Of a DNA stretch of 64,000 bases, positions 1-64,000 are shown piece after piece. Numbering within the stretch: the first letter of the stretch is position 1; each line of letters opens with the position of its first letter. This DNA comes from an uncultured Desulfosarcina sp. Its GTDB lineage: Bacteria; Desulfobacterota; Desulfobacteria; Desulfobacterales; Desulfosarcinaceae. Location of the stretch: NCBI GenBank assembly GCA_963674945.2, contig CAXXWQ010000004.1:960001-1024000 (forward strand), given 5' to 3'. The notes beneath the pieces were generated by a model. That model searched no databases. It was not told where the DNA came from and saw nothing but the letters and a program-made list of their open reading frames with translations. The translations under genes were made by a program, and so were the position numbers.

Positions 1-344
1 TGCCCAAGCCCCTGGAGCGCACCGCTGGTCCTTTCCGGCTCGGCCTCAATGGCCAGGACCTGATACAACGGCTTGCGATAGGCAATCAGGCCGATGTCGA
101 TCAACTCGCCGCGAACCCGGGAAATCTCGTTTTCGTCCATTCCCAGACGCCCGGATAGGGTTCGTGTGGAATAATAGCTCATGCCCTTTGCATCGGCGAC
201 CGTGACCAGGAACAAATACAAGGCCGCAGCCCTATGCGTGCAGCGGTCGATGTAATGTCCGCTGACCAACCGGTGATCGAGCCAACTGAACTGTTTTGGG
301 ATTTTACGGATACGATCGGGGTAAATAGGATGTTTGGCTACCAT
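1..344 (-). CDS. Helix-turn-helix domain protein (3' end runs off the window)
   Basis: Not in ORF track. ATG at 344 with AAGGAG RBS reads MVAKHPIYPDRIRKIPKQFSWLDHRLVSGHYIDRCTHRAAALYLFLVTVADAKGMSYYS..., a wHTH/Rep-like family recalled from IS21-associated modules. Confidence 0.75.
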   Translation of the reverse strand, partial: MVAKHPIYPDRIRKIPKQFSWLDHRLVSGHYIDRCTHRAAALYLFLVTVADAKGMSYYSTRTLSGRLGMDENEISRVRGELIDIGLIAYRKPLYQVLAIEAEPERTSGALQGLG

Positions 345-825
345 GGCGGCCTCCTTGATATTGAGGGTTAAGGATATCGTCGCCCAATTGTTGCATGCGA
401 CGAACGGCCATGGCGATGTCATCTTGTAACGCATACCCGGTTAATTGGGCAATAATACCAATTAATACGGTTGGTTGTCCCGTTACGAGATCTTGTAACG
501 CACGATTTGCAAAATCAGTGATATTAACTGTTTTATCAATATGTTGTCGATTTAAGGGATCTTGTAACGCATCGCCGCTGTTTTCGGGCTTCTTTCGCCA
601 GTATCCCGGATTGTCCTTTCGCCACTGCTGGACCCGCTCTACATTATCCGGCCCACGAAAGTAATCGACATTCTCGGGCTTTTGGTTCCACCGCTTCTGG
701 CTATCGGCCTTGCTGGCCTTACGACATTCAGGCTTTTTGCAGTAACGTTGGCGGTTTTTGTTACGATGATCGGGAACGAATAACCGATGGCAATGACGAC
801 ACTTTTTCCGTTTAATCCCTGACAT
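304..825 (-). CDS. Hypothetical protein with N-terminal Cys-rich Zn-finger-like motif and three ALQD repeats
   Basis: CRHC...YCKKPEC motif; overlaps the start of the downstream HTH gene by 41 nt. Confidence 0.75.
   Translation of the reverse strand: MSGIKRKKCRHCHRLFVPDHRNKNRQRYCKKPECRKASKADSQKRWNQKPENVDYFRGPDNVERVQQWRKDNPGYWRKKPENSGDALQDPLNRQHIDKTVNITDFANRALQDLVTGQPTVLIGIIAQLTGYALQDDIAMAVRRMQQLGDDILNPQYQGGRHGSQTSYLPRSYP
421..571. repeat. Three identical 13-bp direct repeats ATCTTGTAACGCA at a 69-bp period
   Basis: Copies at 421-433, 490-502 and 559-571. Confidence 0.9.
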
Positions 826-967
826 TGGTCGCGACCCTCCTGCGAGCCAATGTTATCCATCTCGTCATTGATTAGACCAACTTTTTACAGGCAAAAAAAT
901 AAGATAAGAAAAAGAGAAGAATATAGGGTTAAAAACATATTGTGGAAGAAAATGATGCCTGTACCTG

Positions 968-998
968 CGGACATTTTCAAATCGTCAGGAATAAGACA
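968..998 (-). mobile_element. Possible left terminal inverted repeat of an IS21-like element
   Basis: Minus strand reads TGTCTTATTCCTGACGATTTGAAAATGTCCG: TG start and IS21-like appearance, upstream of the Zn-finger/HTH pair. The partner IR is not in the window. Confidence 0.35.
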
Positions 999-1038
999 GT
1001 CTCAGGTTGCTGCTGGCATTATGGTTTGATATTTCCTT

Positions 1039-1308
1039 TTATGAAATTGAAGCCTTTTGAGCCAAATAATGCTGATCTAAGGATTGACGCAGATAGGTTT
1101 TTATGACAGCTTGCCGGCTGATATTTAATTCCTTTGCAAGGACGTCCAGTTCCTTAAGCATATCAATACTAAAGTCCACATTAACTCTCTGAATGGCTGG
1201 TTTCATCTCGCCCTTATTTGTAAAATGCTGAGAGATGTCCTCACCACTCATGGCTTTTTCGGCAATTTCGTCAGCGGTTATTTTTTTCTTTTTAGCTGTA
1301 CTCATCAT
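1039..1308 (-). CDS. brnA: BrnA/CopG-family ribbon-helix-helix antitoxin
   Basis: QRVNVDF..DMLKELD...LNISRQAVIK RHH motif; overlaps the toxin stop. Confidence 0.8.
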   Translation of the reverse strand: MMSTAKKKKITADEIAEKAMSGEDISQHFTNKGEMKPAIQRVNVDFSIDMLKELDVLAKELNISRQAVIKTYLRQSLDQHYLAQKASIS

Positions 1309-1570
1309 ATAGTTTCTCTTCTTCTTTTGTTGATCTCCAGAGTGTGACAAGATGATAGTATTCACCTTTGTCATCTTCTCTGATTTCGTATATTACCGAG
1401 TAAAGCCTTCCCTGAACCCATCCGATGGCACGAAACTGCTCTGGATCGTCACTACGACAGTCCACGTAATGGGGGTGTGTCCAAATTTCTTGGACCTCGG
1501 AAAAACCGATATTTCGGCGAGGGTCTGCTTTAAGCTTTTTACTCTTTCGACTGTCGTATTTAAACCTCAT
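1292..1570 (-). CDS. brnT: BrnT-family type II toxin (ribonuclease)
   Basis: MRFKYDSRKS..K...RNIGF...EQFRAIG..., 92 aa, toxin-first gene order. Confidence 0.8.
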   Translation of the reverse strand: MRFKYDSRKSKKLKADPRRNIGFSEVQEIWTHPHYVDCRSDDPEQFRAIGWVQGRLYSVIYEIREDDKGEYYHLVTLWRSTKEEEKLYDEYS

Positions 1571-1699
1571 GGATTTGAACTGTATAACAGTTATACCATC
1601 TTGTCAACGCAATACGAACTTGTTGAAGTGAAAATAAGGCAGTAAAAATTGGGAATTTAGATTCGCTTCTTTTGAGGTGACACTGAGCTGTCAATAGCC

Positions 1700-2248
1700 T
1701 CATCTACGCTTTCCTTTCTGATTTGGGTGATGAGATACAGAAGATACACCACATCCCAACAAAAAATCGATGGAACAACGCAGTGTATTGGCCAGTTTAA
1801 GGATCACATCCGTACTGGTGTGGTAACCGGCTTCTATTCTTTTGATTTGATCAACGGGCAACCCGGAGCGTTTGGAAACCTCCGCGATGCTAAATCCCAT
1901 ATCCTCACGCCAATAACGTACCCGTTTGCCCATTTCCGGATCTTTGTTGGTTTCGGAATGAGGGTATGTTGGTACATCTTCTTTCACCATTTTGTCCAAT
2001 GGATCAGTCGTTTGGTAAAAAACGTGTCCCCATAAAAAATAATCCATCGGTTTGCCGGTGGCCACTGATACAGCTAATATGTAATTCAATGAAGGATTTT
2101 GGCTGGCTTTTGCGCTGTGAATATTGGATACCACGTTGATCTTCACACCCACTTTATTCGCCCATTCTGTTCTGGAATAGCCATCCATTTCCTTCTCAAT
2201 GCGTCGAAGGACATCTTTGAAATTGATGTCAACGTGATATTTTTTCAT
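1700..2248 (-). CDS. XRE-family transcriptional regulator with two HTH domains
   Basis: Two HTH_XRE-like units ending DYFLWG and DFLLG. Confidence 0.8.
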   Translation of the reverse strand: MKKYHVDINFKDVLRRIEKEMDGYSRTEWANKVGVKINVVSNIHSAKASQNPSLNYILAVSVATGKPMDYFLWGHVFYQTTDPLDKMVKEDVPTYPHSETNKDPEMGKRVRYWREDMGFSIAEVSKRSGLPVDQIKRIEAGYHTSTDVILKLANTLRCSIDFLLGCGVSSVSHHPNQKGKRR

Positions 2249-2681
2249 TATCTATAATTTTTTCTTGACAATAAATTCATTGTATTTGTATTAATGATCT
2301 GCACGCCTTCAATTGAACCTGATCTCATATTATTCCAGAATTTTTTCTATTCGGCATTTCTATATCAGTCGGCTCTTTTCAACTATTGCTTTAATGGTGC
2401 AGAAGCAGGTTCCAATATTTAATTTTTAATGTAATTCTAAATTATATATATCGACAAACAGCAAGGACTCAAGATTAGATTTTCTATTTGCTAATATCGC
2501 TCACGGGAGATTCATTTTTAAATTACATCAATACGTTAATGGAATCAAATCCTATTCCATTAAATGTAGGACAGATAAAAATAGATGCCGCTGAAAAACT
2601 CGAAATAAAATTTGTTCGACCTCTCACCGCAAAAGAGTTTATGGCCACGAGCTGTTTGTCGATTTCCCTATGGATGAATAA

Positions 2682-3062
2682 ATGTTTGGACAAAGTGAAA
2701 TCCCGATTTTTGAAAAAAAAATGAAGAAAGTGGGCATATCAAAACGGGGAGACAAGGGTGACAAGACCAGAACGGGGCCGATGACACAAACGCTATCCGA
2801 AGCGATGAAAAAACATTTTTCGTTGATGGACGATATTATTTCGAATCCAAAAACGAAAGTCCCGTGGGATGAAACCCTGGTCTTTGCTTCACTGCGAAGC
2901 GGCAAGCAAATGACAGACATCCGCCGGCCATTATGGAACGCGATTGAAAAAGCCGGTATTTCGAGAAAGGTGACGCCACACATTTTGCGACACAGCTTTG
3001 CAACCCACATGCTCGAAGGCGACGCGGATCTGAGACGATCCAGGAGTTATTGGATGACTGAT
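2682..3062 (+). pseudogene. Tyrosine recombinase/integrase C-terminal remnant
   Basis: [13 protein letters not shown] motif, then GATCTGAGACGATCCAGGAGTTATTGG = DLR(T)IQELL with a 1-nt deletion. The catalytic Tyr region and N-terminus are missing. Confidence 0.85.
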
Positions 3063-3128
3063 GACAAGCTTGTCATTTTTACTTGGATTATTTATTGTTT
3101 TTACGGATAGTTATTCTATGAACACCAA

Positions 3129-3174
3129 ACTCTTAATCAGTAGGTTGAAGGTTCGATTCCTTCACGGCCCACCA
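3129..3174 (+). other. 3' half of tRNA-Lys(CUU), att-site copy 1
   Basis: ACTCTTAATCAGTAGGTTGAAGGTTCGATTCCTTCACGGCCCACCA: anticodon loop CTCTTAA, T-arm GGTTCGATTCC, CCA end; no 5' half. Confidence 0.85.
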
Positions 3175-3194
3175 TCATCAATTTTATGTTTAAT

Positions 3195-3233
3195 AACGGG
3201 AAGTTAGGCTCTTTTGCCTCTTCCCGTTTTTTT
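3195..3233 (+). terminator. Intrinsic terminator after att copy 1
   Basis: AACGGGAAG...CTTCCCGTT stem followed by a T run. Confidence 0.8.
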
Positions 3234-3249
3234 GTACTTTCTTCCATTA

Positions 3250-3293
3250 TCTTAATCAGTTGGTTGAAGGTTTGATTCCTTCACGGTTCACCA
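3250..3293 (+). other. Degenerate second 3' half of tRNA-Lys(CUU), att-site copy 2
   Basis: TCTTAATCAGTTGGTTGAAGGTTTGATTCCTTCACGGTTCACCA, 4 mismatches to copy 1. Confidence 0.8.
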
Positions 3294-3304
3294 AAAAATA
3301 CTAT

Positions 3305-3340
3305 GCGAAATCGGTTAGTTATACCGGTTTCGCTTTTTTT
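3305..3340 (+). terminator. Intrinsic terminator after att copy 2
   Basis: GCGAAATCGGT...ACCGGTTTCGC stem plus T7. Confidence 0.8.
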
Positions 3341-3790
3341 AGGGAGTCTCCATTTAAAAAATGACAAGGCGGCCGACTTTGTGATCGAACAGATAGATAT
3401 TCTACATACCACTTAAAAGTTCTTTGATGAAATAAAAGCCGAATGTGCGGGTCAATACGTGGCATACAAGTCATTACGAGAGAAGAATGCCCTCTTGTCA
3501 AATTGTACTATTGTACTACTGAATCCGCTTGGCAAGCCCCCGTCTATCTGGGATGAACAATCTGATACCAAATGACCATAGCGAAAAACATATGAATCTA
3601 TGAAAATGGCAGTTTGGTAGGAAAATACAAGATGTTGGCGAATGGGAGGGCAATTCAAACGGATTCAGACTGAAAGGCAAAGCCATTCCGGCGATCCCAT
3701 AAAAAAAGATCCTACCGGTTTTTGTGTCCTTGCCACGGATGCAAAAATTTGGAAGTATGAGATATCTTCCGCAGCGATATATCATCATCC

Positions 3791-4349
3791 ATGGGAATCA
3801 AAAGCATGATAGACAAAGAGACCGATAGAGGCATGCAACGGACGCGGGTGATTACAGAACCCTTGCAAACCAAGATCGATCTCATCGGCCGCCTCGTGCG
3901 GCAGGTGGTCGGTCAACAGACCGGCGCTGAAACCGCCCGATTGATCGAAGATCTGATGGATCTTTGCGAGGCCGCTTCCCGTTCAAATCAGTGGCGGTCC
4001 CACACCGATCTGCAGCCGCGCATCGAGGCCCTGGAACTGGATCAGCTGGTCTGGATCTGTCGTGCATTTACCGTCTTTTTCCACCTGGTCAACGAGGCCG
4101 AACGGCAGGAAATCATCCGCATCAATCGCCTGGCGGCGCAAAAGGAGACACTGGAATGCCCGCACAAGGGATCGATTCTCGAAGCAATCCATCGTTTTGC
4201 GCAACCCCTACACCGATGTACTCAACCTGATCCAAGTCGAACTTCTCAAACGCTGGGCCGCAGACGCCGAAGAACAGTCCATACCCCTGCGCCAAGCCCT
4301 GTTTCTCAGCATCAACGGCATCGCAGCGGCCATGCAGAGTACAGGGTGA
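3791..4349 (+). pseudogene. ppc: Phosphoenolpyruvate carboxylase, internally deleted
   Basis: N-terminal PEPC (RAFTVFFHLVNEAE) is joined out of frame at ~4185-4200 to the C-terminal signature RNPYTDVLNLIQVELL...SINGIAAAMQSTG*. Confidence 0.9.
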
Positions 4350-4542
4350 TGCATGACCCTTTTCTACAAGCTTCGGATGGGTAAGCAGAAAAGGCAAAAA
4401 TCCAGGTCGTATCTTTTCCATGGATTGATATGGGTAAACCAGCACCGAAGTAATTTTCTGGATGCTTTTTTACCACGGTCTCCTGGGCGGATTCGCTTTT
4501 TGTTCTGCTTCCGTTAACCACAATCTTGAAAGGATTGTGCAA

Positions 4543-5757
4543 ATGATACCCACCAACCATTTATTGATGAGAGCATTCGCATTCCCCGTGATGATTGTTT
4601 TTCTGGCAACGGTTGTCGCATCTGTTCACGCGGCAGAGCCTATTGTCATTGACGACGATGTGCCTGCCGAGGGTGGCTTTCGCAGTATCACACTGCTTCA
4701 AGGGTTGGAGCACCCATGGTCCATGGCGTGGTTGCCCAATGGTGATCTGCTGATCACCGAACGGCCGGGACGGCTGCGTTTGGTGAAGGGGGGAAGACTG
4801 GTGCCTGCTCCTGTCGATGGTGTCTCCGAAGTATTTGCCGCTGGTCAGGGAGGCCTGCTCGATGTCCGTTTGCATCCCCGTTTTTCTGAAAACCACCGGA
4901 TCTATTTTTCCTATGCACACGGCAGTTTCAGGGCGAACCATACGCGCATCGCCGCGGCCAAATTCAATGGTGACCGCCTCGAAAACTGGACGGTGATTTT
5001 TCACGTCGGGATTCATAAATCAGGCAAACAACATTTTGGATCGCGCTTGCTGTGGCTTCCTGATGAAAGCCTATTGGTCTCCATCGGAGATGGCGGGAAT
5101 CCACCGATTCGACTCTCGGGGGATTGGATTCGTAAACAGGCCCAGAATAAACAAAACCATTTGGGAAAAATACTGCGGCTGGATGATACCGGCAATGCGC
5201 CCCGGGATAATCCTTTTTCTGGCACGGCGGATGCCGAGAAAACAATTTGGAGCTATGGCCACCGGAATATCCAGGGGTTGGCGTATGATTCGCTCCGAAA
5301 GGTGGTGTGGGCATCGGAACACGGGGCGCTTGGTGGAGACGAGTTGAACCGCATTGTCAAGGGCGGAAATTATGGATGGCCAGAGGCTACCTTCAGCCGT
5401 GAGTACCTGGGCGGTTTCAAAATCTCAGACCACGTATCGAGACCCGGCATGGTGGATCCAACGGTCGTCTGGATGACGGCCATTGCACCCTCCGGGTTGA
5501 TGGTATATACCGGCGATCGTTTTTCTCGGTGGCACGGTGATGTCTTCGTTGGAGGACTCAAGTCCCAGGATATCCGGCGAATCGACCTGGATCATTCCGG
5601 CCGGGTGATCGCTCAAACGGCCCTGCGCATCGGCCATCGCGTGAGAGATATTCGCCAAGGACCAGATGGACTGGTTTACGTTCTCACGGATGAATCCGAC
5701 GGTCACCTCATTCGCCTCGAACCGGCCGCGGATCGCCAGTCGCCGCCCTCGCCATGA
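4543..5757 (+). CDS. PQQ-dependent glucose/sorbosone dehydrogenase (YliI/sGDH family)
   Basis: GLEHPWSMAWLP, GQGGLLD, HFGSRL, SYGHRNIQG, GGNYGWP motifs; signal peptide. Start codon uncertain. Confidence 0.9.
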   Translation: MIPTNHLLMRAFAFPVMIVFLATVVASVHAAEPIVIDDDVPAEGGFRSITLLQGLEHPWSMAWLPNGDLLITERPGRLRLVKGGRLVPAPVDGVSEVFAAGQGGLLDVRLHPRFSENHRIYFSYAHGSFRANHTRIAAAKFNGDRLENWTVIFHVGIHKSGKQHFGSRLLWLPDESLLVSIGDGGNPPIRLSGDWIRKQAQNKQNHLGKILRLDDTGNAPRDNPFSGTADAEKTIWSYGHRNIQGLAYDSLRKVVWASEHGALGGDELNRIVKGGNYGWPEATFSREYLGGFKISDHVSRPGMVDPTVVWMTAIAPSGLMVYTGDRFSRWHGDVFVGGLKSQDIRRIDLDHSGRVIAQTALRIGHRVRDIRQGPDGLVYVLTDESDGHLIRLEPAADRQSPPSP

Positions 5758-5813
5758 TCGTGTTGGATCGACTCATTCAGGCAATTCTGCATTGTTGGTG
5801 ATCTTCTCCGGGG

Positions 5814-6665
5814 CTATTCCTTTAAACCGAGGATCAGGTAGTCGGCGTCCTTCTTTGAGACGCTTTCGGGTGTCCAGCGGCCCTCAACGGCGGGCTGGAT
5901 GACGGCCTGCTTGACTTCGGCATTCTCTCGGGCGGCCTGCTCGGGTGCGGCCAGCTTCCAGGCGTGGATCATCCCGCAAAGAACGACGACCGTGCGTTCG
6001 GGATGGACTTTGAGATATTCCAAGGCATAAACGGCCATGGCTGTGTCCCAGACGAGTTGGGCCTCACAGAAACGGCGAAAACCCGATTCCGAGCCGTGAT
6101 CGCCCAATACACGGCGCAGGAATTCCTCGTATTCCCGATCCACGCGACAAACGATGGGGGGCAGCTTGCCGATCTCCTCGGGCGTCAGGGACGCGAAGCC
6201 ATTTCGCGCCACCTTGCGTGTGATGCTTCGCGGCACGTTCAGGCCAACCATAGGGATGCTCCGGTCCCGGCAGTACAGGAAGATCTCCCGATACAAGTGC
6301 CAATCCTGACTCCAATTGCGGGCAAAGGCCCGGCGCATCTCCGCCTCGCTCAGCGCTCGGGCGACCCAGGCGTCGAGGATGCTCTGCTCGATGTGTTGAA
6401 ACATCTCCAAGCCCACGGCCAAGGTGCGTTTGCGCTTGTCAAGGCTTTGGATGACAGCCAACTGGGCAGCGTGGTGGGCGGCATTGTCGTGGAACTCTCC
6501 CACGTAGACAATGCCCGGTGATGACAATTTACCGGCCGCCTGGTCCAGGCTGATTTCGGCTTTGCCGGCTACGTCCCATAGGGTCATGTCCGCGGCGACA
6601 AGGGTGGTGCCGGGCATGAACAGGAATAATAACAGCAACGTTTGAAAAACAAATCGCAGTGTCAT
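5814..6665 (-). CDS. ChaN-family (haem/iron uptake) protein
   Basis: VYVGEFHD...HH..QL, GLEMF, AQLVWDTAMA motifs. Confidence 0.85.
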   Translation of the reverse strand: MTLRFVFQTLLLLFLFMPGTTLVAADMTLWDVAGKAEISLDQAAGKLSSPGIVYVGEFHDNAAHHAAQLAVIQSLDKRKRTLAVGLEMFQHIEQSILDAWVARALSEAEMRRAFARNWSQDWHLYREIFLYCRDRSIPMVGLNVPRSITRKVARNGFASLTPEEIGKLPPIVCRVDREYEEFLRRVLGDHGSESGFRRFCEAQLVWDTAMAVYALEYLKVHPERTVVVLCGMIHAWKLAAPEQAARENAEVKQAVIQPAVEGRWTPESVSKKDADYLILGLKE

Positions 6666-8778
6666 GAGCCTTTCTCCAGATCAATGACAAGGGGTGATCC
6701 GGACGCCTCGCCGACGCCCTTACCGGTGTTGACACCGTCCTTGAAGGACAGCCAACCATAGCGGCCGTAATGGGTAATCTTGCGGGCCGTTCGTACCACC
6801 GTCTCGAGGTCGGTGCCTTCCACGGGAAGGAATACGGCCACCAGCTTCTGTTTTGCCTTGAAGACCGCGAACAGCGTGTCGGCATTGTGACTGGAGACAT
6901 CCTCTCCCACGCGGAACGCCTCGGCCGAGAGCACCATTGCATCGCCCAGCGCCGACAACAGGTTGCGACCCTTTTCTCGTTTGGGCATGCCGAAGAAGAG
7001 TACGTCTTTGCCGACGGTATCCTCGGCAGCGAATCTGCTTTCACTCCAGACGGGGGTGCCACCATGATTGAGGCCTGTTAGAAGCCCTTGGAAAACTTCA
7101 GGCCAGGGCGAGGGGCTGTCTTCGGCGATCACGGCGGCCAGGGCGCCGGCGCCCTTTACCGCGTTGACGGTGGCCGGAATTTCCTCAGGGTAAAGAAGGC
7201 GAAACACATCGAAGTCGGGGTCGGCGGCAACGGTTCGCGGCGCCTGTTGCATCCGGATGCTGAATGCCGCTGTGGCGCCATCCAGGGCAACGGTCTCACT
7301 TCGGCTCACCGTGGCATCGGTCACCACCACCGGCACGCGGACGTCGTAGTGGGGGATTTCTGAAAGAGTACCCCTTCCGCCTGCGCACGGCCTGCCGCAG
7401 TAACCACCCGGGGGCGATCCATGGCCAATTGCAGGGCACCTGGACGGGTGATCCACTGATCGTGGAAGGTGCGCACCTCATCATGGCGCAAGCCGCCGTG
7501 CGCGGCAAACGCATCCATGAAGTGATCCCAGTTGGTTCTCTGGTAGAGCCGCTAAGCAAAAATGTCGCGCAATGCGTCCCAGAACGCCGCGTCACCGATT
7601 CGCAGGCGCATCATATGAAAGACAAACATGGCCTTCCCGTAGCCGATGGCCTGGCTGGCCGGATTGTAGCGGCTGCGGAAGGCCGACAGGGGAAAGTCCT
7701 GTGCGCCTGCGGCGAGAAGCGCATACTTTTCGAGCGTGCGCAGGCGATAGCCACGGGCCTCTTCCAAGGATTGCTCCTCCTTGGACAGGTAGTCGGCCAC
7801 ATAAGTGGTCAGCCCCTCGCACCAATTGCCCCCGGTCGCATCCACGAACACGCCGTTGCCCCACCAGCAGTGGGCCACCTCGTGTCTGAGACTGGTGTCG
7901 GAAATGAAGGGCAGCCGCAACACGCGGCTGCCCAGCAGGGTAAACGATGGAAAACCGTATCCGGTGGGAAAGAAATTTTCCACTACAGCGAATTTGGCAA
8001 ATGGATAGGGCCCGTGAAGCGCTTCATAGCGGCCGATGTGACGCTGCACGGCCTCCAGATAACGCTTTGAAAGCCCGGCATTGGCCGGGAAGAAATAGGT
8101 GGCGATGCGTACCTGGTCATGCATGCGCTCGCCTATGACGTAGCGGCCCGCAAACATGGCCAGCGGCCCCGATGGCCGTGCAATCGACCAAATCGACAGG
8201 CTCCTGTCGGCATCGTCGGTGTGGGCTTCGAGCCTGCCCTCCATCACTGCATAAACGCCCTTGGGCGCGGTCACCGACACCCGAAAGGTCTCGGGGACAT
8301 CGTCCGGGATCATTGGGTACCAGCCGCTGCCAGCCAGAAAAAAGGCTGCGTCCCGGGTTATGGAGCCCATGACCCCCTGCCCGGTGTTGTCCATGGAAAA
8401 GGGCTCGGGCTCGAAGGGGTCGTCGAAGACACCCTCGTAGTTCAGGACTACGGTGTGTGAAGACGAATCCGTTGCCTCGGGATGCAAATACAGTACACCA
8501 TCTTTGTGGGTGGTCGTGGCGCCCCCCACGGAAAGGATGTGCACACCGGGGCGAACGGTCACCCGCAGGCGCGACATACCCTGGGGAAGACGGATGGTGT
8601 CCATACCGCGCAGGACTTTGGCATCGTGCAGGATTTCCACCGCAAGCTCGTGGTGGAGGGCCTGCTGTGCTGCGGCATCGAAAGCTGCCGGAAACAGGAT
8701 CCACAGTCCTGCCATGGCAGCGATGAAAATCGGGCGCAGGCCGTGTAGCGCATGAGATTGTCTATTTTTTGATAGCAT
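6662..8778 (-). pseudogene. M1-family Zn aminopeptidase with an in-frame TAG and a frameshift
   Basis: HEVAHCWWGN...NWCEGL zinc motif. TAG at 7552-7554 is followed by in-frame continuation; a C5 run (G5 at 7351-7355 on +) is one base short of restoring the frame. Confidence 0.85.
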
Positions 8779-8898
8779 CGTGGGAATCGTTTTCTCAAAA
8801 ATTTGAAATTTACTATGCAGCCATATTGACTGCTGCGTTTCAGGCCGACTGTGTTTCAGATTTGGTTTTTTTCAACGTTTTCAAGCGGTGAACGCGCC

Positions 8899-9981
8899 CT
8901 ACAGGGGGCACTCGAAGGTCGGATCCACGGCACAGCGGTAGTATATTCGAAAACCCTCTATGGTTTCGACGAGTTCGGGAACACCGGTCATGATGTCACC
9001 CTCGGTGTAGTAGTCGCGTGAGTAGTAAGACTGGAGGGTGCCGTCGACGAACTTGACGATCGACATGCCCGGGGCACTGAAAGGGGCCCCGTTGAACTCC
9101 CCGGCCATCGTCCAGGTCGCCATGTATACGCCGTCGACCAGGGTTTCGTCCTCGACCGTGGTGTACAGGTCCGACGATCCGGCGAACAGCCGGCCGAGGA
9201 ACACGGCCATCGTGTCGGGGCCATAGATATCGACGATGGGGTCGTGGTATTCGTAGTCGCTTGCCAGGTATGGCAGCGCGGCCGTCCAGTTCTCGGCATT
9301 GATTTCGACCAGCTGACGACCGACCGCCAACTGCTCCTTGCGCAGCTGCGCCGGCGACAGCAGGCGGTTGTCGTTTCCAGGCAACACCTGCGGGTCGTCC
9401 GGCGCCCCAAAACCGATCCCGCTTTCGCTTCCCTCCGGAAATCCGTCGAGCGGGCACTCGAAGGTCGGATCCACGGCGCACCGGTAGTAGGTCCGGAAGC
9501 CCCCGATCATCTGGTCCAGGCCCGGAATGGTGGTCATGATGTCGCCCTCGGAATAGTAATCGCGCTGGTAGTACACCAGCGATGTGCGGGGCCGGAACTT
9601 GAAGGTCGAGATGCCCTTGGCCTCGTAGGGAACGCCGAGGAACTGGCCGGTCATGAACCACGTCGCCGAGTAGGTGTCCCCGCTCAGGGTCTCGTCCTCG
9701 ACAATTGTGACGAGATCGGGCGAAGCGTCCAGTAGCTGGTTGAGAAACCCGGTCATCGCCTCCAACCCGTAGATGTCGACGATCGGATCGTGGTATTCGA
9801 TGTCGTCCGTATAGTACGGCAGGACTTCCGCCACGTTCGTCGACTGCACCTCGAGCAGGGCACGTCCGACCTCGAGTCGCTGCTGGTCGAGCTGGTGCGG
9901 ACCGTCGTTTGAACAGGCCTGGGCCGTCAGGATCATGACAATGCCGGCGAGCAACGGGATTGCTTGTATCAACTTTATCAT
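8899..9981 (-). CDS. Secreted/lipoprotein with two tandem SnoaL/NTF2-like domains
   Basis: EYHDPIVDIYG...RDYY.EGDIMT...YYRCAVDPTFECPL occurs twice; lipobox-like AQAC. Confidence 0.8.
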   Translation of the reverse strand: MIKLIQAIPLLAGIVMILTAQACSNDGPHQLDQQRLEVGRALLEVQSTNVAEVLPYYTDDIEYHDPIVDIYGLEAMTGFLNQLLDASPDLVTIVEDETLSGDTYSATWFMTGQFLGVPYEAKGISTFKFRPRTSLVYYQRDYYSEGDIMTTIPGLDQMIGGFRTYYRCAVDPTFECPLDGFPEGSESGIGFGAPDDPQVLPGNDNRLLSPAQLRKEQLAVGRQLVEINAENWTAALPYLASDYEYHDPIVDIYGPDTMAVFLGRLFAGSSDLYTTVEDETLVDGVYMATWTMAGEFNGAPFSAPGMSIVKFVDGTLQSYYSRDYYTEGDIMTGVPELVETIEGFRIYYRCAVDPTFECPL

Positions 9982-10076
9982 GGATAGGACTCCTTATCAT
10001 CGAATTGCTGATGGAAAATTTCCCAAAAACAGTAAAGCAGTAGCAAGGCCAACAGATCGATGGCCATTCGGATTTG

Positions 10077-13000
10077 TCACCAGGTTTGGCCTGCTTCCAA
10101 ACTGGCCCGCTCTTGCGCAAGCCGCCGGGCGACCCGACCGGGTGGATGCGTTCTCCGGGAGAGCAGGCTGTATGCAACCGGCACGACAAACAGGGTAAAC
10201 AGGGTCGCCGACAACACCCCGGCCAGAACGACGACGCCGATCACCATGCGGGTTTCCGCTCCTGCGCCCGAGGAGAGAATCAGGGGAATCGCACCCGTGG
10301 CCGTGGTGATGCCGGTCATCACGATCGGGCGCAGGCGAACTTCGGATGCCGTAAGAATTGCGTAATCAAACGATTTGCGTCGCTCCCGGAGTTGGTTGGC
10401 GAATTCGACAATGAGAATGCCGTTTTTGGCCGACAGCCCGATCAGCATGACCAGGCCGATCTTGGAGTATAGATTCAAGGTGCTTCCGGTTACATACAGC
10501 CCCATCAACCCGCCTGCAATGGCCAATGGCACCGTCAGCATGATCACAAGCGGATTGATATAGCTTTCGAACTGGGCGGCGAGAACAAGGAACACCACCA
10601 GGATTCCCATCAGGAATACGAATAGGATGGATTGGGTTGAGTACTTGTAATCCTGGGATTGCCCCTTGTAATCAATGATTGCGTGTTCAGGCAGGTGATC
10701 GTTGACCAATCCTTCCATGTAGGCAAGCGCATCACCCAAGGCCAAACCGTCGGCAAGATTGGCCTCGATGGTGATGGCCCTGACGCGGTTATAGCGGTTC
10801 AGGGCCGTTGAATCGGCAAATTCCGCTATCGTGACCAGGTTGGACAATGGAATCACTTCGCCACTGCGCGATGAACGCACAAAGATGTTCTGCAGATCGG
10901 TTGGCGTACGCTGGTGCTCACGTTCACCTTCCAGGATTACATCGTACTCTTCACCGGCTTCAAGATAGGTGGTCACACGCCGGGAGCCCAGCATCGTCTC
11001 CAGGGTTCGGCCGACATTGCCGATGGTCACCCCCAATTCGGCTGCGCGATCATAATCGATGTTCACCTGCAGTTGGGGTTTGGTTTCTTTGTAATCCCAG
11101 TCGATGCCGATCAGCCCCGGATTGTTGACTTCGATCTGGGCTAACAGTGTATCTCGCCATTGGGCCAATTCCGGATAGGTACCGCCGCCGATGACGAACT
11201 GCAGCGGCTTTTGAATGGATGCACCAAAGCCCTGGCGCATCACCGGGAAGGCGCGCACCCCCGGCAGTCCGCCCAGTCTGGCGCGCACCTCATCCATGAT
11301 GGCCCAGGCGGAACGCCGCTGATCCCAGTCGTTGAGAACGAAAATCACCATGCCGGTGTTGAAGTTCTCATAATTCGAAAAGGTGCGCGGCGCTCGAACC
11401 AGCAGCCGGGTGGCCTCCTTGCTTTCGACAAAGGGCATCAGCCGCCGCTCGATTTCGTTCATGTATTCCTCCATGTATGCATAGGAGGCGCCTTCCGGCC
11501 CGTTGACGATCACAAAGAATGCACCGCGGTCTTCCTTGGGCGCGTATTCTGTCGGAATCTGCCCGGCCAGCCACACCGTTGCCGCGATCAGCGCCGCGAA
11601 AAGACCCACCACCAGCCAGGGGTGCTTCATGGTGTAGCTGAGCCACCGGCGGTAGCGATTGCGGATAGATTCAAAAAGACGGTCCGTCAGGGCAGAACCG
11701 TTACGTCGGACGGAATGGCGCTTCAGAATTTTAGATGCCAGCATGGGAGAGAAGCTCAGGGCCACGATGCTGGAAAAGCAAACCGCCGCCGCCATGGTGA
11801 TGGCAAACTCGGAAAATAAACGACCCACATCCCCCTGCAAAAAAGCAATGGGTACAAACACCGCCACCAACACCAGAGAGGTGGCGATCACTGCGAAACC
11901 GACCTGCCGGGTACCGCGATAGGCCGCAATAAGGGGGGATTCGCCCCTTTCCGCCATGCGCCGGTAAATATTCTCCAATACCACGATGGCATCGTCCACC
12001 ACCAACCCAATGGCCAGGACCAGTGCCAGCAGGGTCAGCAAATTCACCGAGAAACCCAGCACGTATAAAACAGTTAAGCTGGCGATAATGGAAACCGGGA
12101 CGGTCACCGCTGGAACGAGCGTGGCCCGCAAACTGCCCAAAAAGAAATAGATCACCAAAATGACCAGGCCGATGGCAATCAGCAGCGTCTTGTAGACTTC
12201 CCTGATGGCGCCTTCGACAAAAACCGATGTGTCGTAGCTCTGCTTGATTTCCATCCCGTCGGGCAAGGTGGGGTTGAGGCGTCGCATTTCCGCCTTGGCA
12301 CCACGGGCCACGTCGATCGTGTTGGCGGTCGATTGTTTGATGATGCCCATGCCCACCATGGCCACGCCGTTGCCGCGAAAAAATGTCCGGTCCTCTTCGG
12401 TACCGCGCTCGACGCGGGCAATGTCTCCCAGGCGAACCAAGTGGCCGTCGGTGCCGCGAACCAGAACCAGGCGGCTGAAATCCTGGGCCGTCCGAAAGGC
12501 ACGCTTGACCCGCACCGTAAAGCCACGCTCCCGGGATTCGATGCTTCCGGCCGGCAGTTCCAGATTTTCCGACCGCAGGGCGCTTTCGACGTCGCTGACC
12601 ACAAGCCCCCGCGCCGCCATGGCATTTCGGTCGATCCAGATCCGCATGGCAAAGTTTTGACCACCGCCAATTCTCACCCGCGCGACGCCGTCTAAAACCG
12701 AAAACCGATCGACCAGATAGCGATCGGCATAATCGGTCAAGGCCGGGACGGTCATGCGATCGCTGACCAGATTCAACCACATGATCACATCGTCGTTGGA
12801 ATCGACCTTTTGGATCTCCGGCGGATCGGCTTCGTCCGGCAGATCGCCAAAAATCGCCGAGACCCGATCCCGAACATCGTTGACCGCCCCGTCGATATCC
12901 CGCTCGGTATCGAATTCGACCGTCACCGCAGAAAGCCCGTCTTCACTGGTTGAGGAAATAAATTCAATACCTTCGACGCCGGCAATCCGCTCTTCGATGA

Positions 13001-13196
13001 GTTCGGTAATGCGTGTCTCCACCACATTGGCGGAGGCGCCGGGATAGAGCGTTTCGATGGTTACCACGGGGGGATCGATGTCCGGGTATTCCCGCAGAGG
13101 AAGTCGGCCGAACGAAACCAGGCCGAAGACGATCAACAGTAAGGAGATCACGGCGGCAAATACAGGCCGCTTGACGGAAATGTCAGAAAGAATCAT
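10077..13196 (-). CDS. RND efflux transporter permease (AcrB/AcrD/AcrF family)
   Basis: 1039 aa; GLVVDDAIVVLENI, KNGILIVEFA and RLRPIVMT motifs. Confidence 0.97.
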   Translation of the reverse strand: MILSDISVKRPVFAAVISLLLIVFGLVSFGRLPLREYPDIDPPVVTIETLYPGASANVVETRITELIEERIAGVEGIEFISSTSEDGLSAVTVEFDTERDIDGAVNDVRDRVSAIFGDLPDEADPPEIQKVDSNDDVIMWLNLVSDRMTVPALTDYADRYLVDRFSVLDGVARVRIGGGQNFAMRIWIDRNAMAARGLVVSDVESALRSENLELPAGSIESRERGFTVRVKRAFRTAQDFSRLVLVRGTDGHLVRLGDIARVERGTEEDRTFFRGNGVAMVGMGIIKQSTANTIDVARGAKAEMRRLNPTLPDGMEIKQSYDTSVFVEGAIREVYKTLLIAIGLVILVIYFFLGSLRATLVPAVTVPVSIIASLTVLYVLGFSVNLLTLLALVLAIGLVVDDAIVVLENIYRRMAERGESPLIAAYRGTRQVGFAVIATSLVLVAVFVPIAFLQGDVGRLFSEFAITMAAAVCFSSIVALSFSPMLASKILKRHSVRRNGSALTDRLFESIRNRYRRWLSYTMKHPWLVVGLFAALIAATVWLAGQIPTEYAPKEDRGAFFVIVNGPEGASYAYMEEYMNEIERRLMPFVESKEATRLLVRAPRTFSNYENFNTGMVIFVLNDWDQRRSAWAIMDEVRARLGGLPGVRAFPVMRQGFGASIQKPLQFVIGGGTYPELAQWRDTLLAQIEVNNPGLIGIDWDYKETKPQLQVNIDYDRAAELGVTIGNVGRTLETMLGSRRVTTYLEAGEEYDVILEGEREHQRTPTDLQNIFVRSSRSGEVIPLSNLVTIAEFADSTALNRYNRVRAITIEANLADGLALGDALAYMEGLVNDHLPEHAIIDYKGQSQDYKYSTQSILFVFLMGILVVFLVLAAQFESYINPLVIMLTVPLAIAGGLMGLYVTGSTLNLYSKIGLVMLIGLSAKNGILIVEFANQLRERRKSFDYAILTASEVRLRPIVMTGITTATGAIPLILSSGAGAETRMVIGVVVLAGVLSATLFTLFVVPVAYSLLSRRTHPPGRVARRLAQERASLEAGQTW

Positions 13197-14296
13197 CGGT
13201 CCTGACCTTTCCGATTGCTTTTCAGCAGGTGGGCCAATGGCTCGTCGCCGCCATCCACGGCAACGATGGTCACGGGCTGTCCCGGTTGGACGCGCAAGGT
13301 CCCGTCAACGACCACGAATTCTCCTTCTTCGAGTCCTTCGACAATTTCGACGTCACCCGGCCGGCGGTTGCCGATGGTCACTTGACGACGGTGAACGACG
13401 GTGGGGTCGGCGGATCGGTCCACGACCAACACGTGGTTAACACGCCCGGACGGAATCAGCGCTTCCTCGGGAATCACCAAAACGTCCCGCGGATTTTTCA
13501 TCAACGTGACGTACATCAGCAACCCCGGTTTAAGCAGACGCTCCGGGTTCGGCAACATCGCTCTGACGACGATCGCACGGGTGACCGGATCGATGCGGCT
13601 GTTGATGCTGGAAACGATGCCATCGAATTGACGACCGGGGAGGGCGGGGGATGTGGCGACAATTGGCAACCCGTTGGCAAGGCTCGCCAGGTAAATCGAC
13701 GGCACCGTAAAATCGAGTTTCATGACGCTGTCGTCGTCCAGGGTCGTGATCACGTCCCCCGGTTCGATGAGTGTACCGACACTGACATTGCGCAGCCCCA
13801 CAACCCCGGCAAACGGTGCGATAATCAAACGGTCCCGCAACTTGGATTCGATGGCCCGGAGTCGCGCCTTGGCGGTCTCGTACTCCCGCCGCCGTTGATC
13901 GAGCAACGATACGGACGCCGCCCCACGCTCGACCAGGGGGCGCAATCGATCATACTGCTTCTTGGCTTCGTTCAGCGTCGAACGTTCCTCTTCGATCAGG
14001 GCATGCTCCTCTTCATTGGTCATCTCAACCAGGATGCTGCCGGCGGCCACCCGCTGGCCATCTTCAAAGTGCACGGCCGAAACGATTTCGGAAACCGTTG
14101 CGGTCAACACGACGGCTTCGCTGGCACGTAGCGTTCCAAGCGCTTCCACGCGGTCCACAAAGCGATCGTTCACAACCGCCTTTACGATCACGGGGGCGGC
14201 CTGCTGAGCGCTTGTCTGGTCAACCCCACAAAACCCGATGATGGCCGCCACGGCCATGCACAGAGGAATTTGCAATGGTATGCTAAGATTCTTCAT
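13193..14296 (-). CDS. RND periplasmic adaptor (MFP) subunit
   Basis: APFAGVVG, RIDPVTR, LKPG motifs; overlaps the permease start. Confidence 0.95.
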   Translation of the reverse strand: MKNLSIPLQIPLCMAVAAIIGFCGVDQTSAQQAAPVIVKAVVNDRFVDRVEALGTLRASEAVVLTATVSEIVSAVHFEDGQRVAAGSILVEMTNEEEHALIEEERSTLNEAKKQYDRLRPLVERGAASVSLLDQRRREYETAKARLRAIESKLRDRLIIAPFAGVVGLRNVSVGTLIEPGDVITTLDDDSVMKLDFTVPSIYLASLANGLPIVATSPALPGRQFDGIVSSINSRIDPVTRAIVVRAMLPNPERLLKPGLLMYVTLMKNPRDVLVIPEEALIPSGRVNHVLVVDRSADPTVVHRRQVTIGNRRPGDVEIVEGLEEGEFVVVDGTLRVQPGQPVTIVAVDGGDEPLAHLLKSNRKGQDR

Positions 14297-14297
14297 G

Positions 14298-15692
14298 TCA
14301 GGCCTCCATACCGGCTGCTTTCACCTGTCCACCCAGCACCCGCTGGAGTTGAATACGGAACCCCAGCAGTTCCCGCTGCTGTATGACGATGATGCGTTCG
14401 ATCCGCTGCAGCTCTTTGATTGCATCCAGGACCGGCAAAAAATCTGTCAGGCCATTGGTATACCGATCTCTGGTCTCTTCGACGGTGCGTTCCAGAAAGA
14501 GACGGCGACGCTCCAGACGATCCAGAAATTCGCGCTGTTTGCGCTCCTGGTAAAGCGCATTTTCAACATCTTCGATCGCCTGCAGATAAGCCTGGGAAAA
14601 TTCCGCCAGCCGTTCCTCATAAACAGCGCGGCTGCGCTCGACTTCGGCCTTGCGGGCCCCCCAGTCCAAAAGCGGTTGTACGATCGATCCCAGCAGGACA
14701 CCTGCGGGTCCGGTGAATTCCGAACCGTCCCCGTAAAAGAGGGATCCGTCAAGTGTGATTCGTGGCAGACGCTCGGCAATGGCCTGCCCGATTTCGGCAT
14801 CAGCGGCGATCAGCTCGCTTCTCAAGGCCCTCAAGTCCGGACGGTTGAGCAAGAGATCTGATGGGACACCCACCAATGGCAGGTCTTCAACATCAACGAA
14901 CCGATCATTGTCGTCTACGCGATCCACCGCATCCGGTGCCTGCCCGATCAACACATCCAATCGGTTTTCTGCAACGCGCAGCAGCGCTTCGGTGGGGGGC
15001 ACCAAGCTTTCGGTTTCGGCCAGCACGCTGCTTTGCTGCAACACATCCACCGATGCCGTCAGGCCCGCTTCAAAACGAAGCTCGGTCAGTTCCAATAACT
15101 CCCGGTCAGCCTCGATCTGTTGTTCGAGCAAGCGTAGTTGGGTGCGTTGTCCGACCGCATCAAAATAGGCAGCGGTTACTTCCGCGGACAAACTCAGCCG
15201 TATCGTTTCCAAATCTTCAGCACGCGCGGCGCGCTCACTGCGACGTGCTATTTCAGCAGATCCGAGCCGATTGAAAACATCGACCTCCCAGACCAATGCG
15301 CCACCGACCCGATCCAAGTGATTGCGTGTCTCACCATCCGCCCAGTCCCTCAGAATGCTGCCTTCGAGGTCAACCTGGGGCAGGCGCGCTGCCCCGGCCT
15401 GGCGGGTGAGTGCAGCGGCCTGGTCGATCCTTGCCATGCCCCGCATGATATCGAAATTGCCATTCAGTGCATCATCGATGAGTTCATCCAGCTTGGCATC
15501 CTTGAACGAAACCCACCAAGGATCACCGATGGGTTTTTTAGTGGGCGAAGGGATGCTGTAGACAACGCCACCAGTTTGCAGCGGTTCCGGAGTTGGGTTG
15601 ATGGTATGCGGTTGACAGCCTGAAAGCAGCACGCTTGCCGTTCCAAGTAAGACAATCCAGCGATGTTGACTGATTCCTGTTGACCATTTCAT
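14298..15692 (-). CDS. Outer-membrane efflux lipoprotein (TolC/NodT family)
   Basis: LSGC lipobox, WW..F.D..L, WEVDVF, LLLNRPD motifs. Confidence 0.93.
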   Translation of the reverse strand: MKWSTGISQHRWIVLLGTASVLLSGCQPHTINPTPEPLQTGGVVYSIPSPTKKPIGDPWWVSFKDAKLDELIDDALNGNFDIMRGMARIDQAAALTRQAGAARLPQVDLEGSILRDWADGETRNHLDRVGGALVWEVDVFNRLGSAEIARRSERAARAEDLETIRLSLSAEVTAAYFDAVGQRTQLRLLEQQIEADRELLELTELRFEAGLTASVDVLQQSSVLAETESLVPPTEALLRVAENRLDVLIGQAPDAVDRVDDNDRFVDVEDLPLVGVPSDLLLNRPDLRALRSELIAADAEIGQAIAERLPRITLDGSLFYGDGSEFTGPAGVLLGSIVQPLLDWGARKAEVERSRAVYEERLAEFSQAYLQAIEDVENALYQERKQREFLDRLERRRLFLERTVEETRDRYTNGLTDFLPVLDAIKELQRIERIIVIQQRELLGFRIQLQRVLGGQVKAAGMEA

Positions 15693-15797
15693 GGCTCGTT
15701 ATCCCACATACGTGACGAATCCCTCACAACGCTTCATATGTCCGTAACCAATGGTAATAAACTTCAGACCCAGTCGGCTAATTGGCAATATGAGACA

Positions 15798-15822
15798 TTT
15801 GACCGGTATTCGGTAGGTCAAA
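15798..15822. promoter_or_regulatory. Palindromic operator candidate upstream of the RND operon
   Basis: TTTGACC-N11-GGTCAAA, ~105 bp upstream of the first gene. Confidence 0.4.
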
Positions 15823-16032
15823 ACTATCAACATGCCAGAGATATTCATGGCAAACGGATGGTGCCTTTTTTCGGTGCCTGCATTGGAGGAAAAATTGTAC
15901 CGGGGTTTTGTTCAAATGTAGATTTGTCTATCCCATAAAAGTCAGCATTGAACCAAGAGCAACGACTTTCTATAGGACGCCTCGCCGACAACAGGTATGA
16001 CGGTTTGCTGAGATTTGCTGCCGTTGATAGGA

Positions 16033-17514
16033 TCACGTCCCGCAATAGGTTCGATAAGGCTCAGCCGAAGGGGGCGGTGGCAGGTGATAGCCGGCCTGTT
16101 CCGGCGGATACTGGTATGGTTGGGAAAGAACATCCAGCAGTTTTTCCATGACCGTAAAATCGGACCGTTCCACGGCCGCCTCCAGGGCCTCTTCCACTTG
16201 GTGGTTGCGAGGGATCACTGCCGGGTTGTGTGCGTTCATGAGACGGATTGATGCCTCCCAAGTATCCGGTTGCCGCTTTAGCCGGGCCTGCCAGCGTTCG
16301 TACCACTGATTAAATTCCTGGGTCTGAAACACGGAGGCCTCCGGAAAGGAATCGGATGCCAAATCGCGAAAAGTGTTGGTATAATCCGCCCCTTGCCGGT
16401 GCATGCAATCTAATAGGTCCTGCATCAGTGTGCTGTCATCTTCCTCATGGTTGAACAGCCCCAATTTGGAACGCATTCCCGCCAGCCAATATTGACGAAA
16501 TGTATCGGCAAATCCGGAAAGGGCATCGGTGGCCATCGAAACAGCCTCCTGCGGGTCCTCGTGAATAAGCGGCAACAGCGTTTCGGCAAACCTGGCAAGG
16601 TTCCACTGGGCAATCTGTGGCTGGCGGCCATAGGCATACCGACCGTTGTGATCGATGGAACTGAAGACGGTATTCGGATCGTAGGCGTCCATGAAGGCGC
16701 AGGGTCCGTAGTCTATCGTTTCACCGCTTAGGGTCATGTTGTCGGTGTTCATGACGCCGTGGATGAAGCCGACCAGTATCCAGTCGGCGACCAATGAAGC
16801 CTGTCGTTCCATGACGGCCCCAAGCAAGGCAAGATACGGGCTGCCGTCCATGGTCAAATCGCGGAAGTGGCGGCGGATGGTGTAATCAGCCAGGGCTTGG
16901 ATCTCGTTCTGATTGTCCCTCGACGCCGCATACTGGAAAGTACCTACGCGGATGTGGCTGGCCGCCGTACGGGTCAGGATCGCCCCCTGCAAAGGGGTTT
17001 CCCGGAAGACTGGTTCACCTGTCGTCACCACTGCCAGGCTGCGGGTCGTCGGTACGCCAAGGGCGTAAAGGGCCTCGCTGATAATGTACTCCCGAATCAT
17101 CGGCCCCAGGGCCGCCCTCCCATCTCCTCGCCTCGAAAAGGGGGTTTTACCGGATCCTTTGAATTGGATGTCAAAACGCTCACCTTTCGGCGTCACTTGC
17201 TCTCCCAGCAGTATGGCCCGCCCATCCCCCAACATGGTGAAAGAGCCGAATTGATGCCCCGCATAGGCCTGAGCAAGCGGTTCGGCGCCCTCGGGGATCC
17301 AGTTGCCAGAGAAAATGGCGGTGCCCTCATCACCTTTAAGAGCATCAGGGTTCAACCCCAAAAACTGCGCCAGCGGCCTGTTAAAAATCACGAGTTTAGG
17401 TGTGCTTACCGGTTCGGGATTCACCCGGACATAAAAAGCCTCCGGTAGCCGAACGTAGCTGTTGTCAAAATTAAATCCTACATCCCGGCGATTCTCTCTG
17501 CGTTTGATCGTCAT
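16033..17514 (-). CDS. selO: Protein adenylyltransferase SelO/YdiU
   Basis: [41 protein letters not shown] motifs; C-terminal YCGT. Confidence 0.95.
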
Positions 17515-17664
17515 GTCATCCTCCAGCCCCTAATAGATGTAGAGAATAGTTAGCTAATGTGATGACTAAAGTATGTTTAACTTAAGTTCGACTCACTGAA
17601 AGATCCTTTCATCTTTATCCACCTTGTCTGGCCCCTTAAGATGGCCGGTTCTTTTGAGACCCCA

Positions 17665-17702
17665 AAAAATAGGCAGAGCCCCGTTAGAGGCTCTGCTTTT
17701 TC
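17665..17702. terminator. Bidirectional intrinsic terminator
   Basis: GCAGAGCC-N8-GGCTCTGC flanked by A and T runs. Confidence 0.75.
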
Positions 17703-17764
17703 GGCGGCTGCCGTCATCAAATTAGAATGCCTGCTATTTCGAAGCTCTGCCGTTTACTATGCCC

Positions 17765-17857
17765 TTAGAGCTTGCATGATTCTTCCAATGACCATCCGTT
17801 TATACATCTGTTTGCGAAGTAAGCAAGAACTGCAATCGTCAAAATTGTTCCTAACAT
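17765..17857 (-). CDS. Putative 30-aa small membrane peptide
   Basis: MLGTILTIAVLAYFANRCINGWSLEESCKL*, AGGTAGGT SD-like sequence; not in ORF track. Confidence 0.4.
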   Translation of the reverse strand: MLGTILTIAVLAYFANRCINGWSLEESCKL

Positions 17858-17875
17858 AGGGCACCTACCTTTCGG

Positions 17876-18010
17876 TTATCCCGCCACATCGATCCCTGGA
17901 TCACATCCCAGATGTTCGTCTTTGTTATCACATTCGAAATTTTTCTCACGTGTATCAACATGTCCTTCGTTCCTGTCGTCGGTATAGTCCTGAACTTTTT
18001 CTTCGACCAT
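17876..18010 (-). CDS. Putative 44-aa small protein
   Basis: Perfect GGAGGT SD 6 nt before ATG; MVEEKVQDYTDDRNEGHVDTREKISNVITKTNIWDVIQGSMWRG*. Confidence 0.5.
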   Translation of the reverse strand: MVEEKVQDYTDDRNEGHVDTREKNFECDNKDEHLGCDPGIDVAG

Positions 18011-18652
18011 TATATCACCTCCCATGTTTTTCTGAATTTTGCTGTATTTTCTCTACTACATTGAAAAATACGGCATGATCGCAATTAGGCAATGTGAGTC
18101 GGTTAGTTGAAGTGTGGCAGGTAGAAACTACCATCAACCCAAGGAAGAAGCGGCAGATAAAGACTTGAACTGCTCCGAATGGGAAAGGGTAAAGCCTCGC
18201 AATCTCCAAGGGAATTATAAAGGTGGACGCTTAGATTTTTTTTGAGGTGGGCGATAGTCTAATTTTGCACGATTGCAAATATGGATAAGAAACCTTGGTA
18301 CACGTGTCCCAAGCGACTGCAACAACATTCTTAAAATTGAATTCTCTATAATAGACATTATTATCTGTAAAATAAATGCCAAACGCATATAATTCGGAAT
18401 TCGAAAGGAAGGTTACATATGAATTCATCAAGTACAAGTACTGACCAAGGTGAAAGATACGAAGCAAAAGAGAAAGAGGCTGCTGCCAATTCAAGTTCAA
18501 GGGGAAAAAAAGGTATTTGGGAAAAATATACTGAACGGTTGAAGGATACAAAGTGTTCGAGGACGTCGCAGGATTGCGAATAATAATAATGACACCCACA
18601 GAGACCAGGCTTGGTGAGCCCCCCCTCGAAGGAGGCTTGAATCCATCTCAAT

Positions 18653-18684
18653 GAACGTCGAACGTCCAACTTCGAACATCGAAT
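18653..18684. repeat. Short 7-bp-period degenerate repeat
   Basis: GAACGTC GAACGTC CAACTTC GAACATC GAAT. Confidence 0.6.
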
Positions 18685-18699
18685 ATGGTATTTTTTTAT

Positions 18700-18957
18700 T
18701 TACATCAGAGAGGCAACGCAAAGAGATCCTACCAACAACAAGAGACCCGTTCCGATCAGCAGCAATGATAATTTGAGATTACTCTTTTCGGTTGCGGGTC
18801 CTGTTTCGTCTTTTGGTTGTGGATTCCCTTTGTTTTGCTTGTATAGTGCCACGATTTCATCCATGGGCAGATAATCCAGATCCCAATGGGTGACGCGTTG
18901 GGTTTTCTCTTTCTCTTTGTAGACGCGAATTTTTGGATGACCGTTGTTCATTGTCAT
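18700..18957 (-). CDS. Small hypothetical protein with C-terminal TM anchor
   Basis: GAAGGGAG SD; hydrophobic C-terminus. Confidence 0.6.
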   Translation of the reverse strand: MTMNNGHPKIRVYKEKEKTQRVTHWDLDYLPMDEIVALYKQNKGNPQPKDETGPATEKSNLKLSLLLIGTGLLLLVGSLCVASLM

Positions 18958-19180
18958 CTCCCTTCGGTTACTTCTTCTAAAGCGATTTATTTAGTCAACA
19001 CCCACGAGTAAACATTTTATTGGGTGTTTGTCACTTCTTTGTCAATCGTTAAAATAATGCATCTGGAGAGATCGACAACCATGGCCGATTGACCGGATGG
19101 TAGCAGTCAGGAACTACCACCATGAACTTTTGCCTTGGTCTACGAATACCGGATATACGGGTCGAAAAAAGATGCACCGT

Positions 19181-20586
19181 CACTCTTGTCCAAGAACCGA
19201 TTTGAACAGAAGTAATTCGATAAGCACTTGAAAAAAAGCCTCCTTGTAAGGCATGGTTTAATCGCCAAAAGAAACCGTTAGCCAAACAAAGGAGGCAGAC
19301 AGATGGTACGCCATGCAAGCTTGTTCAGTCAACTGGTTGCTTTGTTTCATCGAGGTCAATTTTTCAATCTGGTTTTTCGTCATCAAGCTGAACGTTACGC
19401 AAAAGGCTTCAGCAGTTGGGACCATTTTGTAGCCATGCTTTTTTGTCAACTGGCTCAAGCCAAGAGTCTGCGTGAAATTTGTGGCGGATTATCCTGTTGC
19501 CTTGGCAAACTCCGTCACCTTGGGGTGAAAAAGGCGCCGAACAAATCCACGTTGTCCTATGCCAATGCCCATCGGCCCTGGCAAATGTATCGCGACCTTT
19601 TTTACCAGACACTTGATGTGTGCAAGATGACAGGTCCAGGCAAACATCGGTTCCGATTTAAAAATAAGTTGCTGTCGCTGGACAGTTCAACCATTTCGCT
19701 GTGTTTGTCGCTTTTTCCGTGGGCAAAATTCCGCCAGACCAAGGGGGCCGTTAAACTTCACTTGCTATTGGATCATGACGGGTATCTGCCGACCTATGCT
19801 TATATCTCCAACGGCAAAAAGCATGATGTCACCATTGCCCGTAAGATTCCTCTGTCACCCCAATCGATCGTCGCCATGGATCGGGGGTATAATGATTATC
19901 GGCTATTTGCTTACTGGACGGAAAATCAGATCTATTTTGTCACCCGTTTAAAGGACAATGCCGATTACACGGTGATTGAACAACGACAGGTCCCTTTCAA
20001 TAGAAACATCCTGTCCGACGAATTGATCCAGTTCAACGGTCACTACGCTCGTAAGAATTGTCCCCACACGCTACGAAAGGTAACCGTTTGGGATAAAGAA
20101 CAGGATCGTGAAATCGTATTGCTGACCAATCATCTGGAATTTGGGGCCACCACAATATCCGCCATTTACAAAGATCGATGGCAAATAGAATTGTTCTTCA
20201 AGGCACTCAAACAGAATCTGAAGGTGAAAACCTTTGTTGGAACCAGCGAGAATGCGCTGTATATCCAGATTTGGACAGCATTAATTGCCATGCTGCTAAT
20301 CAAGTACCTGAAGTTTAAGTCCCGATTCAATTGGTCGTTGTCAAATCTGGTTGCTTTTCTCAGATGGAATCTTTTTACTTACAGGGATTTATGGGAATGG
20401 ATTGACAAACCATTCGATGTTCTCCCCGGAATGATTCAGCATGTCCAATATCAACTTCCATTTAAAGGAATTGGACAGCACAAGTTGAAAATGGGAACCT
20501 GATCTTGAAGTTTGCGGTTTATACCGCCTAAACAATTGAAATTTCAAAGAGCAATTAAGAATTTCTATTTATTTTGGACAGCAGTG
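19181..20586 (+). mobile_element. Complete IS4-family insertion sequence (1406 bp) with 9-bp TSD ATGCACCGT
   Basis: IRL CACTCTTGTCCAA 19181-19193, IRR TTGGACAGCAGTG 20574-20586; TSD at 19172-19180 and 20587-20595. Confidence 0.95.
19303..20502 (+). CDS. IS4-family DDE transposase (DUF4372-type N-terminus)
   Basis: LDSSTI, DRGY and YKDRWQIELFFK (YREK) motifs. Confidence 0.95.
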   Translation: MVRHASLFSQLVALFHRGQFFNLVFRHQAERYAKGFSSWDHFVAMLFCQLAQAKSLREICGGLSCCLGKLRHLGVKKAPNKSTLSYANAHRPWQMYRDLFYQTLDVCKMTGPGKHRFRFKNKLLSLDSSTISLCLSLFPWAKFRQTKGAVKLHLLLDHDGYLPTYAYISNGKKHDVTIARKIPLSPQSIVAMDRGYNDYRLFAYWTENQIYFVTRLKDNADYTVIEQRQVPFNRNILSDELIQFNGHYARKNCPHTLRKVTVWDKEQDREIVLLTNHLEFGATTISAIYKDRWQIELFFKALKQNLKVKTFVGTSENALYIQIWTALIAMLLIKYLKFKSRFNWSLSNLVAFLRWNLFTYRDLWEWIDKPFDVLPGMIQHVQYQLPFKGIGQHKLKMGT

Positions 20587-20900
20587 ATGCACCGTATGAA
20601 CACAGCTACAGTTTAAATTGGATGGCATCCAGCAACAGTCGTTTGAGCGTGATATTGCGGTGCCGGTGAGGCGTTTTCATAAGCGGCGCTTCGGAAGGGG
20701 TTGGCCAAATGGTGCTATTGATAAAAACCCTGTCTGGATTGTACAATAGGGTAAGTGCTGCGTCGTTAAAAAAATGAAGCCCAGTCGAATCGGAACAAGA
20801 AACACAGAAGAAACGCAAACCAAAGCAAAGCCAAGGTGCCGTAACAGGCTACCTTCGCATGATTGACCAAACAATCGAGGGAAAATTTCATTCGAACATC

Positions 20901-22133
20901 ATGGAAGCACAAACCCACCAATTGATTCAAGTTGTCTATTGCAGTACAGCTACGGACGAAATGACGCGGGATAAAATCGAACGCTTGCTTCGGGCTTCTC
21001 AAAAACGCAACGAGAAATTGGGTATCACGGGCATGCTGCTCTGCGCGGGGCGAAGTTTCCTTCAAGTGATCGAAGGTGAAAAAAAGAATGTCGACAAGCT
21101 CGTCTCCTCCATTGAGAGGGATGAGCGACATCAAAACATCACTGTCATCATCCGCGAGCCCATCGCCAAACGCGCCTTCGGTGACTGGACAATGGGCTAC
21201 GCCGACCTGAAAATGGCCGATGTCGAAACCATCATCGGCATCAACGATTTTTTCCAGCAGGATGAACCGTTTACCCAAATTGAACACGGAAGGGCAAAAA
21301 AACTTCTGGATTTGTTCAAAAAAGGCCGCTGGCGGGCAAAAATTCGCAACCATGTCGATCAAAACGGTCCCGTTTGCCGGTACCGCTGCAATGCGGCTTT
21401 TGCAGCCGCTACAGCCAGCACACCGCCGGCTGGCGCATCCTATTCCTTTGCCTTTCAACCCATCGTGAATACCAGCGACTGCACCATTTTTTCCTATGAG
21501 GCACTTTTACGGGGCACGGACGAAGAATCTGCTATGGATGTCATGAACACCATTCCTCCTGCCGGACGGGCTGCATTTAGCGATGAATCCTGCATCCAGG
21601 CCCTGCATTGGGCGGCCTATCGGGGACTTTCCACGCGTTTGAACCTGAATATCATGCCGTCGATGGTGTCCTCCTCGCCTTCTTCCATCGTGTCGATCCT
21701 GGAAGCGGTGGAGCGGCTGCACATCTTGCCGAAGCAGATCGTATTGGAAATCCTGGAAAGCGAGGTCGTCGGGTCGTTGAAAGGTTTTTCAACTGCACTG
21801 CGGGATTACCGCAGAACAGGGTTGCTTTTCGCGATTGACGATTTCGGGGCCGGATACGCCGGATTGAATCTGCTCGCCGAGTTTCAGCCCGACTTTCTCA
21901 AATTGGACCTGCGCCTGGTTCGAGACGTCGAAAAAAAAGGACCCAAACAGGCGATTATCCGAGGAATCCGTCGCACCTGCCTCGATCTGGGCATAGAGAT
22001 CATCGCAGAAGGGGTTGAAACGGAAAGCGAATTCCGCTGGTTGCAGGAAGAGGGCATTCGTTTGTTTCAGGGATATCTCTTTGCCCGACCGGCCTTCCAA
22101 AAATTGCCGGCTTCACTCTTTGGTCCTGCTTGA
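20901..22133 (+). CDS. BLUF + EAL blue-light-regulated c-di-GMP phosphodiesterase-like protein (BluF/BlrP-like)
   Basis: BLUF: YCS...RN..LGITGML...FLQVIEG. EAL: FQPIV, YEALLR, DDFGAGY, KLD, AEGVE. Confidence 0.92.
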   Translation: MEAQTHQLIQVVYCSTATDEMTRDKIERLLRASQKRNEKLGITGMLLCAGRSFLQVIEGEKKNVDKLVSSIERDERHQNITVIIREPIAKRAFGDWTMGYADLKMADVETIIGINDFFQQDEPFTQIEHGRAKKLLDLFKKGRWRAKIRNHVDQNGPVCRYRCNAAFAAATASTPPAGASYSFAFQPIVNTSDCTIFSYEALLRGTDEESAMDVMNTIPPAGRAAFSDESCIQALHWAAYRGLSTRLNLNIMPSMVSSSPSSIVSILEAVERLHILPKQIVLEILESEVVGSLKGFSTALRDYRRTGLLFAIDDFGAGYAGLNLLAEFQPDFLKLDLRLVRDVEKKGPKQAIIRGIRRTCLDLGIEIIAEGVETESEFRWLQEEGIRLFQGYLFARPAFQKLPASLFGPA

Positions 22134-22399
22134 TCGAGTTTTTCGGATCATTTTCGGTCATGTCTTGCTGGAAATCGTCAGGAATGTGTTTCCGCACATT
22201 CGGTAAAATTTCTCTTGCGCCTTGATCGCGACCGGACATACCGATTTCTTGATACGAAATTGGTAGGATTAACCTACCGGCAACCGGTCAACTGTCTCAT
22301 ATTGCTGCAATCCGTACCTGTATTACTATCATGCCATACAAAATCTATAAGCAAACACAGACAACCTTCTGTGATTGGTTGTCTGCAGGGGGTGTAGCC

Positions 22400-23479
22400 A
22401 TGAAATGGTCTGTCAAAATAGGAAGATTCGTCGGTATCGATGTACATATGCATTTGACTTTCCTGCTGTTGATTGGATGGATCGCGCTGATACACTGGCA
22501 AGTTGGCCGCAGCGTTTTGGCAGCCCTGGTCGGGGTGATGTTTGTCCTCGCCATCTTCATGTGCGTGGTCCTGCACGAATTCGGCCATGCCTTGATGGCC
22601 AGGCGCTATGAAATTGCGACCCGCGACATCATTTTGCTGCCCATCGGCGGTGTGGCGCGCCTGGAGAGGATGCCCAGCCAACCGATTCAGGAGCTGTGGG
22701 TCGCCTTGGCCGGACCCGCCGTGAATGCGGTCATCGCCTTGGCATTGTTCGTATGGCTGAAATTGACTGCCTCGTGGGAGCCGTTCCAGAGCCTGACCGT
22801 AACTGCCGGTCCTTTTCTCGAGCGTCTCATGGCGGTCAATCTTTTCATGATCGCCTTCAATATGATTCCGGCCTTTCCCATGGACGGGGGGCGTGTCTTG
22901 CGTGCCATACTGGCTACCCGGCAGGACTACAGCCGCGCAACGGGCATCGCCGCCGCCATCGGCCGCACAATTGCCTTGTTGTTCGCCGTGATTGGACTCT
23001 TCTACAATCCGTTTTTGATTCTCATTGCGCTGTTTGTCTGGATGGGTGCGACCCAAGAAGCCGGCATGGCGCGGCTGAAATCTGACATCGGCGGTATTCC
23101 GGTTCATCAGGCAATGGTGAGTGATTTTAAGACGCTTTCCATCCAGGACAGTTTGCACCGCGCCGTTGAATTGTCCTTGGCGGGGACCCAGAAAGATTTT
23201 CCGGTGATCAGCGACGGGGCTTTGGAGGGTATGCTCAGGCAAACCGACCTGTTGAGGGCCTTGTCCGCACACGATGCCCAGTCGACCGTGGGATCCGTGG
23301 TCAGACAGGACGTGGCCACCGTTGACTTCACGGAGATGCTGGATGCTGTGGTCGCCAAATTTAGCGCCTGTCAATGCCACACCCTGCCCGTCACCCGAGA
23401 CGGCGAACTCGTCGGCCTGTTGACATCGGACAATCTCGAGGCCTTGGTGCGCATTCGGGCTGCCGCGTCCAACTCGTAA
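22400..23479 (+). CDS. Site-2 protease (M50, SpoIVFB-like) with CBS pair
   Basis: HEFGH and FNMIPAFPMDGGR motifs; C-terminal CBS domains. Confidence 0.93.
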   Translation: MKWSVKIGRFVGIDVHMHLTFLLLIGWIALIHWQVGRSVLAALVGVMFVLAIFMCVVLHEFGHALMARRYEIATRDIILLPIGGVARLERMPSQPIQELWVALAGPAVNAVIALALFVWLKLTASWEPFQSLTVTAGPFLERLMAVNLFMIAFNMIPAFPMDGGRVLRAILATRQDYSRATGIAAAIGRTIALLFAVIGLFYNPFLILIALFVWMGATQEAGMARLKSDIGGIPVHQAMVSDFKTLSIQDSLHRAVELSLAGTQKDFPVISDGALEGMLRQTDLLRALSAHDAQSTVGSVVRQDVATVDFTEMLDAVVAKFSACQCHTLPVTRDGELVGLLTSDNLEALVRIRAAASNS

Positions 23480-23496
23480 TGGAGCGGAACAACATT

Positions 23497-24465
23497 TCAT
23501 GGCAGCAGTCCCGCGTGCCTTGCGTAACGATGCACGACTTCACGCGATGCGGCCGTTGACGAACGCCGAACCAACGGATAAAGCCGCCGGCAATCGTCCA
23601 GTGACAATTGGTCGGTGAGCATACCGACGTTCAGTTCATCGCGCGTATGCGGGTACGATGCGTCGTCATCGATGATCTCCTCCTTGACAATCAGTTTGTT
23701 GTAGATCAATGCACGCGCCGCAAGAAGATCCTCGGCGTGGAATCGGCCATGGGGATGAAACCGATAGTAGAGGGTCAACAGGTCACCGGGTCCGAACAGA
23801 TGGCGACGACAGCCTAACTGACGCACAACACCGGTCATGAGAAAATGGACGCGCAAGGGATAGCCGACCGGCAGTCTCCGCCTGAGCGCTTGCCAGAGGG
23901 GATAGTGAATTTGACCGGCTTCGATGTACGTCTTGCCTGTTTCCCTTAAAAGAGCCGCCATTGCCCGGGCCCGCATGCCGTCGCGCAGGGTGAACCGCTT
24001 AGCATCTGCCCGGGCGAAGCGTTTGACCGCTGCTACGGTGGTCTCGAAATTGCCGGTGGTGGATGTGTGGTAAAAATCGAGCAGGGCCTTGGCGGCCGAG
24101 CGTTCAACCCGATAAACGCGCTGTTGATCCGTGCCTGCAGGCAGATCCTGCGGCCCCTGACCGTTGGCAAACAAGTCGTGGATTGCCAGAAGAACATCCA
24201 TGAAAGGATCGAGCTGAACCAGCCGGGCGCCGGCCCGATGCAGCTCGCGCAGGATTTGGGCCATACGATGGCTGAATGCCGGGTATTCTATATCCTGCGT
24301 TTCGAGATAATCCGCGATGGAAATCCCACCATCGAGCATGGCTGCAAAGCGGTCGTCCACCGGCTCTTCCAAAATAATCGTGTCGTGGGCCACCATCAGC
24401 TGCCGAGCAAGCGGCAGGGTTTCCGGACGATGATTGGCCAAAACGAGGATCGCGGACATCGTCAT
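23497..24465 (-). CDS. Conserved hypothetical protein
   Basis: 322-aa ORF with GGAGG SD; no recognised function. Confidence 0.75.
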   Translation of the reverse strand: MTMSAILVLANHRPETLPLARQLMVAHDTIILEEPVDDRFAAMLDGGISIADYLETQDIEYPAFSHRMAQILRELHRAGARLVQLDPFMDVLLAIHDLFANGQGPQDLPAGTDQQRVYRVERSAAKALLDFYHTSTTGNFETTVAAVKRFARADAKRFTLRDGMRARAMAALLRETGKTYIEAGQIHYPLWQALRRRLPVGYPLRVHFLMTGVVRQLGCRRHLFGPGDLLTLYYRFHPHGRFHAEDLLAARALIYNKLIVKEEIIDDDASYPHTRDELNVGMLTDQLSLDDCRRLYPLVRRSSTAASREVVHRYARHAGLLP

Positions 24466-24657
24466 GCCTTCCTCCTTGTGCGTTTCTGTCCCGCAATTGT
24501 CGTTTACAAGACGGCAATCTTCATGCGATGATTCATTCTATTCCTCATATTTCTGATCGTGATTGGATGATCGGTATCCGCCCAGTATACGTATACTTCG
24601 AACCAATCCGCGGAACCATATCCCATTGACCGTTATCGCTCTACAAAAGGAGAATTC

Positions 24658-25983
24658 ATGCTGGAATTTACACTCTCACCGGAGCAGATCGAACTCCAAC
24701 AAAAAGCCCGCACGTTTGCCTTGACGGAGATCCTGCCGGTTGCGTGGTACTACGATGAAGCCGATGAGATGCCGCTGTCCGTGCTGCGCAAAGCCTACGA
24801 TGCCGGTATCATGAATATCGACATCCCCAAATCCTACGGCGGTCAGGGACTGGGCCTGGTGGAAGCCGCCATCCTGACCGAAGAAATGGCGGCAGTTTGC
24901 CCGGGTCTGGCCACATCGATTTTTGACAATTCTCTGGGCATGGAACCCTTGCTCCTCTCTAACAACGAAAGCCTGCGCGCGCACTACCTACCGAAAATTC
25001 TCAAGGAATTCAAAAAAATCAGCTTTGCCACCTCCGAACCACTGATGGGTTCGGATGTGGCCGGCATTCGCTGCAACGCCACAGCGGACGGGGACGACTA
25101 TATCCTCAACGGAACCAAATACTGGATTACCAACGGCGGTGTGGCGGATTATGTCTCGGTGTTCGCCACCGTCGATTCCAAGAAGCAGCATGACGGCATT
25201 TGTGCATTTCTGGTGGAGACAAACTGGCCCGGCGTTCGCGTGGGGCGTCCGATCCCCAAGATGGGCCAACGCAGCTCGAACACGGTGGCATTGAAATTCG
25301 ACAATGTTCGTATTCCGCGAGGCAATATCCTGGCCCCACCGGGAAAGGGTTTCGTCCTGGCCATGAAGACCTTCGGCCGCACCCGTCCCATCATCGGTGC
25401 ATTCGGTGTGGGTGCCGCACGTTCCGCCATGGAATTCTCACTGGATTATGCCAAAAAGCGCAAGGCCTTCGGCATGCCCATCTCCGGGTTCCAGGCCATC
25501 CAGTTCAAAATCGCCGAGATGTACCAGAAAGTCGAAACCGCCCGGCTTCTCACCCTCAAGGCCGCCTGGGAGGCCGACCAGGGTATCGATCCCACTCTGA
25601 ATGCGTCCATCGCCAAATTCTATGCCACGGAAGCTGCGTTCGAGGTGGTCAACGAGGCCCTTCAGATCTTCGGTGGCTTTGGCTACACCAAAATGTTCCC
25701 CGTGGAGAAGCTTCTGCGCGATGTCCGCCTGCTGCGCATCTATGAGGGGACCAGCGAGGTACAGCGGTTGATCGTCGCCGGTCATGTGATGGGCCAGTAC
25801 CAGCCGGTCATGCCGCCACTGGAAGATCTGCCCCTGCATCGCGAGACCGACCCGCTGGCCGATGGCGGTGGGCAGACCACATGGCGCTGCCGTATATGTG
25901 GTCATGTGCATTACGGTGACGAGGCGCCCGACGAATGTCCCTACTGCTTTTTCCCCGCAACGGCGTTCAAGAAAATGGGATAA
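24658..25983 (+). CDS. Acyl-CoA dehydrogenase with C-terminal rubredoxin-like domain
   Basis: SEP..GSD, NGTKYWITNG, QIFGGFGY, IYEGTSE motifs; tail CRICGH...PDECPYC. Confidence 0.93.
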   Translation: MLEFTLSPEQIELQQKARTFALTEILPVAWYYDEADEMPLSVLRKAYDAGIMNIDIPKSYGGQGLGLVEAAILTEEMAAVCPGLATSIFDNSLGMEPLLLSNNESLRAHYLPKILKEFKKISFATSEPLMGSDVAGIRCNATADGDDYILNGTKYWITNGGVADYVSVFATVDSKKQHDGICAFLVETNWPGVRVGRPIPKMGQRSSNTVALKFDNVRIPRGNILAPPGKGFVLAMKTFGRTRPIIGAFGVGAARSAMEFSLDYAKKRKAFGMPISGFQAIQFKIAEMYQKVETARLLTLKAAWEADQGIDPTLNASIAKFYATEAAFEVVNEALQIFGGFGYTKMFPVEKLLRDVRLLRIYEGTSEVQRLIVAGHVMGQYQPVMPPLEDLPLHRETDPLADGGGQTTWRCRICGHVHYGDEAPDECPYCFFPATAFKKMG

Positions 25984-26030
25984 CCGTCACCGGGTTGGTA
26001 ACCATCCGCATCCTTCGGCACTGAGGCGTA

Positions 26031-26756
26031 TCATTTCTTCTTTGGACTCTCTTTGTGCGTGCCGATCATTCGTTTGGTCTGGTTGATGCGCTTGGTAATC
26101 AAAATCGACCGCGGACAGGCCCGGGTACATTGAAAATGATTTTGGCAAAGCCACACGCCGCTTTTGTGATCCAGCACATCCATGCGTGCCTCGAATCCAT
26201 GATCCCGCGTATCCGCAAGAAACCGGTAGGCCTGGACGATGGCTGCCGGGCCGAGAAAGGCGGGGTTGTCTGCCAGCACCGGGCAGGCCGAATAGCAGGC
26301 CGCACATAGGAGGCAGTTGGTGGTGTCATCGAACTGCATCCGTTCTTCCTGGGATTGGATGCGCTCTTTTTCGGCCACCGGCGCATCATTGATCAAATAA
26401 GGTTTGATCGATCTGTATTTTCTGAAAAAATCACTCTGATCGACAATCAGATCCCGTTGGACCGGTAAAAAACGCAGCGGTGCCACTGTAACGGTGTCCC
26501 CCTCTTTGTCGACCACATCCTTGATCAGGGTCTTGCAGGCCAGGCCGTCCTTGCCGTTGATGCGCATGGCGTCCGAACCGCAGACACCGTGGGCACAGCT
26601 TTTGCGGAAACACAGGCTTCCATCCTGAAAGCGCTTGACCTGCATGAGCGCATCCAGGAGCCGGTCGTTGGGTTCGGCATCCACCGTATATTCCTGCTCG
26701 TAGGGTGCCTCGTCGGTGTCGGGATTGTACCGTTGGATCTGTAAGATGATTTTCAT
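26031..26756 (-). CDS. sdhB: Succinate dehydrogenase/fumarate reductase Fe-S subunit
   Basis: SCAHGVCGSD, CLLCAACYSACP and C-terminal CTRACP clusters. Confidence 0.95.
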   Translation of the reverse strand: MKIILQIQRYNPDTDEAPYEQEYTVDAEPNDRLLDALMQVKRFQDGSLCFRKSCAHGVCGSDAMRINGKDGLACKTLIKDVVDKEGDTVTVAPLRFLPVQRDLIVDQSDFFRKYRSIKPYLINDAPVAEKERIQSQEERMQFDDTTNCLLCAACYSACPVLADNPAFLGPAAIVQAYRFLADTRDHGFEARMDVLDHKSGVWLCQNHFQCTRACPRSILITKRINQTKRMIGTHKESPKKK

Positions 26757-26771
26757 ATTCGGCTCCTTGGT

Positions 26772-28508
26772 TCAATAGGTGCGCGCCTTGGGTTCCCAGA
26801 TGGAAGTATCCACCGCCTTATGGTCAAGCCGCACCGCATCGTCTTCCAGATAGGCCAGCGAATGTTTGAGCCAGTTGGTGTCGTCTCTTTCCGGAAAGTC
26901 CTCGCGGCTGTGGGCCCCCCGGCTCTCCTGGCGATGGAGGGCCGCCGCGGCGGTAATCAGGGATAGATCCAACAGGTTGCCCAATTCGATGATTTCCAAA
27001 AGGTCGGTATTGAACGATCTGCCCGTGTCCTGGACCCTGACCGATCGATAACGCTCCCGCAGGTGCTGCACCGCGTCCACTGCCGACTGCATATCGTCGG
27101 CATTACGATAGATGCCCACCTTCTCCATCATCGTGGTTTGCATCTCGTCGGTGATGTGGCCGCCGTGGGGGCCGGAGGTGCCATCGGTGAGACGCGCGAC
27201 CAGGGCAAGGGAATCGTCTTTGGCCTCGGCTGGCGGTTGGGGCATGGCGGCATGTTTCACATAATCACCAATGTGTCGACCGGCCCGCCGTCCGAAAACC
27301 ACCAGGTCGAGAAGGCTGTTGGTGCCAAGCCGGTTGGCGCCATGAACGGATACGCAGGCGCATTCCCCGGCTGCGTAAAGGCCGTCGACGATGGTCCCTT
27401 CACCGTCCAATACGACACGTCCATGGTCATCCGTGGGAATTCCGCCCATGGCGTAATGCGCCGTGGGCAGCACCGGTATGGGTGTCTCGGCCGGGTCGAT
27501 GCCCAGATAGGTTTGGCAGAATCCGCTGATGTCGGGCAATTTGCTATTCAGGGTCGTTTTGCCCAAATGGGTCGCATCCAGATGCACATAATCGTCAATT
27601 CTGCGGTCCCCGCGGATTCCCCGCCCTGACCGCACCTCGGTGAGGATGGAACGGGCCACGATGTCCCGGGGGGCCAGGTCCAGGAGGGTCGGCGAGTGGT
27701 GCTCCATGAAGCGCTCTTTGTTTCGATTGCGCAGGATTCCGCCTTCTCCACGAACGGCTTCGGAGATCAGGATGCCCAGGCCCATGATACCGGTGGGATG
27801 GAACTGGAAGAATTCCATATCCTCCAGCGGGATTCCCCGTCGGGCACACACGGCCGGACCGTCGCCGGTGTTGGCGTAGGCGTTGGAGGTGATCTTGAAG
27901 ATTCGCCCGAAGCCGCCGGTGGCAAAAAGGACCGCCTTTGCGGCAAACACATGCAGGTCCCCGCTGGCCAGCTCCACGGCCACGACGCCCTGGGCCGTGT
28001 TGCCATCCAGTATCAGGTCCAGCACCTGAAATTCGTCGAAAAAGGCCACATCGTTCTTGATGCACTGCTGATAGAGGGTCTGTAGGATCATGTGCCCGGT
28101 GCGGTCGGCCGCATAACACGCACGACGAACGGGACCTTCCCCGAAATTTCGGGTATGCCCCCCGAAGCGACGCTGGTCGATGCGACCTTCCGGGGTGCGG
28201 TTGAATGGCAATCCGCGGTTTTCCAGGTCGTATACGGCCTGGACCGCCTCTTCGGCCAAGATTGTCGCCGCCTGCTGATCGACGAGATAATCGCCCCCCT
28301 TGACCGTATCAAACGCATGCCATTCGGGTTTGTCCTCCTCCACGTTGCCCAGCGCGGCGCTGATCCCTCCCTGGGCCGCCCCGGTATGGCTGCGAATGGG
28401 GTACAGCTTGGAGAGAACCGCCGTTTTCGATCGCCGGCCGGCCTCCAGGGCCGCGTAAAGCCCGGCCCCACCGGAGCCGACGATCACCGTGTCGTAGTGG
28501 TGAATCAC
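26772..28508 (-). CDS. sdhA: Succinate dehydrogenase/fumarate reductase flavoprotein subunit
   Basis: [39 protein letters not shown] motifs; GTG start at 28508 after AAGGAGG. Confidence 0.96.
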
Positions 28509-29208
28509 GAGCACCTCCTTATAGTTTGATTCCCTTTGATCCAGGAACAATTTCGAAAAGAGACCCTTAACGCAATGGGTAACGATATGAACGCGCTTTC
28601 AACATCCATCAATCGAAAAGAAAATCAAAAAAGCCGCTGGCATGAGGAAGCGTTGCGCAGAGGAGCTTGGAATACGGCCACAAAGCAGGGAATCGATGAA
28701 ATCAACGATGCGCCGTTCAACAGTAGCGAACCTCGTCGTGCACCGCAAGAAGAATCACTTCGGTAGGATAGGACCGCCCCATCTTTGTCAATCCAAAGTA
28801 TGGGGCGGGTAACATCAAAATTACCTTACAACGTTTGCGGTTTACACAAATTTTCGGCCTTTGCTCCGCTGCGTCCACAGCCCTCGCAGTAATGCCGATG
28901 TAATCAGTAATGAAATCATTGACCTTGTTATAATATTTGGTAATATGATGCAGCAAATACTTACAAGGTTACCTCAACGCTTGAAACCGAACCTGCGATT
29001 CAGCCCCATTGAACTGACTTTCCGGTCCATTATTCGCCTTATATGAGGAAACCATGGAGGCCATCGGCAAGGCGGCACCGGTTTCTATTCCCGGCTAATG
29101 GTTGTAGCGAAAAATCTGTAAAAGGCCGAATGGCTGTATTCAGCCTTTTTGCGCTTTTATAGCATGGCTTCATATAAAATGTTGATAATGCAGAAGGAGG
29201 TTCATCCG

Positions 29209-29820
29209 ATGAAAGTACTGATCGTTTATTATTCCACCTATGGACACGTTCATAAAATGGCCGAGGCAATTTCAGAAGGCGTAAAACAGGTCGATGGCGC
29301 TGAGGCAGTCATGCGGCGCGTTCCTGAGACGCTGCCCGACGAAATACTCGAAAATATGGGCGCCGTAGAAGCGCAGAAGGCCATTTCACATGTGCCCATC
29401 TGCACCGTGGACGAGCTGGCCTCGGCTGACGCCATCATTTTCGGGACACCGACACGTTTCGGCAACATGTGTGGACAGATGCGCCAGTTTCTGGATGCAA
29501 CCGGTCAGCTCTGGTCCCAGGGTGCCCTGGTTGGCAAGGTCGGCAGCGTTTTTACCAGCAGCGCCACGCAGCATGGCGGCCAGGAGTCCACCCTTCTTTC
29601 GTTCCACATATCACTGTTGCATCATGGCTTTTTAATCGCGGGGCTGCCCTACGCCTTTCAGGGCCAGATGAAGATCGACGAGGTGACGGGTGGCTCTCCA
29701 TATGGCGCTTCGACGATCGCGGGCGGATCTGGGGAGCGAATGCCCAGCGAAAACGAACTGGACGGCGCACGCTTTCAAGGCAAACATGTCGCGGAGATAG
29801 CCAAAAGGCTCGTAGCGTAG
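29209..29820 (+). CDS. wrbA: NAD(P)H:quinone oxidoreductase WrbA
   Basis: [31 protein letters not shown] motifs; GGAGG SD. Confidence 0.96.
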
Positions 29821-30077
29821 ATTTTGATCTCCGCAGCCAGATGGGGTGAACAAACTTCAATCCACATACCAACCTCTTATTATCGAGGCATACTCTTTTT
29901 TATGACGAAGCGCCGACCCGCCGCCTTGAACAAACACGCGACATATTGGATCGGTTTTACCGAATCCATTAACGGTTGACCCATCACGGATTCTGGTGTG
30001 GAATACGAAAAATCGTTATGAATTGAAGTCATTTCCTCTTGCGTAGCAGATAAACTTGAACAAGCGTTGCATAAACA

Positions 30078-31082
30078 ATGGACTCGTTAACCCAGTTAAC
30101 ATTTGGCGCCGCCTGTGGAGAGGCCATCCTTGGTAAGAAGGTCGGAAGGAAGGCACTTTTCTGGGGTGCCGTCTTGGGAACATTGCCTGATCTGGATGTC
30201 TTCATTCCCCTCGGTGGCCCGGTAAATGACTTCGTATACCACCGCGGCTTCAGCCATTCTCTCATTCTTTTGGCGCTCTTATCGCCGATTGTAGCCTGGC
30301 TGATTTCGAACATCCATCCTGACACAAAACGATATTATCGCCGATGGGTGCTGCTTTCCTTGATCGTACTGGAAACCAGTGTGCTTCTGGATCTGCTGAC
30401 CATATACGGCACACAAATCTTTTGGCCTTTTGACACCACGCCCATGGCAATCCCGGTTCTGTTCATCATCGATCCCCTTTTTACGTTGCCGGTTCTCTCG
30501 GGCGTCCTGGTTGCCCTGGTGTTGAAAAGAAGTCGTTCCCTGGGTCATCGGCTCAATACGATTGGCCTTTTTCTCAGCCTAACCTATCTTGCCTGGTCAT
30601 TAAGTGCCGGTGAATTCGTCAGACACAGGGTAACGAAAAAGCTTGCTCACCAGGAGGTGTTCTATTCCCAGTACATCGCCTCCCCGGCACCGTTCACCAC
30701 TCTGCTATGGCGGGTCGTGGGCATCGACAAAGACCGATATTTCGAAACCTATTTTTCACTATTCGATCAAGATTTACCGTTGCTCGTGGATTTCTTCCCC
30801 AGGAACTTGGCTTTAATGAACGGAATCGAAGAGCACCCACCGGTTGTCAAACTGAAATGGTTCACCAGGGGCTATTATGCCTTTTCGACTGTGGGTGAAT
30901 ATGTGGCCATGACCGACTTGCGCATGGGATCGGAACCCGATTATGTCTTCCGTTTCAAGGTTGCCAGATTGAACGATTGTCATCCCCAACCCGTTGACGA
31001 TGAAAGGCTGGCAACCAAACTGGATTGGCGGGGCCTGGCTTGGGTATGGAAGAGAATCTGGAACGTCATTCCGCAATCATGA
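30078..31082 (+). CDS. Membrane-bound metal-dependent hydrolase (YdjM/DUF457 family)
   Basis: MDSLTQ..GA, LPDLD, HRGFSHS, TIYGTQ motifs. Confidence 0.88.
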   Translation: MDSLTQLTFGAACGEAILGKKVGRKALFWGAVLGTLPDLDVFIPLGGPVNDFVYHRGFSHSLILLALLSPIVAWLISNIHPDTKRYYRRWVLLSLIVLETSVLLDLLTIYGTQIFWPFDTTPMAIPVLFIIDPLFTLPVLSGVLVALVLKRSRSLGHRLNTIGLFLSLTYLAWSLSAGEFVRHRVTKKLAHQEVFYSQYIASPAPFTTLLWRVVGIDKDRYFETYFSLFDQDLPLLVDFFPRNLALMNGIEEHPPVVKLKWFTRGYYAFSTVGEYVAMTDLRMGSEPDYVFRFKVARLNDCHPQPVDDERLATKLDWRGLAWVWKRIWNVIPQS

Positions 31083-31200
31083 GAAAAATAGAATCGCTAC
31101 ATGCACCAGAACATTGCAACGAAAATATCATTATAACCAGTGGACAAATACGATCCCATCTTTAGCTTTGTAAAAGCGCTTGAATGAAAAGGGGAAAATT

Positions 31201-31974
31201 ATGTGCCGCGTAACGAAGACATTTATATTTTGCTTTACCTGTTTTCTTTCGCTGTTATTGGCATTGCCAACCTCGGCGGCTGAACAAAATAACGGGAAGC
31301 GTTTTCGTATGACATTGGAAGGTGGGCCGGTCTGGCAAGCCAAAAACGATGTGCGAATTCCCGGCAACACCGGTACGGCGTTTTCGTTTGCGGATTTGAC
31401 CGGAAGCGGGCCCTATGCTGCGGGCCGGTTCACCTTTGACTGGAATTTCCTGGAACGGCACGGATTGCGGTTAGAAGTGGCACCACTGAGAATTGACGGC
31501 AGCGGCACGTTTCATCAGCCGGTCTCATTTGCAGGTACAACATTTTCCCCTGGTACGCCAACCGAAGGCAAATACAAATTTGATACCTACCGGGTTTCCT
31601 ATCGCTATCGATTTCTCAACAAAAGCGCATGGCGCATGCATGTCGGTGCTACGATTCTGCTGCGTGATGCCAAAATCGAACTCGAACAGCCTGGCCGAAA
31701 GGCGTCCGATAGTAATGTGGGCGTCGCCCCCCTGCTTAACTTTTCGACGCGGTGGGCCTTTGCCAGACGATGGGCAGCGATTTTCGACTTCCAGGGACTT
31801 GCCGGCGGACCCGGTCGGGCATTGGATCTGGCGTTACAACTACGCTACGATCTTACTGACAGCTGGAGCATAGGAGGCGGTTACCGGATGTTGGAAGGTG
31901 GCTCCGATACTGATGATGTCTACACTTTCAGCTGGTTCAATTACGGGTTTGCGACGGTGGGTTATCAATTTTAA
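31201..31974 (+). CDS. Putative outer-membrane beta-barrel protein
   Basis: Signal peptide, amphipathic beta pattern, terminal YQF. Confidence 0.75.
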   Translation: MCRVTKTFIFCFTCFLSLLLALPTSAAEQNNGKRFRMTLEGGPVWQAKNDVRIPGNTGTAFSFADLTGSGPYAAGRFTFDWNFLERHGLRLEVAPLRIDGSGTFHQPVSFAGTTFSPGTPTEGKYKFDTYRVSYRYRFLNKSAWRMHVGATILLRDAKIELEQPGRKASDSNVGVAPLLNFSTRWAFARRWAAIFDFQGLAGGPGRALDLALQLRYDLTDSWSIGGGYRMLEGGSDTDDVYTFSWFNYGFATVGYQF

Positions 31975-32001
31975 TTGTTACCGATTCACCAAGGAGGAAA
32001 T

Positions 32002-33027
32002 ATGGACCTGTCTACACAGTACATGGGACTTGCGTTAAAGAATCCGATCATTGTGGGAAGCTCCGGGATGACCGGCTCGGTGGAGAAAGTCAAGACGGCA
32101 GAGGCGGCCGGAGCCGCTGCGGTGGTTCTGAAATCGATCTTCGAGGAGGAGGTGGCACTGGAGTACGCCGACTTCATGAAGACGGCCCAACAGTTTCCCA
32201 AAGAGAGCCAGTACTTCGATTACGACGGGCGTAAAATTCCCATCGAGTACTACGACTACCTGGTTCGCGAGGAAAATCTGAAAAAGTATGTCACCCTGGT
32301 CACAGAGAGCAAGAAGGCCGTTTCGATCCCGGTCATTGCCAGCATCAACTGCTTTCTGCAATCCGTTGAATGGATCTCCTATGCACAACAACTGGAGGCG
32401 GCCGGTGCGGATGCGCTGGAGCTGAATATGTTTTTTCCGCCCACGGATTTCAAGAGAACGCGTGTGGATCGCAAGGACATCTATTTCAAGGTCACAGAGG
32501 AAGTCACCCAAAAGCTCTCTATTCCGACGGCGCTGAAAATCAGCTACTATTTTTCCGATCTGGGCCCTATGATCCAAAAATTGTCGCAGACCGGAATTGC
32601 CGGTTTGGTGCTCTTCAACCGCTACTTCAGCCCGGATATCGACATCGATAACTTTTCCATCACCAACGGATTTGTTTTCAGCACACCGTCGGACCTGTCC
32701 ATGTCTTTGCGCTGGATCGCCATTATGGCCGGGAAGGTGGATTGTGACCTTGCGGCTTCCACCGGTATCCACGACGGGGACGCAGTGATCAAACAGCTCT
32801 TGGCCGGCGCGGATGCCGTTCAGGTCGCCTCCTGCCTGTACAAGAACGGAATTGACTATCTGGGTGTAATGATCGACCGCCTTCAATCCTGGATGACCGC
32901 GAAGCGGTTCGATCATATTGGTGCTTTCAAAGGCAAAATGAGCCAGGAGAAGACCGCAGACCCGTCCATTTACGACCGTGTACAGTTTATGCGCTACTAC
33001 GGAGGCAAGAAGAATGTCGTCACCTAA
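32002..33027 (+). CDS. Dihydroorotate dehydrogenase-like flavoprotein
   Basis: LSTQYMGLALKNPI, VLKSIFEE, PVIASIN, ALELN, VLFNRY motifs. Confidence 0.88.
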   Translation: MDLSTQYMGLALKNPIIVGSSGMTGSVEKVKTAEAAGAAAVVLKSIFEEEVALEYADFMKTAQQFPKESQYFDYDGRKIPIEYYDYLVREENLKKYVTLVTESKKAVSIPVIASINCFLQSVEWISYAQQLEAAGADALELNMFFPPTDFKRTRVDRKDIYFKVTEEVTQKLSIPTALKISYYFSDLGPMIQKLSQTGIAGLVLFNRYFSPDIDIDNFSITNGFVFSTPSDLSMSLRWIAIMAGKVDCDLAASTGIHDGDAVIKQLLAGADAVQVASCLYKNGIDYLGVMIDRLQSWMTAKRFDHIGAFKGKMSQEKTADPSIYDRVQFMRYYGGKKNVVT

Positions 33028-33163
33028 ACGACTGCCGTTTCTTACAAAGGAAAAGAGATATTTTTAACATTTTCGAAAAAAACGAGACGACACACGCTTT
33101 GGCGATCCGGCAAACTATAATTGAATGGGCGCCAGGCAAGGACCATAATCCGTGAAAGACGCC

Positions 33164-33316
33164 ATGACCCTTCGGTTAATCCTCGGCGATCAGCTTAACA
33201 CGCAGCAGGGCTGGTTTCGGCAGGTCCGCGAAGACACCCTTTACACCCTTATGAAAGTTTGCCAGGAGATGGATGCCGTCAGGGCGCACATTCAAAGAAA
33301 TCAGTGTCTCGGTTGA
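33164..33316 (+). pseudogene. N-terminal remnant of a cryptochrome/photolyase-related (FeS-BCP/PhrB-like) protein
   Basis: Not in ORF track: MTLRLILGDQLNTQQGWF...LYTLMKVCQEMDAVRAHIQ matches the family start LxLILGDQL...E..YV.HH.QK. Confidence 0.7.
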
Positions 33317-33489
33317 ATGATGTTCAGTTGGCCGGCGTATCGGCCGACGACGTCACCCTCAAAACAGTTCTCCAATTCGTCGTCACTGACGCTTCTGGCA
33401 TCCCTGAGTTCATTCAAGGGACAGACAAATTCGTTGCCGGCCCCATCTTTTACCTTTACATAAACGGTTTCGTTGGTTTCCGTATTCAT
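33301..33489 (-). CDS. Small conserved hypothetical protein (62 aa)
   Basis: AAGGAG SD; YVKVKDGAGNEFVCPL. Confidence 0.65.
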   Translation of the reverse strand: MNTETNETVYVKVKDGAGNEFVCPLNELRDARSVSDDELENCFEGDVVGRYAGQLNIIQPRH

Positions 33490-33522
33490 GGGTATGCTCC
33501 TTTTCAATAAAACTTGTTCGCG

Positions 33523-34315
33523 TTACTGTTTACATGATTGACTGTTTATAAATTGCTCCAGGTTTGCCGGAGGATGACGCAATCCATCCAACCACGGCTT
33601 CGGGAAGGATTCAGGCCCATTGGCCGCCCCCAAGAGCGCCCCCAGAACTGCTCCCCTACCGGCATTGTCCCCACCGAGATTGGTGTTGGCGATGAGTCCG
33701 CGGGCGGTATCATGATGATACTTCAAAGCCAGATACAGCGTCACCGGCATGGCATCTTCCACATAACAGGCGCTACTGACATGTTTTCCAACTACCGTCT
33801 CGTCGGAATCTTTTAGCCAACGGAAAAATGGAAACCCCACCAATGGGTTGTCCTGGTTTCGAATTTTGGTAACAAGTGTATCTTCGAGCAAAGCGCCGTT
33901 TAGAACTGGAAGAAGTATATCCAAAAGCAAAATCGATGTACCGTTCCAGGTAGGCATCACTGTCATAGGTGCCATTTTCGACAATGGTATCGATCAGCAA
34001 TCCACAGAGCTTCAAATTGAGCGTATTCTCACCGGCCTGTAAAAACTGGTGGTAATGAATGCAATGCCGTCCCCAATATTTTCGCTGATCGTGAAGAATA
34101 TCGAAGGATCGATCGGTCACATAATCCACCGAGCGCCACAATATACTGTCAGGGTGAGGATTTTTGGGTCTCTGATAACTTGTGACATGGCCATAATCCC
34201 GGTAGAGTGCCTGTCGATCATAGTACCAGTGCACTGGCATGGCCAACGCATCCCCAATGAACATTCCGAGGATCGCACCTTTTTTTCGAGCCTGAAGATC
34301 AACCGTTCCCTTCAT
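33523..34315 (-). pseudogene. ADP-ribosylglycohydrolase (DraG-like), frame-broken and probably internally deleted
   Basis: N-terminal IGDALAMPVHWYY and C-terminal NLGGDNAGRGAVLGALLGA lie in different frames, joined at ~33930. Confidence 0.85.
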
Positions 34316-34569
34316 CTTGCCCCCTACAGCTCACCCATCGAACACGGTCGAATCGATGCTTTATGAATGTATGTATAGCTTCCATGTCGCCAGCAACTGA
34401 AATGATTGTCTTCATGTTGGTTACCCCCTTTCAGCGTCCATCCTTTCGGTTGTCGATGACCATTGCCGCGCATCGAAAAAATCGAAGTTTGTCTACTGAT
34501 CAACAAAGTATTCACCATGCAACGCATCTGCAAACTGGCCTCGGGCCAGAAGGGTCAGGATGGGGAAAA

Positions 34570-35749
34570 TCATATCTGCTCGTAAATAATGAGGATTTGA
34601 AGAGTTGAAAAGGCTGCAAGGTAGGTCAGACCTACTACTGAATACCTAAAAGACTCTTTGTAATAAAACCAAAGCAGGTCAGTGCTTCCATAGTCGGGTG
34701 ATAAACGTATGCAAAGCAAGCGGTTTAAACACACCGAATCAAACATAAACGCCACGGCAACGGCGCCCACACCGGCATTGGCGCCGACGACCGGTGAGAT
34801 GTTGACTGTGGCCAGCGGGGAGTGCGCTGTGAATACCGTCATCCGCTGGGCATACCAGTCCGCCGCCGGCCGATTGTTGGCATGCAGAACAATGTAGTCC
34901 CGGATGGTTGGTATGCACATGCACGCGCGCAGCGCTGGCGGCACCGGCGACCACTACGGAATCGCCGCTTTCTTTCAGTATCTCGGTCAACCGGTTGGGT
35001 GCCAGCGAACAATTGCGGATCAGGGCCTCGGTGCAATAGTGAAATCTCACCTGTTGTGGCAAATGGCCTTCTGCGGGCACCGCATCGTCCAACTCATCGG
35101 GAAGCCATGTATCAGCGGCCGATTTAACAAGATGGCGGATTGTTTTCTGACGGATGCATTCGATCATGCCTTCGATAAAGAAGACGAAGGCGCATGCCCC
35201 GGCATCCACCACGTTGGCCCGGGCCAGGACCTCCAATTGGGTTGGGGTCTCGGCCAATGACCGTCGAAGTGTTGCGTTGGAATCCACAAGCAGCTGGCCA
35301 AAATCGTCGCAGCGGCGGCGGTTGGTGTATAGGAATTCCGACCAGGCCCTCACGATCGTCAGGATGGTGCCCTCCACCGGTTTCTCGATGGCCTCGTAGA
35401 CGTATCTCACCGCCTTTTTTGCACTGACTGCGAACTGTTCGATGGAGATTCGGGAAATTTCGGCAGTTTCTGCACTGATGCCAAAGGGGAATTGCCCGAA
35501 AATGACTCCTGAGTTGCCGCGTGCGTTCAACAAGGCTGTTTCGGCGATCTGATCCAGTACTTGCTTATAGGGACGCTCCGGTCTCACCGTATCGACGACC
35601 GCGGCCAGGGTAAGGGTCATATTGGCCCCGGTGTCACCGTCCTGGACGGGAAAGACATTGATCCGATTCAACTGCTTCCGGTGGGCATGCACCTTCCGGT
35701 AACCGGCCAGAAACATGTAGTACAACCATCTACCATCGATACTTTTCAT
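34570..35749 (-). pseudogene. DAK2 (FakA-like)-DegV fusion, internally deleted
   Basis: NVFPVQDGDTG and ARGNSG (DAK2), then HVHTNHP is joined out of frame at ~34900 to the DegV C-terminus SPVVGANAGVGAVAV. Confidence 0.85.
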
Positions 35750-35840
35750 GAGAGCGAATCTCTTTTTTTTCTTCCTGACAATTTCAAGGAAAGAGAAAAG
35801 GACTGTGAGAACTTATCATCAATACTGCCCGTTCCTAATT

Positions 35841-36509
35841 TTACGCAGGGATCTGTTCGCAGTCTTTGTTTTGATAAACCTGCCGTTCACGATTCGTCCA
35901 ACGAATCCGTTTTCGATTGGCTTTCAGAAGGATTGGATCAGTTGTACCCAAACCGGATGTTCTGCACCCGGCTTGTGTCCGAAGGTTGAAAGCGCTGATG
36001 TGCGTTTGACTTTGTATTGCTTTCGATTTCTTGACATCTGCCAGGCTCTTTGTTCTCTTTATGGCATACCTCGATGAAAAATGTACAACGATAGCCAGTA
36101 GCGGACTGGTCGCCAACCAGGCGGCTATGGCACCGAATCCGATCTGTTTTACGGCCAGCAAACCACTCCATACATCATTTTGTAGCGATGACACCATTGC
36201 ATCAAAGGAAGCCGTCGAATTGCTTGCGTCGAACCATATGTTCCCGAGAGCAATGTAACCGCCCAGCAGCAGAATTTGCAAGGGATAAACACCATAGTTT
36301 ACAACTTGAATGATGCCATGATTCAACCGCAGCACTACTGCGAACAAAGCACACAGCACCGTTGCCACTCCTGGTATGGGAAACACACCCAATACGACAC
36401 CCAGGGTAACACTCACGACAATTTTTTCTGGGTTTGTACCCTGTCTCAGCGCATGATGAATGGCATTTATCAGTGTCTCCAGGGAGATCATCACAAAGTT
36501 CCTTTTCAT
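35841..36509 (-). CDS. DUF2062-family membrane protein
   Basis: QGTNPEKI..SVTLG..LGVFPIPG...LRLN motif. Confidence 0.75.
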   Translation of the reverse strand: MKRNFVMISLETLINAIHHALRQGTNPEKIVVSVTLGVVLGVFPIPGVATVLCALFAVVLRLNHGIIQVVNYGVYPLQILLLGGYIALGNIWFDASNSTASFDAMVSSLQNDVWSGLLAVKQIGFGAIAAWLATSPLLAIVVHFSSRYAIKRTKSLADVKKSKAIQSQTHISAFNLRTQAGCRTSGLGTTDPILLKANRKRIRWTNRERQVYQNKDCEQIPA

Positions 36510-36852
36510 CGGTTGTTGTAGAATATACCTGCCGATTGAAATTGGGGAGCTCAACGAAAACCTATAGTCCTATAAGTCCTAAAATTGCCAGTGTAGACCA
36601 GAATTCAATACGATCGGTTTGGTTGGCCATTGACAGGATAAAACTGCCAGTCGGGCAGTCCACACCAGTTTTTATTTCAAGACTGGCGTCTTTCTGTGTC
36701 CTATGAACACTGATGACCAATGATTTCATGGGTAGGTTTGACCCACCACAATACGGTCATCCGAATCGTATTGCCCGTTCCTGCCAACTGCTACATAATG
36801 AGGTGTGAATACAAAGATTGTTATTTGCGGAAGAAAAACAGGTGAAATTCTC

Positions 36853-37434
36853 ATGAGAATGATCTATTCGTTACTAATTCTATTGTCAGAATCTGTTATT
36901 CTACCAGTCTCCAACAGCCTGGCGAATCAGGATGAAATGATCGAAAGACTACAAACCGGAAGTCATATCCTAATGGTTCGTCATGCGTTGGCACCCGGCA
37001 GTGGTGACCCAAAGGATTTTAGGATCGGCGAATGTTCCACGCAGCGTAATCTTAACGAGGCTGGCCGCGCTCAGGCAAGAAGCATCGGCGATTGGCTTCG
37101 TGCTACAGGCGTCGTGTCTGCACGTGTGTATTCCAGCCAATGGTGCCGGTGCCTCGAAACGGCACGGCTGATGCAAATGGGTCCTGTACAAGAATTACCC
37201 GCGCTGAACTCATTCTATGAGCGCGTTCAGGACCGCAGACCGAACATCAACGCCTTGAACGATTTCATCTCCCGGCAGCCCGTGGATGGCGAATTGATTG
37301 TATTCGTAACGCATTTCGTAACTATTGCTGCCATAACCGGAGAGAGTGTTTCCTCGGGCACGGGCGTCCTGTTGGAATTGCGCCAAGATTCGTCCTATGA
37401 AGTGGTTGGTAAGCTGACTTTTGATAGGCAGTGA
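36853..37434 (+). CDS. Histidine phosphatase family protein
   Basis: RHA, QRNL..AG..QA, SSQWCRCLETA, VTH motifs. Confidence 0.88.
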   Translation: MRMIYSLLILLSESVILPVSNSLANQDEMIERLQTGSHILMVRHALAPGSGDPKDFRIGECSTQRNLNEAGRAQARSIGDWLRATGVVSARVYSSQWCRCLETARLMQMGPVQELPALNSFYERVQDRRPNINALNDFISRQPVDGELIVFVTHFVTIAAITGESVSSGTGVLLELRQDSSYEVVGKLTFDRQ

Positions 37435-37458
37435 TCTTTTTCTCCTGGTCATTTATCA

Positions 37459-39209
37459 CCTGATTTTTGCACAACGAAAAATAGAAAAGGAAGAAACCAT
37501 CTGGGAATCCTGTTATAAAGGGAGGTGACTGCCTTCCACAATATAAACAGGAGGTACCCAGATGGTAAAATATAGTAAATCAAAAAGCCGTAAAAACCGC
37601 AAGAACAAAGGGTTTAAGAAAAACGCCGCCAAGGCCAGAAAAATCAATGCTTCTACACCGCATGAGACATGCAGTGAGCAGCTGAGCCCATTTGGCGGGC
37701 TTTTAGCGGTGATCAAATTTTTCGATTTGATCGATTTCAAACAAATATTTAACGCCACCTATCATGCACCTGCTCGGCAACCAAAGCTGGGCCACTATTC
37801 GATGGTGGTAGGACTTCTGATGCTACTGTTTATAGGCTTTAACAGAATCTGGCATTTTACCTACATCCGACTCGATGCCATGCTGTGTGGATTTTTCCGG
37901 CTGACAAAGTTGCCGGTGGCGAGCACCTTCTGGCGATACCTTGACAGCTTGGGTATCAACCAAGCCCAGTCCCTTCAGAACCTCATGAGTATTTTGCGAG
38001 ATCGAGTGTGGCAACAACTGGGTTTCAATTATTTCCGGATATGCATCGATATCGACACCACCGTCGAGACGCTGTATGGCAATCAGCAAGGCGGCCGTAA
38101 AGGCCATAACACCAAAAACCGGGGCAAGAAAGGCTACCGGCCGGTGCTGTGCTTCATTGAGCAGACCCGGGAGTGTCTTATAGGAAAGCTTCGAAAAGGC
38201 GAGACACTCAGTGGCAAACAGACCGCTACCTTTATCCTCCAGACAAAATCCCATTTGCCCGGTTGTGTTCGCCAAGTCTTGCTGCGGGCAGATGGAGAGT
38301 TCCTGAGTTGGGAAAGTGTTCAGGCTGCAAGACACTGCGGTTATGACTTTATCATCGCCAACAAGAGATGCGATCCGCCTTTTGATACGAGTGGTTGGTA
38401 TCGGCCTTGGAAACGCAATGATGTTGAGTATAACAGCTGTGTCTATCAACCCCTTGGTTGAGATACCCCGTGTCGGTTTGTGGCCATGCGTATACCGAAA
38501 GCCAAATCAACTTCAAACCAGCAAGTGCAATGCGCGCTCTTTGAAGACGACAACTATACATACCGGATATTCTGCACGAGCCTTTCAGGGCCGGCCCATG
38601 AGGTGGTCAGCCAGTATGATAAACGCGCTGACGTTGAAAACCTGGTGGGCGAGGCCAAACGCGAAGGTCTTGCGGCCATCCCATCGGCAAAGTTCAAAAA
38701 CAACTACGCGTTCTTTCAACTGGTGCTGCTGACCTATAATATCTGGCGATACCTGAAGCTGCTGGCCGCCAAGAGCCAAGTCGGGAAACAGATGCCGTCC
38801 TTGAAAACGGTGTCATCCAATACGATCCGGATCGCCCGTCTGAAGCTGCTCTTTATTGCCTCCAAAGTTGTCAAAGATCAAAACCGTGATAAGGTCAAGT
38901 ACTCCATATACGATGCAAGAACACCCGCGATGATCCACTTCCTCAACTTTCTGGATCAAACGCGATTGAAACCGAAGCCGTGGAGGCGAGCGGCATGTTG
39001 AACGTCTGCGTAACTCGGGAGAATATCATGCAAGAATTTTCTTGCACGACAATTTCCTTTGTATATGGGCAGTTAAACGAAACACGGGTAAACTGTATAC
39101 TTCATACTAAAGGCAACGATCATGTGTTAGAGTAGAAAACGAACTCTTCATCATTTTGGAAAAATTGGCCACCGTGGCCATTTAAAGCTAATTGCGTGCA
39201 AAATTCAGG
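37459..39209 (+). mobile_element. IS1380-family insertion sequence (1751 bp)
   Basis: IRs CCTGATTTTTGCAC (37459-37472) and GTGCAAAATTCAGG (39196-39209), 13/14 match. Flanks TATCA/TAACA are not a perfect TSD. Confidence 0.88.
37562..39001 (+). pseudogene. IS1380 DDE transposase with in-frame TGA nonsense codon
   Basis: IDIDTT, RADGEF and Y..RA..EN...E.K motifs. TGA at 38459-38461 (PLG*DTP, probably from TGG); both halves are in the same frame. Confidence 0.88.
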
Positions 39210-39650
39210 TAACAATCAATGATGTTGCCTTCGTAATGAATAACAGGAGGGATGTCCCTGCTTTTGAATACGGCTTCAAAACCTGCCTCCACCAACACCT
39301 GATCAACCGTTTTTTCGCCGATGACCGGAACGGTTCAGGGGGGTTATGTCTCACAATTCACCAGGCGGATGGCTTTTATATTTACGGTTGTCAGCAAAAC
39401 TGGAACGACGGGAAAAACTAAAGATGATTCACATGTTGACTAAGCATGGTGCCAAATGGCTTCCCGCTGACCGTTCAGAAATCGGAGACCATCGTCGATC
39501 ATTGCTCTTATGATCTCTACATCCAATGGGCTGAGGATGTTTTCAAGGGCAAGCAGATTGCTTGCTTTATCATCAATCGACGATCAATATCTTGGGCATC
39601 TCCTATCGCTCCTTTATCTGCGAACCACTCACCGTCACAAAAAGCCAGCC

Positions 39651-40859
39651 TTACGCGGCCGGTAACGTCGGCACCCCCTTCATGGCAGGCAGGTAGATAT
39701 GAAAGCTGGCACCGGCGCCGACTTCCGATTGGGCCTGAATATATCCGCCATGCCGGCTGATGATCGAATGCGCAATGGCCAAGCCAAGCCCCATCCCCTT
39801 AACGCTGCCCCGCTCTTTGGTTGAAAAGTATGGGTCAAATATCTTATCAAGATTCTCTGCGGCGATCCCCGGACCCTCATCCGTGATAGATATTTTTACA
39901 TAGGATCCGGGACGCATGGTGGCCCCAATCGAATTGCCTTCCGACCAAGCTTCCCAATTTAAGGCCCGAATTTTAAGGGTTCCCCCTTGGGGCATGGCCT
40001 CCCTGGCATTGGTGGCCAAGACGTAAAGTACCTGCTCCATCTGCTTGAGGTCAGCCTCGATATTCCACAACTTTTCCTGGAGAGAGAATTCATACCTAAC
40101 GTTAGAACCGATCAGGGCGGCAACGATGGACCTCAACATCAGCTCGACGGAAATGACCTCCTTGCGCGGTTCTCCGCCGCCGGAAAAGGTGATGAACCGG
40201 CTGGTAAGCTCCGTTGCGTTGCCAACCGCCGTTTCTGCTTCAGCCAGAAGGCGGTCAACGCGATCGTCCTTAATGCCATAAAGGCGGGCCAATTCGATCT
40301 TGCCAAGTACCACAGTAAGCATATTATTGAAATCATGTGCTATCCCACCAGCCAAGGTGCCCATGGCTTCCAACATCCTGGTCTTGAGAAGCTCCTGCTC
40401 CGCCTTTTTGCGCGCTTCGATTTCTTGCGCCAGTGCCAGCACCAATTCCTCCAGGCTGGCCTTCTGCCGGATAATTTCGGCCTTCTGCTCGTTGAGCTCG
40501 AGAAATACTCTCACCTTTGAGAGTAAAATTTCGGGACTGAAGGGCTTGGTGACGAAATCCACCCCGCCGGAGGCATAGCCCCTGAAGATGTGGGGATCGT
40601 CGGAGTAAACTGCCGATAAGAAAATGATGGGTAGATGTCGGGTTCGCTGGTCGTTGCGAAGCAGGCCGGCCAGTTCGTAGCCATCCATGGTTGGCATCTG
40701 GACGTCCAGAATCGCCAGTGCGAAGTCATGGTTGAGGCTGGCCCGCAGGGCCTCATCGCCGCTTGCTGCCTTGATGATCTCGACATCCAGGCTTTCGAGT
40801 ACTCGTTGTAGGGCCAACAAATTGTTGTCTTTGTCATCTACGATCAGGATTTTGTCCAT
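39651..40859 (-). CDS. Hybrid sensor kinase (REC-HisKA-HATPase)
   Basis: ILIVDD, LDVQMP, GGIAHDFNN, DEGPG, GMGLGL motifs. Confidence 0.93.
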   Translation of the reverse strand: MDKILIVDDKDNNLLALQRVLESLDVEIIKAASGDEALRASLNHDFALAILDVQMPTMDGYELAGLLRNDQRTRHLPIIFLSAVYSDDPHIFRGYASGGVDFVTKPFSPEILLSKVRVFLELNEQKAEIIRQKASLEELVLALAQEIEARKKAEQELLKTRMLEAMGTLAGGIAHDFNNMLTVVLGKIELARLYGIKDDRVDRLLAEAETAVGNATELTSRFITFSGGGEPRKEVISVELMLRSIVAALIGSNVRYEFSLQEKLWNIEADLKQMEQVLYVLATNAREAMPQGGTLKIRALNWEAWSEGNSIGATMRPGSYVKISITDEGPGIAAENLDKIFDPYFSTKERGSVKGMGLGLAIAHSIISRHGGYIQAQSEVGAGASFHIYLPAMKGVPTLPAA

Positions 40860-40879
40860 GGCCTTCACTCTCTGTCCGG

Positions 40880-41497
40880 TTAAACGCGTTTGCAAAAGGT
40901 CCTTCCCAATTCGTATAGCAAGCGGCCGATACGGTCGATGCTTAGCACGTAATCCGCTTGCGTCTCATTCAGTGCTTCAAGGGGCATGGTTGGATAGGTT
41001 GCGGTTTTTGGGTCCTGAACGATGGCAATGCCCCCCTTGGATTTAATGCGGCTCAGGCCGGCGGCCCCGTCCTTGCTGGCGCCCGTGAGGATCACGCCGA
41101 TAAGGCCGTCCCCGTAAACATCCGCGGCCGTCTCGAAGAGCACGTCGATGGAAGGCCTAGAAAAATTTACCTTCTCTTCCGTGGAAAGGGCGAATGTCTT
41201 GTCTGCCTCGATTAACAAATGATAATTTGCAGGCGCCAGATAAACCACTCCCGTCTGGACGACTTCTTTCTCTTCGGCCTCCTTGACCGCCAGCCGACAG
41301 TCCTGGCGTAACTGTGTCACCAAAAAGTCATCTTGCTGGGGATGCATGTGCTGGACGATGATCAAAGAAAGGCCAAAGTCAGCAGGCAGTACCTTCAAAA
41401 GGGTCTGCAAGGCATCGAGACCACCGGCGGAAACTCCGGCTACTACCGCTTGATACGGTTTTGTCCTTAAGGACTCATTTTTCGATAAATCTTCCAT
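40880..41497 (-). CDS. cheB: Stand-alone CheB-type methylesterase
   Basis: GVSAGG, IVQH, RPSIDVLF, LTGAS.DG motifs; no REC domain. Confidence 0.92.
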   Translation of the reverse strand: MEDLSKNESLRTKPYQAVVAGVSAGGLDALQTLLKVLPADFGLSLIIVQHMHPQQDDFLVTQLRQDCRLAVKEAEEKEVVQTGVVYLAPANYHLLIEADKTFALSTEEKVNFSRPSIDVLFETAADVYGDGLIGVILTGASKDGAAGLSRIKSKGGIAIVQDPKTATYPTMPLEALNETQADYVLSIDRIGRLLYELGRTFCKRV

Positions 41498-42300
41498 TTA
41501 GAACTTATCACCTTGAAATTGTCGGCAACTTCCGTGAATTGAAGCGATTCCTTGCTGCCCAAAGCCAGAACCCCGCCCCGCACGAGGCTCTCATGGAAAA
41601 GCTTGAGTACCTGGTCCTGCAGTACCTTGTCAAAATAAATCAAGACATTACGGCACAATATCAGGTGAACCTCGCTGAAAACGCCATCGGTCGATAGGTT
41701 GTGATTGGCAAAGGTGATGTTTTTTTTGAGCGCCTTATCCAGAACCGCCGCATCATAACCGCTACGATAATACTGTGAAAACGAGCCGCTCCCGCCGGAG
41801 CGATGATAGGCAGCGGTATATTCCTTCATTTTTTCCAGAGGATAAATTCCCTCCTGGGCCTTGGCCAGGGCAAGGTCATTGAAGTCCGTGGCAAAAATGG
41901 TCGTACGCTCGTAAAAACCTTCCTCTTTAAGAACAATCGCCAGTGAGTAGACCTCCTCGCCCGTCGCGCAACCGGCGTGCCAAATTCGGACATAGGGAAA
42001 GGTCTTCAGGTGAGGTATGACCTGCTCCCGTAAAAATATGAAAAACTCAGGGTCGCGGAACATCTCGGATACGGTGATGGACAGATCGCAAACGAGCTTT
42101 TCGAATAGGGTTTCATCGTGAAGCACCGGGGGGATCATGTCACCGATTGTCACAAATCCAGAGGCAGCGACAAAGCCTCGTATGCGCCTCTTGATGGAGA
42201 CCCGCGAATAGTTCCTGAAATCATGGCCGTAACGCCTATAGATGGCCTCCAGCAGCAGATCGACCTCGATTTCCTCGATTTCTTCAGTGAGCATACCCAC
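41467..42300 (-). CDS. cheR: CheR-type protein-glutamate methyltransferase
   Basis: MFRDP, WHAGCATGEE, CRNVLIYF motifs. Confidence 0.95.
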   Translation of the reverse strand: MGMLTEEIEEIEVDLLLEAIYRRYGHDFRNYSRVSIKRRIRGFVAASGFVTIGDMIPPVLHDETLFEKLVCDLSITVSEMFRDPEFFIFLREQVIPHLKTFPYVRIWHAGCATGEEVYSLAIVLKEEGFYERTTIFATDFNDLALAKAQEGIYPLEKMKEYTAAYHRSGGSGSFSQYYRSGYDAAVLDKALKKNITFANHNLSTDGVFSEVHLILCRNVLIYFDKVLQDQVLKLFHESLVRGGVLALGSKESLQFTEVADNFKVISSKWKIYRKMSP

Positions 42301-42333
42301 AAAAACCTCAAGTGTCCAAAAAGAAGCCCCCTG

Positions 42334-45300
42334 TTAAAGAATGCACTCCCGGCGGTAAAGCCAAACCCGCAGCATGGACAAGAGCCGGTCGACCTCGACG
42401 GGCTTGGAAAGATAATCATTGGCGCCTGCCGCAAGACACTTGTTGCGGTCCTCCTTCAAGGCCTTGGCCGTCAGGGCGATGATCGGCAAATCATGAAAGC
42501 GCGGCTGTTTGCGGATCTCCCTTGCGGTCTGGTATCCGTCCATAACCGGCATCATGATATCCAGCAGCACCAGCGCGATCTCCGGCTGTGTTTCCAAAAG
42601 GGCCAAGGCTTTCCGACCATCTTCTGCCTTAATCACGTTCAGCCCTTTTTCGGTAAGTATTTTCGACATAGCGAACAAATTACGCATGTCGTCATCGACC
42701 AGCAGGATGGTCTTTCCGGCCAGTGCGGTATCGCGCTCATGCAGGTTAATGATCATCTGCCTTTTTGCCGGCGTCATCGCGCTGACGGTCTTGTGCAAAA
42801 AGAGGCTTACCTCGTCTAAAAGACGCTCTTCGGATTTGACGCCTTTGATGATGATGCTTTCGGCATGCTTGCGAAGCGCCATCTCCTCTTCACGGGTCAG
42901 TTCCTTTCCGGTGTAAACGATCACCGGCGGCATGTCCAAATCCTTTTCTTCAGCCATGCGATCCAAGAGTTCGAAGCCGCTCATATCCGGTAGCCCCAGA
43001 TCCAGGATCATACAGTCGAAACGTCGCTTCTTGAGCGCGGCCAAAGCCGCGGTACCGCTTTCCACCTCCTTGATGGTAAGGTCTGCCTCCCCGATTAGCT
43101 TGACGATCCCACGGCGAAGATCGGCGTTATCTTCGACGACAAGCATCTCCTTGATTTTCTTGGCTACCACCTGTTCGATTCTTTCAAAAGCCTCATCCAG
43201 CTTTTCGCGACTCATCGGCTTGGTCGTGAAACCGATGGCTCCCCGTTGCAAGGTATCCAGTGTAGTTTCTTCAACGGAAATGATATGAACCGGAATATGG
43301 CGAGTCGCAGGATTTTCCTTCAGCATATTGAGGACCGTCCATCCGCTCATGCCTGGCAGGCGGATGTCCAGGATGACAGCATCCGGAATATAATTTTCGG
43401 CCAGTTTCAGCCCCTCTTCGCCAGTAGCCGAAACCAGAGCCTTGAAGCCTTTTGTCTGACATTTACCGAGCAGGATGTAGGCAAAACCGGGATCGTCTTC
43501 AATGATTAAAATACTCCGGTCGTTATCGCGGATTTTATCCCGGTCATCGGAAAAGGCGTGGACTGGCTTGGGCAGTTCATGCTTTCTGCAGATTTCAATG
43601 GGCAGCGTGCCGGTAGGATTTGCTTGCCGTGCCTGCAGTTCAACATCGGTTTCGGGGGCGGCATTTTTTATTGTGAACACCAGCGGTAGGTAAAGTACAA
43701 AGGTCGATCCTTGTTCGGGAATGCTGGTGAGCTGAATTTCCCCACCAAGCAGCTTGGCCAGTTCACGGACAATGGACAAACCCAGCCCGGTACCGCCATA
43801 TTTCCGTGATGTGCTGCCGTCGGCCTGTTGAAAGGCCTCGAAGACTTGCATCTGCTTGTCCAAGGGGATGCCGATACCGGTATCCGTAACGCAAAAAGCC
43901 ACGCAACTTTCCGGTGTCAAACCGCTTCTGGCCAAATTCACACCGCTGCCGGGCCGTTCCATCGTTACGTTCACCGATCCTTTTTCGGTAAACTTCAAAG
44001 CATTGGAAATAAGGTTGTTGAGAATCTGCTGCAACCGCTGGTTGTCGCTCCTGATACGCTGCGGCATGCCGTCGCTTATACTGACGATCAACTCCAATCC
44101 TTTTTGCACCGCAATTGGTTTGAAGTTTTGCGTGATGCTGCTTGCCACGTCTGAAAGATCGATGTCTTCGATATTCAGGGTCATGCGACCCGCCTCGATC
44201 TTGGAAAGATCCAGGATCTCGTTGATCAGCTGGAGCAATTCCTGACCGCTTTTGTGAATGACGCCGGCCGATTCGACCTGATTTGGGTCCAAATTGCCCT
44301 TGGCATTCTCCTGTAGATCGCGCGAAAGCAGCAGAAGGCTGCTAAGAGGGGTTCGTAGTTCGTGGGACATGTTGGCCAGAAACTCCGATTTGTATTTGCC
44401 GGTCACTTCCAGCTCACGGGCGCGTAGCTCCAGTTCCTGGCGGGCATTTTCGAGAGACTGGTTTTTCCGATCGATCTGCAGTTTCTGCTTCTCCAGGTAA
44501 TGGTTTTTCTCTTCGAGCTCCTCGTTGGTTGCTCTTAATTCCTCCTGCTGCTGCTTCAATTGCTCTTCGGATTTTTTCAAAGATTGGGTCTGTTGCTCTA
44601 GTTCCTCGTTGGCCACACGCAGCTCTTCTTCCTGTACTTGCAGTTGTTGGGTTTGTTGCTGGGTTTGCGAAAGCAGTTGCTTGAGCTTGGCTTGGTTCTG
44701 CACAGTATATACGGCAATGGCCGCAACGCTGGAAGCGTCGCGTAAAAAATCCAATTGGGCTTCTTCAAACGTTTCGATTGAACCCAGCTCGATCACACCC
44801 TTGATCGTATCTTCGAAAAGCAGGGGCACTGCGACGATATGGTGGGCAGGGCTGTCCCCCAGGGACGAACTGACACGCAGGTAATCATGCGGCAAACCTG
44901 GAACGGAAATGATCTCTTTTTCAAGTGCAGCCTGACCGGCCAAGCCCTCTCCTGGCTTGATGACCGTGGCCAGTGTATCGCCTTGGTCGGCGGCGTAGCT
45001 CCCATGCAGCGTCAGGAAGCCGTCGTCGGACATGACATACAGCGTTCCGACCTGGGCGTCGAGGTAGCTCGCTAAAAAGCTGAGCATTTCCGCCGCCAGC
45101 ACCTTCAGGTCGCCTTGGCCCACAATAATGCTGTTCAGTTCGTTCTTGCCTGTCTTGATCCAGTCCTGCAGGTCGCTTTGCCTTTTGGAATCTTGCAGCG
45201 CCAAGGTCATCTGATTGACGGCCTTGCCAAGATGATCGTTATGTCCGCCGAGGGTTACATGTTGGCTCAAATCTCCGGCTGCAATGGCCATGGCCACGTC

Positions 45301-46083
45301 GGCCTTGTCGCGCAGGCCCATTTGCATCTCCCGGAATGAATTCGCCAAGGCGCCAATTTCGTCCTTCTGATCGATCAGTACATCGTGCCGCAGGTCTCCT
45401 TTGGCAATATTATTCATGCGCTGTACGATCATCTGCAACGACGGGGTGATGCTCTGGGCAATGAGCCAGGCAATCCCCATGCTGAGCGCAATTGCGGCAC
45501 CCAATAACCAGGTAATTATCGATCTGGAACGCTCCTGCTGGTCGCGGGCCGCCTCGCGGAAGCTTTGGGCTTTTCCATAGGAAAATTCGATCAAGGCATT
45601 CAGCTTGTTTCTCAATTCGTATGTGCGTTTCTGATGCGCCTGATAGAAAATCTTGTCCAGTTTATCCTTTGATCCAGCGCGTATTTCCTCTAATTCCTGA
45701 TCGAGCTTGCTTTTCCAGTTGCTGAAAGCCTGTCGTGCGATCAGGACCTCATCCTTGTTGCCCAGATGCCCGTCCTTTACTATCTCGAACTTTCCCAAAA
45801 GTTGTGGCGCCACTTCGTTGATGCGGCGCTCGACTTCATCTAACTCACCGGCATCACTGGCAAACAGAAGCCTGCGCAACTGTTCGTTCATCTGGTTTAT
45901 CTCCGCCCTGATATCCAGTACTGCGTAGCCCACGGCAATAGGATGTTTGAACATGTTGTTGACAATACCGGCCAGGATGTTCATCTGGCGAATGGCCATA
46001 CCACCGACGATTAGCGTCAGCAAAATCACCAACACAAATCCAATGGTGAGTCTTGTGCCGATCTTTAGATCTCCCAGTTTCAT
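42334..46083 (-). CDS. Membrane hybrid histidine kinase (4HB-HAMP-GAF-coiled coil-HK-3xREC)
   Basis: NMSHELRTP, DTGIG, GGTGLGL motifs and three receiver domains. Confidence 0.95.
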   Translation of the reverse strand: MKLGDLKIGTRLTIGFVLVILLTLIVGGMAIRQMNILAGIVNNMFKHPIAVGYAVLDIRAEINQMNEQLRRLLFASDAGELDEVERRINEVAPQLLGKFEIVKDGHLGNKDEVLIARQAFSNWKSKLDQELEEIRAGSKDKLDKIFYQAHQKRTYELRNKLNALIEFSYGKAQSFREAARDQQERSRSIITWLLGAAIALSMGIAWLIAQSITPSLQMIVQRMNNIAKGDLRHDVLIDQKDEIGALANSFREMQMGLRDKADVAMAIAAGDLSQHVTLGGHNDHLGKAVNQMTLALQDSKRQSDLQDWIKTGKNELNSIIVGQGDLKVLAAEMLSFLASYLDAQVGTLYVMSDDGFLTLHGSYAADQGDTLATVIKPGEGLAGQAALEKEIISVPGLPHDYLRVSSSLGDSPAHHIVAVPLLFEDTIKGVIELGSIETFEEAQLDFLRDASSVAAIAVYTVQNQAKLKQLLSQTQQQTQQLQVQEEELRVANEELEQQTQSLKKSEEQLKQQQEELRATNEELEEKNHYLEKQKLQIDRKNQSLENARQELELRARELEVTGKYKSEFLANMSHELRTPLSSLLLLSRDLQENAKGNLDPNQVESAGVIHKSGQELLQLINEILDLSKIEAGRMTLNIEDIDLSDVASSITQNFKPIAVQKGLELIVSISDGMPQRIRSDNQRLQQILNNLISNALKFTEKGSVNVTMERPGSGVNLARSGLTPESCVAFCVTDTGIGIPLDKQMQVFEAFQQADGSTSRKYGGTGLGLSIVRELAKLLGGEIQLTSIPEQGSTFVLYLPLVFTIKNAAPETDVELQARQANPTGTLPIEICRKHELPKPVHAFSDDRDKIRDNDRSILIIEDDPGFAYILLGKCQTKGFKALVSATGEEGLKLAENYIPDAVILDIRLPGMSGWTVLNMLKENPATRHIPVHIISVEETTLDTLQRGAIGFTTKPMSREKLDEAFERIEQVVAKKIKEMLVVEDNADLRRGIVKLIGEADLTIKEVESGTAALAALKKRRFDCMILDLGLPDMSGFELLDRMAEEKDLDMPPVIVYTGKELTREEEMALRKHAESIIIKGVKSEERLLDEVSLFLHKTVSAMTPAKRQMIINLHERDTALAGKTILLVDDDMRNLFAMSKILTEKGLNVIKAEDGRKALALLETQPEIALVLLDIMMPVMDGYQTAREIRKQPRFHDLPIIALTAKALKEDRNKCLAAGANDYLSKPVEVDRLLSMLRVWLYRRECIL

Positions 46084-46297
46084 GAGCTGATCTTACCCCT
46101 CCCTCTCATTTTTGCCTTTAAATTATTCAAAGCCTTTTTGCCCATGGCTAAGAATTCATAAAATGGCAGCGCGAAGTGCATCCTTGTTTTTCTCTGTCCT
46201 TCAAGTTGCGATGCAATTTATCCATTTATTTTAAAATGGTGGAACAAGGGAATGCTTAGTCTGATCCTCGGAAAATAACGAAAAAATAAAGGATTTT

Positions 46298-47314
46298 TCA
46301 ACAAAAAACGCTATCTGAATTTAGCGGAATTAAATATTTCGCTGAACCCAGAAAACCGGTAAGGACGATCATGGCGGGCCGGTCGTCGATGCCCAGCAAC
46401 TTCTTATCCAGACTCTTGAAATCGCCGATCTTGTGAGACTGCCACCACAGGGCCTTTTCCCATGTGTCGGGAATGGGCAGACCGGGCCGCCAACGGATGG
46501 CGTCCGCCTCGTTGACGCCGGCTGGCGAAGAAGTTGGATTCGGTATTTCACCGCCGAATACCAGGCGACAGAGATGTCGCTGCGTCTTCTCGTCCGGTTC
46601 TTGTAATTGTTTTCCATCGGACCAGTAGCGGGTGATATGACCCGGGCTTTGTCGGTGCGTAAAAGCGGACGGAGGCAGTTCGAGACTGAATCCCGCCGAA
46701 GCGCCGATCACTTCGTAAATGGCCCGGGCGATGGCAAAGGCCGGCAGGTGCTGATCCCATCCGCCGGGCGGCACAAGTGTGACCGGACCATCGGGGGTGT
46801 CCACCCGCACGCCGTCCGCTGCCCTGCTGGCCAGCCAGTTGTCGGCCAGCAGGGTAAGCGCAACGGTGCCATGGTCCAGATCGATGGTCAACTCCAGATC
46901 CCCGATGTAAAAGAGCGAACACAGATCGGCGTGTCGGGAGAACTGCCGAAGGCACGAGAGATATTGATCCTGCTGGGTCCATGCCGCTGCCGGCAGTGAA
47001 AACTGTTCCACCGTCTCCTCGTCCGGCGAGGGAAAGTAGTTGAGTTGAAAGCGACCCGCAAGTTGTCGTCCCGACCGTCCGGCTCCCATCCAGACCCAGG
47101 CGAATACTCCTGGCCAGCCGGCGATCTTGACGGTCCATGCCTCGGTATCGGTGGCGCATTGGTTTACCCCCCGCCACCCCAGGTGATGACGCACCGCCGG
47201 TACGAAATTGGCGCGCACCACCATGGCGCGCAAAATGCCCGGCAGGGCCGTTTCCGGGGAAGCCTCGATGTCGCCGGGGTAGAGTTTGCGCAGCGATTGA
47301 AGACAAGATGCCAT
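46298..47314 (-). pseudogene. CobW/COG0523-family GTPase with long N-terminal extension, truncated at the P-loop
   Basis: Ends RPAMIVLTGFLGSAKY... (expected GFLGSGKT), then AT-rich unrelated sequence. Confidence 0.75.
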
Positions 47315-47391
47315 GCGTCGATGTTCTCTCCTTTTCATGGGGTGCGGCCGGGCCACAATTACGACCCGGCCGCTTGCTCGGGGTCCGGGGG

Positions 47392-48558
47392 TCAGACGCC
47401 GAAGCTGATGGTATCGCCGTTGCCAAGATAGGCCGGATCCTTGGAGCGGTGGCGGGCCGTTCCCTTGATGACCGGATAGCCCGCGGCAATGAATTTCTTG
47501 GCGCACACAATGCCGGTGCAGTGGTTGCAGCCAATTTTCTCAAAGCCGTATTTTCCCAGGGAGATCACCAGGTCGTCATACTTGGGGTCCCAGTCGTCAA
47601 AGGGGGAGATGTGCAGCCCCCCGTAGATGCCGTGGAAGTTGTCGCCATCGTATTTGATCTCCCGGTAGGCGGTCTCGGCGAACTGGATGATGCTCTGGTG
47701 GCAGCATCCGGTCACGCTTACCAGTCCCTTGTCCTTGACGTTGAAGTAAAGGGATTGCTCGCCGTAGACACGGCAGATGATGGGAATGGCGAAAACGAAC
47801 CCGGCCATGCCCGGAACCACCTTGTTCAGGCCTGCTTTGACCACGTGCAACGGGCCCTTGTGGCCGGCGTCCTTGATGTACTGCAGTCCTTCCTCGTAAA
47901 ACCCTTCGGGAACGTAGATGGGGATGGTCGGGTCGTACTTCAACGTAACCGGCAGTCCCCAGAAGTGATCGAAATGCTCGTGGGAGATAAACAGGGCCTT
48001 GATTTCCCGGTTTCGCAGCATCTGGTCGATGCCTTCGCGACGGAAGCACTCGTCCGTCCACTGGTAGGACCACCCGCTGTCCAGAAGGTATTTGGTTTTT
48101 TGGCCGTCCAGTGCCTCCACCTCCACTAATGCCGCATACCCGCCGGCATTTTCCGGATGCACCGAGAGCTTTTCCGTGATCGCCCACGCCTCGTCAATGC
48201 GGTCGGGCAGCAGGTGCTTGATTTTGGCGATGCCATTGGCATAGGACCCTTTTCCCAAACCGGTACCATCGCCGAAGGGCGGCCAGTTATAGTCGTACTG
48301 GTTTACCAGCAGGCCGCCGGCACCCTTGATGTCGCTCATCAGGTCGGCATTTTTGAACCAGCTGGTTTCGGTAATATTGGTAATTTTGACGCTCTTGCAG
48401 GCACCGATATCGGTCAGCTTGCGCTTTACTTCGGCAAATTGGCGTTTTCGCCAGGGCGAGTAGGAATAAATGCCCATGGATGCCAGCATTCCACCCATGA
48501 CGCCCACGGCCGCCCCCTTGAAAAAATCGCGCCGGCTGATATTTGATTTTTCCGACAT
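47392..48558 (-). CDS. Tat-exported MBL-fold metallo-hydrolase (COG1237-like)
   Basis: SRRDFFK Tat motif; SHEHFDH, TGCCH, GGLH, NHCTG motifs. Confidence 0.88.
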   Translation of the reverse strand: MSEKSNISRRDFFKGAAVGVMGGMLASMGIYSYSPWRKRQFAEVKRKLTDIGACKSVKITNITETSWFKNADLMSDIKGAGGLLVNQYDYNWPPFGDGTGLGKGSYANGIAKIKHLLPDRIDEAWAITEKLSVHPENAGGYAALVEVEALDGQKTKYLLDSGWSYQWTDECFRREGIDQMLRNREIKALFISHEHFDHFWGLPVTLKYDPTIPIYVPEGFYEEGLQYIKDAGHKGPLHVVKAGLNKVVPGMAGFVFAIPIICRVYGEQSLYFNVKDKGLVSVTGCCHQSIIQFAETAYREIKYDGDNFHGIYGGLHISPFDDWDPKYDDLVISLGKYGFEKIGCNHCTGIVCAKKFIAAGYPVIKGTARHRSKDPAYLGNGDTISFGV

Positions 48559-48588
48559 GATCGACTCCTTTTCTAAATGGCTTGTGCG

Positions 48589-50001
48589 TTACTTGATAAT
48601 ATCGATGGCACGATAAAACGCCGGCAGCAAAGCAACGGAGATAAAGTAGATGGCCACACCGGCCAGCACTCCGCCGCCCAGGCCCCATCCGAACGATGTT
48701 CCCCATCGCACTTCGGCGATGGCCTGTTGCCGGGCCTGGTGGTCCGCTGCGATCTCTTCCGCGGTTTTGGGCACCGCCTTCCACGCCGGCCAGTTGTCCA
48801 TGAACCAGTGATGCACCAGCCAGATATCGATCAGCCAGATGGTGGGGATCATGGGAAACTGCTGGGGATGAGAAAAACCCTTCTGGGTCCCTAAGAAAAG
48901 ATGGGAGATGCGGTAGTAGAAGATGTAGAGCAGCACGGCCGCCACGATGGTCACGGTGGTGCGGATCAGGACATTGACCGGCATGCTGAACTTTTTGGGC
49001 CAGTTGCCGCAGTAGAAGGTGACGAACAGCGCCGGTACCAGGAAGAACACCGCCATTTCACCCACATGCAGCCAGCGCCAGTCGGGCGCGAAATCCCGCC
49101 GCGTGCCGCGGATGGCCGGCCCGTACGTCAGTTCCTGAACGAAGTAGAGAAAAAAGTGCATGGCAAAGGCGATGGCGATGATTCCGAAAAAGGCAACCAC
49201 CCGGCGGCGCCAGGGTGTGCGGATCATATTGAAGGGAAACCGTTCCCAGATGGTCTCCACCAACCAGACGGTGACCGTACAGCACATGATCCAGGAGACG
49301 TGGAAGTTTCCTGAAACCGTATCGGCGAATTTTTCCCAGTACGGGGGCGTGATTCCGGTAAAGGCCTGCCAGGGATCGTACAGAATCGCCATGTGTGAAT
49401 GCATGGTCGTAAAATAGACAAGGGTACTCAGGAAAAAGGTCATGATCAACATGCTGAAACCTTTGGCCGGCTGTTTCAGTCCCTGCCAGGGGGCCTCTTC
49501 ACAGGCAACCACCCAGGCCGGGCTCAGCCAGGATGCGATGGCGGCGAACATCAAACATGCCAGGGAGGCATATTCGATGGCAAAAAACTCGGTGATGCCG
49601 GGCAGCCGGGTCAGGCGCTCGGGATTGAAATAGGCGAGACCGAAGTTGCCCAGAATGCCTTCGAAAAAGCCTTTGATCAAAATCAGCAGGATACCCACCG
49701 ATACGGCGGTAAGAATGATCCCCTTCACCAGCGGGTGGGTTTCGCGAACCCATTTCTGGCTGAAGGGCCAGTAATTGAAGAGGTAAACCATCCAGATGAG
49801 CACAATCAGCCACCAGCGGGTATACATATAACCCACATAGGGCGTGTACATGCGCATTATCCCCCGGGGATCCTGAAAGATCCACCATGTCAGATAGAAT
49901 ACCGCCACGGTCAAGACCAGACTGACCAGGGCCGGAATGGGGCCCTTCCAGCGCTTTTCCAACCGGCGGCTCTCCAGGTAATTCATGGATTGCCCTTCCA
50001 T
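48589..50001 (-). CDS. Polytopic membrane protein, possible transporter
   Basis: 470 aa, roughly a dozen hydrophobic segments, Trp/Pro-rich (WPF, WPA); AAGGAG SD. Confidence 0.8.
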   Translation of the reverse strand: MEGQSMNYLESRRLEKRWKGPIPALVSLVLTVAVFYLTWWIFQDPRGIMRMYTPYVGYMYTRWWLIVLIWMVYLFNYWPFSQKWVRETHPLVKGIILTAVSVGILLILIKGFFEGILGNFGLAYFNPERLTRLPGITEFFAIEYASLACLMFAAIASWLSPAWVVACEEAPWQGLKQPAKGFSMLIMTFFLSTLVYFTTMHSHMAILYDPWQAFTGITPPYWEKFADTVSGNFHVSWIMCCTVTVWLVETIWERFPFNMIRTPWRRRVVAFFGIIAIAFAMHFFLYFVQELTYGPAIRGTRRDFAPDWRWLHVGEMAVFFLVPALFVTFYCGNWPKKFSMPVNVLIRTTVTIVAAVLLYIFYYRISHLFLGTQKGFSHPQQFPMIPTIWLIDIWLVHHWFMDNWPAWKAVPKTAEEIAADHQARQQAIAEVRWGTSFGWGLGGGVLAGVAIYFISVALLPAFYRAIDIIK

Positions 50002-50677
50002 AATGTCACTCCTTTGTTAAACAGTCCTTAGTGTAAGCCAGCAGATAAAATGTTGCCCGATAGAATCGTTGAAACGAGGCCACCTCCTTTCCATCATGGA
50101 TTTCCTTGGATCTATATCGACGGTGCGATGGTTTATGGATTTGCGTATCTTTTGATGGTTGATAGAGAGAGCTGAGATGGGTCGGTTACCCGGCTGAAGG
50201 CGTGTGGGCGGATCCTGAAGCGATCTCTCTTTTGGGAGCATTGACCGGCAACAGCCGGGCTTTATGGACCCGAGACGCCTCTTCGCCCTGAAATCGTGAT
50301 ATGGGGAAGGTGGTTTGGTACCTTGGGTCTTACACGATGAAATTGTCAGGCGGTCCGTCATCTTTCGGACTCCTGTCCAGGTGCTGCAATGCCTCCACAA
50401 CAGTTGGAGACATCTTGATGCCTTTTTGAGTGAATAGTATACGTCACTGACGCAGAGTAGTGTTGAATACCCAAACCAAGTCACTGCCCAAAAGTTCTCT
50501 CCAAGGCATCAAATGAAACATCTCCAATCATCCTTCTGTAAATGGTAATAGGATATTTATTACCCAGACCTCTTCCCCTACACTTATCGATAATAAACCA
50601 ATCCCCAATGTATTGAGAGATGACCAAAGGTCAGATGCTATCAATATGCATAAACTGGAGAGTTAATAAGCTTTAAC

Positions 50678-50693
50678 AGCAAACCTTGTGCCA
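50678..50693 (-). promoter_or_regulatory. Sigma54 (-24/-12) promoter
   Basis: Minus strand TGGCAC-AAGGT-TTGCT, exact consensus, pointing at the membrane protein/MBL/CobW operon. Confidence 0.8.
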
Positions 50694-51114
50694 GGCTTTC
50701 AGACATATAACGAACGATCCATCTACGCCGATCATGGCATTGATTATGATCATGATTTCAACAATTGCCTATATTGGAAATATGCAATCTCAGAAGGACT
50801 CAAGGGACAGGATTGACCGTTGGAATTAGACTACGAGAAGATGGTTTATTGTGGAAATGGCATTTCCCATTTTACTTATATGTCGAGATATTTCATATCC
50901 AAATTGTAAGCGAGTACCTGTTTCAATTTTACAGACTGCAAAATTTCCTGACAGGCTGTCATGTTCCAATCGTAATTTTACCATTAAGGCCGTAAAGTAC
51001 TATTATACCGAACAGTTGTGTTTTTAAAAAATTTTTTGAAAATAGAATTCCGTTTGCCGTGCTTCACCGCAAATTAAAAATATAGCTTCACTACGCCTAC
51101 CACGTTAGGACAGC

Positions 51115-51189
51115 CTTACCTTGCAGATTGAAGACGAAACCTACATCTTACTCAGGGTAGGAACACATGACATTTTGAAAAGCGCCTAA
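51115..51189 (+). pseudogene. Possible C-terminal remnant of a RelE-superfamily toxin
   Basis: LTLQIEDETYILLRVGTHDILKSA* resembles the toxin tail (R.GTHD); no intact start. Confidence 0.45.
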
Positions 51190-52181
51190 CAAAAAAACAC
51201 CCCATCTTTTTTCAGTTTTGAGACATCGGTTTTCAATTCCGAAACGTCTGTTTTTAACTGGAATTATAATGTGTTGTTCGTTTTGATTTTGTCTGAGTGC
51301 AAGGCTGTTCTACTCAAATCATTATTACGAAGACCTTGCCTTCCAGCAGCGTGTCTAAAAAGAACAGACAGTCCGGTTTGAAAAGGTCGCAAACATGTAC
51401 ATTTGAAATGGCATGATTGCTGAACACAATCCTTTTCCTTCTCCACTGGATATAAAGTGGGCTATAATCAAATTTTACCCCATACTGTGTAAAACTCGGG
51501 GGGAAATGCTATTGAAATGGGAATTTCAGTCAAAGAGGCTATTTCCCAACTGCTGTTCACCGCCCATCACCGCCTCAAATCCCGATTTCAACCCACCCGA
51601 TACGGCACACTTGAGGCGTTAGATTTCTATTGATCTCACAGAATTTTGGGTATATGTCCTAGAATATAATTTTTTGAATTATCTTTTTGTCAAAACTGCA
51701 TCGACCTGATTGCTGATCCTGCCAAGATTTCCACTCCATTATTATTGGATTTTTGTTATTCAGTCGCGAAATATGCTGATATTTATTGGTTTCGTTACTG
51801 CTGTTGGATATGGCCTTTCTGATGTTATGCGTTGCTCTGGGTTCTTGGGTACGTTGAATGCTATCCACGTAAGAAAAGCTGGGGTACTTTTTTCATAACA
51901 TTGCATTGGTGTGGTTTTTCCTTTTCATCCTTACTGAACCGTTGACAAAGGATATGACCGGCTTTTTTTCGTTTTTAAGATCCGATCCATCCAAAACAGA
52001 CGACACCAGTGACCGATAACATTTTTCATCAACAGACAAAATCAAGGAGAGGAACGATGGGGATTAAAACGAAACAAAACTTCTCTATATTTTTACCTGG
52101 AGTCTTATTTCTTTTTGCTTTCTTTATAATTTTCGTCAATGATTGCTGCGCAGAAGCTGAAAGTGATTTGCAATACATGTT

Positions 52182-54637
52182 CAGAACACTGCATCTCCGG
52201 GAAAACTATGTGACACCTCCGGCATGATTTGAGGTGCTGCAGCCATTTAGTTCGAATATCATTTGCAGCTCGGTACCGGGGTATTTTACCTGCGCACTGT
52301 TCAGATGCGCAAACAGTTGGCAAAGAGCCCGATTGGCCGCTGGGAACGAAGCGCCGTGCAATCGTATATTCAATTGCTGATTTTCAATATCGGGCAGTAC
52401 ATCGCCTTCGGTCTGGAACAGTGTCTGGAGAAGACTCCGTGCATCCGACGAGTTTACCGTCGGACCCGTGAGCAACCCAACCATTGCCGTCTCTGCACGA
52501 TATGCAATCATACGAACCGTGTCCATCAGGCGTTTTCTGCCCGGTTGTAAACGTAAAAATTTATCTTTTGCTTCAAGTTCTCCCCACGTGATGTGTTTAC
52601 TTGTCTGTTTTCGTTTTTCTTTCAACTCGCTGAGTTGATACTCCATCTTTTCGATTTCTTCTAACAGCTCGGCCTTTTTCTCTATCCACTTCTTAAACTT
52701 TACCGGTTTGTCTTCATTTTCAGGGTGAATGGTCATCTCGGCAAAACAGGCACGACGATATCGTAGCTTGTTCTGCAACGAATTACGGGATTGATTCAAT
52801 TGCCGCCAAACGGGGTTGATTACCCGTTCGGTATCAGGAAATTCAACGACACCATAATCTAAAAGCACATCGATATCAAAATGTTGCATCATATAGTTGA
52901 AAAAGTTTTCCTGACACCACCGGCTGAACATGCGTGCTGCCAATTGAGTATGCGGCAAATCGAAAGCGGTGCTGATTACGCTGGTCTGGTGTCCGGAATC
53001 GGTCAGTTTTCGCACTTGTCGCATCCATGTTGCACCCTTACCAGATCCCACCAAACTACCCATTTCGCAAAGCCGCATCTTCACCACCTCTTTGTTTGGC
53101 ATCGCAACTTCATACTCGGTGAACCAATGCTCCGGCCATGATTCACCAGGATGCTTATGATACGTCATGCAGCCGATTCGATGGCGATCCCACATTTCCT
53201 TGAAGAATGCGGGACTATATCCTTCCCTGTCGAAAACAAGAACGAACCGGCATAAACATGGGTTCTCTTGTAGTTGCTGCAAACCGGGTTGATTCGGAAC
53301 GTCTTGCAACAACCGGGGAACGATATCGTCTCTTAAAACCGCCAATAATCCAGGATCGATCTGCTTTTCGACGACAAAAAAAGGTCGGCCAATCGCATCG
53401 TTAACCCAATAGTCGGTAATGCCCCTCATGCACAATCGTTCCCGGGACACGTAGCGGCGCGGTAGTCGGGTCAATTTTCCATGATAAACACGTACATGCC
53501 CGTCAACATAAAGCGCGCCAACCGATTCGGGCGCCTGTTCCATCCAGTATTTACCGAGGTATGCGGCCCACTTTTCCGCGCCGTGGTCTGCGCTCAACGC
53601 ATCCATCTTGTAACGCAAACAGCGAACCTCCGGTGCACGATCCAAGCCCAATAACTTACCAAATTCTCCCGGAGCATGGCCTCGTATTTTTTCTGTCGTC
53701 TTGATCCTGCATAAGGCCATAAACGAAAGCAGCAACAAGACATGAAAGATCGTGTAATAGCCTTTGACTTGGCCGAGGAACTGTTTTGCGCCGGTAAACA
53801 ACCCGTTTGCCACCAATGACGGTATCGCACAAAGAACGCCTGCTTTGGGAACGTCCAGGCATCTGTCAAAACGAACCGGCGCACCAACCATTTTGCCCAA
53901 TGATGCCAATATGCGTTCCCCGACTCGGTTGCAAGCCGTCCCCATACCATCGGCAGCAGCCATGTCGACCATGTCCCGATCTGATTTGGTTAGACACGGT
54001 TCACCAATCCTTGATTCGATTAACCGACCATCATCTATAGCTTTGCGAAACGTATCGTATTTAATGCCAAGTTCCAGGGCGGCATCTTTTTTCGAGCACC
54101 CTTGATCCAGTAAACGTTGGGCTTGTTCAAGCACCTCAGGTTTGAAAACCTTGCCGCCGCGTCGTCCCCGCCGCTGAACGAAAAATGCCTCGGCGCCGCC
54201 GGACCTGAGTTTGTTCACGGATCGGATGACATTGCTCTTGGATACGCCGAATGTGTTTTGGATATCGATCTGGCGGCAAGCTCCGGATTCAACCAGTTGG
54301 GCTGTTATCATCCGAAACATTCGTTGATCGCCTTGTCTGTGAGAATAAATCGGAACGGTCGATAGAAAATAGGTCCAGGTCGTATCGTCACGAAATACAC
54401 TGACAAGCCCGTTGATTTGTCTTGCACCGCGAGGAATAAGTGGTAGTATCTGTTGAGGCATGGCATCCTTTTCCTTTCATTTATCCGCCAAGATAATAAG
54501 GTTAAAGGTGCCATGTTCATTTTCCGGTTGCAATACCTTACCGGCCTGCTGGATTCAGACTCCTATCTTTCTGTTTTTCAACCACTTACATTATGTTTTG
54601 CTTGCCATATGCAACAATTAGGAAATCAAGTTTCCTG
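52182..54637 (-). mobile_element. 2456-bp insertion sequence (ISNCY-like/unclassified) with 5-bp TSD ATGTT
   Basis: TSD at 52177-52181 and 54638-54642; imperfect IRs CAGAACACTGCATCTCC / CAGGAAACTTGATTTCC. Confidence 0.88.
52206..54461 (-). CDS. Large putative transposase (751 aa)
   Basis: N-terminal HTH; YVDGH, FDREG and RWCQENFF DDE-like motifs. Confidence 0.88.
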   Translation of the reverse strand: MPQQILPLIPRGARQINGLVSVFRDDTTWTYFLSTVPIYSHRQGDQRMFRMITAQLVESGACRQIDIQNTFGVSKSNVIRSVNKLRSGGAEAFFVQRRGRRGGKVFKPEVLEQAQRLLDQGCSKKDAALELGIKYDTFRKAIDDGRLIESRIGEPCLTKSDRDMVDMAAADGMGTACNRVGERILASLGKMVGAPVRFDRCLDVPKAGVLCAIPSLVANGLFTGAKQFLGQVKGYYTIFHVLLLLSFMALCRIKTTEKIRGHAPGEFGKLLGLDRAPEVRCLRYKMDALSADHGAEKWAAYLGKYWMEQAPESVGALYVDGHVRVYHGKLTRLPRRYVSRERLCMRGITDYWVNDAIGRPFFVVEKQIDPGLLAVLRDDIVPRLLQDVPNQPGLQQLQENPCLCRFVLVFDREGYSPAFFKEMWDRHRIGCMTYHKHPGESWPEHWFTEYEVAMPNKEVVKMRLCEMGSLVGSGKGATWMRQVRKLTDSGHQTSVISTAFDLPHTQLAARMFSRWCQENFFNYMMQHFDIDVLLDYGVVEFPDTERVINPVWRQLNQSRNSLQNKLRYRRACFAEMTIHPENEDKPVKFKKWIEKKAELLEEIEKMEYQLSELKEKRKQTSKHITWGELEAKDKFLRLQPGRKRLMDTVRMIAYRAETAMVGLLTGPTVNSSDARSLLQTLFQTEGDVLPDIENQQLNIRLHGASFPAANRALCQLFAHLNSAQVKYPGTELQMIFELNGCSTSNHAGGVT

Positions 54638-55650
54638 ATGTTAGAAAATTTCGAAAACACTTTTAATTCGAATGCAGATGTGGGGTTTTTGCCATCCGGA
54701 TGGTCGCTCTATTATGACAGCGGCAAAGTTGTATTTAATCAAGGGGCAGATAGCCATCATGGAAAATCCAGTCTTCATGCAGATGTACAATACCACCCGA
54801 CTGATTATTCAATTATCGAAACTGTTATTTCAGGGGAACCTGGCAGTACAATAGATTTGCAAATTCAGGTCAAAAGCTTACCTGAAGATGGCGCTATTGC
54901 CCAAATTCGATTTGCCATTTGGGAGGCATTTTCAAACCCTGAAGTTATTATGACTTCATATTCAAATCCCAACAATGAATGGGTTACAATAAGATTAGAT
55001 GAAATAGAAATTGATTCTGATGGCGAATTCATCTTCGAAATCAGTATCGCACAAGTGAACTCCGCCGGATATACGGATGTATATTTTGATTGCCTCACTT
55101 CCAATGATAGTAACCTGCAATTGAAAAATAAAGTGACCGAATTTTCTGTAACGTTTCAAGCGAACGTTGGGGGATCTATAACAGGTGACCTGGTTCAGGA
55201 GGTTCGTGATGGTGGCGATTGTACGCCTGTGACAGCAGTTGCCAATCAAGGATACATGTTCACTGGTTGGAGTGGTGACTATACCGGCACTGAGAACACG
55301 CTAACCATTACCAACGTAACTTCCGACATGACGATTATTGCAAACTTTACACAAACCCGTGGCGGCGTCGATGTCGGTGATGGTGGGGGTGGCGGTGGCT
55401 GCTTTATCAGCACACTGACAAGATAATTATCCCGATTTTCCCTTTTAAAAAAAGACGGTCATCAAAAAATGGGACCGCCATAGTTCTCCTTCGCCTGCAT
55501 TTGTAAACAGTATAAGCGTTGTGATATCAACAACCTGTACGACCTAAAACAGATCTATCGGGATAAGAGGCAATGTCTCACACAGCATCCTGACTGATAC
55601 GAGTGAAAAGAGGGATTGCGGGAAGTATGTTAATTCGCCAGAGATCGCAT

Positions 55651-56271
55651 TCACAGACGAAACGAATCTCGATATTTTTTTGCCAGTGGGTCCTCCCCGT
55701 TCGGAAACATGGCACCGAATGGTTCAAAGACTTCGATATCCGTCAACGTACAAAAGTGCATGCCTTTTTTGCTACCCGTCATCATCAATGGCCTGGCTTT
55801 TTGAACATCCAACCCGCCATTCGAATTGAGGACCTCATCGGCCACTTCCAGGCGCAGCAATTTCCCCATGACCAGCACATAATTTGTCTCTTCATAGGTT
55901 TTGAACAATTCGCATTCCATCCAAGCGTAGCTTCCGGCAATTCCAGGAGCACGAATTGTTTCCGAGGGCTTCTCATTCAATCCTGCCAACTCGAATTCAT
56001 CGACCTCCGGCAGAGAGTACTTTGCCGTGGGGACGACCTTGTCCGAAAAATCGATACCCACCAGATTCACCACGAACTCTCGCGTTTCCCGGATATTGAC
56101 CAACGTATCTCTTCTGAAGGACGAGGCGAGACAAATCAGGTCTAAGGGGCGAAGCACCGGCATGATGCAGGAATAGGGCGCGATGTTTCGCACGCCATCT
56201 TGGCTGAGGGTTGATATCAATGCCACGGGCAGCGGCATGAGGCCTTCTCGCATAAAGGGTTTCAAAATCAT
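55651..56271 (-). CDS. Flavin reductase-like (DIM6/NTAB) protein
   Basis: PLPVALIST, NIAPYS, DTLVNIRETREFVVN motifs. Confidence 0.9.
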   Translation of the reverse strand: MILKPFMREGLMPLPVALISTLSQDGVRNIAPYSCIMPVLRPLDLICLASSFRRDTLVNIRETREFVVNLVGIDFSDKVVPTAKYSLPEVDEFELAGLNEKPSETIRAPGIAGSYAWMECELFKTYEETNYVLVMGKLLRLEVADEVLNSNGGLDVQKARPLMMTGSKKGMHFCTLTDIEVFEPFGAMFPNGEDPLAKKYRDSFRL

Positions 56272-56291
56272 GGTATTTCTCCCCCACTTTT

Positions 56292-56912
56292 TCAAAGACA
56301 ATCCCGGCAGACCCTTTGTCCGCCCGAAGTTTCCATTTTCGAGGGCATGGTGGGCTCACCGCAGATGGCGCAGGGTTCGGAGGGTTCAATGCGGGCTCTG
56401 GGCGGTGGCTCTATTTCCACGGCCGTGATATGGAAAAGTTCTTCCGCGGGAGTTTCAAGGATCTGTCGGGCGCGCTCCAAATGAATCTCATTGAACCGCT
56501 GCCTCTCCTCGTCCGCAATATTGCCGTCAATCACTTTCCGGATCAGTCCCATGTGTTCCTTGTCCGGCCGGAAAGCGTTTGTCCTCAAGGAGACCCTGAC
56601 GCCACTTCCCGTATTCCGGGAAAAGAGTGTCAAGACCATCTTGCCGTGGTCCTTGTAGATAAAATTGCCCTTGCCGAAGGTGCATCCCGTGAGCACCTGC
56701 ACCGCATCGGCCGAGCAGGCGTCCGTCTCCACGACGGCCACCACCTCTTCATCCTCGGCCCGGCTCGCCCGCAAATGGTCCAGCGCAGTTCGAGCCGCCT
56801 TAAAGCCAATGGAGAGGCCCGGGCAAACATGGCCATGAAACGCCTTGCATTTTTTGAAATCCTCGCTGTTCATGATATCGTCTGCTGTCATGATCGGCAT
56901 CCTTTCCATCAA
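56292..56912 (-). CDS. FmdE-family protein with C-terminal Zn finger
   Basis: FHGHVCPG, ETDACSADAVQVLTGCTFGKGN, CAICGE...CRDC motifs. Confidence 0.92.
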   Translation of the reverse strand: MMERMPIMTADDIMNSEDFKKCKAFHGHVCPGLSIGFKAARTALDHLRASRAEDEEVVAVVETDACSADAVQVLTGCTFGKGNFIYKDHGKMVLTLFSRNTGSGVRVSLRTNAFRPDKEHMGLIRKVIDGNIADEERQRFNEIHLERARQILETPAEELFHITAVEIEPPPRARIEPSEPCAICGEPTMPSKMETSGGQRVCRDCL

Positions 56913-58006
56913 TTTACAAACTTCGCTTTTTGTCCGATGGGACCGTAATCGTTCTGCATGCTTTGATATACGGGATTTCCCACTAAAAATGTATAAATTT
57001 CATCCGCTTTTTGTTGCAGGTTCACATCTTCAAACTGCTTTTCGAATAATATTTTCCCAATCGCATAAGCATCGGCCAATGCCGTACAGATGTTGGTCGT
57101 GTACCAGTTAAACGGATGGAGCGTATAGACCCGGCTGGTGGAAAATGCTTTCAACGCATGATAAATTTCCGGTTTCTTCCGATAATCCTCCTGGACGAGA
57201 GCTATTCCGCCGCAATCGATGAAAACAACGTCCGGATTCAATTTCAACAACGTCTCCTTGTCCATGACCACATGGCTGCCGATACTGGCTTGAACATGTT
57301 CGGCAATGTTTCTTGCACCAACCCATGTAAACGGGATATAACGTTTTTCCGTACTTTCAATGCCTTGGATACCGCGGTAACCAATGCCGCCAACATAGAC
57401 TGTCGGTTTCGAATCTTCGGGGATCACCTCGGTCCGCAAGCGCATGTCCTTTCGAAGGGATTCGATATATGCCACAACCTCATCGGCCCGTTTCTCACGG
57501 TTCAAAATTCTCCCGGACGTGCGGATGGCATCGTAGACAGCTTCATCGAAAGTAGCGAAAGCACCATAACTCAATACTACCACAGGAATTCCAACGGTCC
57601 GCGCTACCTCATCCGCCAGTGAGGCGTCCATGTAAGTAATGAATATCACCTGCGGTTTGAGTGCAAGCAAGGCTTCAAGGTCCGGCTTCTTGTTGATGCC
57701 GGCAGGACCGCCCGGTCCGCAACGGGGCAATTTGGAAAGTTCCGGGTGAGCAATCCAGTATGGTCGGCCGCCGGGGTTCATTTTTTCCATATCTTCCACG
57801 CCGACGACTTTCGACGCTGCCTGAAGATAGACAATCAACCGAAGCGCGCCAGGCCCCAAACAAACGATCCGGTCCGGATCAAAGGGGGCTGTCACGTGCC
57901 GCCCGGCCATATCTGTCACCTCGATCGTCCGGGCGGCAGTGCAAATGGTAGATAGCGCCAGTATTACGGCAAGAACGCAGATGGAACAAAGACCGATCTT
58001 CTTCAT
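56909..58006 (-). CDS. Iron-siderophore/cobalamin-type ABC substrate-binding protein
   Basis: VTDMAGRHV, E.LL.LKP and LNPDVVFID helical-backbone fold motifs; signal peptide. Confidence 0.92.
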   Translation of the reverse strand: MKKIGLCSICVLAVILALSTICTAARTIEVTDMAGRHVTAPFDPDRIVCLGPGALRLIVYLQAASKVVGVEDMEKMNPGGRPYWIAHPELSKLPRCGPGGPAGINKKPDLEALLALKPQVIFITYMDASLADEVARTVGIPVVVLSYGAFATFDEAVYDAIRTSGRILNREKRADEVVAYIESLRKDMRLRTEVIPEDSKPTVYVGGIGYRGIQGIESTEKRYIPFTWVGARNIAEHVQASIGSHVVMDKETLLKLNPDVVFIDCGGIALVQEDYRKKPEIYHALKAFSTSRVYTLHPFNWYTTNICTALADAYAIGKILFEKQFEDVNLQQKADEIYTFLVGNPVYQSMQNDYGPIGQKAKFVN

Positions 58007-58023
58007 GTACTTCTCCTTAACAT

Positions 58024-58776
58024 CTATAGGGGCACTACGATGGTATGACCCTCGAATTGTTTTAACGCCACCTCAATACCATAAACATCTCGAATCACCT
58101 TTTCGTTCAACGTTTTCCTGTTTGAAATAAAATGAACTTTTCCTTCTTTTAAGAAGAGGAAAATTTCGGCAAACCGAACTGCGATATTCAGGTCATGAAT
58201 AGCGATAATCGTCGAGATTCCGTAGGTTTTTGAAAGGTCCCGGATCAGACGCATCACTTCGATCTGATTTTTCAAATCAAGGTTGCTTGTGGGCTCATCC
58301 AGCAGAAGAACTTTGGGTGTCTGTGCCAATGCCCGGGCGATGATGACTTTTTGAAGTTGCCCGCCGCTCAGATCACATACACGTCTCATTGAAAGCGATT
58401 CTAAACCAATTCGCTGAAGGATGCTTTCAACGATGGCATAATCTTTTGGCCCGGCTTTTAATCCCATGTGGGGTTTACGACCCATCAGAACCGTCTCGAA
58501 AACGTTCATGCCGGAATCAAAATGGCGCTGGGGCACATACCCGATATGACGGGCGACGTTTGCCCGGCGCATATCGGATATTTTTTTCCCATCCAGCAGC
58601 ACGGTCCCTCGATGAGGAGATAGAATTCGATTCAAGCATTTAAGAAGCGTCGACTTGCCGGCTCCGTTCACCCCCAGGATGCACATCATGGTACCACTTT
58701 CAACGCGAAAACTCACTTTTGAAAGCACGGGATGACTGTTATACGAAAAGCATATGCCGTCTGCGACGAACTTCAT
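58024..58776 (-). CDS. ABC transporter ATP-binding protein (FecE-like)
   Basis: GVNGAGKST, LSGGQ, LLLDEPT, HDLN motifs. Confidence 0.95.
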   Translation of the reverse strand: MKFVADGICFSYNSHPVLSKVSFRVESGTMMCILGVNGAGKSTLLKCLNRILSPHRGTVLLDGKKISDMRRANVARHIGYVPQRHFDSGMNVFETVLMGRKPHMGLKAGPKDYAIVESILQRIGLESLSMRRVCDLSGGQLQKVIIARALAQTPKVLLLDEPTSNLDLKNQIEVMRLIRDLSKTYGISTIIAIHDLNIAVRFAEIFLFLKEGKVHFISNRKTLNEKVIRDVYGIEVALKQFEGHTIVVPL

Positions 58777-59849
58777 TTGTGCTCCTTGACGAGAAAATAG
58801 AGGAACACAGGCGCTCCCAGAAACGAGGTGATCACACCCACCGGCAATGATCCGGAACCGATGAAAAACCGCCCGAAGGTATCGGCGGTAAGCAGCAATA
58901 TTGCGCCCAGAACTGCGGAAAATGGGATTAATATGCAATGATCGTCACCCACAAGACGCCTTGCGGTATGGGGTGCGATCAGACCGAGAAAACCGATGAT
59001 GCCGTGAAAACTGGTTGCCAGGGCAGCAACGATTGTCACGATGGCCATACCGGTGAGACGGATCGTATTCACACTGATACCAAGTCCTTTTGCTGTCTCA
59101 TCCCCTAAGGAAAAGGCATTTAAGTCCCACCGGAATATTACAAGGAAAGTCGAAATCAGAAACACGGCGCCTGCCAGCAATCCGATTTCCTTCCAGCTGG
59201 AACGGGCCACATCCCCGAAGGTCCAAAAAACGACCTGGGCCAGTTCAGTCTCGGTGGCAATGTATTGAATCAGGTAGATTCCCGAAAGAAACAAAGAATG
59301 CATTGCCACGCCTGCCAGAATAATGGCCGTCGGCGAGAGTCTTTTGAATTTTGCCAAAAACAGAATCACAAGGGTTGCGGTCATTCCGCCGGCGAAAGCG
59401 AATGCCGTAACCGAAACCATGCCTGTACCGAATATCACAATGGCGGCAGCGGCGCCGAATGCGGCCCCGTGACTGATTCCGAAGGTAATGGGGGAGCCTA
59501 AGGGATTTCGCAAAAGCGTCTGCAGACATAGTCCCGACAGGGAAAGTCCCCAACCGCAAAGGATGGCAGCCACCACTCTTGGCAGCCGGATATTGGTAAT
59601 CACCACGGCGGTGGTGGCATCGGTGTTGCCAGTCAGTGCGCCGAACAACCCTTTTACAGGGATATCATAGGCCCCTTTTGCAACCGCAAATACGGCGACG
59701 AGAAAAATCACCCCGAGAAACAAAGCCAAGAGATAGTACTTTTTGTGGACGTGTTTCAAATAGACGGACGTAATGGTGCCGGGGGATGCGCCATACTGGT
59801 TGCCGGAATCTTTGATTGTACTGGTAAAATGTTCTATCCCACTTTCCAC
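58773..59849 (-). CDS. FecCD/BtuC-family ABC permease
   Basis: IRLPR, LRNPLG.P, G.IGFLGLIAPH, LPVG motifs. Confidence 0.95.
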   Translation of the reverse strand: MESGIEHFTSTIKDSGNQYGASPGTITSVYLKHVHKKYYLLALFLGVIFLVAVFAVAKGAYDIPVKGLFGALTGNTDATTAVVITNIRLPRVVAAILCGWGLSLSGLCLQTLLRNPLGSPITFGISHGAAFGAAAAIVIFGTGMVSVTAFAFAGGMTATLVILFLAKFKRLSPTAIILAGVAMHSLFLSGIYLIQYIATETELAQVVFWTFGDVARSSWKEIGLLAGAVFLISTFLVIFRWDLNAFSLGDETAKGLGISVNTIRLTGMAIVTIVAALATSFHGIIGFLGLIAPHTARRLVGDDHCILIPFSAVLGAILLLTADTFGRFFIGSGSLPVGVITSFLGAPVFLYFLVKEHK

Positions 59850-59954
59850 ACCAAAATTCCCTCTTCAACGTCTGTCGTGTGGCGAATCAAGCCGTCTTTT
59901 TCATGACAGACCAATTATTTGATCTTAGCTCCATGAATAATTCACAAGTCCGTT

Positions 59955-60015
59955 AAAAATAAAAAAGCCACGAGGTCACGTCGCAGTTCTGGTGCGATGA
60001 AACCTTCGTGGCTTT
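59955..60015 (-). terminator. Intrinsic terminator (attenuator) in the 5' leader of the ABC operon
   Basis: Minus strand AAAGCCACGA...TCGTGGCTTTTTTATTTTT, ~105 nt before the permease start. Confidence 0.75.
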
Positions 60016-60129
60016 GGTGTTCGTTACGAGAGCCCCTCCCTGTCCGGGGATGAGGCCGCTGGCAATCGGTTTCTACGAAATAGTGTGCCTGCAGGCAGTG
60101 TGGTCGGCTTCGGCCGCCGAATGACTGCC

Positions 60130-60159
60130 TTACATATTGAATCGTTCAATGGATGTCAA
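60130..60159 (-). promoter_or_regulatory. Sigma70-like promoter with palindromic operator
   Basis: TTGACA (60154-60159) with a weak -10; ATTGAA-TCG-TTCAAT perfect IR at 60136-60150. Confidence 0.55.
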
Positions 60160-60228
60160 GCGATTCGTCGGCGGTCGTCAATGGATAACAATGGGGTTAA
60201 TGGAACCGTTGTTTGCCAAAAGGTTAGA

Positions 60229-60665
60229 CTACATCTCAAATTGAATCCCGACCACGCCGTTGATGCCGGGCATGGGATAGCCGGGCTGGTACTCGTAGTC
60301 CACATCGGTCAGATTCTCGCCGGCCACGAACAGTTCTCCTTTATATTTGCCGGCCATCCAGTCGAACATGTAGCTGAGTTTGCCGTTAACCAGATAGTAG
60401 CTGTCCACGGTATCGTCGTTCGCGGTATCGGCCCTGCGCGTCTGCGAGTTGACATGGATCGAGGAGACATCAAATCCAGCAAGGGATGATTCCAGACACT
60501 CATGAACATGGGCGCACCACCCACCAGGGTCTTGATTTCTGCCCCCGGTCGGCTCGATCCCATGCCGCGGATGAAAATGCCGCCTCCCTCCGCCCCACCG
60601 AAGGACCCCACCGGATTGAAGCGCGACATGTTGACGCCGGGGGGCTGGCGCAAAGCGGTTTCGAT
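60229..60665 (-). pseudogene. TonB-dependent receptor remnant (plug fragment fused to last beta-strands)
   Basis: ALRQPPGVNMSR...IFIRGMG...HPLLDLMS is joined out of frame at ~60465 to ...GENLTDVDYEYQPGYPMPG...QFEM*. Confidence 0.85.
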
Positions 60666-61307
60666 CCGTTACGATGGAGAACGCCGTGAGGCATCGGCGA
60701 CTTGGCAAGCACCGCCGGAGCGAAAATGGCCACCGACTTGATGGGTGTCATGCACATGCTGACATACGGATGTTTCGATCTCGGATTTCTCAGCGGCGCA
60801 CAGGTCGATAAATTTGGAAATGTCAATTCGACGATAATCGGCGACTATTATCACCCCAAAGTCAGATTTCCCGGCTCAGGAGGCGCGAATGCCATTTCCA
60901 CCTTTTCCAAAAGGCATGTGCTGATAATGGTGCATCGAAAACATCAATTTGTGGATAAGGTTGATTATCTCACTTCTCCCGGATATTTTACCGGCCCAGG
61001 CCAACGCGAAGCGGCCGGTTGTCGCCCGGGCAGCGGGCCTTGCGCGGTTATTACGACATTGGGAACTCTTAAATTCGATGATGAAACCAAAGAAATGTAT
61101 TTGGATACGGTCCATCCGAATGTGACGGTGGAACAAGTCAAGGAAAATACAACCTGGGATCTCAAAGTATCACCCAACGTCGGCGTAACAGAGCCGCCGA
61201 CCGTTGAAGAGATCCGGATTATGCGCGAAGAACTGGATCCTTATGCCATTTACCTCAAGAGGGAAGAATTTCAAAAAAAGGCGATCGAATTTTTAATTAA
61301 CAAATAA
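60663..61307 (+). pseudogene. CoA-transferase beta subunit (GctB-like), 5'-truncated
   Basis: GFLSGAQVDKFGNVNST, PGSGGA and FVDKVDYLTSPG motifs; N-terminus and alpha subunit absent, in-frame TGA near 60687. Confidence 0.8.
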
Positions 61308-61354
61308 GATATTTTTGAACTCAGGGAAGTCTTGAAAGTCTGAAAGCAGTTACG

Positions 61355-62464
61355 TTATGCATAAAACCCGCGTGCATCGACGCGTTCTTTCTCCAGTCCT
61401 TTTTGTGTGAGCAGATAGAACTCGTCATACTGATTGACACAATGACTCACGGCGACGGGAACGATGCTTAGGCGCTGCCCGATTTTCGGTGGCGTTTTGC
61501 ATCGGCTGACGTCGACCCAGCCGTGCTCTTCGTGGAGACGGAAAATGCGCGCCTCGGGATATTCGGGGATAAAGCCCATTTCGAGATTCTCGTGCCGCAA
61601 AAGCTGCTTGGCGGACAAGGCCTTGGCGCCGGCGTCGATGATCACCTGACCGGCAACGACGTCCGAAACCACGGTGGCGATCACGCGGGCCGCACATTCG
61701 TCGAGTGTGCAATGCTCAAATTTTAGGCTGAAATAATCCTGATAAACGGCCGTGCCGGCCCGGATTTCGTTGACGTACTTCACCCGATGGGTGTTGAAAA
61801 TCGACGGGGTCGAGCCGGACGAAACGATTTTGGGTTTGAGGCCGGCGGCACACAAGGCCTCGTGGGCCGGTTCCCACAACCGGTTGATCTGTTTGAAGCT
61901 GTCGGCTGATCCGGCGGCATCGCCGTAAAGGTGACCCAGATAAAGCTGAACGCCGTCGAAGCGAAGGCCCTTGCGATCGGCGGCCAAACGGGCGAGACGG
62001 GTGACTTGTCCGGGATCGGCCACGCCGCAGCGGTGAAGCCCCGCGTCGAACATGATCAGAATACCGATGGTCGATTGATGAACGGCAGCGGCATCTGCCA
62101 GTTGGTCGATCAGATACTCGGTGTCGGCGGCAACACGGATGCAGTGCGTGCACGCCAATCTGGCCAAGGATGTGGCACGCCACTTACCCACCGCCGGATA
62201 GGCGACCAGGATATCGAGATCTTGGATTGCCGACATGACCTTGGCCTCGCCGACCTTGGCCACGGCAATGCCAACGGCCCCGGCCTCGAGCTGCATCCGG
62301 GCAATGCGAAGGGATTTGTGCGTCTTGATATGGGGGCGGACGGCGAACCCGTTGCGGCCCCCATACTCCTGGACCCGCCGGACATTTTTTCTGGCAATGG
62401 CCTCGTCGATCAAGAGGAAAGGCGTTGGAACGGATGCGGTGAAGGCGTCCAGGTTATCGACCAT
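61355..62464 (-). CDS. PLP-dependent fold-type III enzyme (D-threonine aldolase/D-serine dehydratase DSD1-like)
   Basis: TPFLLID, RPHIKTHK (PLP Lys), HRCG, GSTP, DAGAK, EEHG motifs; AAGGAG SD, overlaps the NAS stop. Confidence 0.9.
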   Translation of the reverse strand: MVDNLDAFTASVPTPFLLIDEAIARKNVRRVQEYGGRNGFAVRPHIKTHKSLRIARMQLEAGAVGIAVAKVGEAKVMSAIQDLDILVAYPAVGKWRATSLARLACTHCIRVAADTEYLIDQLADAAAVHQSTIGILIMFDAGLHRCGVADPGQVTRLARLAADRKGLRFDGVQLYLGHLYGDAAGSADSFKQINRLWEPAHEALCAAGLKPKIVSSGSTPSIFNTHRVKYVNEIRAGTAVYQDYFSLKFEHCTLDECAARVIATVVSDVVAGQVIIDAGAKALSAKQLLRHENLEMGFIPEYPEARIFRLHEEHGWVDVSRCKTPPKIGQRLSIVPVAVSHCVNQYDEFYLLTQKGLEKERVDARGFYA

Positions 62465-63269
62465 GATCGTTCTCCTTGACGACAAACACCGACGTGTTAT
62501 TGACCGGCGGCGTTGGCCGGATGCGCCGGTATTCCTTTAGGGGAGGGACAAGCCCACCGACATGATCCATATCGAAAAGTCGCCGCAATCCTTTTTCATA
62601 GATGCGGTAAGAAAGCTTCATCCCACCGGGCAGGCGCCCGGCCAGGTGGGTGAAAATTTCCTCCTTGGGAACGGCGTCGGCCCCCACCATGATCAGGCTG
62701 CACGGCGAAGACAGCGGCAGCAGGAAATGATCGCCCAAGACGACTTCGATGTTTCCACCAAGTCCCAACGCGTCCAACACCCGGCGCGATAGGTCGGCAT
62801 TGATGGGTTCCTTTTCAATCCCGACGCCCCGGATGCCGCATTGCTTGACCAGGGCGATCAGGCTCAGGGGCAACGGTCCGCTGCCCAGAAACACCACCCT
62901 GTCATCGGGTTTCAGATCTGCGCCTTTCGATTCCATTTCCGCCAGTTGCAGGTAGTTCGGGTAGTAGATGAATCCACTGAGTATTTTCCAGGGGGCGTCG
63001 CCGTCGATAATGGCCATGGCCCGCTGTCTTTCCAGACGCAGGCCGTGGACTTTTTTGAGCCGGGCGATTTTTTCGATGGCCGGCTGCAAAGACCTGTCGG
63101 CGATCAGCGTGTCGACCCGATGGTCGTCGACATCCAGCGCTGCCAATCGATTCAGGGTTTCCACATGCGGAAGAAATACATCCTTTGCACCGTCGAGAAT
63201 CTGCTTCTCGGTCAGATCACGGCAGTCGTCATAAATCTCCAATAGTCGATGTTTGATCTCTTCCAGCAT
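62454..63269 (-). CDS. Nicotianamine synthase-like SAM-dependent protein (copy A)
   Basis: LERQRA...FIYYPNYLQLAEME, VFLGSGPLPLSL, YEKGLR, PPVNNT motifs. Confidence 0.85.
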   Translation of the reverse strand: MLEEIKHRLLEIYDDCRDLTEKQILDGAKDVFLPHVETLNRLAALDVDDHRVDTLIADRSLQPAIEKIARLKKVHGLRLERQRAMAIIDGDAPWKILSGFIYYPNYLQLAEMESKGADLKPDDRVVFLGSGPLPLSLIALVKQCGIRGVGIEKEPINADLSRRVLDALGLGGNIEVVLGDHFLLPLSSPCSLIMVGADAVPKEEIFTHLAGRLPGGMKLSYRIYEKGLRRLFDMDHVGGLVPPLKEYRRIRPTPPVNNTSVFVVKENDHGR

Positions 63270-63274
63270 GTTTC

Positions 63275-64000
63275 TTACTTTTCCAATTTGGCCGCGACAA
63301 TCGTGTTATTGACTCTTCCCACGGGATAAAACGTCTTGACGATGCGAAAGCCGTTGATTTCGTCTTCGGTTACCGGCTCATGCAGGATGGCGCGCATGCC
63401 GGTATAGGTCCGGAAGAAAACCAGGGCATCGGTTTTGCCCCTCTCCCGCAGAATAATGCGCAAATTGCGGAAAATCCGTTCCTTGGGGTCGGCCATGGCC
63501 GCGACCAGGACCATGTCCCAATCAAGCTCCCGAAGCAGGGTTTCGTCGCCGCGGACAATTTCGACTTCCTTCTCCAACCCCAGGCAGCGAATGACCTTGC
63601 TGGACCAGTCGACGGCGTCTTCTGAAATATCCAGCCCCACGGACCGGATACCTGCCAGGCGATTAAAAAGAATGAGGCTGGAAGGCACCGGGCCGCAGCC
63701 GATGAATACCAGTCGGCTGCCACTGTCAATCCGGTTGAGTTCGATCTGGTTTCGCACCAGGGCCTCGTAGCGGGGATAGAGCGAAAAAGATTTCAAGGCT
63801 TTCCATGGGGCGTTGGATGCCAGCAGCCTTTCGGCCAGGTGAACTTCATGGATACTGAAAAAGGTGTTGTAGTAGGAACGGATGTTGGGAAGGACGGACC
63901 GGATCTCGGGTTCATCCAGAATCAGCCCGGCAAGGTGCGGGCCGGCGTCCATGTGGGCCAGGTCGTCGAGAAGCAGAAAGAGTCGATACAGGTCCTCGGG
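63275..64000 (-). CDS. Nicotianamine synthase-like SAM-dependent protein (copy B, 5' end beyond the window)
   Basis: HEVHLA...FSLYPRYEAL, VFIGCGPVPSSL, VAAMA.PK, RTYTGMR, VNNT motifs; frame open to the window edge. Confidence 0.85.
   Translation of the reverse strand, partial: PEDLYRLFLLLDDLAHMDAGPHLAGLILDEPEIRSVLPNIRSYYNTFFSIHEVHLAERLLASNAPWKALKSFSLYPRYEALVRNQIELNRIDSGSRLVFIGCGPVPSSLILFNRLAGIRSVGLDISEDAVDWSSKVIRCLGLEKEVEIVRGDETLLRELDWDMVLVAAMADPKERIFRNLRIILRERGKTDALVFFRTYTGMRAILHEPVTEDEINGFRIVKTFYPVGRVNNTIVAAKLEK

Follow-up and report, generated by a model that had tools for sequence, protein, structure and literature searches.

Three genes lie in tandem on the minus strand at the end of the window, by which we mean the whole 64,000-nucleotide stretch of Desulfosarcina DNA analysed here. 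The first, NAS1, encodes a nicotianamine synthase (NAS)-like protein and occupies positions 63275 to 64000, where it is clipped by the window end; its 295-aa reading frame continues to the window-equivalent position 64162 (L004:9275-10162). The second, NAS2 (62454 to 63269, minus strand, 271 aa, PF03059), has its ATG five nucleotides (gaaac) after the TAA of NAS1. Its stop codon lies within the start of the third gene (61355 to 62464, minus strand, PF01168 and PF14031), which encodes a fold-type-III PLP enzyme of the D-threonine-aldolase/D-serine-dehydratase family. This overlap amounts to 11 nt when the PLP gene is read from the ATG at 62464, and to 32 nt when its reading frame is taken from a TTG (61355-62485). 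The ATG is the likelier start, because an AAGGAGA Shine-Dalgarno sequence is present and the resulting protein has the 369-aa form seen in our collection. The glycine-rich SAM loops of the two NAS-like proteins read FIGCGPVPSS in NAS1 and FLGSGPLPLS in NAS2. Since orthologues of each gene (50-88% identity) keep the same order in many genomes, the three are real genes rather than chance reading frames. The observation made in the initial annotation, of two divergent NAS-like frames with GSGPLP and GCGPVP motifs 5 nt apart, the second overlapping a fold-III PLP gene, is confirmed.

Both NAS-like proteins pass the curated cut-off of the Pfam NAS family PF03059 (27.1 bits), with 67.8 bits for NAS1 and 82.9 bits for NAS2. 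An assignment to ordinary class-I methyltransferases was tried and rejected, as the corresponding Pfam scores are below threshold. The best solved relative of both is the thermonicotianamine synthase of Methanothermobacter thermautotrophicus (MtNAS; 3FPE, 3FPF, 3FPG, 3O31), which is far closer than CntL: profile searches against solved structures gave 209 bits for MtNAS 3FPE against 49 for CntL with NAS1, and 135 against 35 with NAS2. The CntL equivalog model NF033601 gave 29.3 and 28.9 bits, well below its cut-off of 350. MtNAS residues E81, which is mutated in PDB entry 3FPG (E81Q), and Y107, which we take to be catalytic, align with E106 and Y132 of NAS1 and with E80 and Y106 of NAS2. These residues are invariant in the alignments of both paralogues (n = 55 for NAS1, n = 75 for NAS2), and so is the GxGPxP loop. 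An AF2 model of NAS1 (pLDDT 89.5) has the N-terminal helical domain and Rossmann domain of MtNAS, its best Foldseek match being 3fpe_A (TM 0.83/0.93, rmsd 1.7 A, 36% identity). Judged by their sequences, both ORFs therefore belong to the NAS family proper and retain the catalytic residues of MtNAS, which supports the NAS assignment of the initial annotation.

The PLP enzyme matches PF01168 (Ala_racemase_N, 84.7 bits) and PF14031 (D-ser_dehydrat, 52.2 bits), both above cut-off, and its closest solved relatives are 4V15, 6QKB, 7DIB, 3WQC and 3ANU; the family profile aligns with 4V15 over its full length (162 bits). The PLP lysine is kept, HIKTHK aligning with the RPHAKAHK motif of 4V15. The His and Asp/Cys dyad, which in the D-threonine aldolase/D-serine dehydratase family we take to bind the catalytic divalent metal, is replaced: the segment reads PsHvD, PgHcD or PnHaC in the solved relatives (4V15, 6QKB, 7DIB and 3WQC-type), whereas it reads PvNvS in the family (consensus N and S in an alignment of n = 16) and PVAVS, hence A and S, in the window protein. 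The protein scored 136 bits with the model for BhcC, a 3-hydroxy-D-aspartate aldolase, whose cut-off is 690. We accordingly rejected a BhcC-type aldolase or a D-serine dehydratase as candidate identities. The enzyme thus shares both domains and the PLP-lysine motif with D-threonine aldolase, BhcC, D-threo-3-hydroxyaspartate dehydratase and eukaryotic D-serine dehydratase (4V15, 6QKB, 3WQC, 3ANU), but differs from them in having no metal dyad and in being tied to NAS genes and not to amino-acid catabolism. Because it has lost the metal-binding residue pair that D-threonine aldolases and D-serine dehydratases use, beta-hydroxy chemistry appears unlikely for this protein, which argues against the earlier suggestion that it might handle a beta-hydroxy amino acid.

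Beyond the window, the trio forms the end of a nine-to-ten-gene operon. Its first gene encodes an LbtU-type siderophore porin (NF033652, 269.3 bits, cut-off 90; L004:15196-16422), followed by NikK, NikL, NikM and NikQ, a doubled ATPase, and then NAS1, NAS2 and the PLP gene. The CbiM/NikM and CbiQ/NikQ components pass their models (NF004905, 195 bits, cut-off 173; TIGR02454, 118.6 bits, cut-off 111.8), whose NCBIfam names say cobalt. The ATPase matches ECF_ATPase_2 at 381 bits (cut-off 330), NikK is a DUF4198 protein (204 bits), and NikL, which is split into two ORFs, scores slightly below the cut-off of its family (NF058648, 97.3 bits against 100). The components of a NikKLMQO-type ECF importer are therefore found in a single operon, which is predicted to encode such an importer. 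As in the known NikKLMQO and CbiMNQO importers, CbiM, CbiQ, the NikL family, DUF4198 and ECF ATPases occur together; the arrangement differs from them in its split NikL, in the fusion of the two ECF ATPases with a long His-rich C-terminal tail, and in the chelator-synthesis genes appended to it, for which literature searches yielded no earlier description. The passing of the siderophore-porin model by the opening gene is a likeness to the LbtU legiobactin porin.

A neighbouring importer set of chelate type lies within the window at 55651..59849, on the minus strand. Family profiles identify a FecCD permease (58773-59849), an ATPase (58024-58938), a class-III binding protein (56909-58006), an FmdE-like protein (56292-56912) and a flavin-reductase-like protein (55651-56301). 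We infer that this set belongs to the NAS system: in three relatives (L018, L021 and L022) genes for FecCD, ATPase, binding protein, TrmO and FmdE stand directly upstream of the Nik/NAS genes, and in L074, L075 and L100 the same set abuts NAS2. A TonB-receptor fragment at 60229-60708 was rejected as a NAS-linked receptor, since it showed no match to the TonB receptors found next to NAS genes in other genomes.

A second locus of the same genome combines a TonB receptor, a class-I methyltransferase, a NikA-like binding protein and a Nik-type ABC importer, whose permease scores 354 bits with the NCBIfam nickel-permease model (cut-off 350). Orthologues of the methyltransferase were found in eight of ten NAS-positive relatives vs one of 51 NAS-negative ones; the gene is located within 12 of 77 NAS loci, and in D. 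ovata the module of TonB receptor, methyltransferase and Nik genes follows the PLP gene at a distance of 5.5 kb. The metal-uptake context expected from the initial annotation was thus recovered in the porin, the Nik/Cbi ECF importer and the Nik-type ABC locus. The importer operon and the second locus both lay outside its view, and they narrow the reading to nickel and cobalt.

The two NAS genes are widely co-inherited. In a set of 61 relatives they are adjacent in all ten that have either, and the complete trio is present in eight of nine loci compared, the contig ending in the ninth. Of 77 NAS loci, 58 have NAS1 immediately before NAS2; where 950 nt or more of upstream sequence is available, the count is 52 of 62. 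The pair recurs in Desulfobacterota, in Methanothrix and in one Victivallales MAG. To judge by match titles, the cultivable carriers of the set made up of the NAS pair, the PLP gene, the methyltransferase and the importers include Desulfosarcina variabilis, D. ovata, D. cetonica, Desulfonema magnum and Desulfospira joergensenii. ECF components occur in only 19 of the 77 loci; when loci with less than 9 kb of flank are set aside, they occur in 14 of 30. The paralogues, which are about 30% identical (28-33%), form separate clades (SH-aLRT 97 for NAS2 and 89 for NAS1) whose lineage groupings are alike in a by-eye comparison. The single NAS of the Methanosphaera type falls on the NAS1 side with FastTree, or outside the NAS1/NAS2 split with IQ-TREE. 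In ANME and Methanosarcinales, a separately duplicated pair of NAS2 type is found beside DUF4198, CbiM, CbiQ and ATPase genes. PF03059 also matched in Methanosarcina acetivorans, which served as a control.

The co-conservation of the PLP gene with the pair, which had been proposed as a check on the pathway, held in the Desulfobacterales but not universally. Of 23 named Desulfobacterales loci, 22 have the gene after the NAS pair, and an orthologue is present in nine of ten NAS-positive relatives vs none of 51 NAS-negative ones. Of the 41 NAS1-NAS2 loci that extend far enough downstream to judge, however, 28 have it after the pair and 13 lack it, with none found in the loci of Desulfatiglandales, Desulfobulbales, Methanotrichales and Victivallales. 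In two of five searched genomes whose NAS1-NAS2 locus has no PLP gene, no orthologue was found. Strain NaphS2 and Desulfobacter curvatus have the NAS pair and an unlinked PLP gene, which the methyltransferase adjoins.

The absence of an opine dehydrogenase after the operon, noted from the start, extends to 10 kb on either side of the locus (20 kb in all). Genome-wide, the CntM models PF02317 (Octopine_DH) and NF033600 (staphylopine_DH) were unmatched in this 98.7%-complete assembly; since neither matched any of the control genomes, CntM is to be regarded as not found and not as proven absent.

The system resembles the cnt systems (staphylopine CntKLM, pseudopaline, yersinopine, bacillopaline) in that a NAS-like aminobutyrate transferase is encoded with metal importers and an optional enzyme for amino-acid stereochemistry, CntK there and the PLP candidate here. 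It also shares with cnt operons an associated TonB receptor and Opp/Nik-type ABC importer, as these are described in two sources (PMC7438024; bioRxiv 10.1101/641969). In contrast to the cnt systems, it has two NAS genes and not one, CntL scores of about 29 bits and no CntM found; its stereochemistry candidate is a fold-type-III PLP enzyme, whereas CntK is PLP-independent, and the importer of its operon is of the ECF NikKLMQO type. The bioinformatic map of opine-metallophore systems was, according to its accessible part, seeded on CntM, so that a dual-NAS system would escape it. The gene set is likewise not described in the accessible parts of bioRxiv 10.64898/2026.08.27.747422, PMC8485483 and PMC11672702, and no paper on the pathway was found in a literature search that did not extend to the 2020 review of cntL/NAS neighbourhoods (Laffont and Arnoux).

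The likeness to MtNAS lies in the fold of the NAS1 model, the equivalents of the catalytic Glu and Tyr, the GxGPxP SAM loop and the lack of an opine dehydrogenase partner. MtNAS is a single enzyme that, in the 2009 structure paper, reportedly performs both aminobutyrate transfers; unlike it, the genes described here form a pair of paralogues, NAS1 has an added His/Cys-rich N-terminus, and the pair comes with a PLP enzyme and a methyltransferase.

As to regulation, an Rfam search of the 20-kb locus gave no match, and therefore no B12 riboswitch; a NikR-type inverted repeat had no exact match. No operator was identified when the sequences preceding the first gene of the operon were aligned for four Desulfosarcina genomes. 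The only conserved element was a hairpin followed by a T-run, which is probably the terminator of the preceding gene.

On balance, we think it probable that the trio is the biosynthetic end of an operon for nickel/cobalt uptake and that its product is a nicotianamine-type chelator not described before. The interpretation offered in the initial annotation is partly supported. Each NAS would take one 3-amino-3-carboxypropyl (aminobutyrate) unit from SAM and pass it to an acceptor, with release of methylthioadenosine. A starter amino acid would be the substrate of one paralogue and the resulting first product that of the other, or both would work together as a heteromer; the outcome would be a tri-carboxylate polyamine resembling thermonicotianamine. 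For the PLP enzyme of Desulfobacterales, the most likely activity would be racemisation or epimerisation, either of the starter amino acid or of the product at its free alpha-amino-acid end; the enzyme would then correspond to CntK, with PLP as cofactor, and would not be an aldolase or dehydratase. The co-occurring class-I methyltransferase may tailor the product. The chelator would capture nickel (or cobalt) where sulfide keeps free metal very low, and the complex or its metal may re-enter by way of the porin or a TonB receptor, to be taken up further by importers of the NikKLMQO, Nik-type ABC and FecCD types.

The product might instead stay inside the cell as a nickel/cobalt buffer or delivery ligand, like nicotianamine inside plant cells, receiving metal from the ECF importer and the His-rich ATPase tail and passing it to the maturation of nickel or cobalt enzymes or to tetrapyrrole chelatases. 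NikKLMQO-type importers are generally considered to carry free ions and not chelates, and the ECF S component NikM/CbiM binds the bare ion; an intracellular ligand therefore fits them as well as a secreted one. No exporter gene was found in the operon (10 kb examined on either side), the NAS genes directly follow the cytoplasmic ATPase with its long His-rich tail, and a small CbiX-type chelatase lies near the NAS genes in five archaeal loci, between both of them in three. Yet the operon opens with a siderophore porin of the LbtU family, and the NAS, PLP and methyltransferase genes repeatedly have TonB receptors, ExbB, and FecCD-type and NikA-type importers as neighbours, a signature of external-chelate uptake. 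We therefore regard a purely intracellular role as rather unlikely.

Still less probable, in our estimate, is an obligate heterodimer in which one paralogue is the working transferase and the other a substrate-presenting or regulatory partner, for example one sensing metal through the N-terminus of NAS1. The strict adjacency of the genes and the similar groupings of both clades would suit such a division of labour, as would the conserved His-rich stretch and GCCxxC motif of the NAS1-clade N-terminus, a low-confidence region of the model that has no counterpart in the single Methanosphaera-type NAS; but the Glu, the Tyr and the SAM loop are invariant in both paralogues. Transfer of the aminocarboxypropyl group to a cofactor, lipid or macromolecule, with metal-transport neighbours by coincidence, could draw on a TrmO-like SAM-binding protein that is a conserved neighbour in Desulfosarcina, but we consider it very improbable given that metal-uptake neighbours recur in independent arrangements in bacteria and archaea, and that MtNAS, the nearest characterised relative, makes a chelator and has the same fold and catalytic residues.

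If the preferred reading of a two-NAS chelator pathway is correct, nicotianamine chemistry would extend beyond the single-enzyme route (plant, MtNAS) and the CntL plus CntM route, and a role for paired NAS proteins would be revealed. The gene set is concrete and testable: it combines the NAS pair with genes for a PLP enzyme, a methyltransferase and the importers that go with them, and it has cultivable carriers and an archaeal counterpart. More tentatively, a metallophore system dedicated to nickel (or cobalt) and based on two NAS might be common to the sulfate reducers and the methane-cycling archaea that live in sulfidic sediments. This design would have arisen twice, as NAS1 plus NAS2 in bacteria and Methanothrix and by duplication of NAS2 in ANME and Methanosarcinales, and it would supply nickel for CODH/ACS, hydrogenases and F430 where sulfide leaves very little free metal. 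Our literature searches found no description of a dedicated nickel/cobalt chelator for organisms of sulfidic habitats, where these two metals limit methanogenesis, anaerobic methane oxidation, carbon cycling through the acetyl-CoA pathway and hydrogen metabolism.

The initial annotation had described two nicotianamine-synthase-like (NAS) ORFs 5 nt apart (NAS1 stop to NAS2 start), with the second overlapping a gene for a fold-type-III PLP enzyme, and this arrangement was confirmed by the ORFs, their motifs and Pfam searches. All three genes are on the minus strand. NAS1 (295 aa) runs from 63275 past the window end to the window-equivalent position 64162 (L004:9275-10162, L004 being the own-genome locus including the stretch past the window end), and is followed by NAS2 (62454-63269, 271 aa), whose stop is overlapped by 11 nt by the ATG of the PLP gene. 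The start of the latter is more likely this ATG at 62464, preceded by AAGGAGA (61355-62464, 369 aa), than a TTG at 62485 (61355-62485), and the 369-aa form is the version present in the protein collection. The SAM-loop motifs are GCGPVP in NAS1 and GSGPLP in NAS2, and the two ORFs, the sole NAS-family genes found in a search of the own genome, score 67.8 and 82.9 bits, respectively, against the Pfam NAS family PF03059 (cut-off 27.1), with generic methyltransferase models below threshold on both. The PLP ORF has Ala_racemase_N and D-ser_dehydrat domains.

Profiles of orthologues placed both proteins closer to the thermonicotianamine synthase of Methanothermobacter thermautotrophicus (MtNAS; 209 bits for NAS1, 135 bits for NAS2) than to CntL of the staphylopine pathway (49 and 35 bits), and the NCBIfam CntL model reached about 29 bits (cut-off 350). 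Profile alignments place MtNAS E81, the residue changed in entry 3FPG, and Y107 opposite E106/Y132 of NAS1 and E80/Y106 of NAS2; the Glu, the Tyr and the GxGPxP loop are invariant in 55 NAS1-side and 75 NAS2-side sequences. The AlphaFold model of NAS1 (pLDDT 89.5) superposes on 3fpe with an rmsd of 1.7 A (TM 0.83/0.93), and its structural ranking places 3fpe first, CntL next and methyltransferases far behind. The NAS-like assignment originally proposed therefore stands, and ordinary class-I methyltransferases devoid of NAS residues are ruled out by PF03059, the MtNAS profiles, the kept residues and the NAS1 model.

NAS1 orthologues also carry an N-terminal MHD-N-x-H-x-HE...GCCxxC motif within the first 25 codons of L004:9275-10162 (window-equivalent 64088-64162). 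This His-rich segment with GCCxxC, predicted at low AlphaFold confidence, is conserved across the NAS1 clade, its three Cys being nearly invariant, Methanothrix included, whereas the single Methanosphaera-type NAS lacks it. The segment could serve as a metal-binding tail.

The window end cuts through the operon, which continues upstream on the same minus strand with genes for a siderophore porin of the LbtU family (269 bits against a cut-off of 90), a NikK-type DUF4198 protein, a NikL-family protein encoded in two separate ORFs, CbiM/NikM (195 bits, cut-off 173), CbiQ and, just past the window end, a fused double ECF ATPase (L004:10187-12346) that ends 24 nt before NAS1. The NAS-NAS-PLP genes therefore close a nickel/cobalt importer operon of the NikKLMQO type at its 3' end. 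The double ATPase has a C-terminal tail of ~90 amino acids with a very high His and Asp content, kept in D. ovata at least (the alignment reaches residue 719); this is a candidate Ni/Co-binding tail of the importer ATPase, on the cytoplasmic side.

Upstream of the importer operon lie a TrmO-like protein and a small ferredoxin. A TrmO/TsaA-like SAM-binding protein (L004:17189-17770 in the own genome) and then an FmdE-like zinc-finger protein precede the Nik/NAS genes in six Desulfosarcina loci, the FmdE-like genes of this arrangement being in loci L017-L022; in the own genome the copy beside the TrmO-like gene is missing and FmdE is found at 56292-56912 in the window. Rfam detected no riboswitch at the NAS locus. 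Four Desulfosarcina genomes share a GC-rich hairpin with a T-run after it, placed 50-100 nt ahead of the operon's first gene (L004:16430-16560 and its counterparts in L019, L022 and L020); it probably serves the preceding gene as terminator, a role as attenuator being less likely.

Downstream of the PLP gene, a 1.5-kb stretch holding gene fragments only (59850-61350) precedes a FecCD-type ABC importer and FmdE-like and flavin-reductase-like proteins. The two fragments are what is left of the C-terminus of a TonB-dependent receptor (60229-60708 on the minus strand, a weak NCBIfam match) and the C-terminal half of a CoA-transferase (60702-61307, plus strand; Pfam profile positions 98-217 of 217); the stretch looks like decay or rearrangement. 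A TonB-receptor-like gene in two pieces follows the PLP gene in D. ovata, with 25-28% identity to the receptor of a second own-genome locus. Farther away, at 54593-55426 on the plus strand, an ORF containing InlB B-repeat (Flg_new) domains and ending in poly-Gly and a short hydrophobic tail is unrelated to the NAS finding.

Among 61 related genomes, own genome included, NAS2 is present in 10, and NAS1 directly adjoins it in all 10; the carriers comprise 8 of 30 other same-genus genomes plus one from another family. The PLP gene follows NAS2 in 8 of the 9 loci fetched, the ninth contig stopping after NAS2. G+C is 0.53-0.60 across the three genes (window 61000-64000) versus about 0.50 in the preceding 6 kb; this, like the pair's presence in only 8 of 30 congeneric genomes, fits an accessory island.

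A wider scan of one genome per species gave 213 pattern matches, 125 of them confirmed, the best 80 of which yielded 77 loci. In this set from the best 80 of 125, NAS1 lies directly upstream of NAS2 in 58/77 loci, and in 52 of the 62 with at least 950 nt upstream; the other ten comprise nine loci of ANME or Methanosarcinales and L052, from a Desulfobacterales MAG. Among the carriers are Desulfobacterales, Desulfatiglandales, a Desulfobulbaceae MAG, NaphS2, Methanothrix and a Victivallales MAG. At L052:5992-7956, NAS2 and the PLP gene are present and NAS1 is absent upstream despite a 6 kb flank; an unrelated ORF of 443 aa, oriented the other way, lies there instead. The family is small: searched against 1.84 billion representatives, NAS1 found 786 matches at E<=1e-3 and 25 at E<=1e-30.

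Phylogenies were inferred with FastTree (150 rows) and IQ-TREE in quick mode (85 rows, rooted on 10 distant representatives) from hand-chosen rows (27 loci plus full-length representatives, with five near-identical archaeal rows dropped). NAS2 and NAS1 formed separate clades (SH-aLRT 97 and 89, respectively) with similar lineage groupings, as judged by eye only. In ANME and Methanosarcinales, both paralogues fell inside the NAS2 clade, from which a second origin of the two-NAS state is deduced in these archaea. The Methanosphaera-type single NAS branched on the NAS1 side in FastTree and outside the NAS1/NAS2 split in IQ-TREE. In the Desulfosarcina cetonica draft (L020 / L028), the NAS1, PLP and CbiM matches are each in two frames, reflecting either draft sequencing error or pseudogenisation of the whole system.

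Metagenomes of Desulfobacterales often contain orthologues of the PLP enzyme (60-84% identity), whose annotation goes no further than alanine racemase or D-serine-deaminase-like. Co-conservation of the PLP gene with the NAS genes held in part. An orthologue occurs in 9 of the 61 relatives, all NAS-positive, and in none of 51 NAS-negative ones, a pattern rather than a statistic as these genomes are kin and not independent. Among NAS1-NAS2 loci from the best 80 of 125 with at least 1300 nt downstream, the PLP gene follows the pair in 28/41 (22/23 in named Desulfobacterales, 0/2 in Desulfatiglandales, 0/2 in Methanotrichales, 0/1 in Desulfobulbales and 0/1 in Victivallales), but does not adjoin it in the other 13. 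Five genomes with the pair and no adjoining PLP gene were searched: three have an unlinked orthologue (NaphS2, Desulfobacter curvatus and the genome G064), and none was found in two. A frameshifted remnant of a second PLP copy (residues 256-376, 76-86% identity) lies at L018:16625-16988 in an uncultured Desulfosarcina (G023), where it adjoins a further NikKLMQO cluster, divergent in sequence, ~4 kb downstream from the complete trio.

The closest solved relatives of the PLP enzyme are D-threonine aldolases, 3-hydroxy-D-aspartate aldolase (BhcC), D-threo-3-hydroxyaspartate dehydratase and chicken D-serine dehydratase. The PLP lysine is conserved. Where these aldolases and dehydratases have the His and Asp or Cys that bind the catalytic metal (PsHvD, PgHcD, PnHaC), the NAS-linked family has Asn or Ala and Ser, and the BhcC model gave 136 bits (cut-off 690). 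Because of these replacements and this score, the enzyme appears unlikely to be an aldolase or dehydratase of beta-hydroxy D-amino acids; more probably it would racemise or epimerise either the starter amino acid or the product's free alpha-amino-acid end.

Other genes recur beside the NAS genes. A class-I methyltransferase (Methyltransf_11) occurs in 12/77 loci, bacterial and archaeal (best 80 of 125), and in NaphS2 and D. curvatus adjoins the unlinked PLP gene; it is present in 9/61 relatives, eight NAS-positive and one NAS-negative (G051). Its own-genome orthologue is on a different contig from the NAS genes, in the second locus, with a TonB receptor, a family-5 binding protein resembling NikA, a pair of Opp-type ATPases and two permeases, one matching the NCBIfam nickel ABC permease (354 bits, cut-off 350). 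In D. ovata, the methyltransferase and binding protein are found behind a TonB receptor, at a distance of 5.5 kb on the downstream side of the PLP gene. Within the loci drawn from the best 80 of 125, ECF components occur in 19/77 (14/30 with at least 9 kb of flank), TonB receptors in four and, in archaea, a small CbiX-type chelatase by NAS in five (between both NAS in 3/5) and a radical-SAM protein in four. ExbB is a further recurrent neighbour, and FecCD importers abut NAS2 in L074, L075 and L100.

The full-text literature covered does not describe this gene set; Laffont and Arnoux 2020, likeliest to note paired NAS genes, was not covered. The opine-zincophore map, by its section titles, is seeded on CntM, and a term search found no match in it (PMC7438024), nor in Dirick et al. 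2025 (PMC12454661). In a 2026 NAS/YSL preprint, the passages covered mention only bacterial roots and archaeal members (bioRxiv 10.64898/2026.08.27.747422).

The main alternative, which we regard as improbable yet worth weighing, is that the product serves as an intracellular Ni/Co buffer or delivery ligand: the operon has no exporter gene, and both the His-rich tail of the ATPase and the CbiX gene beside archaeal NAS would fit such a role. We lean, with moderate confidence, towards a dual-NAS chelator made by this gene set, co-inherited in a Ni/Co-importer context with its catalytic residues kept. NAS1 and NAS2 would each add one aminobutyrate unit from SAM, or act jointly as a heteromer, giving a polyamino-carboxylate similar to thermonicotianamine with no opine dehydrogenase involved; the PLP enzyme and methyltransferase would tailor this chelator, which would serve nickel or cobalt acquisition through the porin or a TonB receptor and then the Nik, Opp and FecCD importers.
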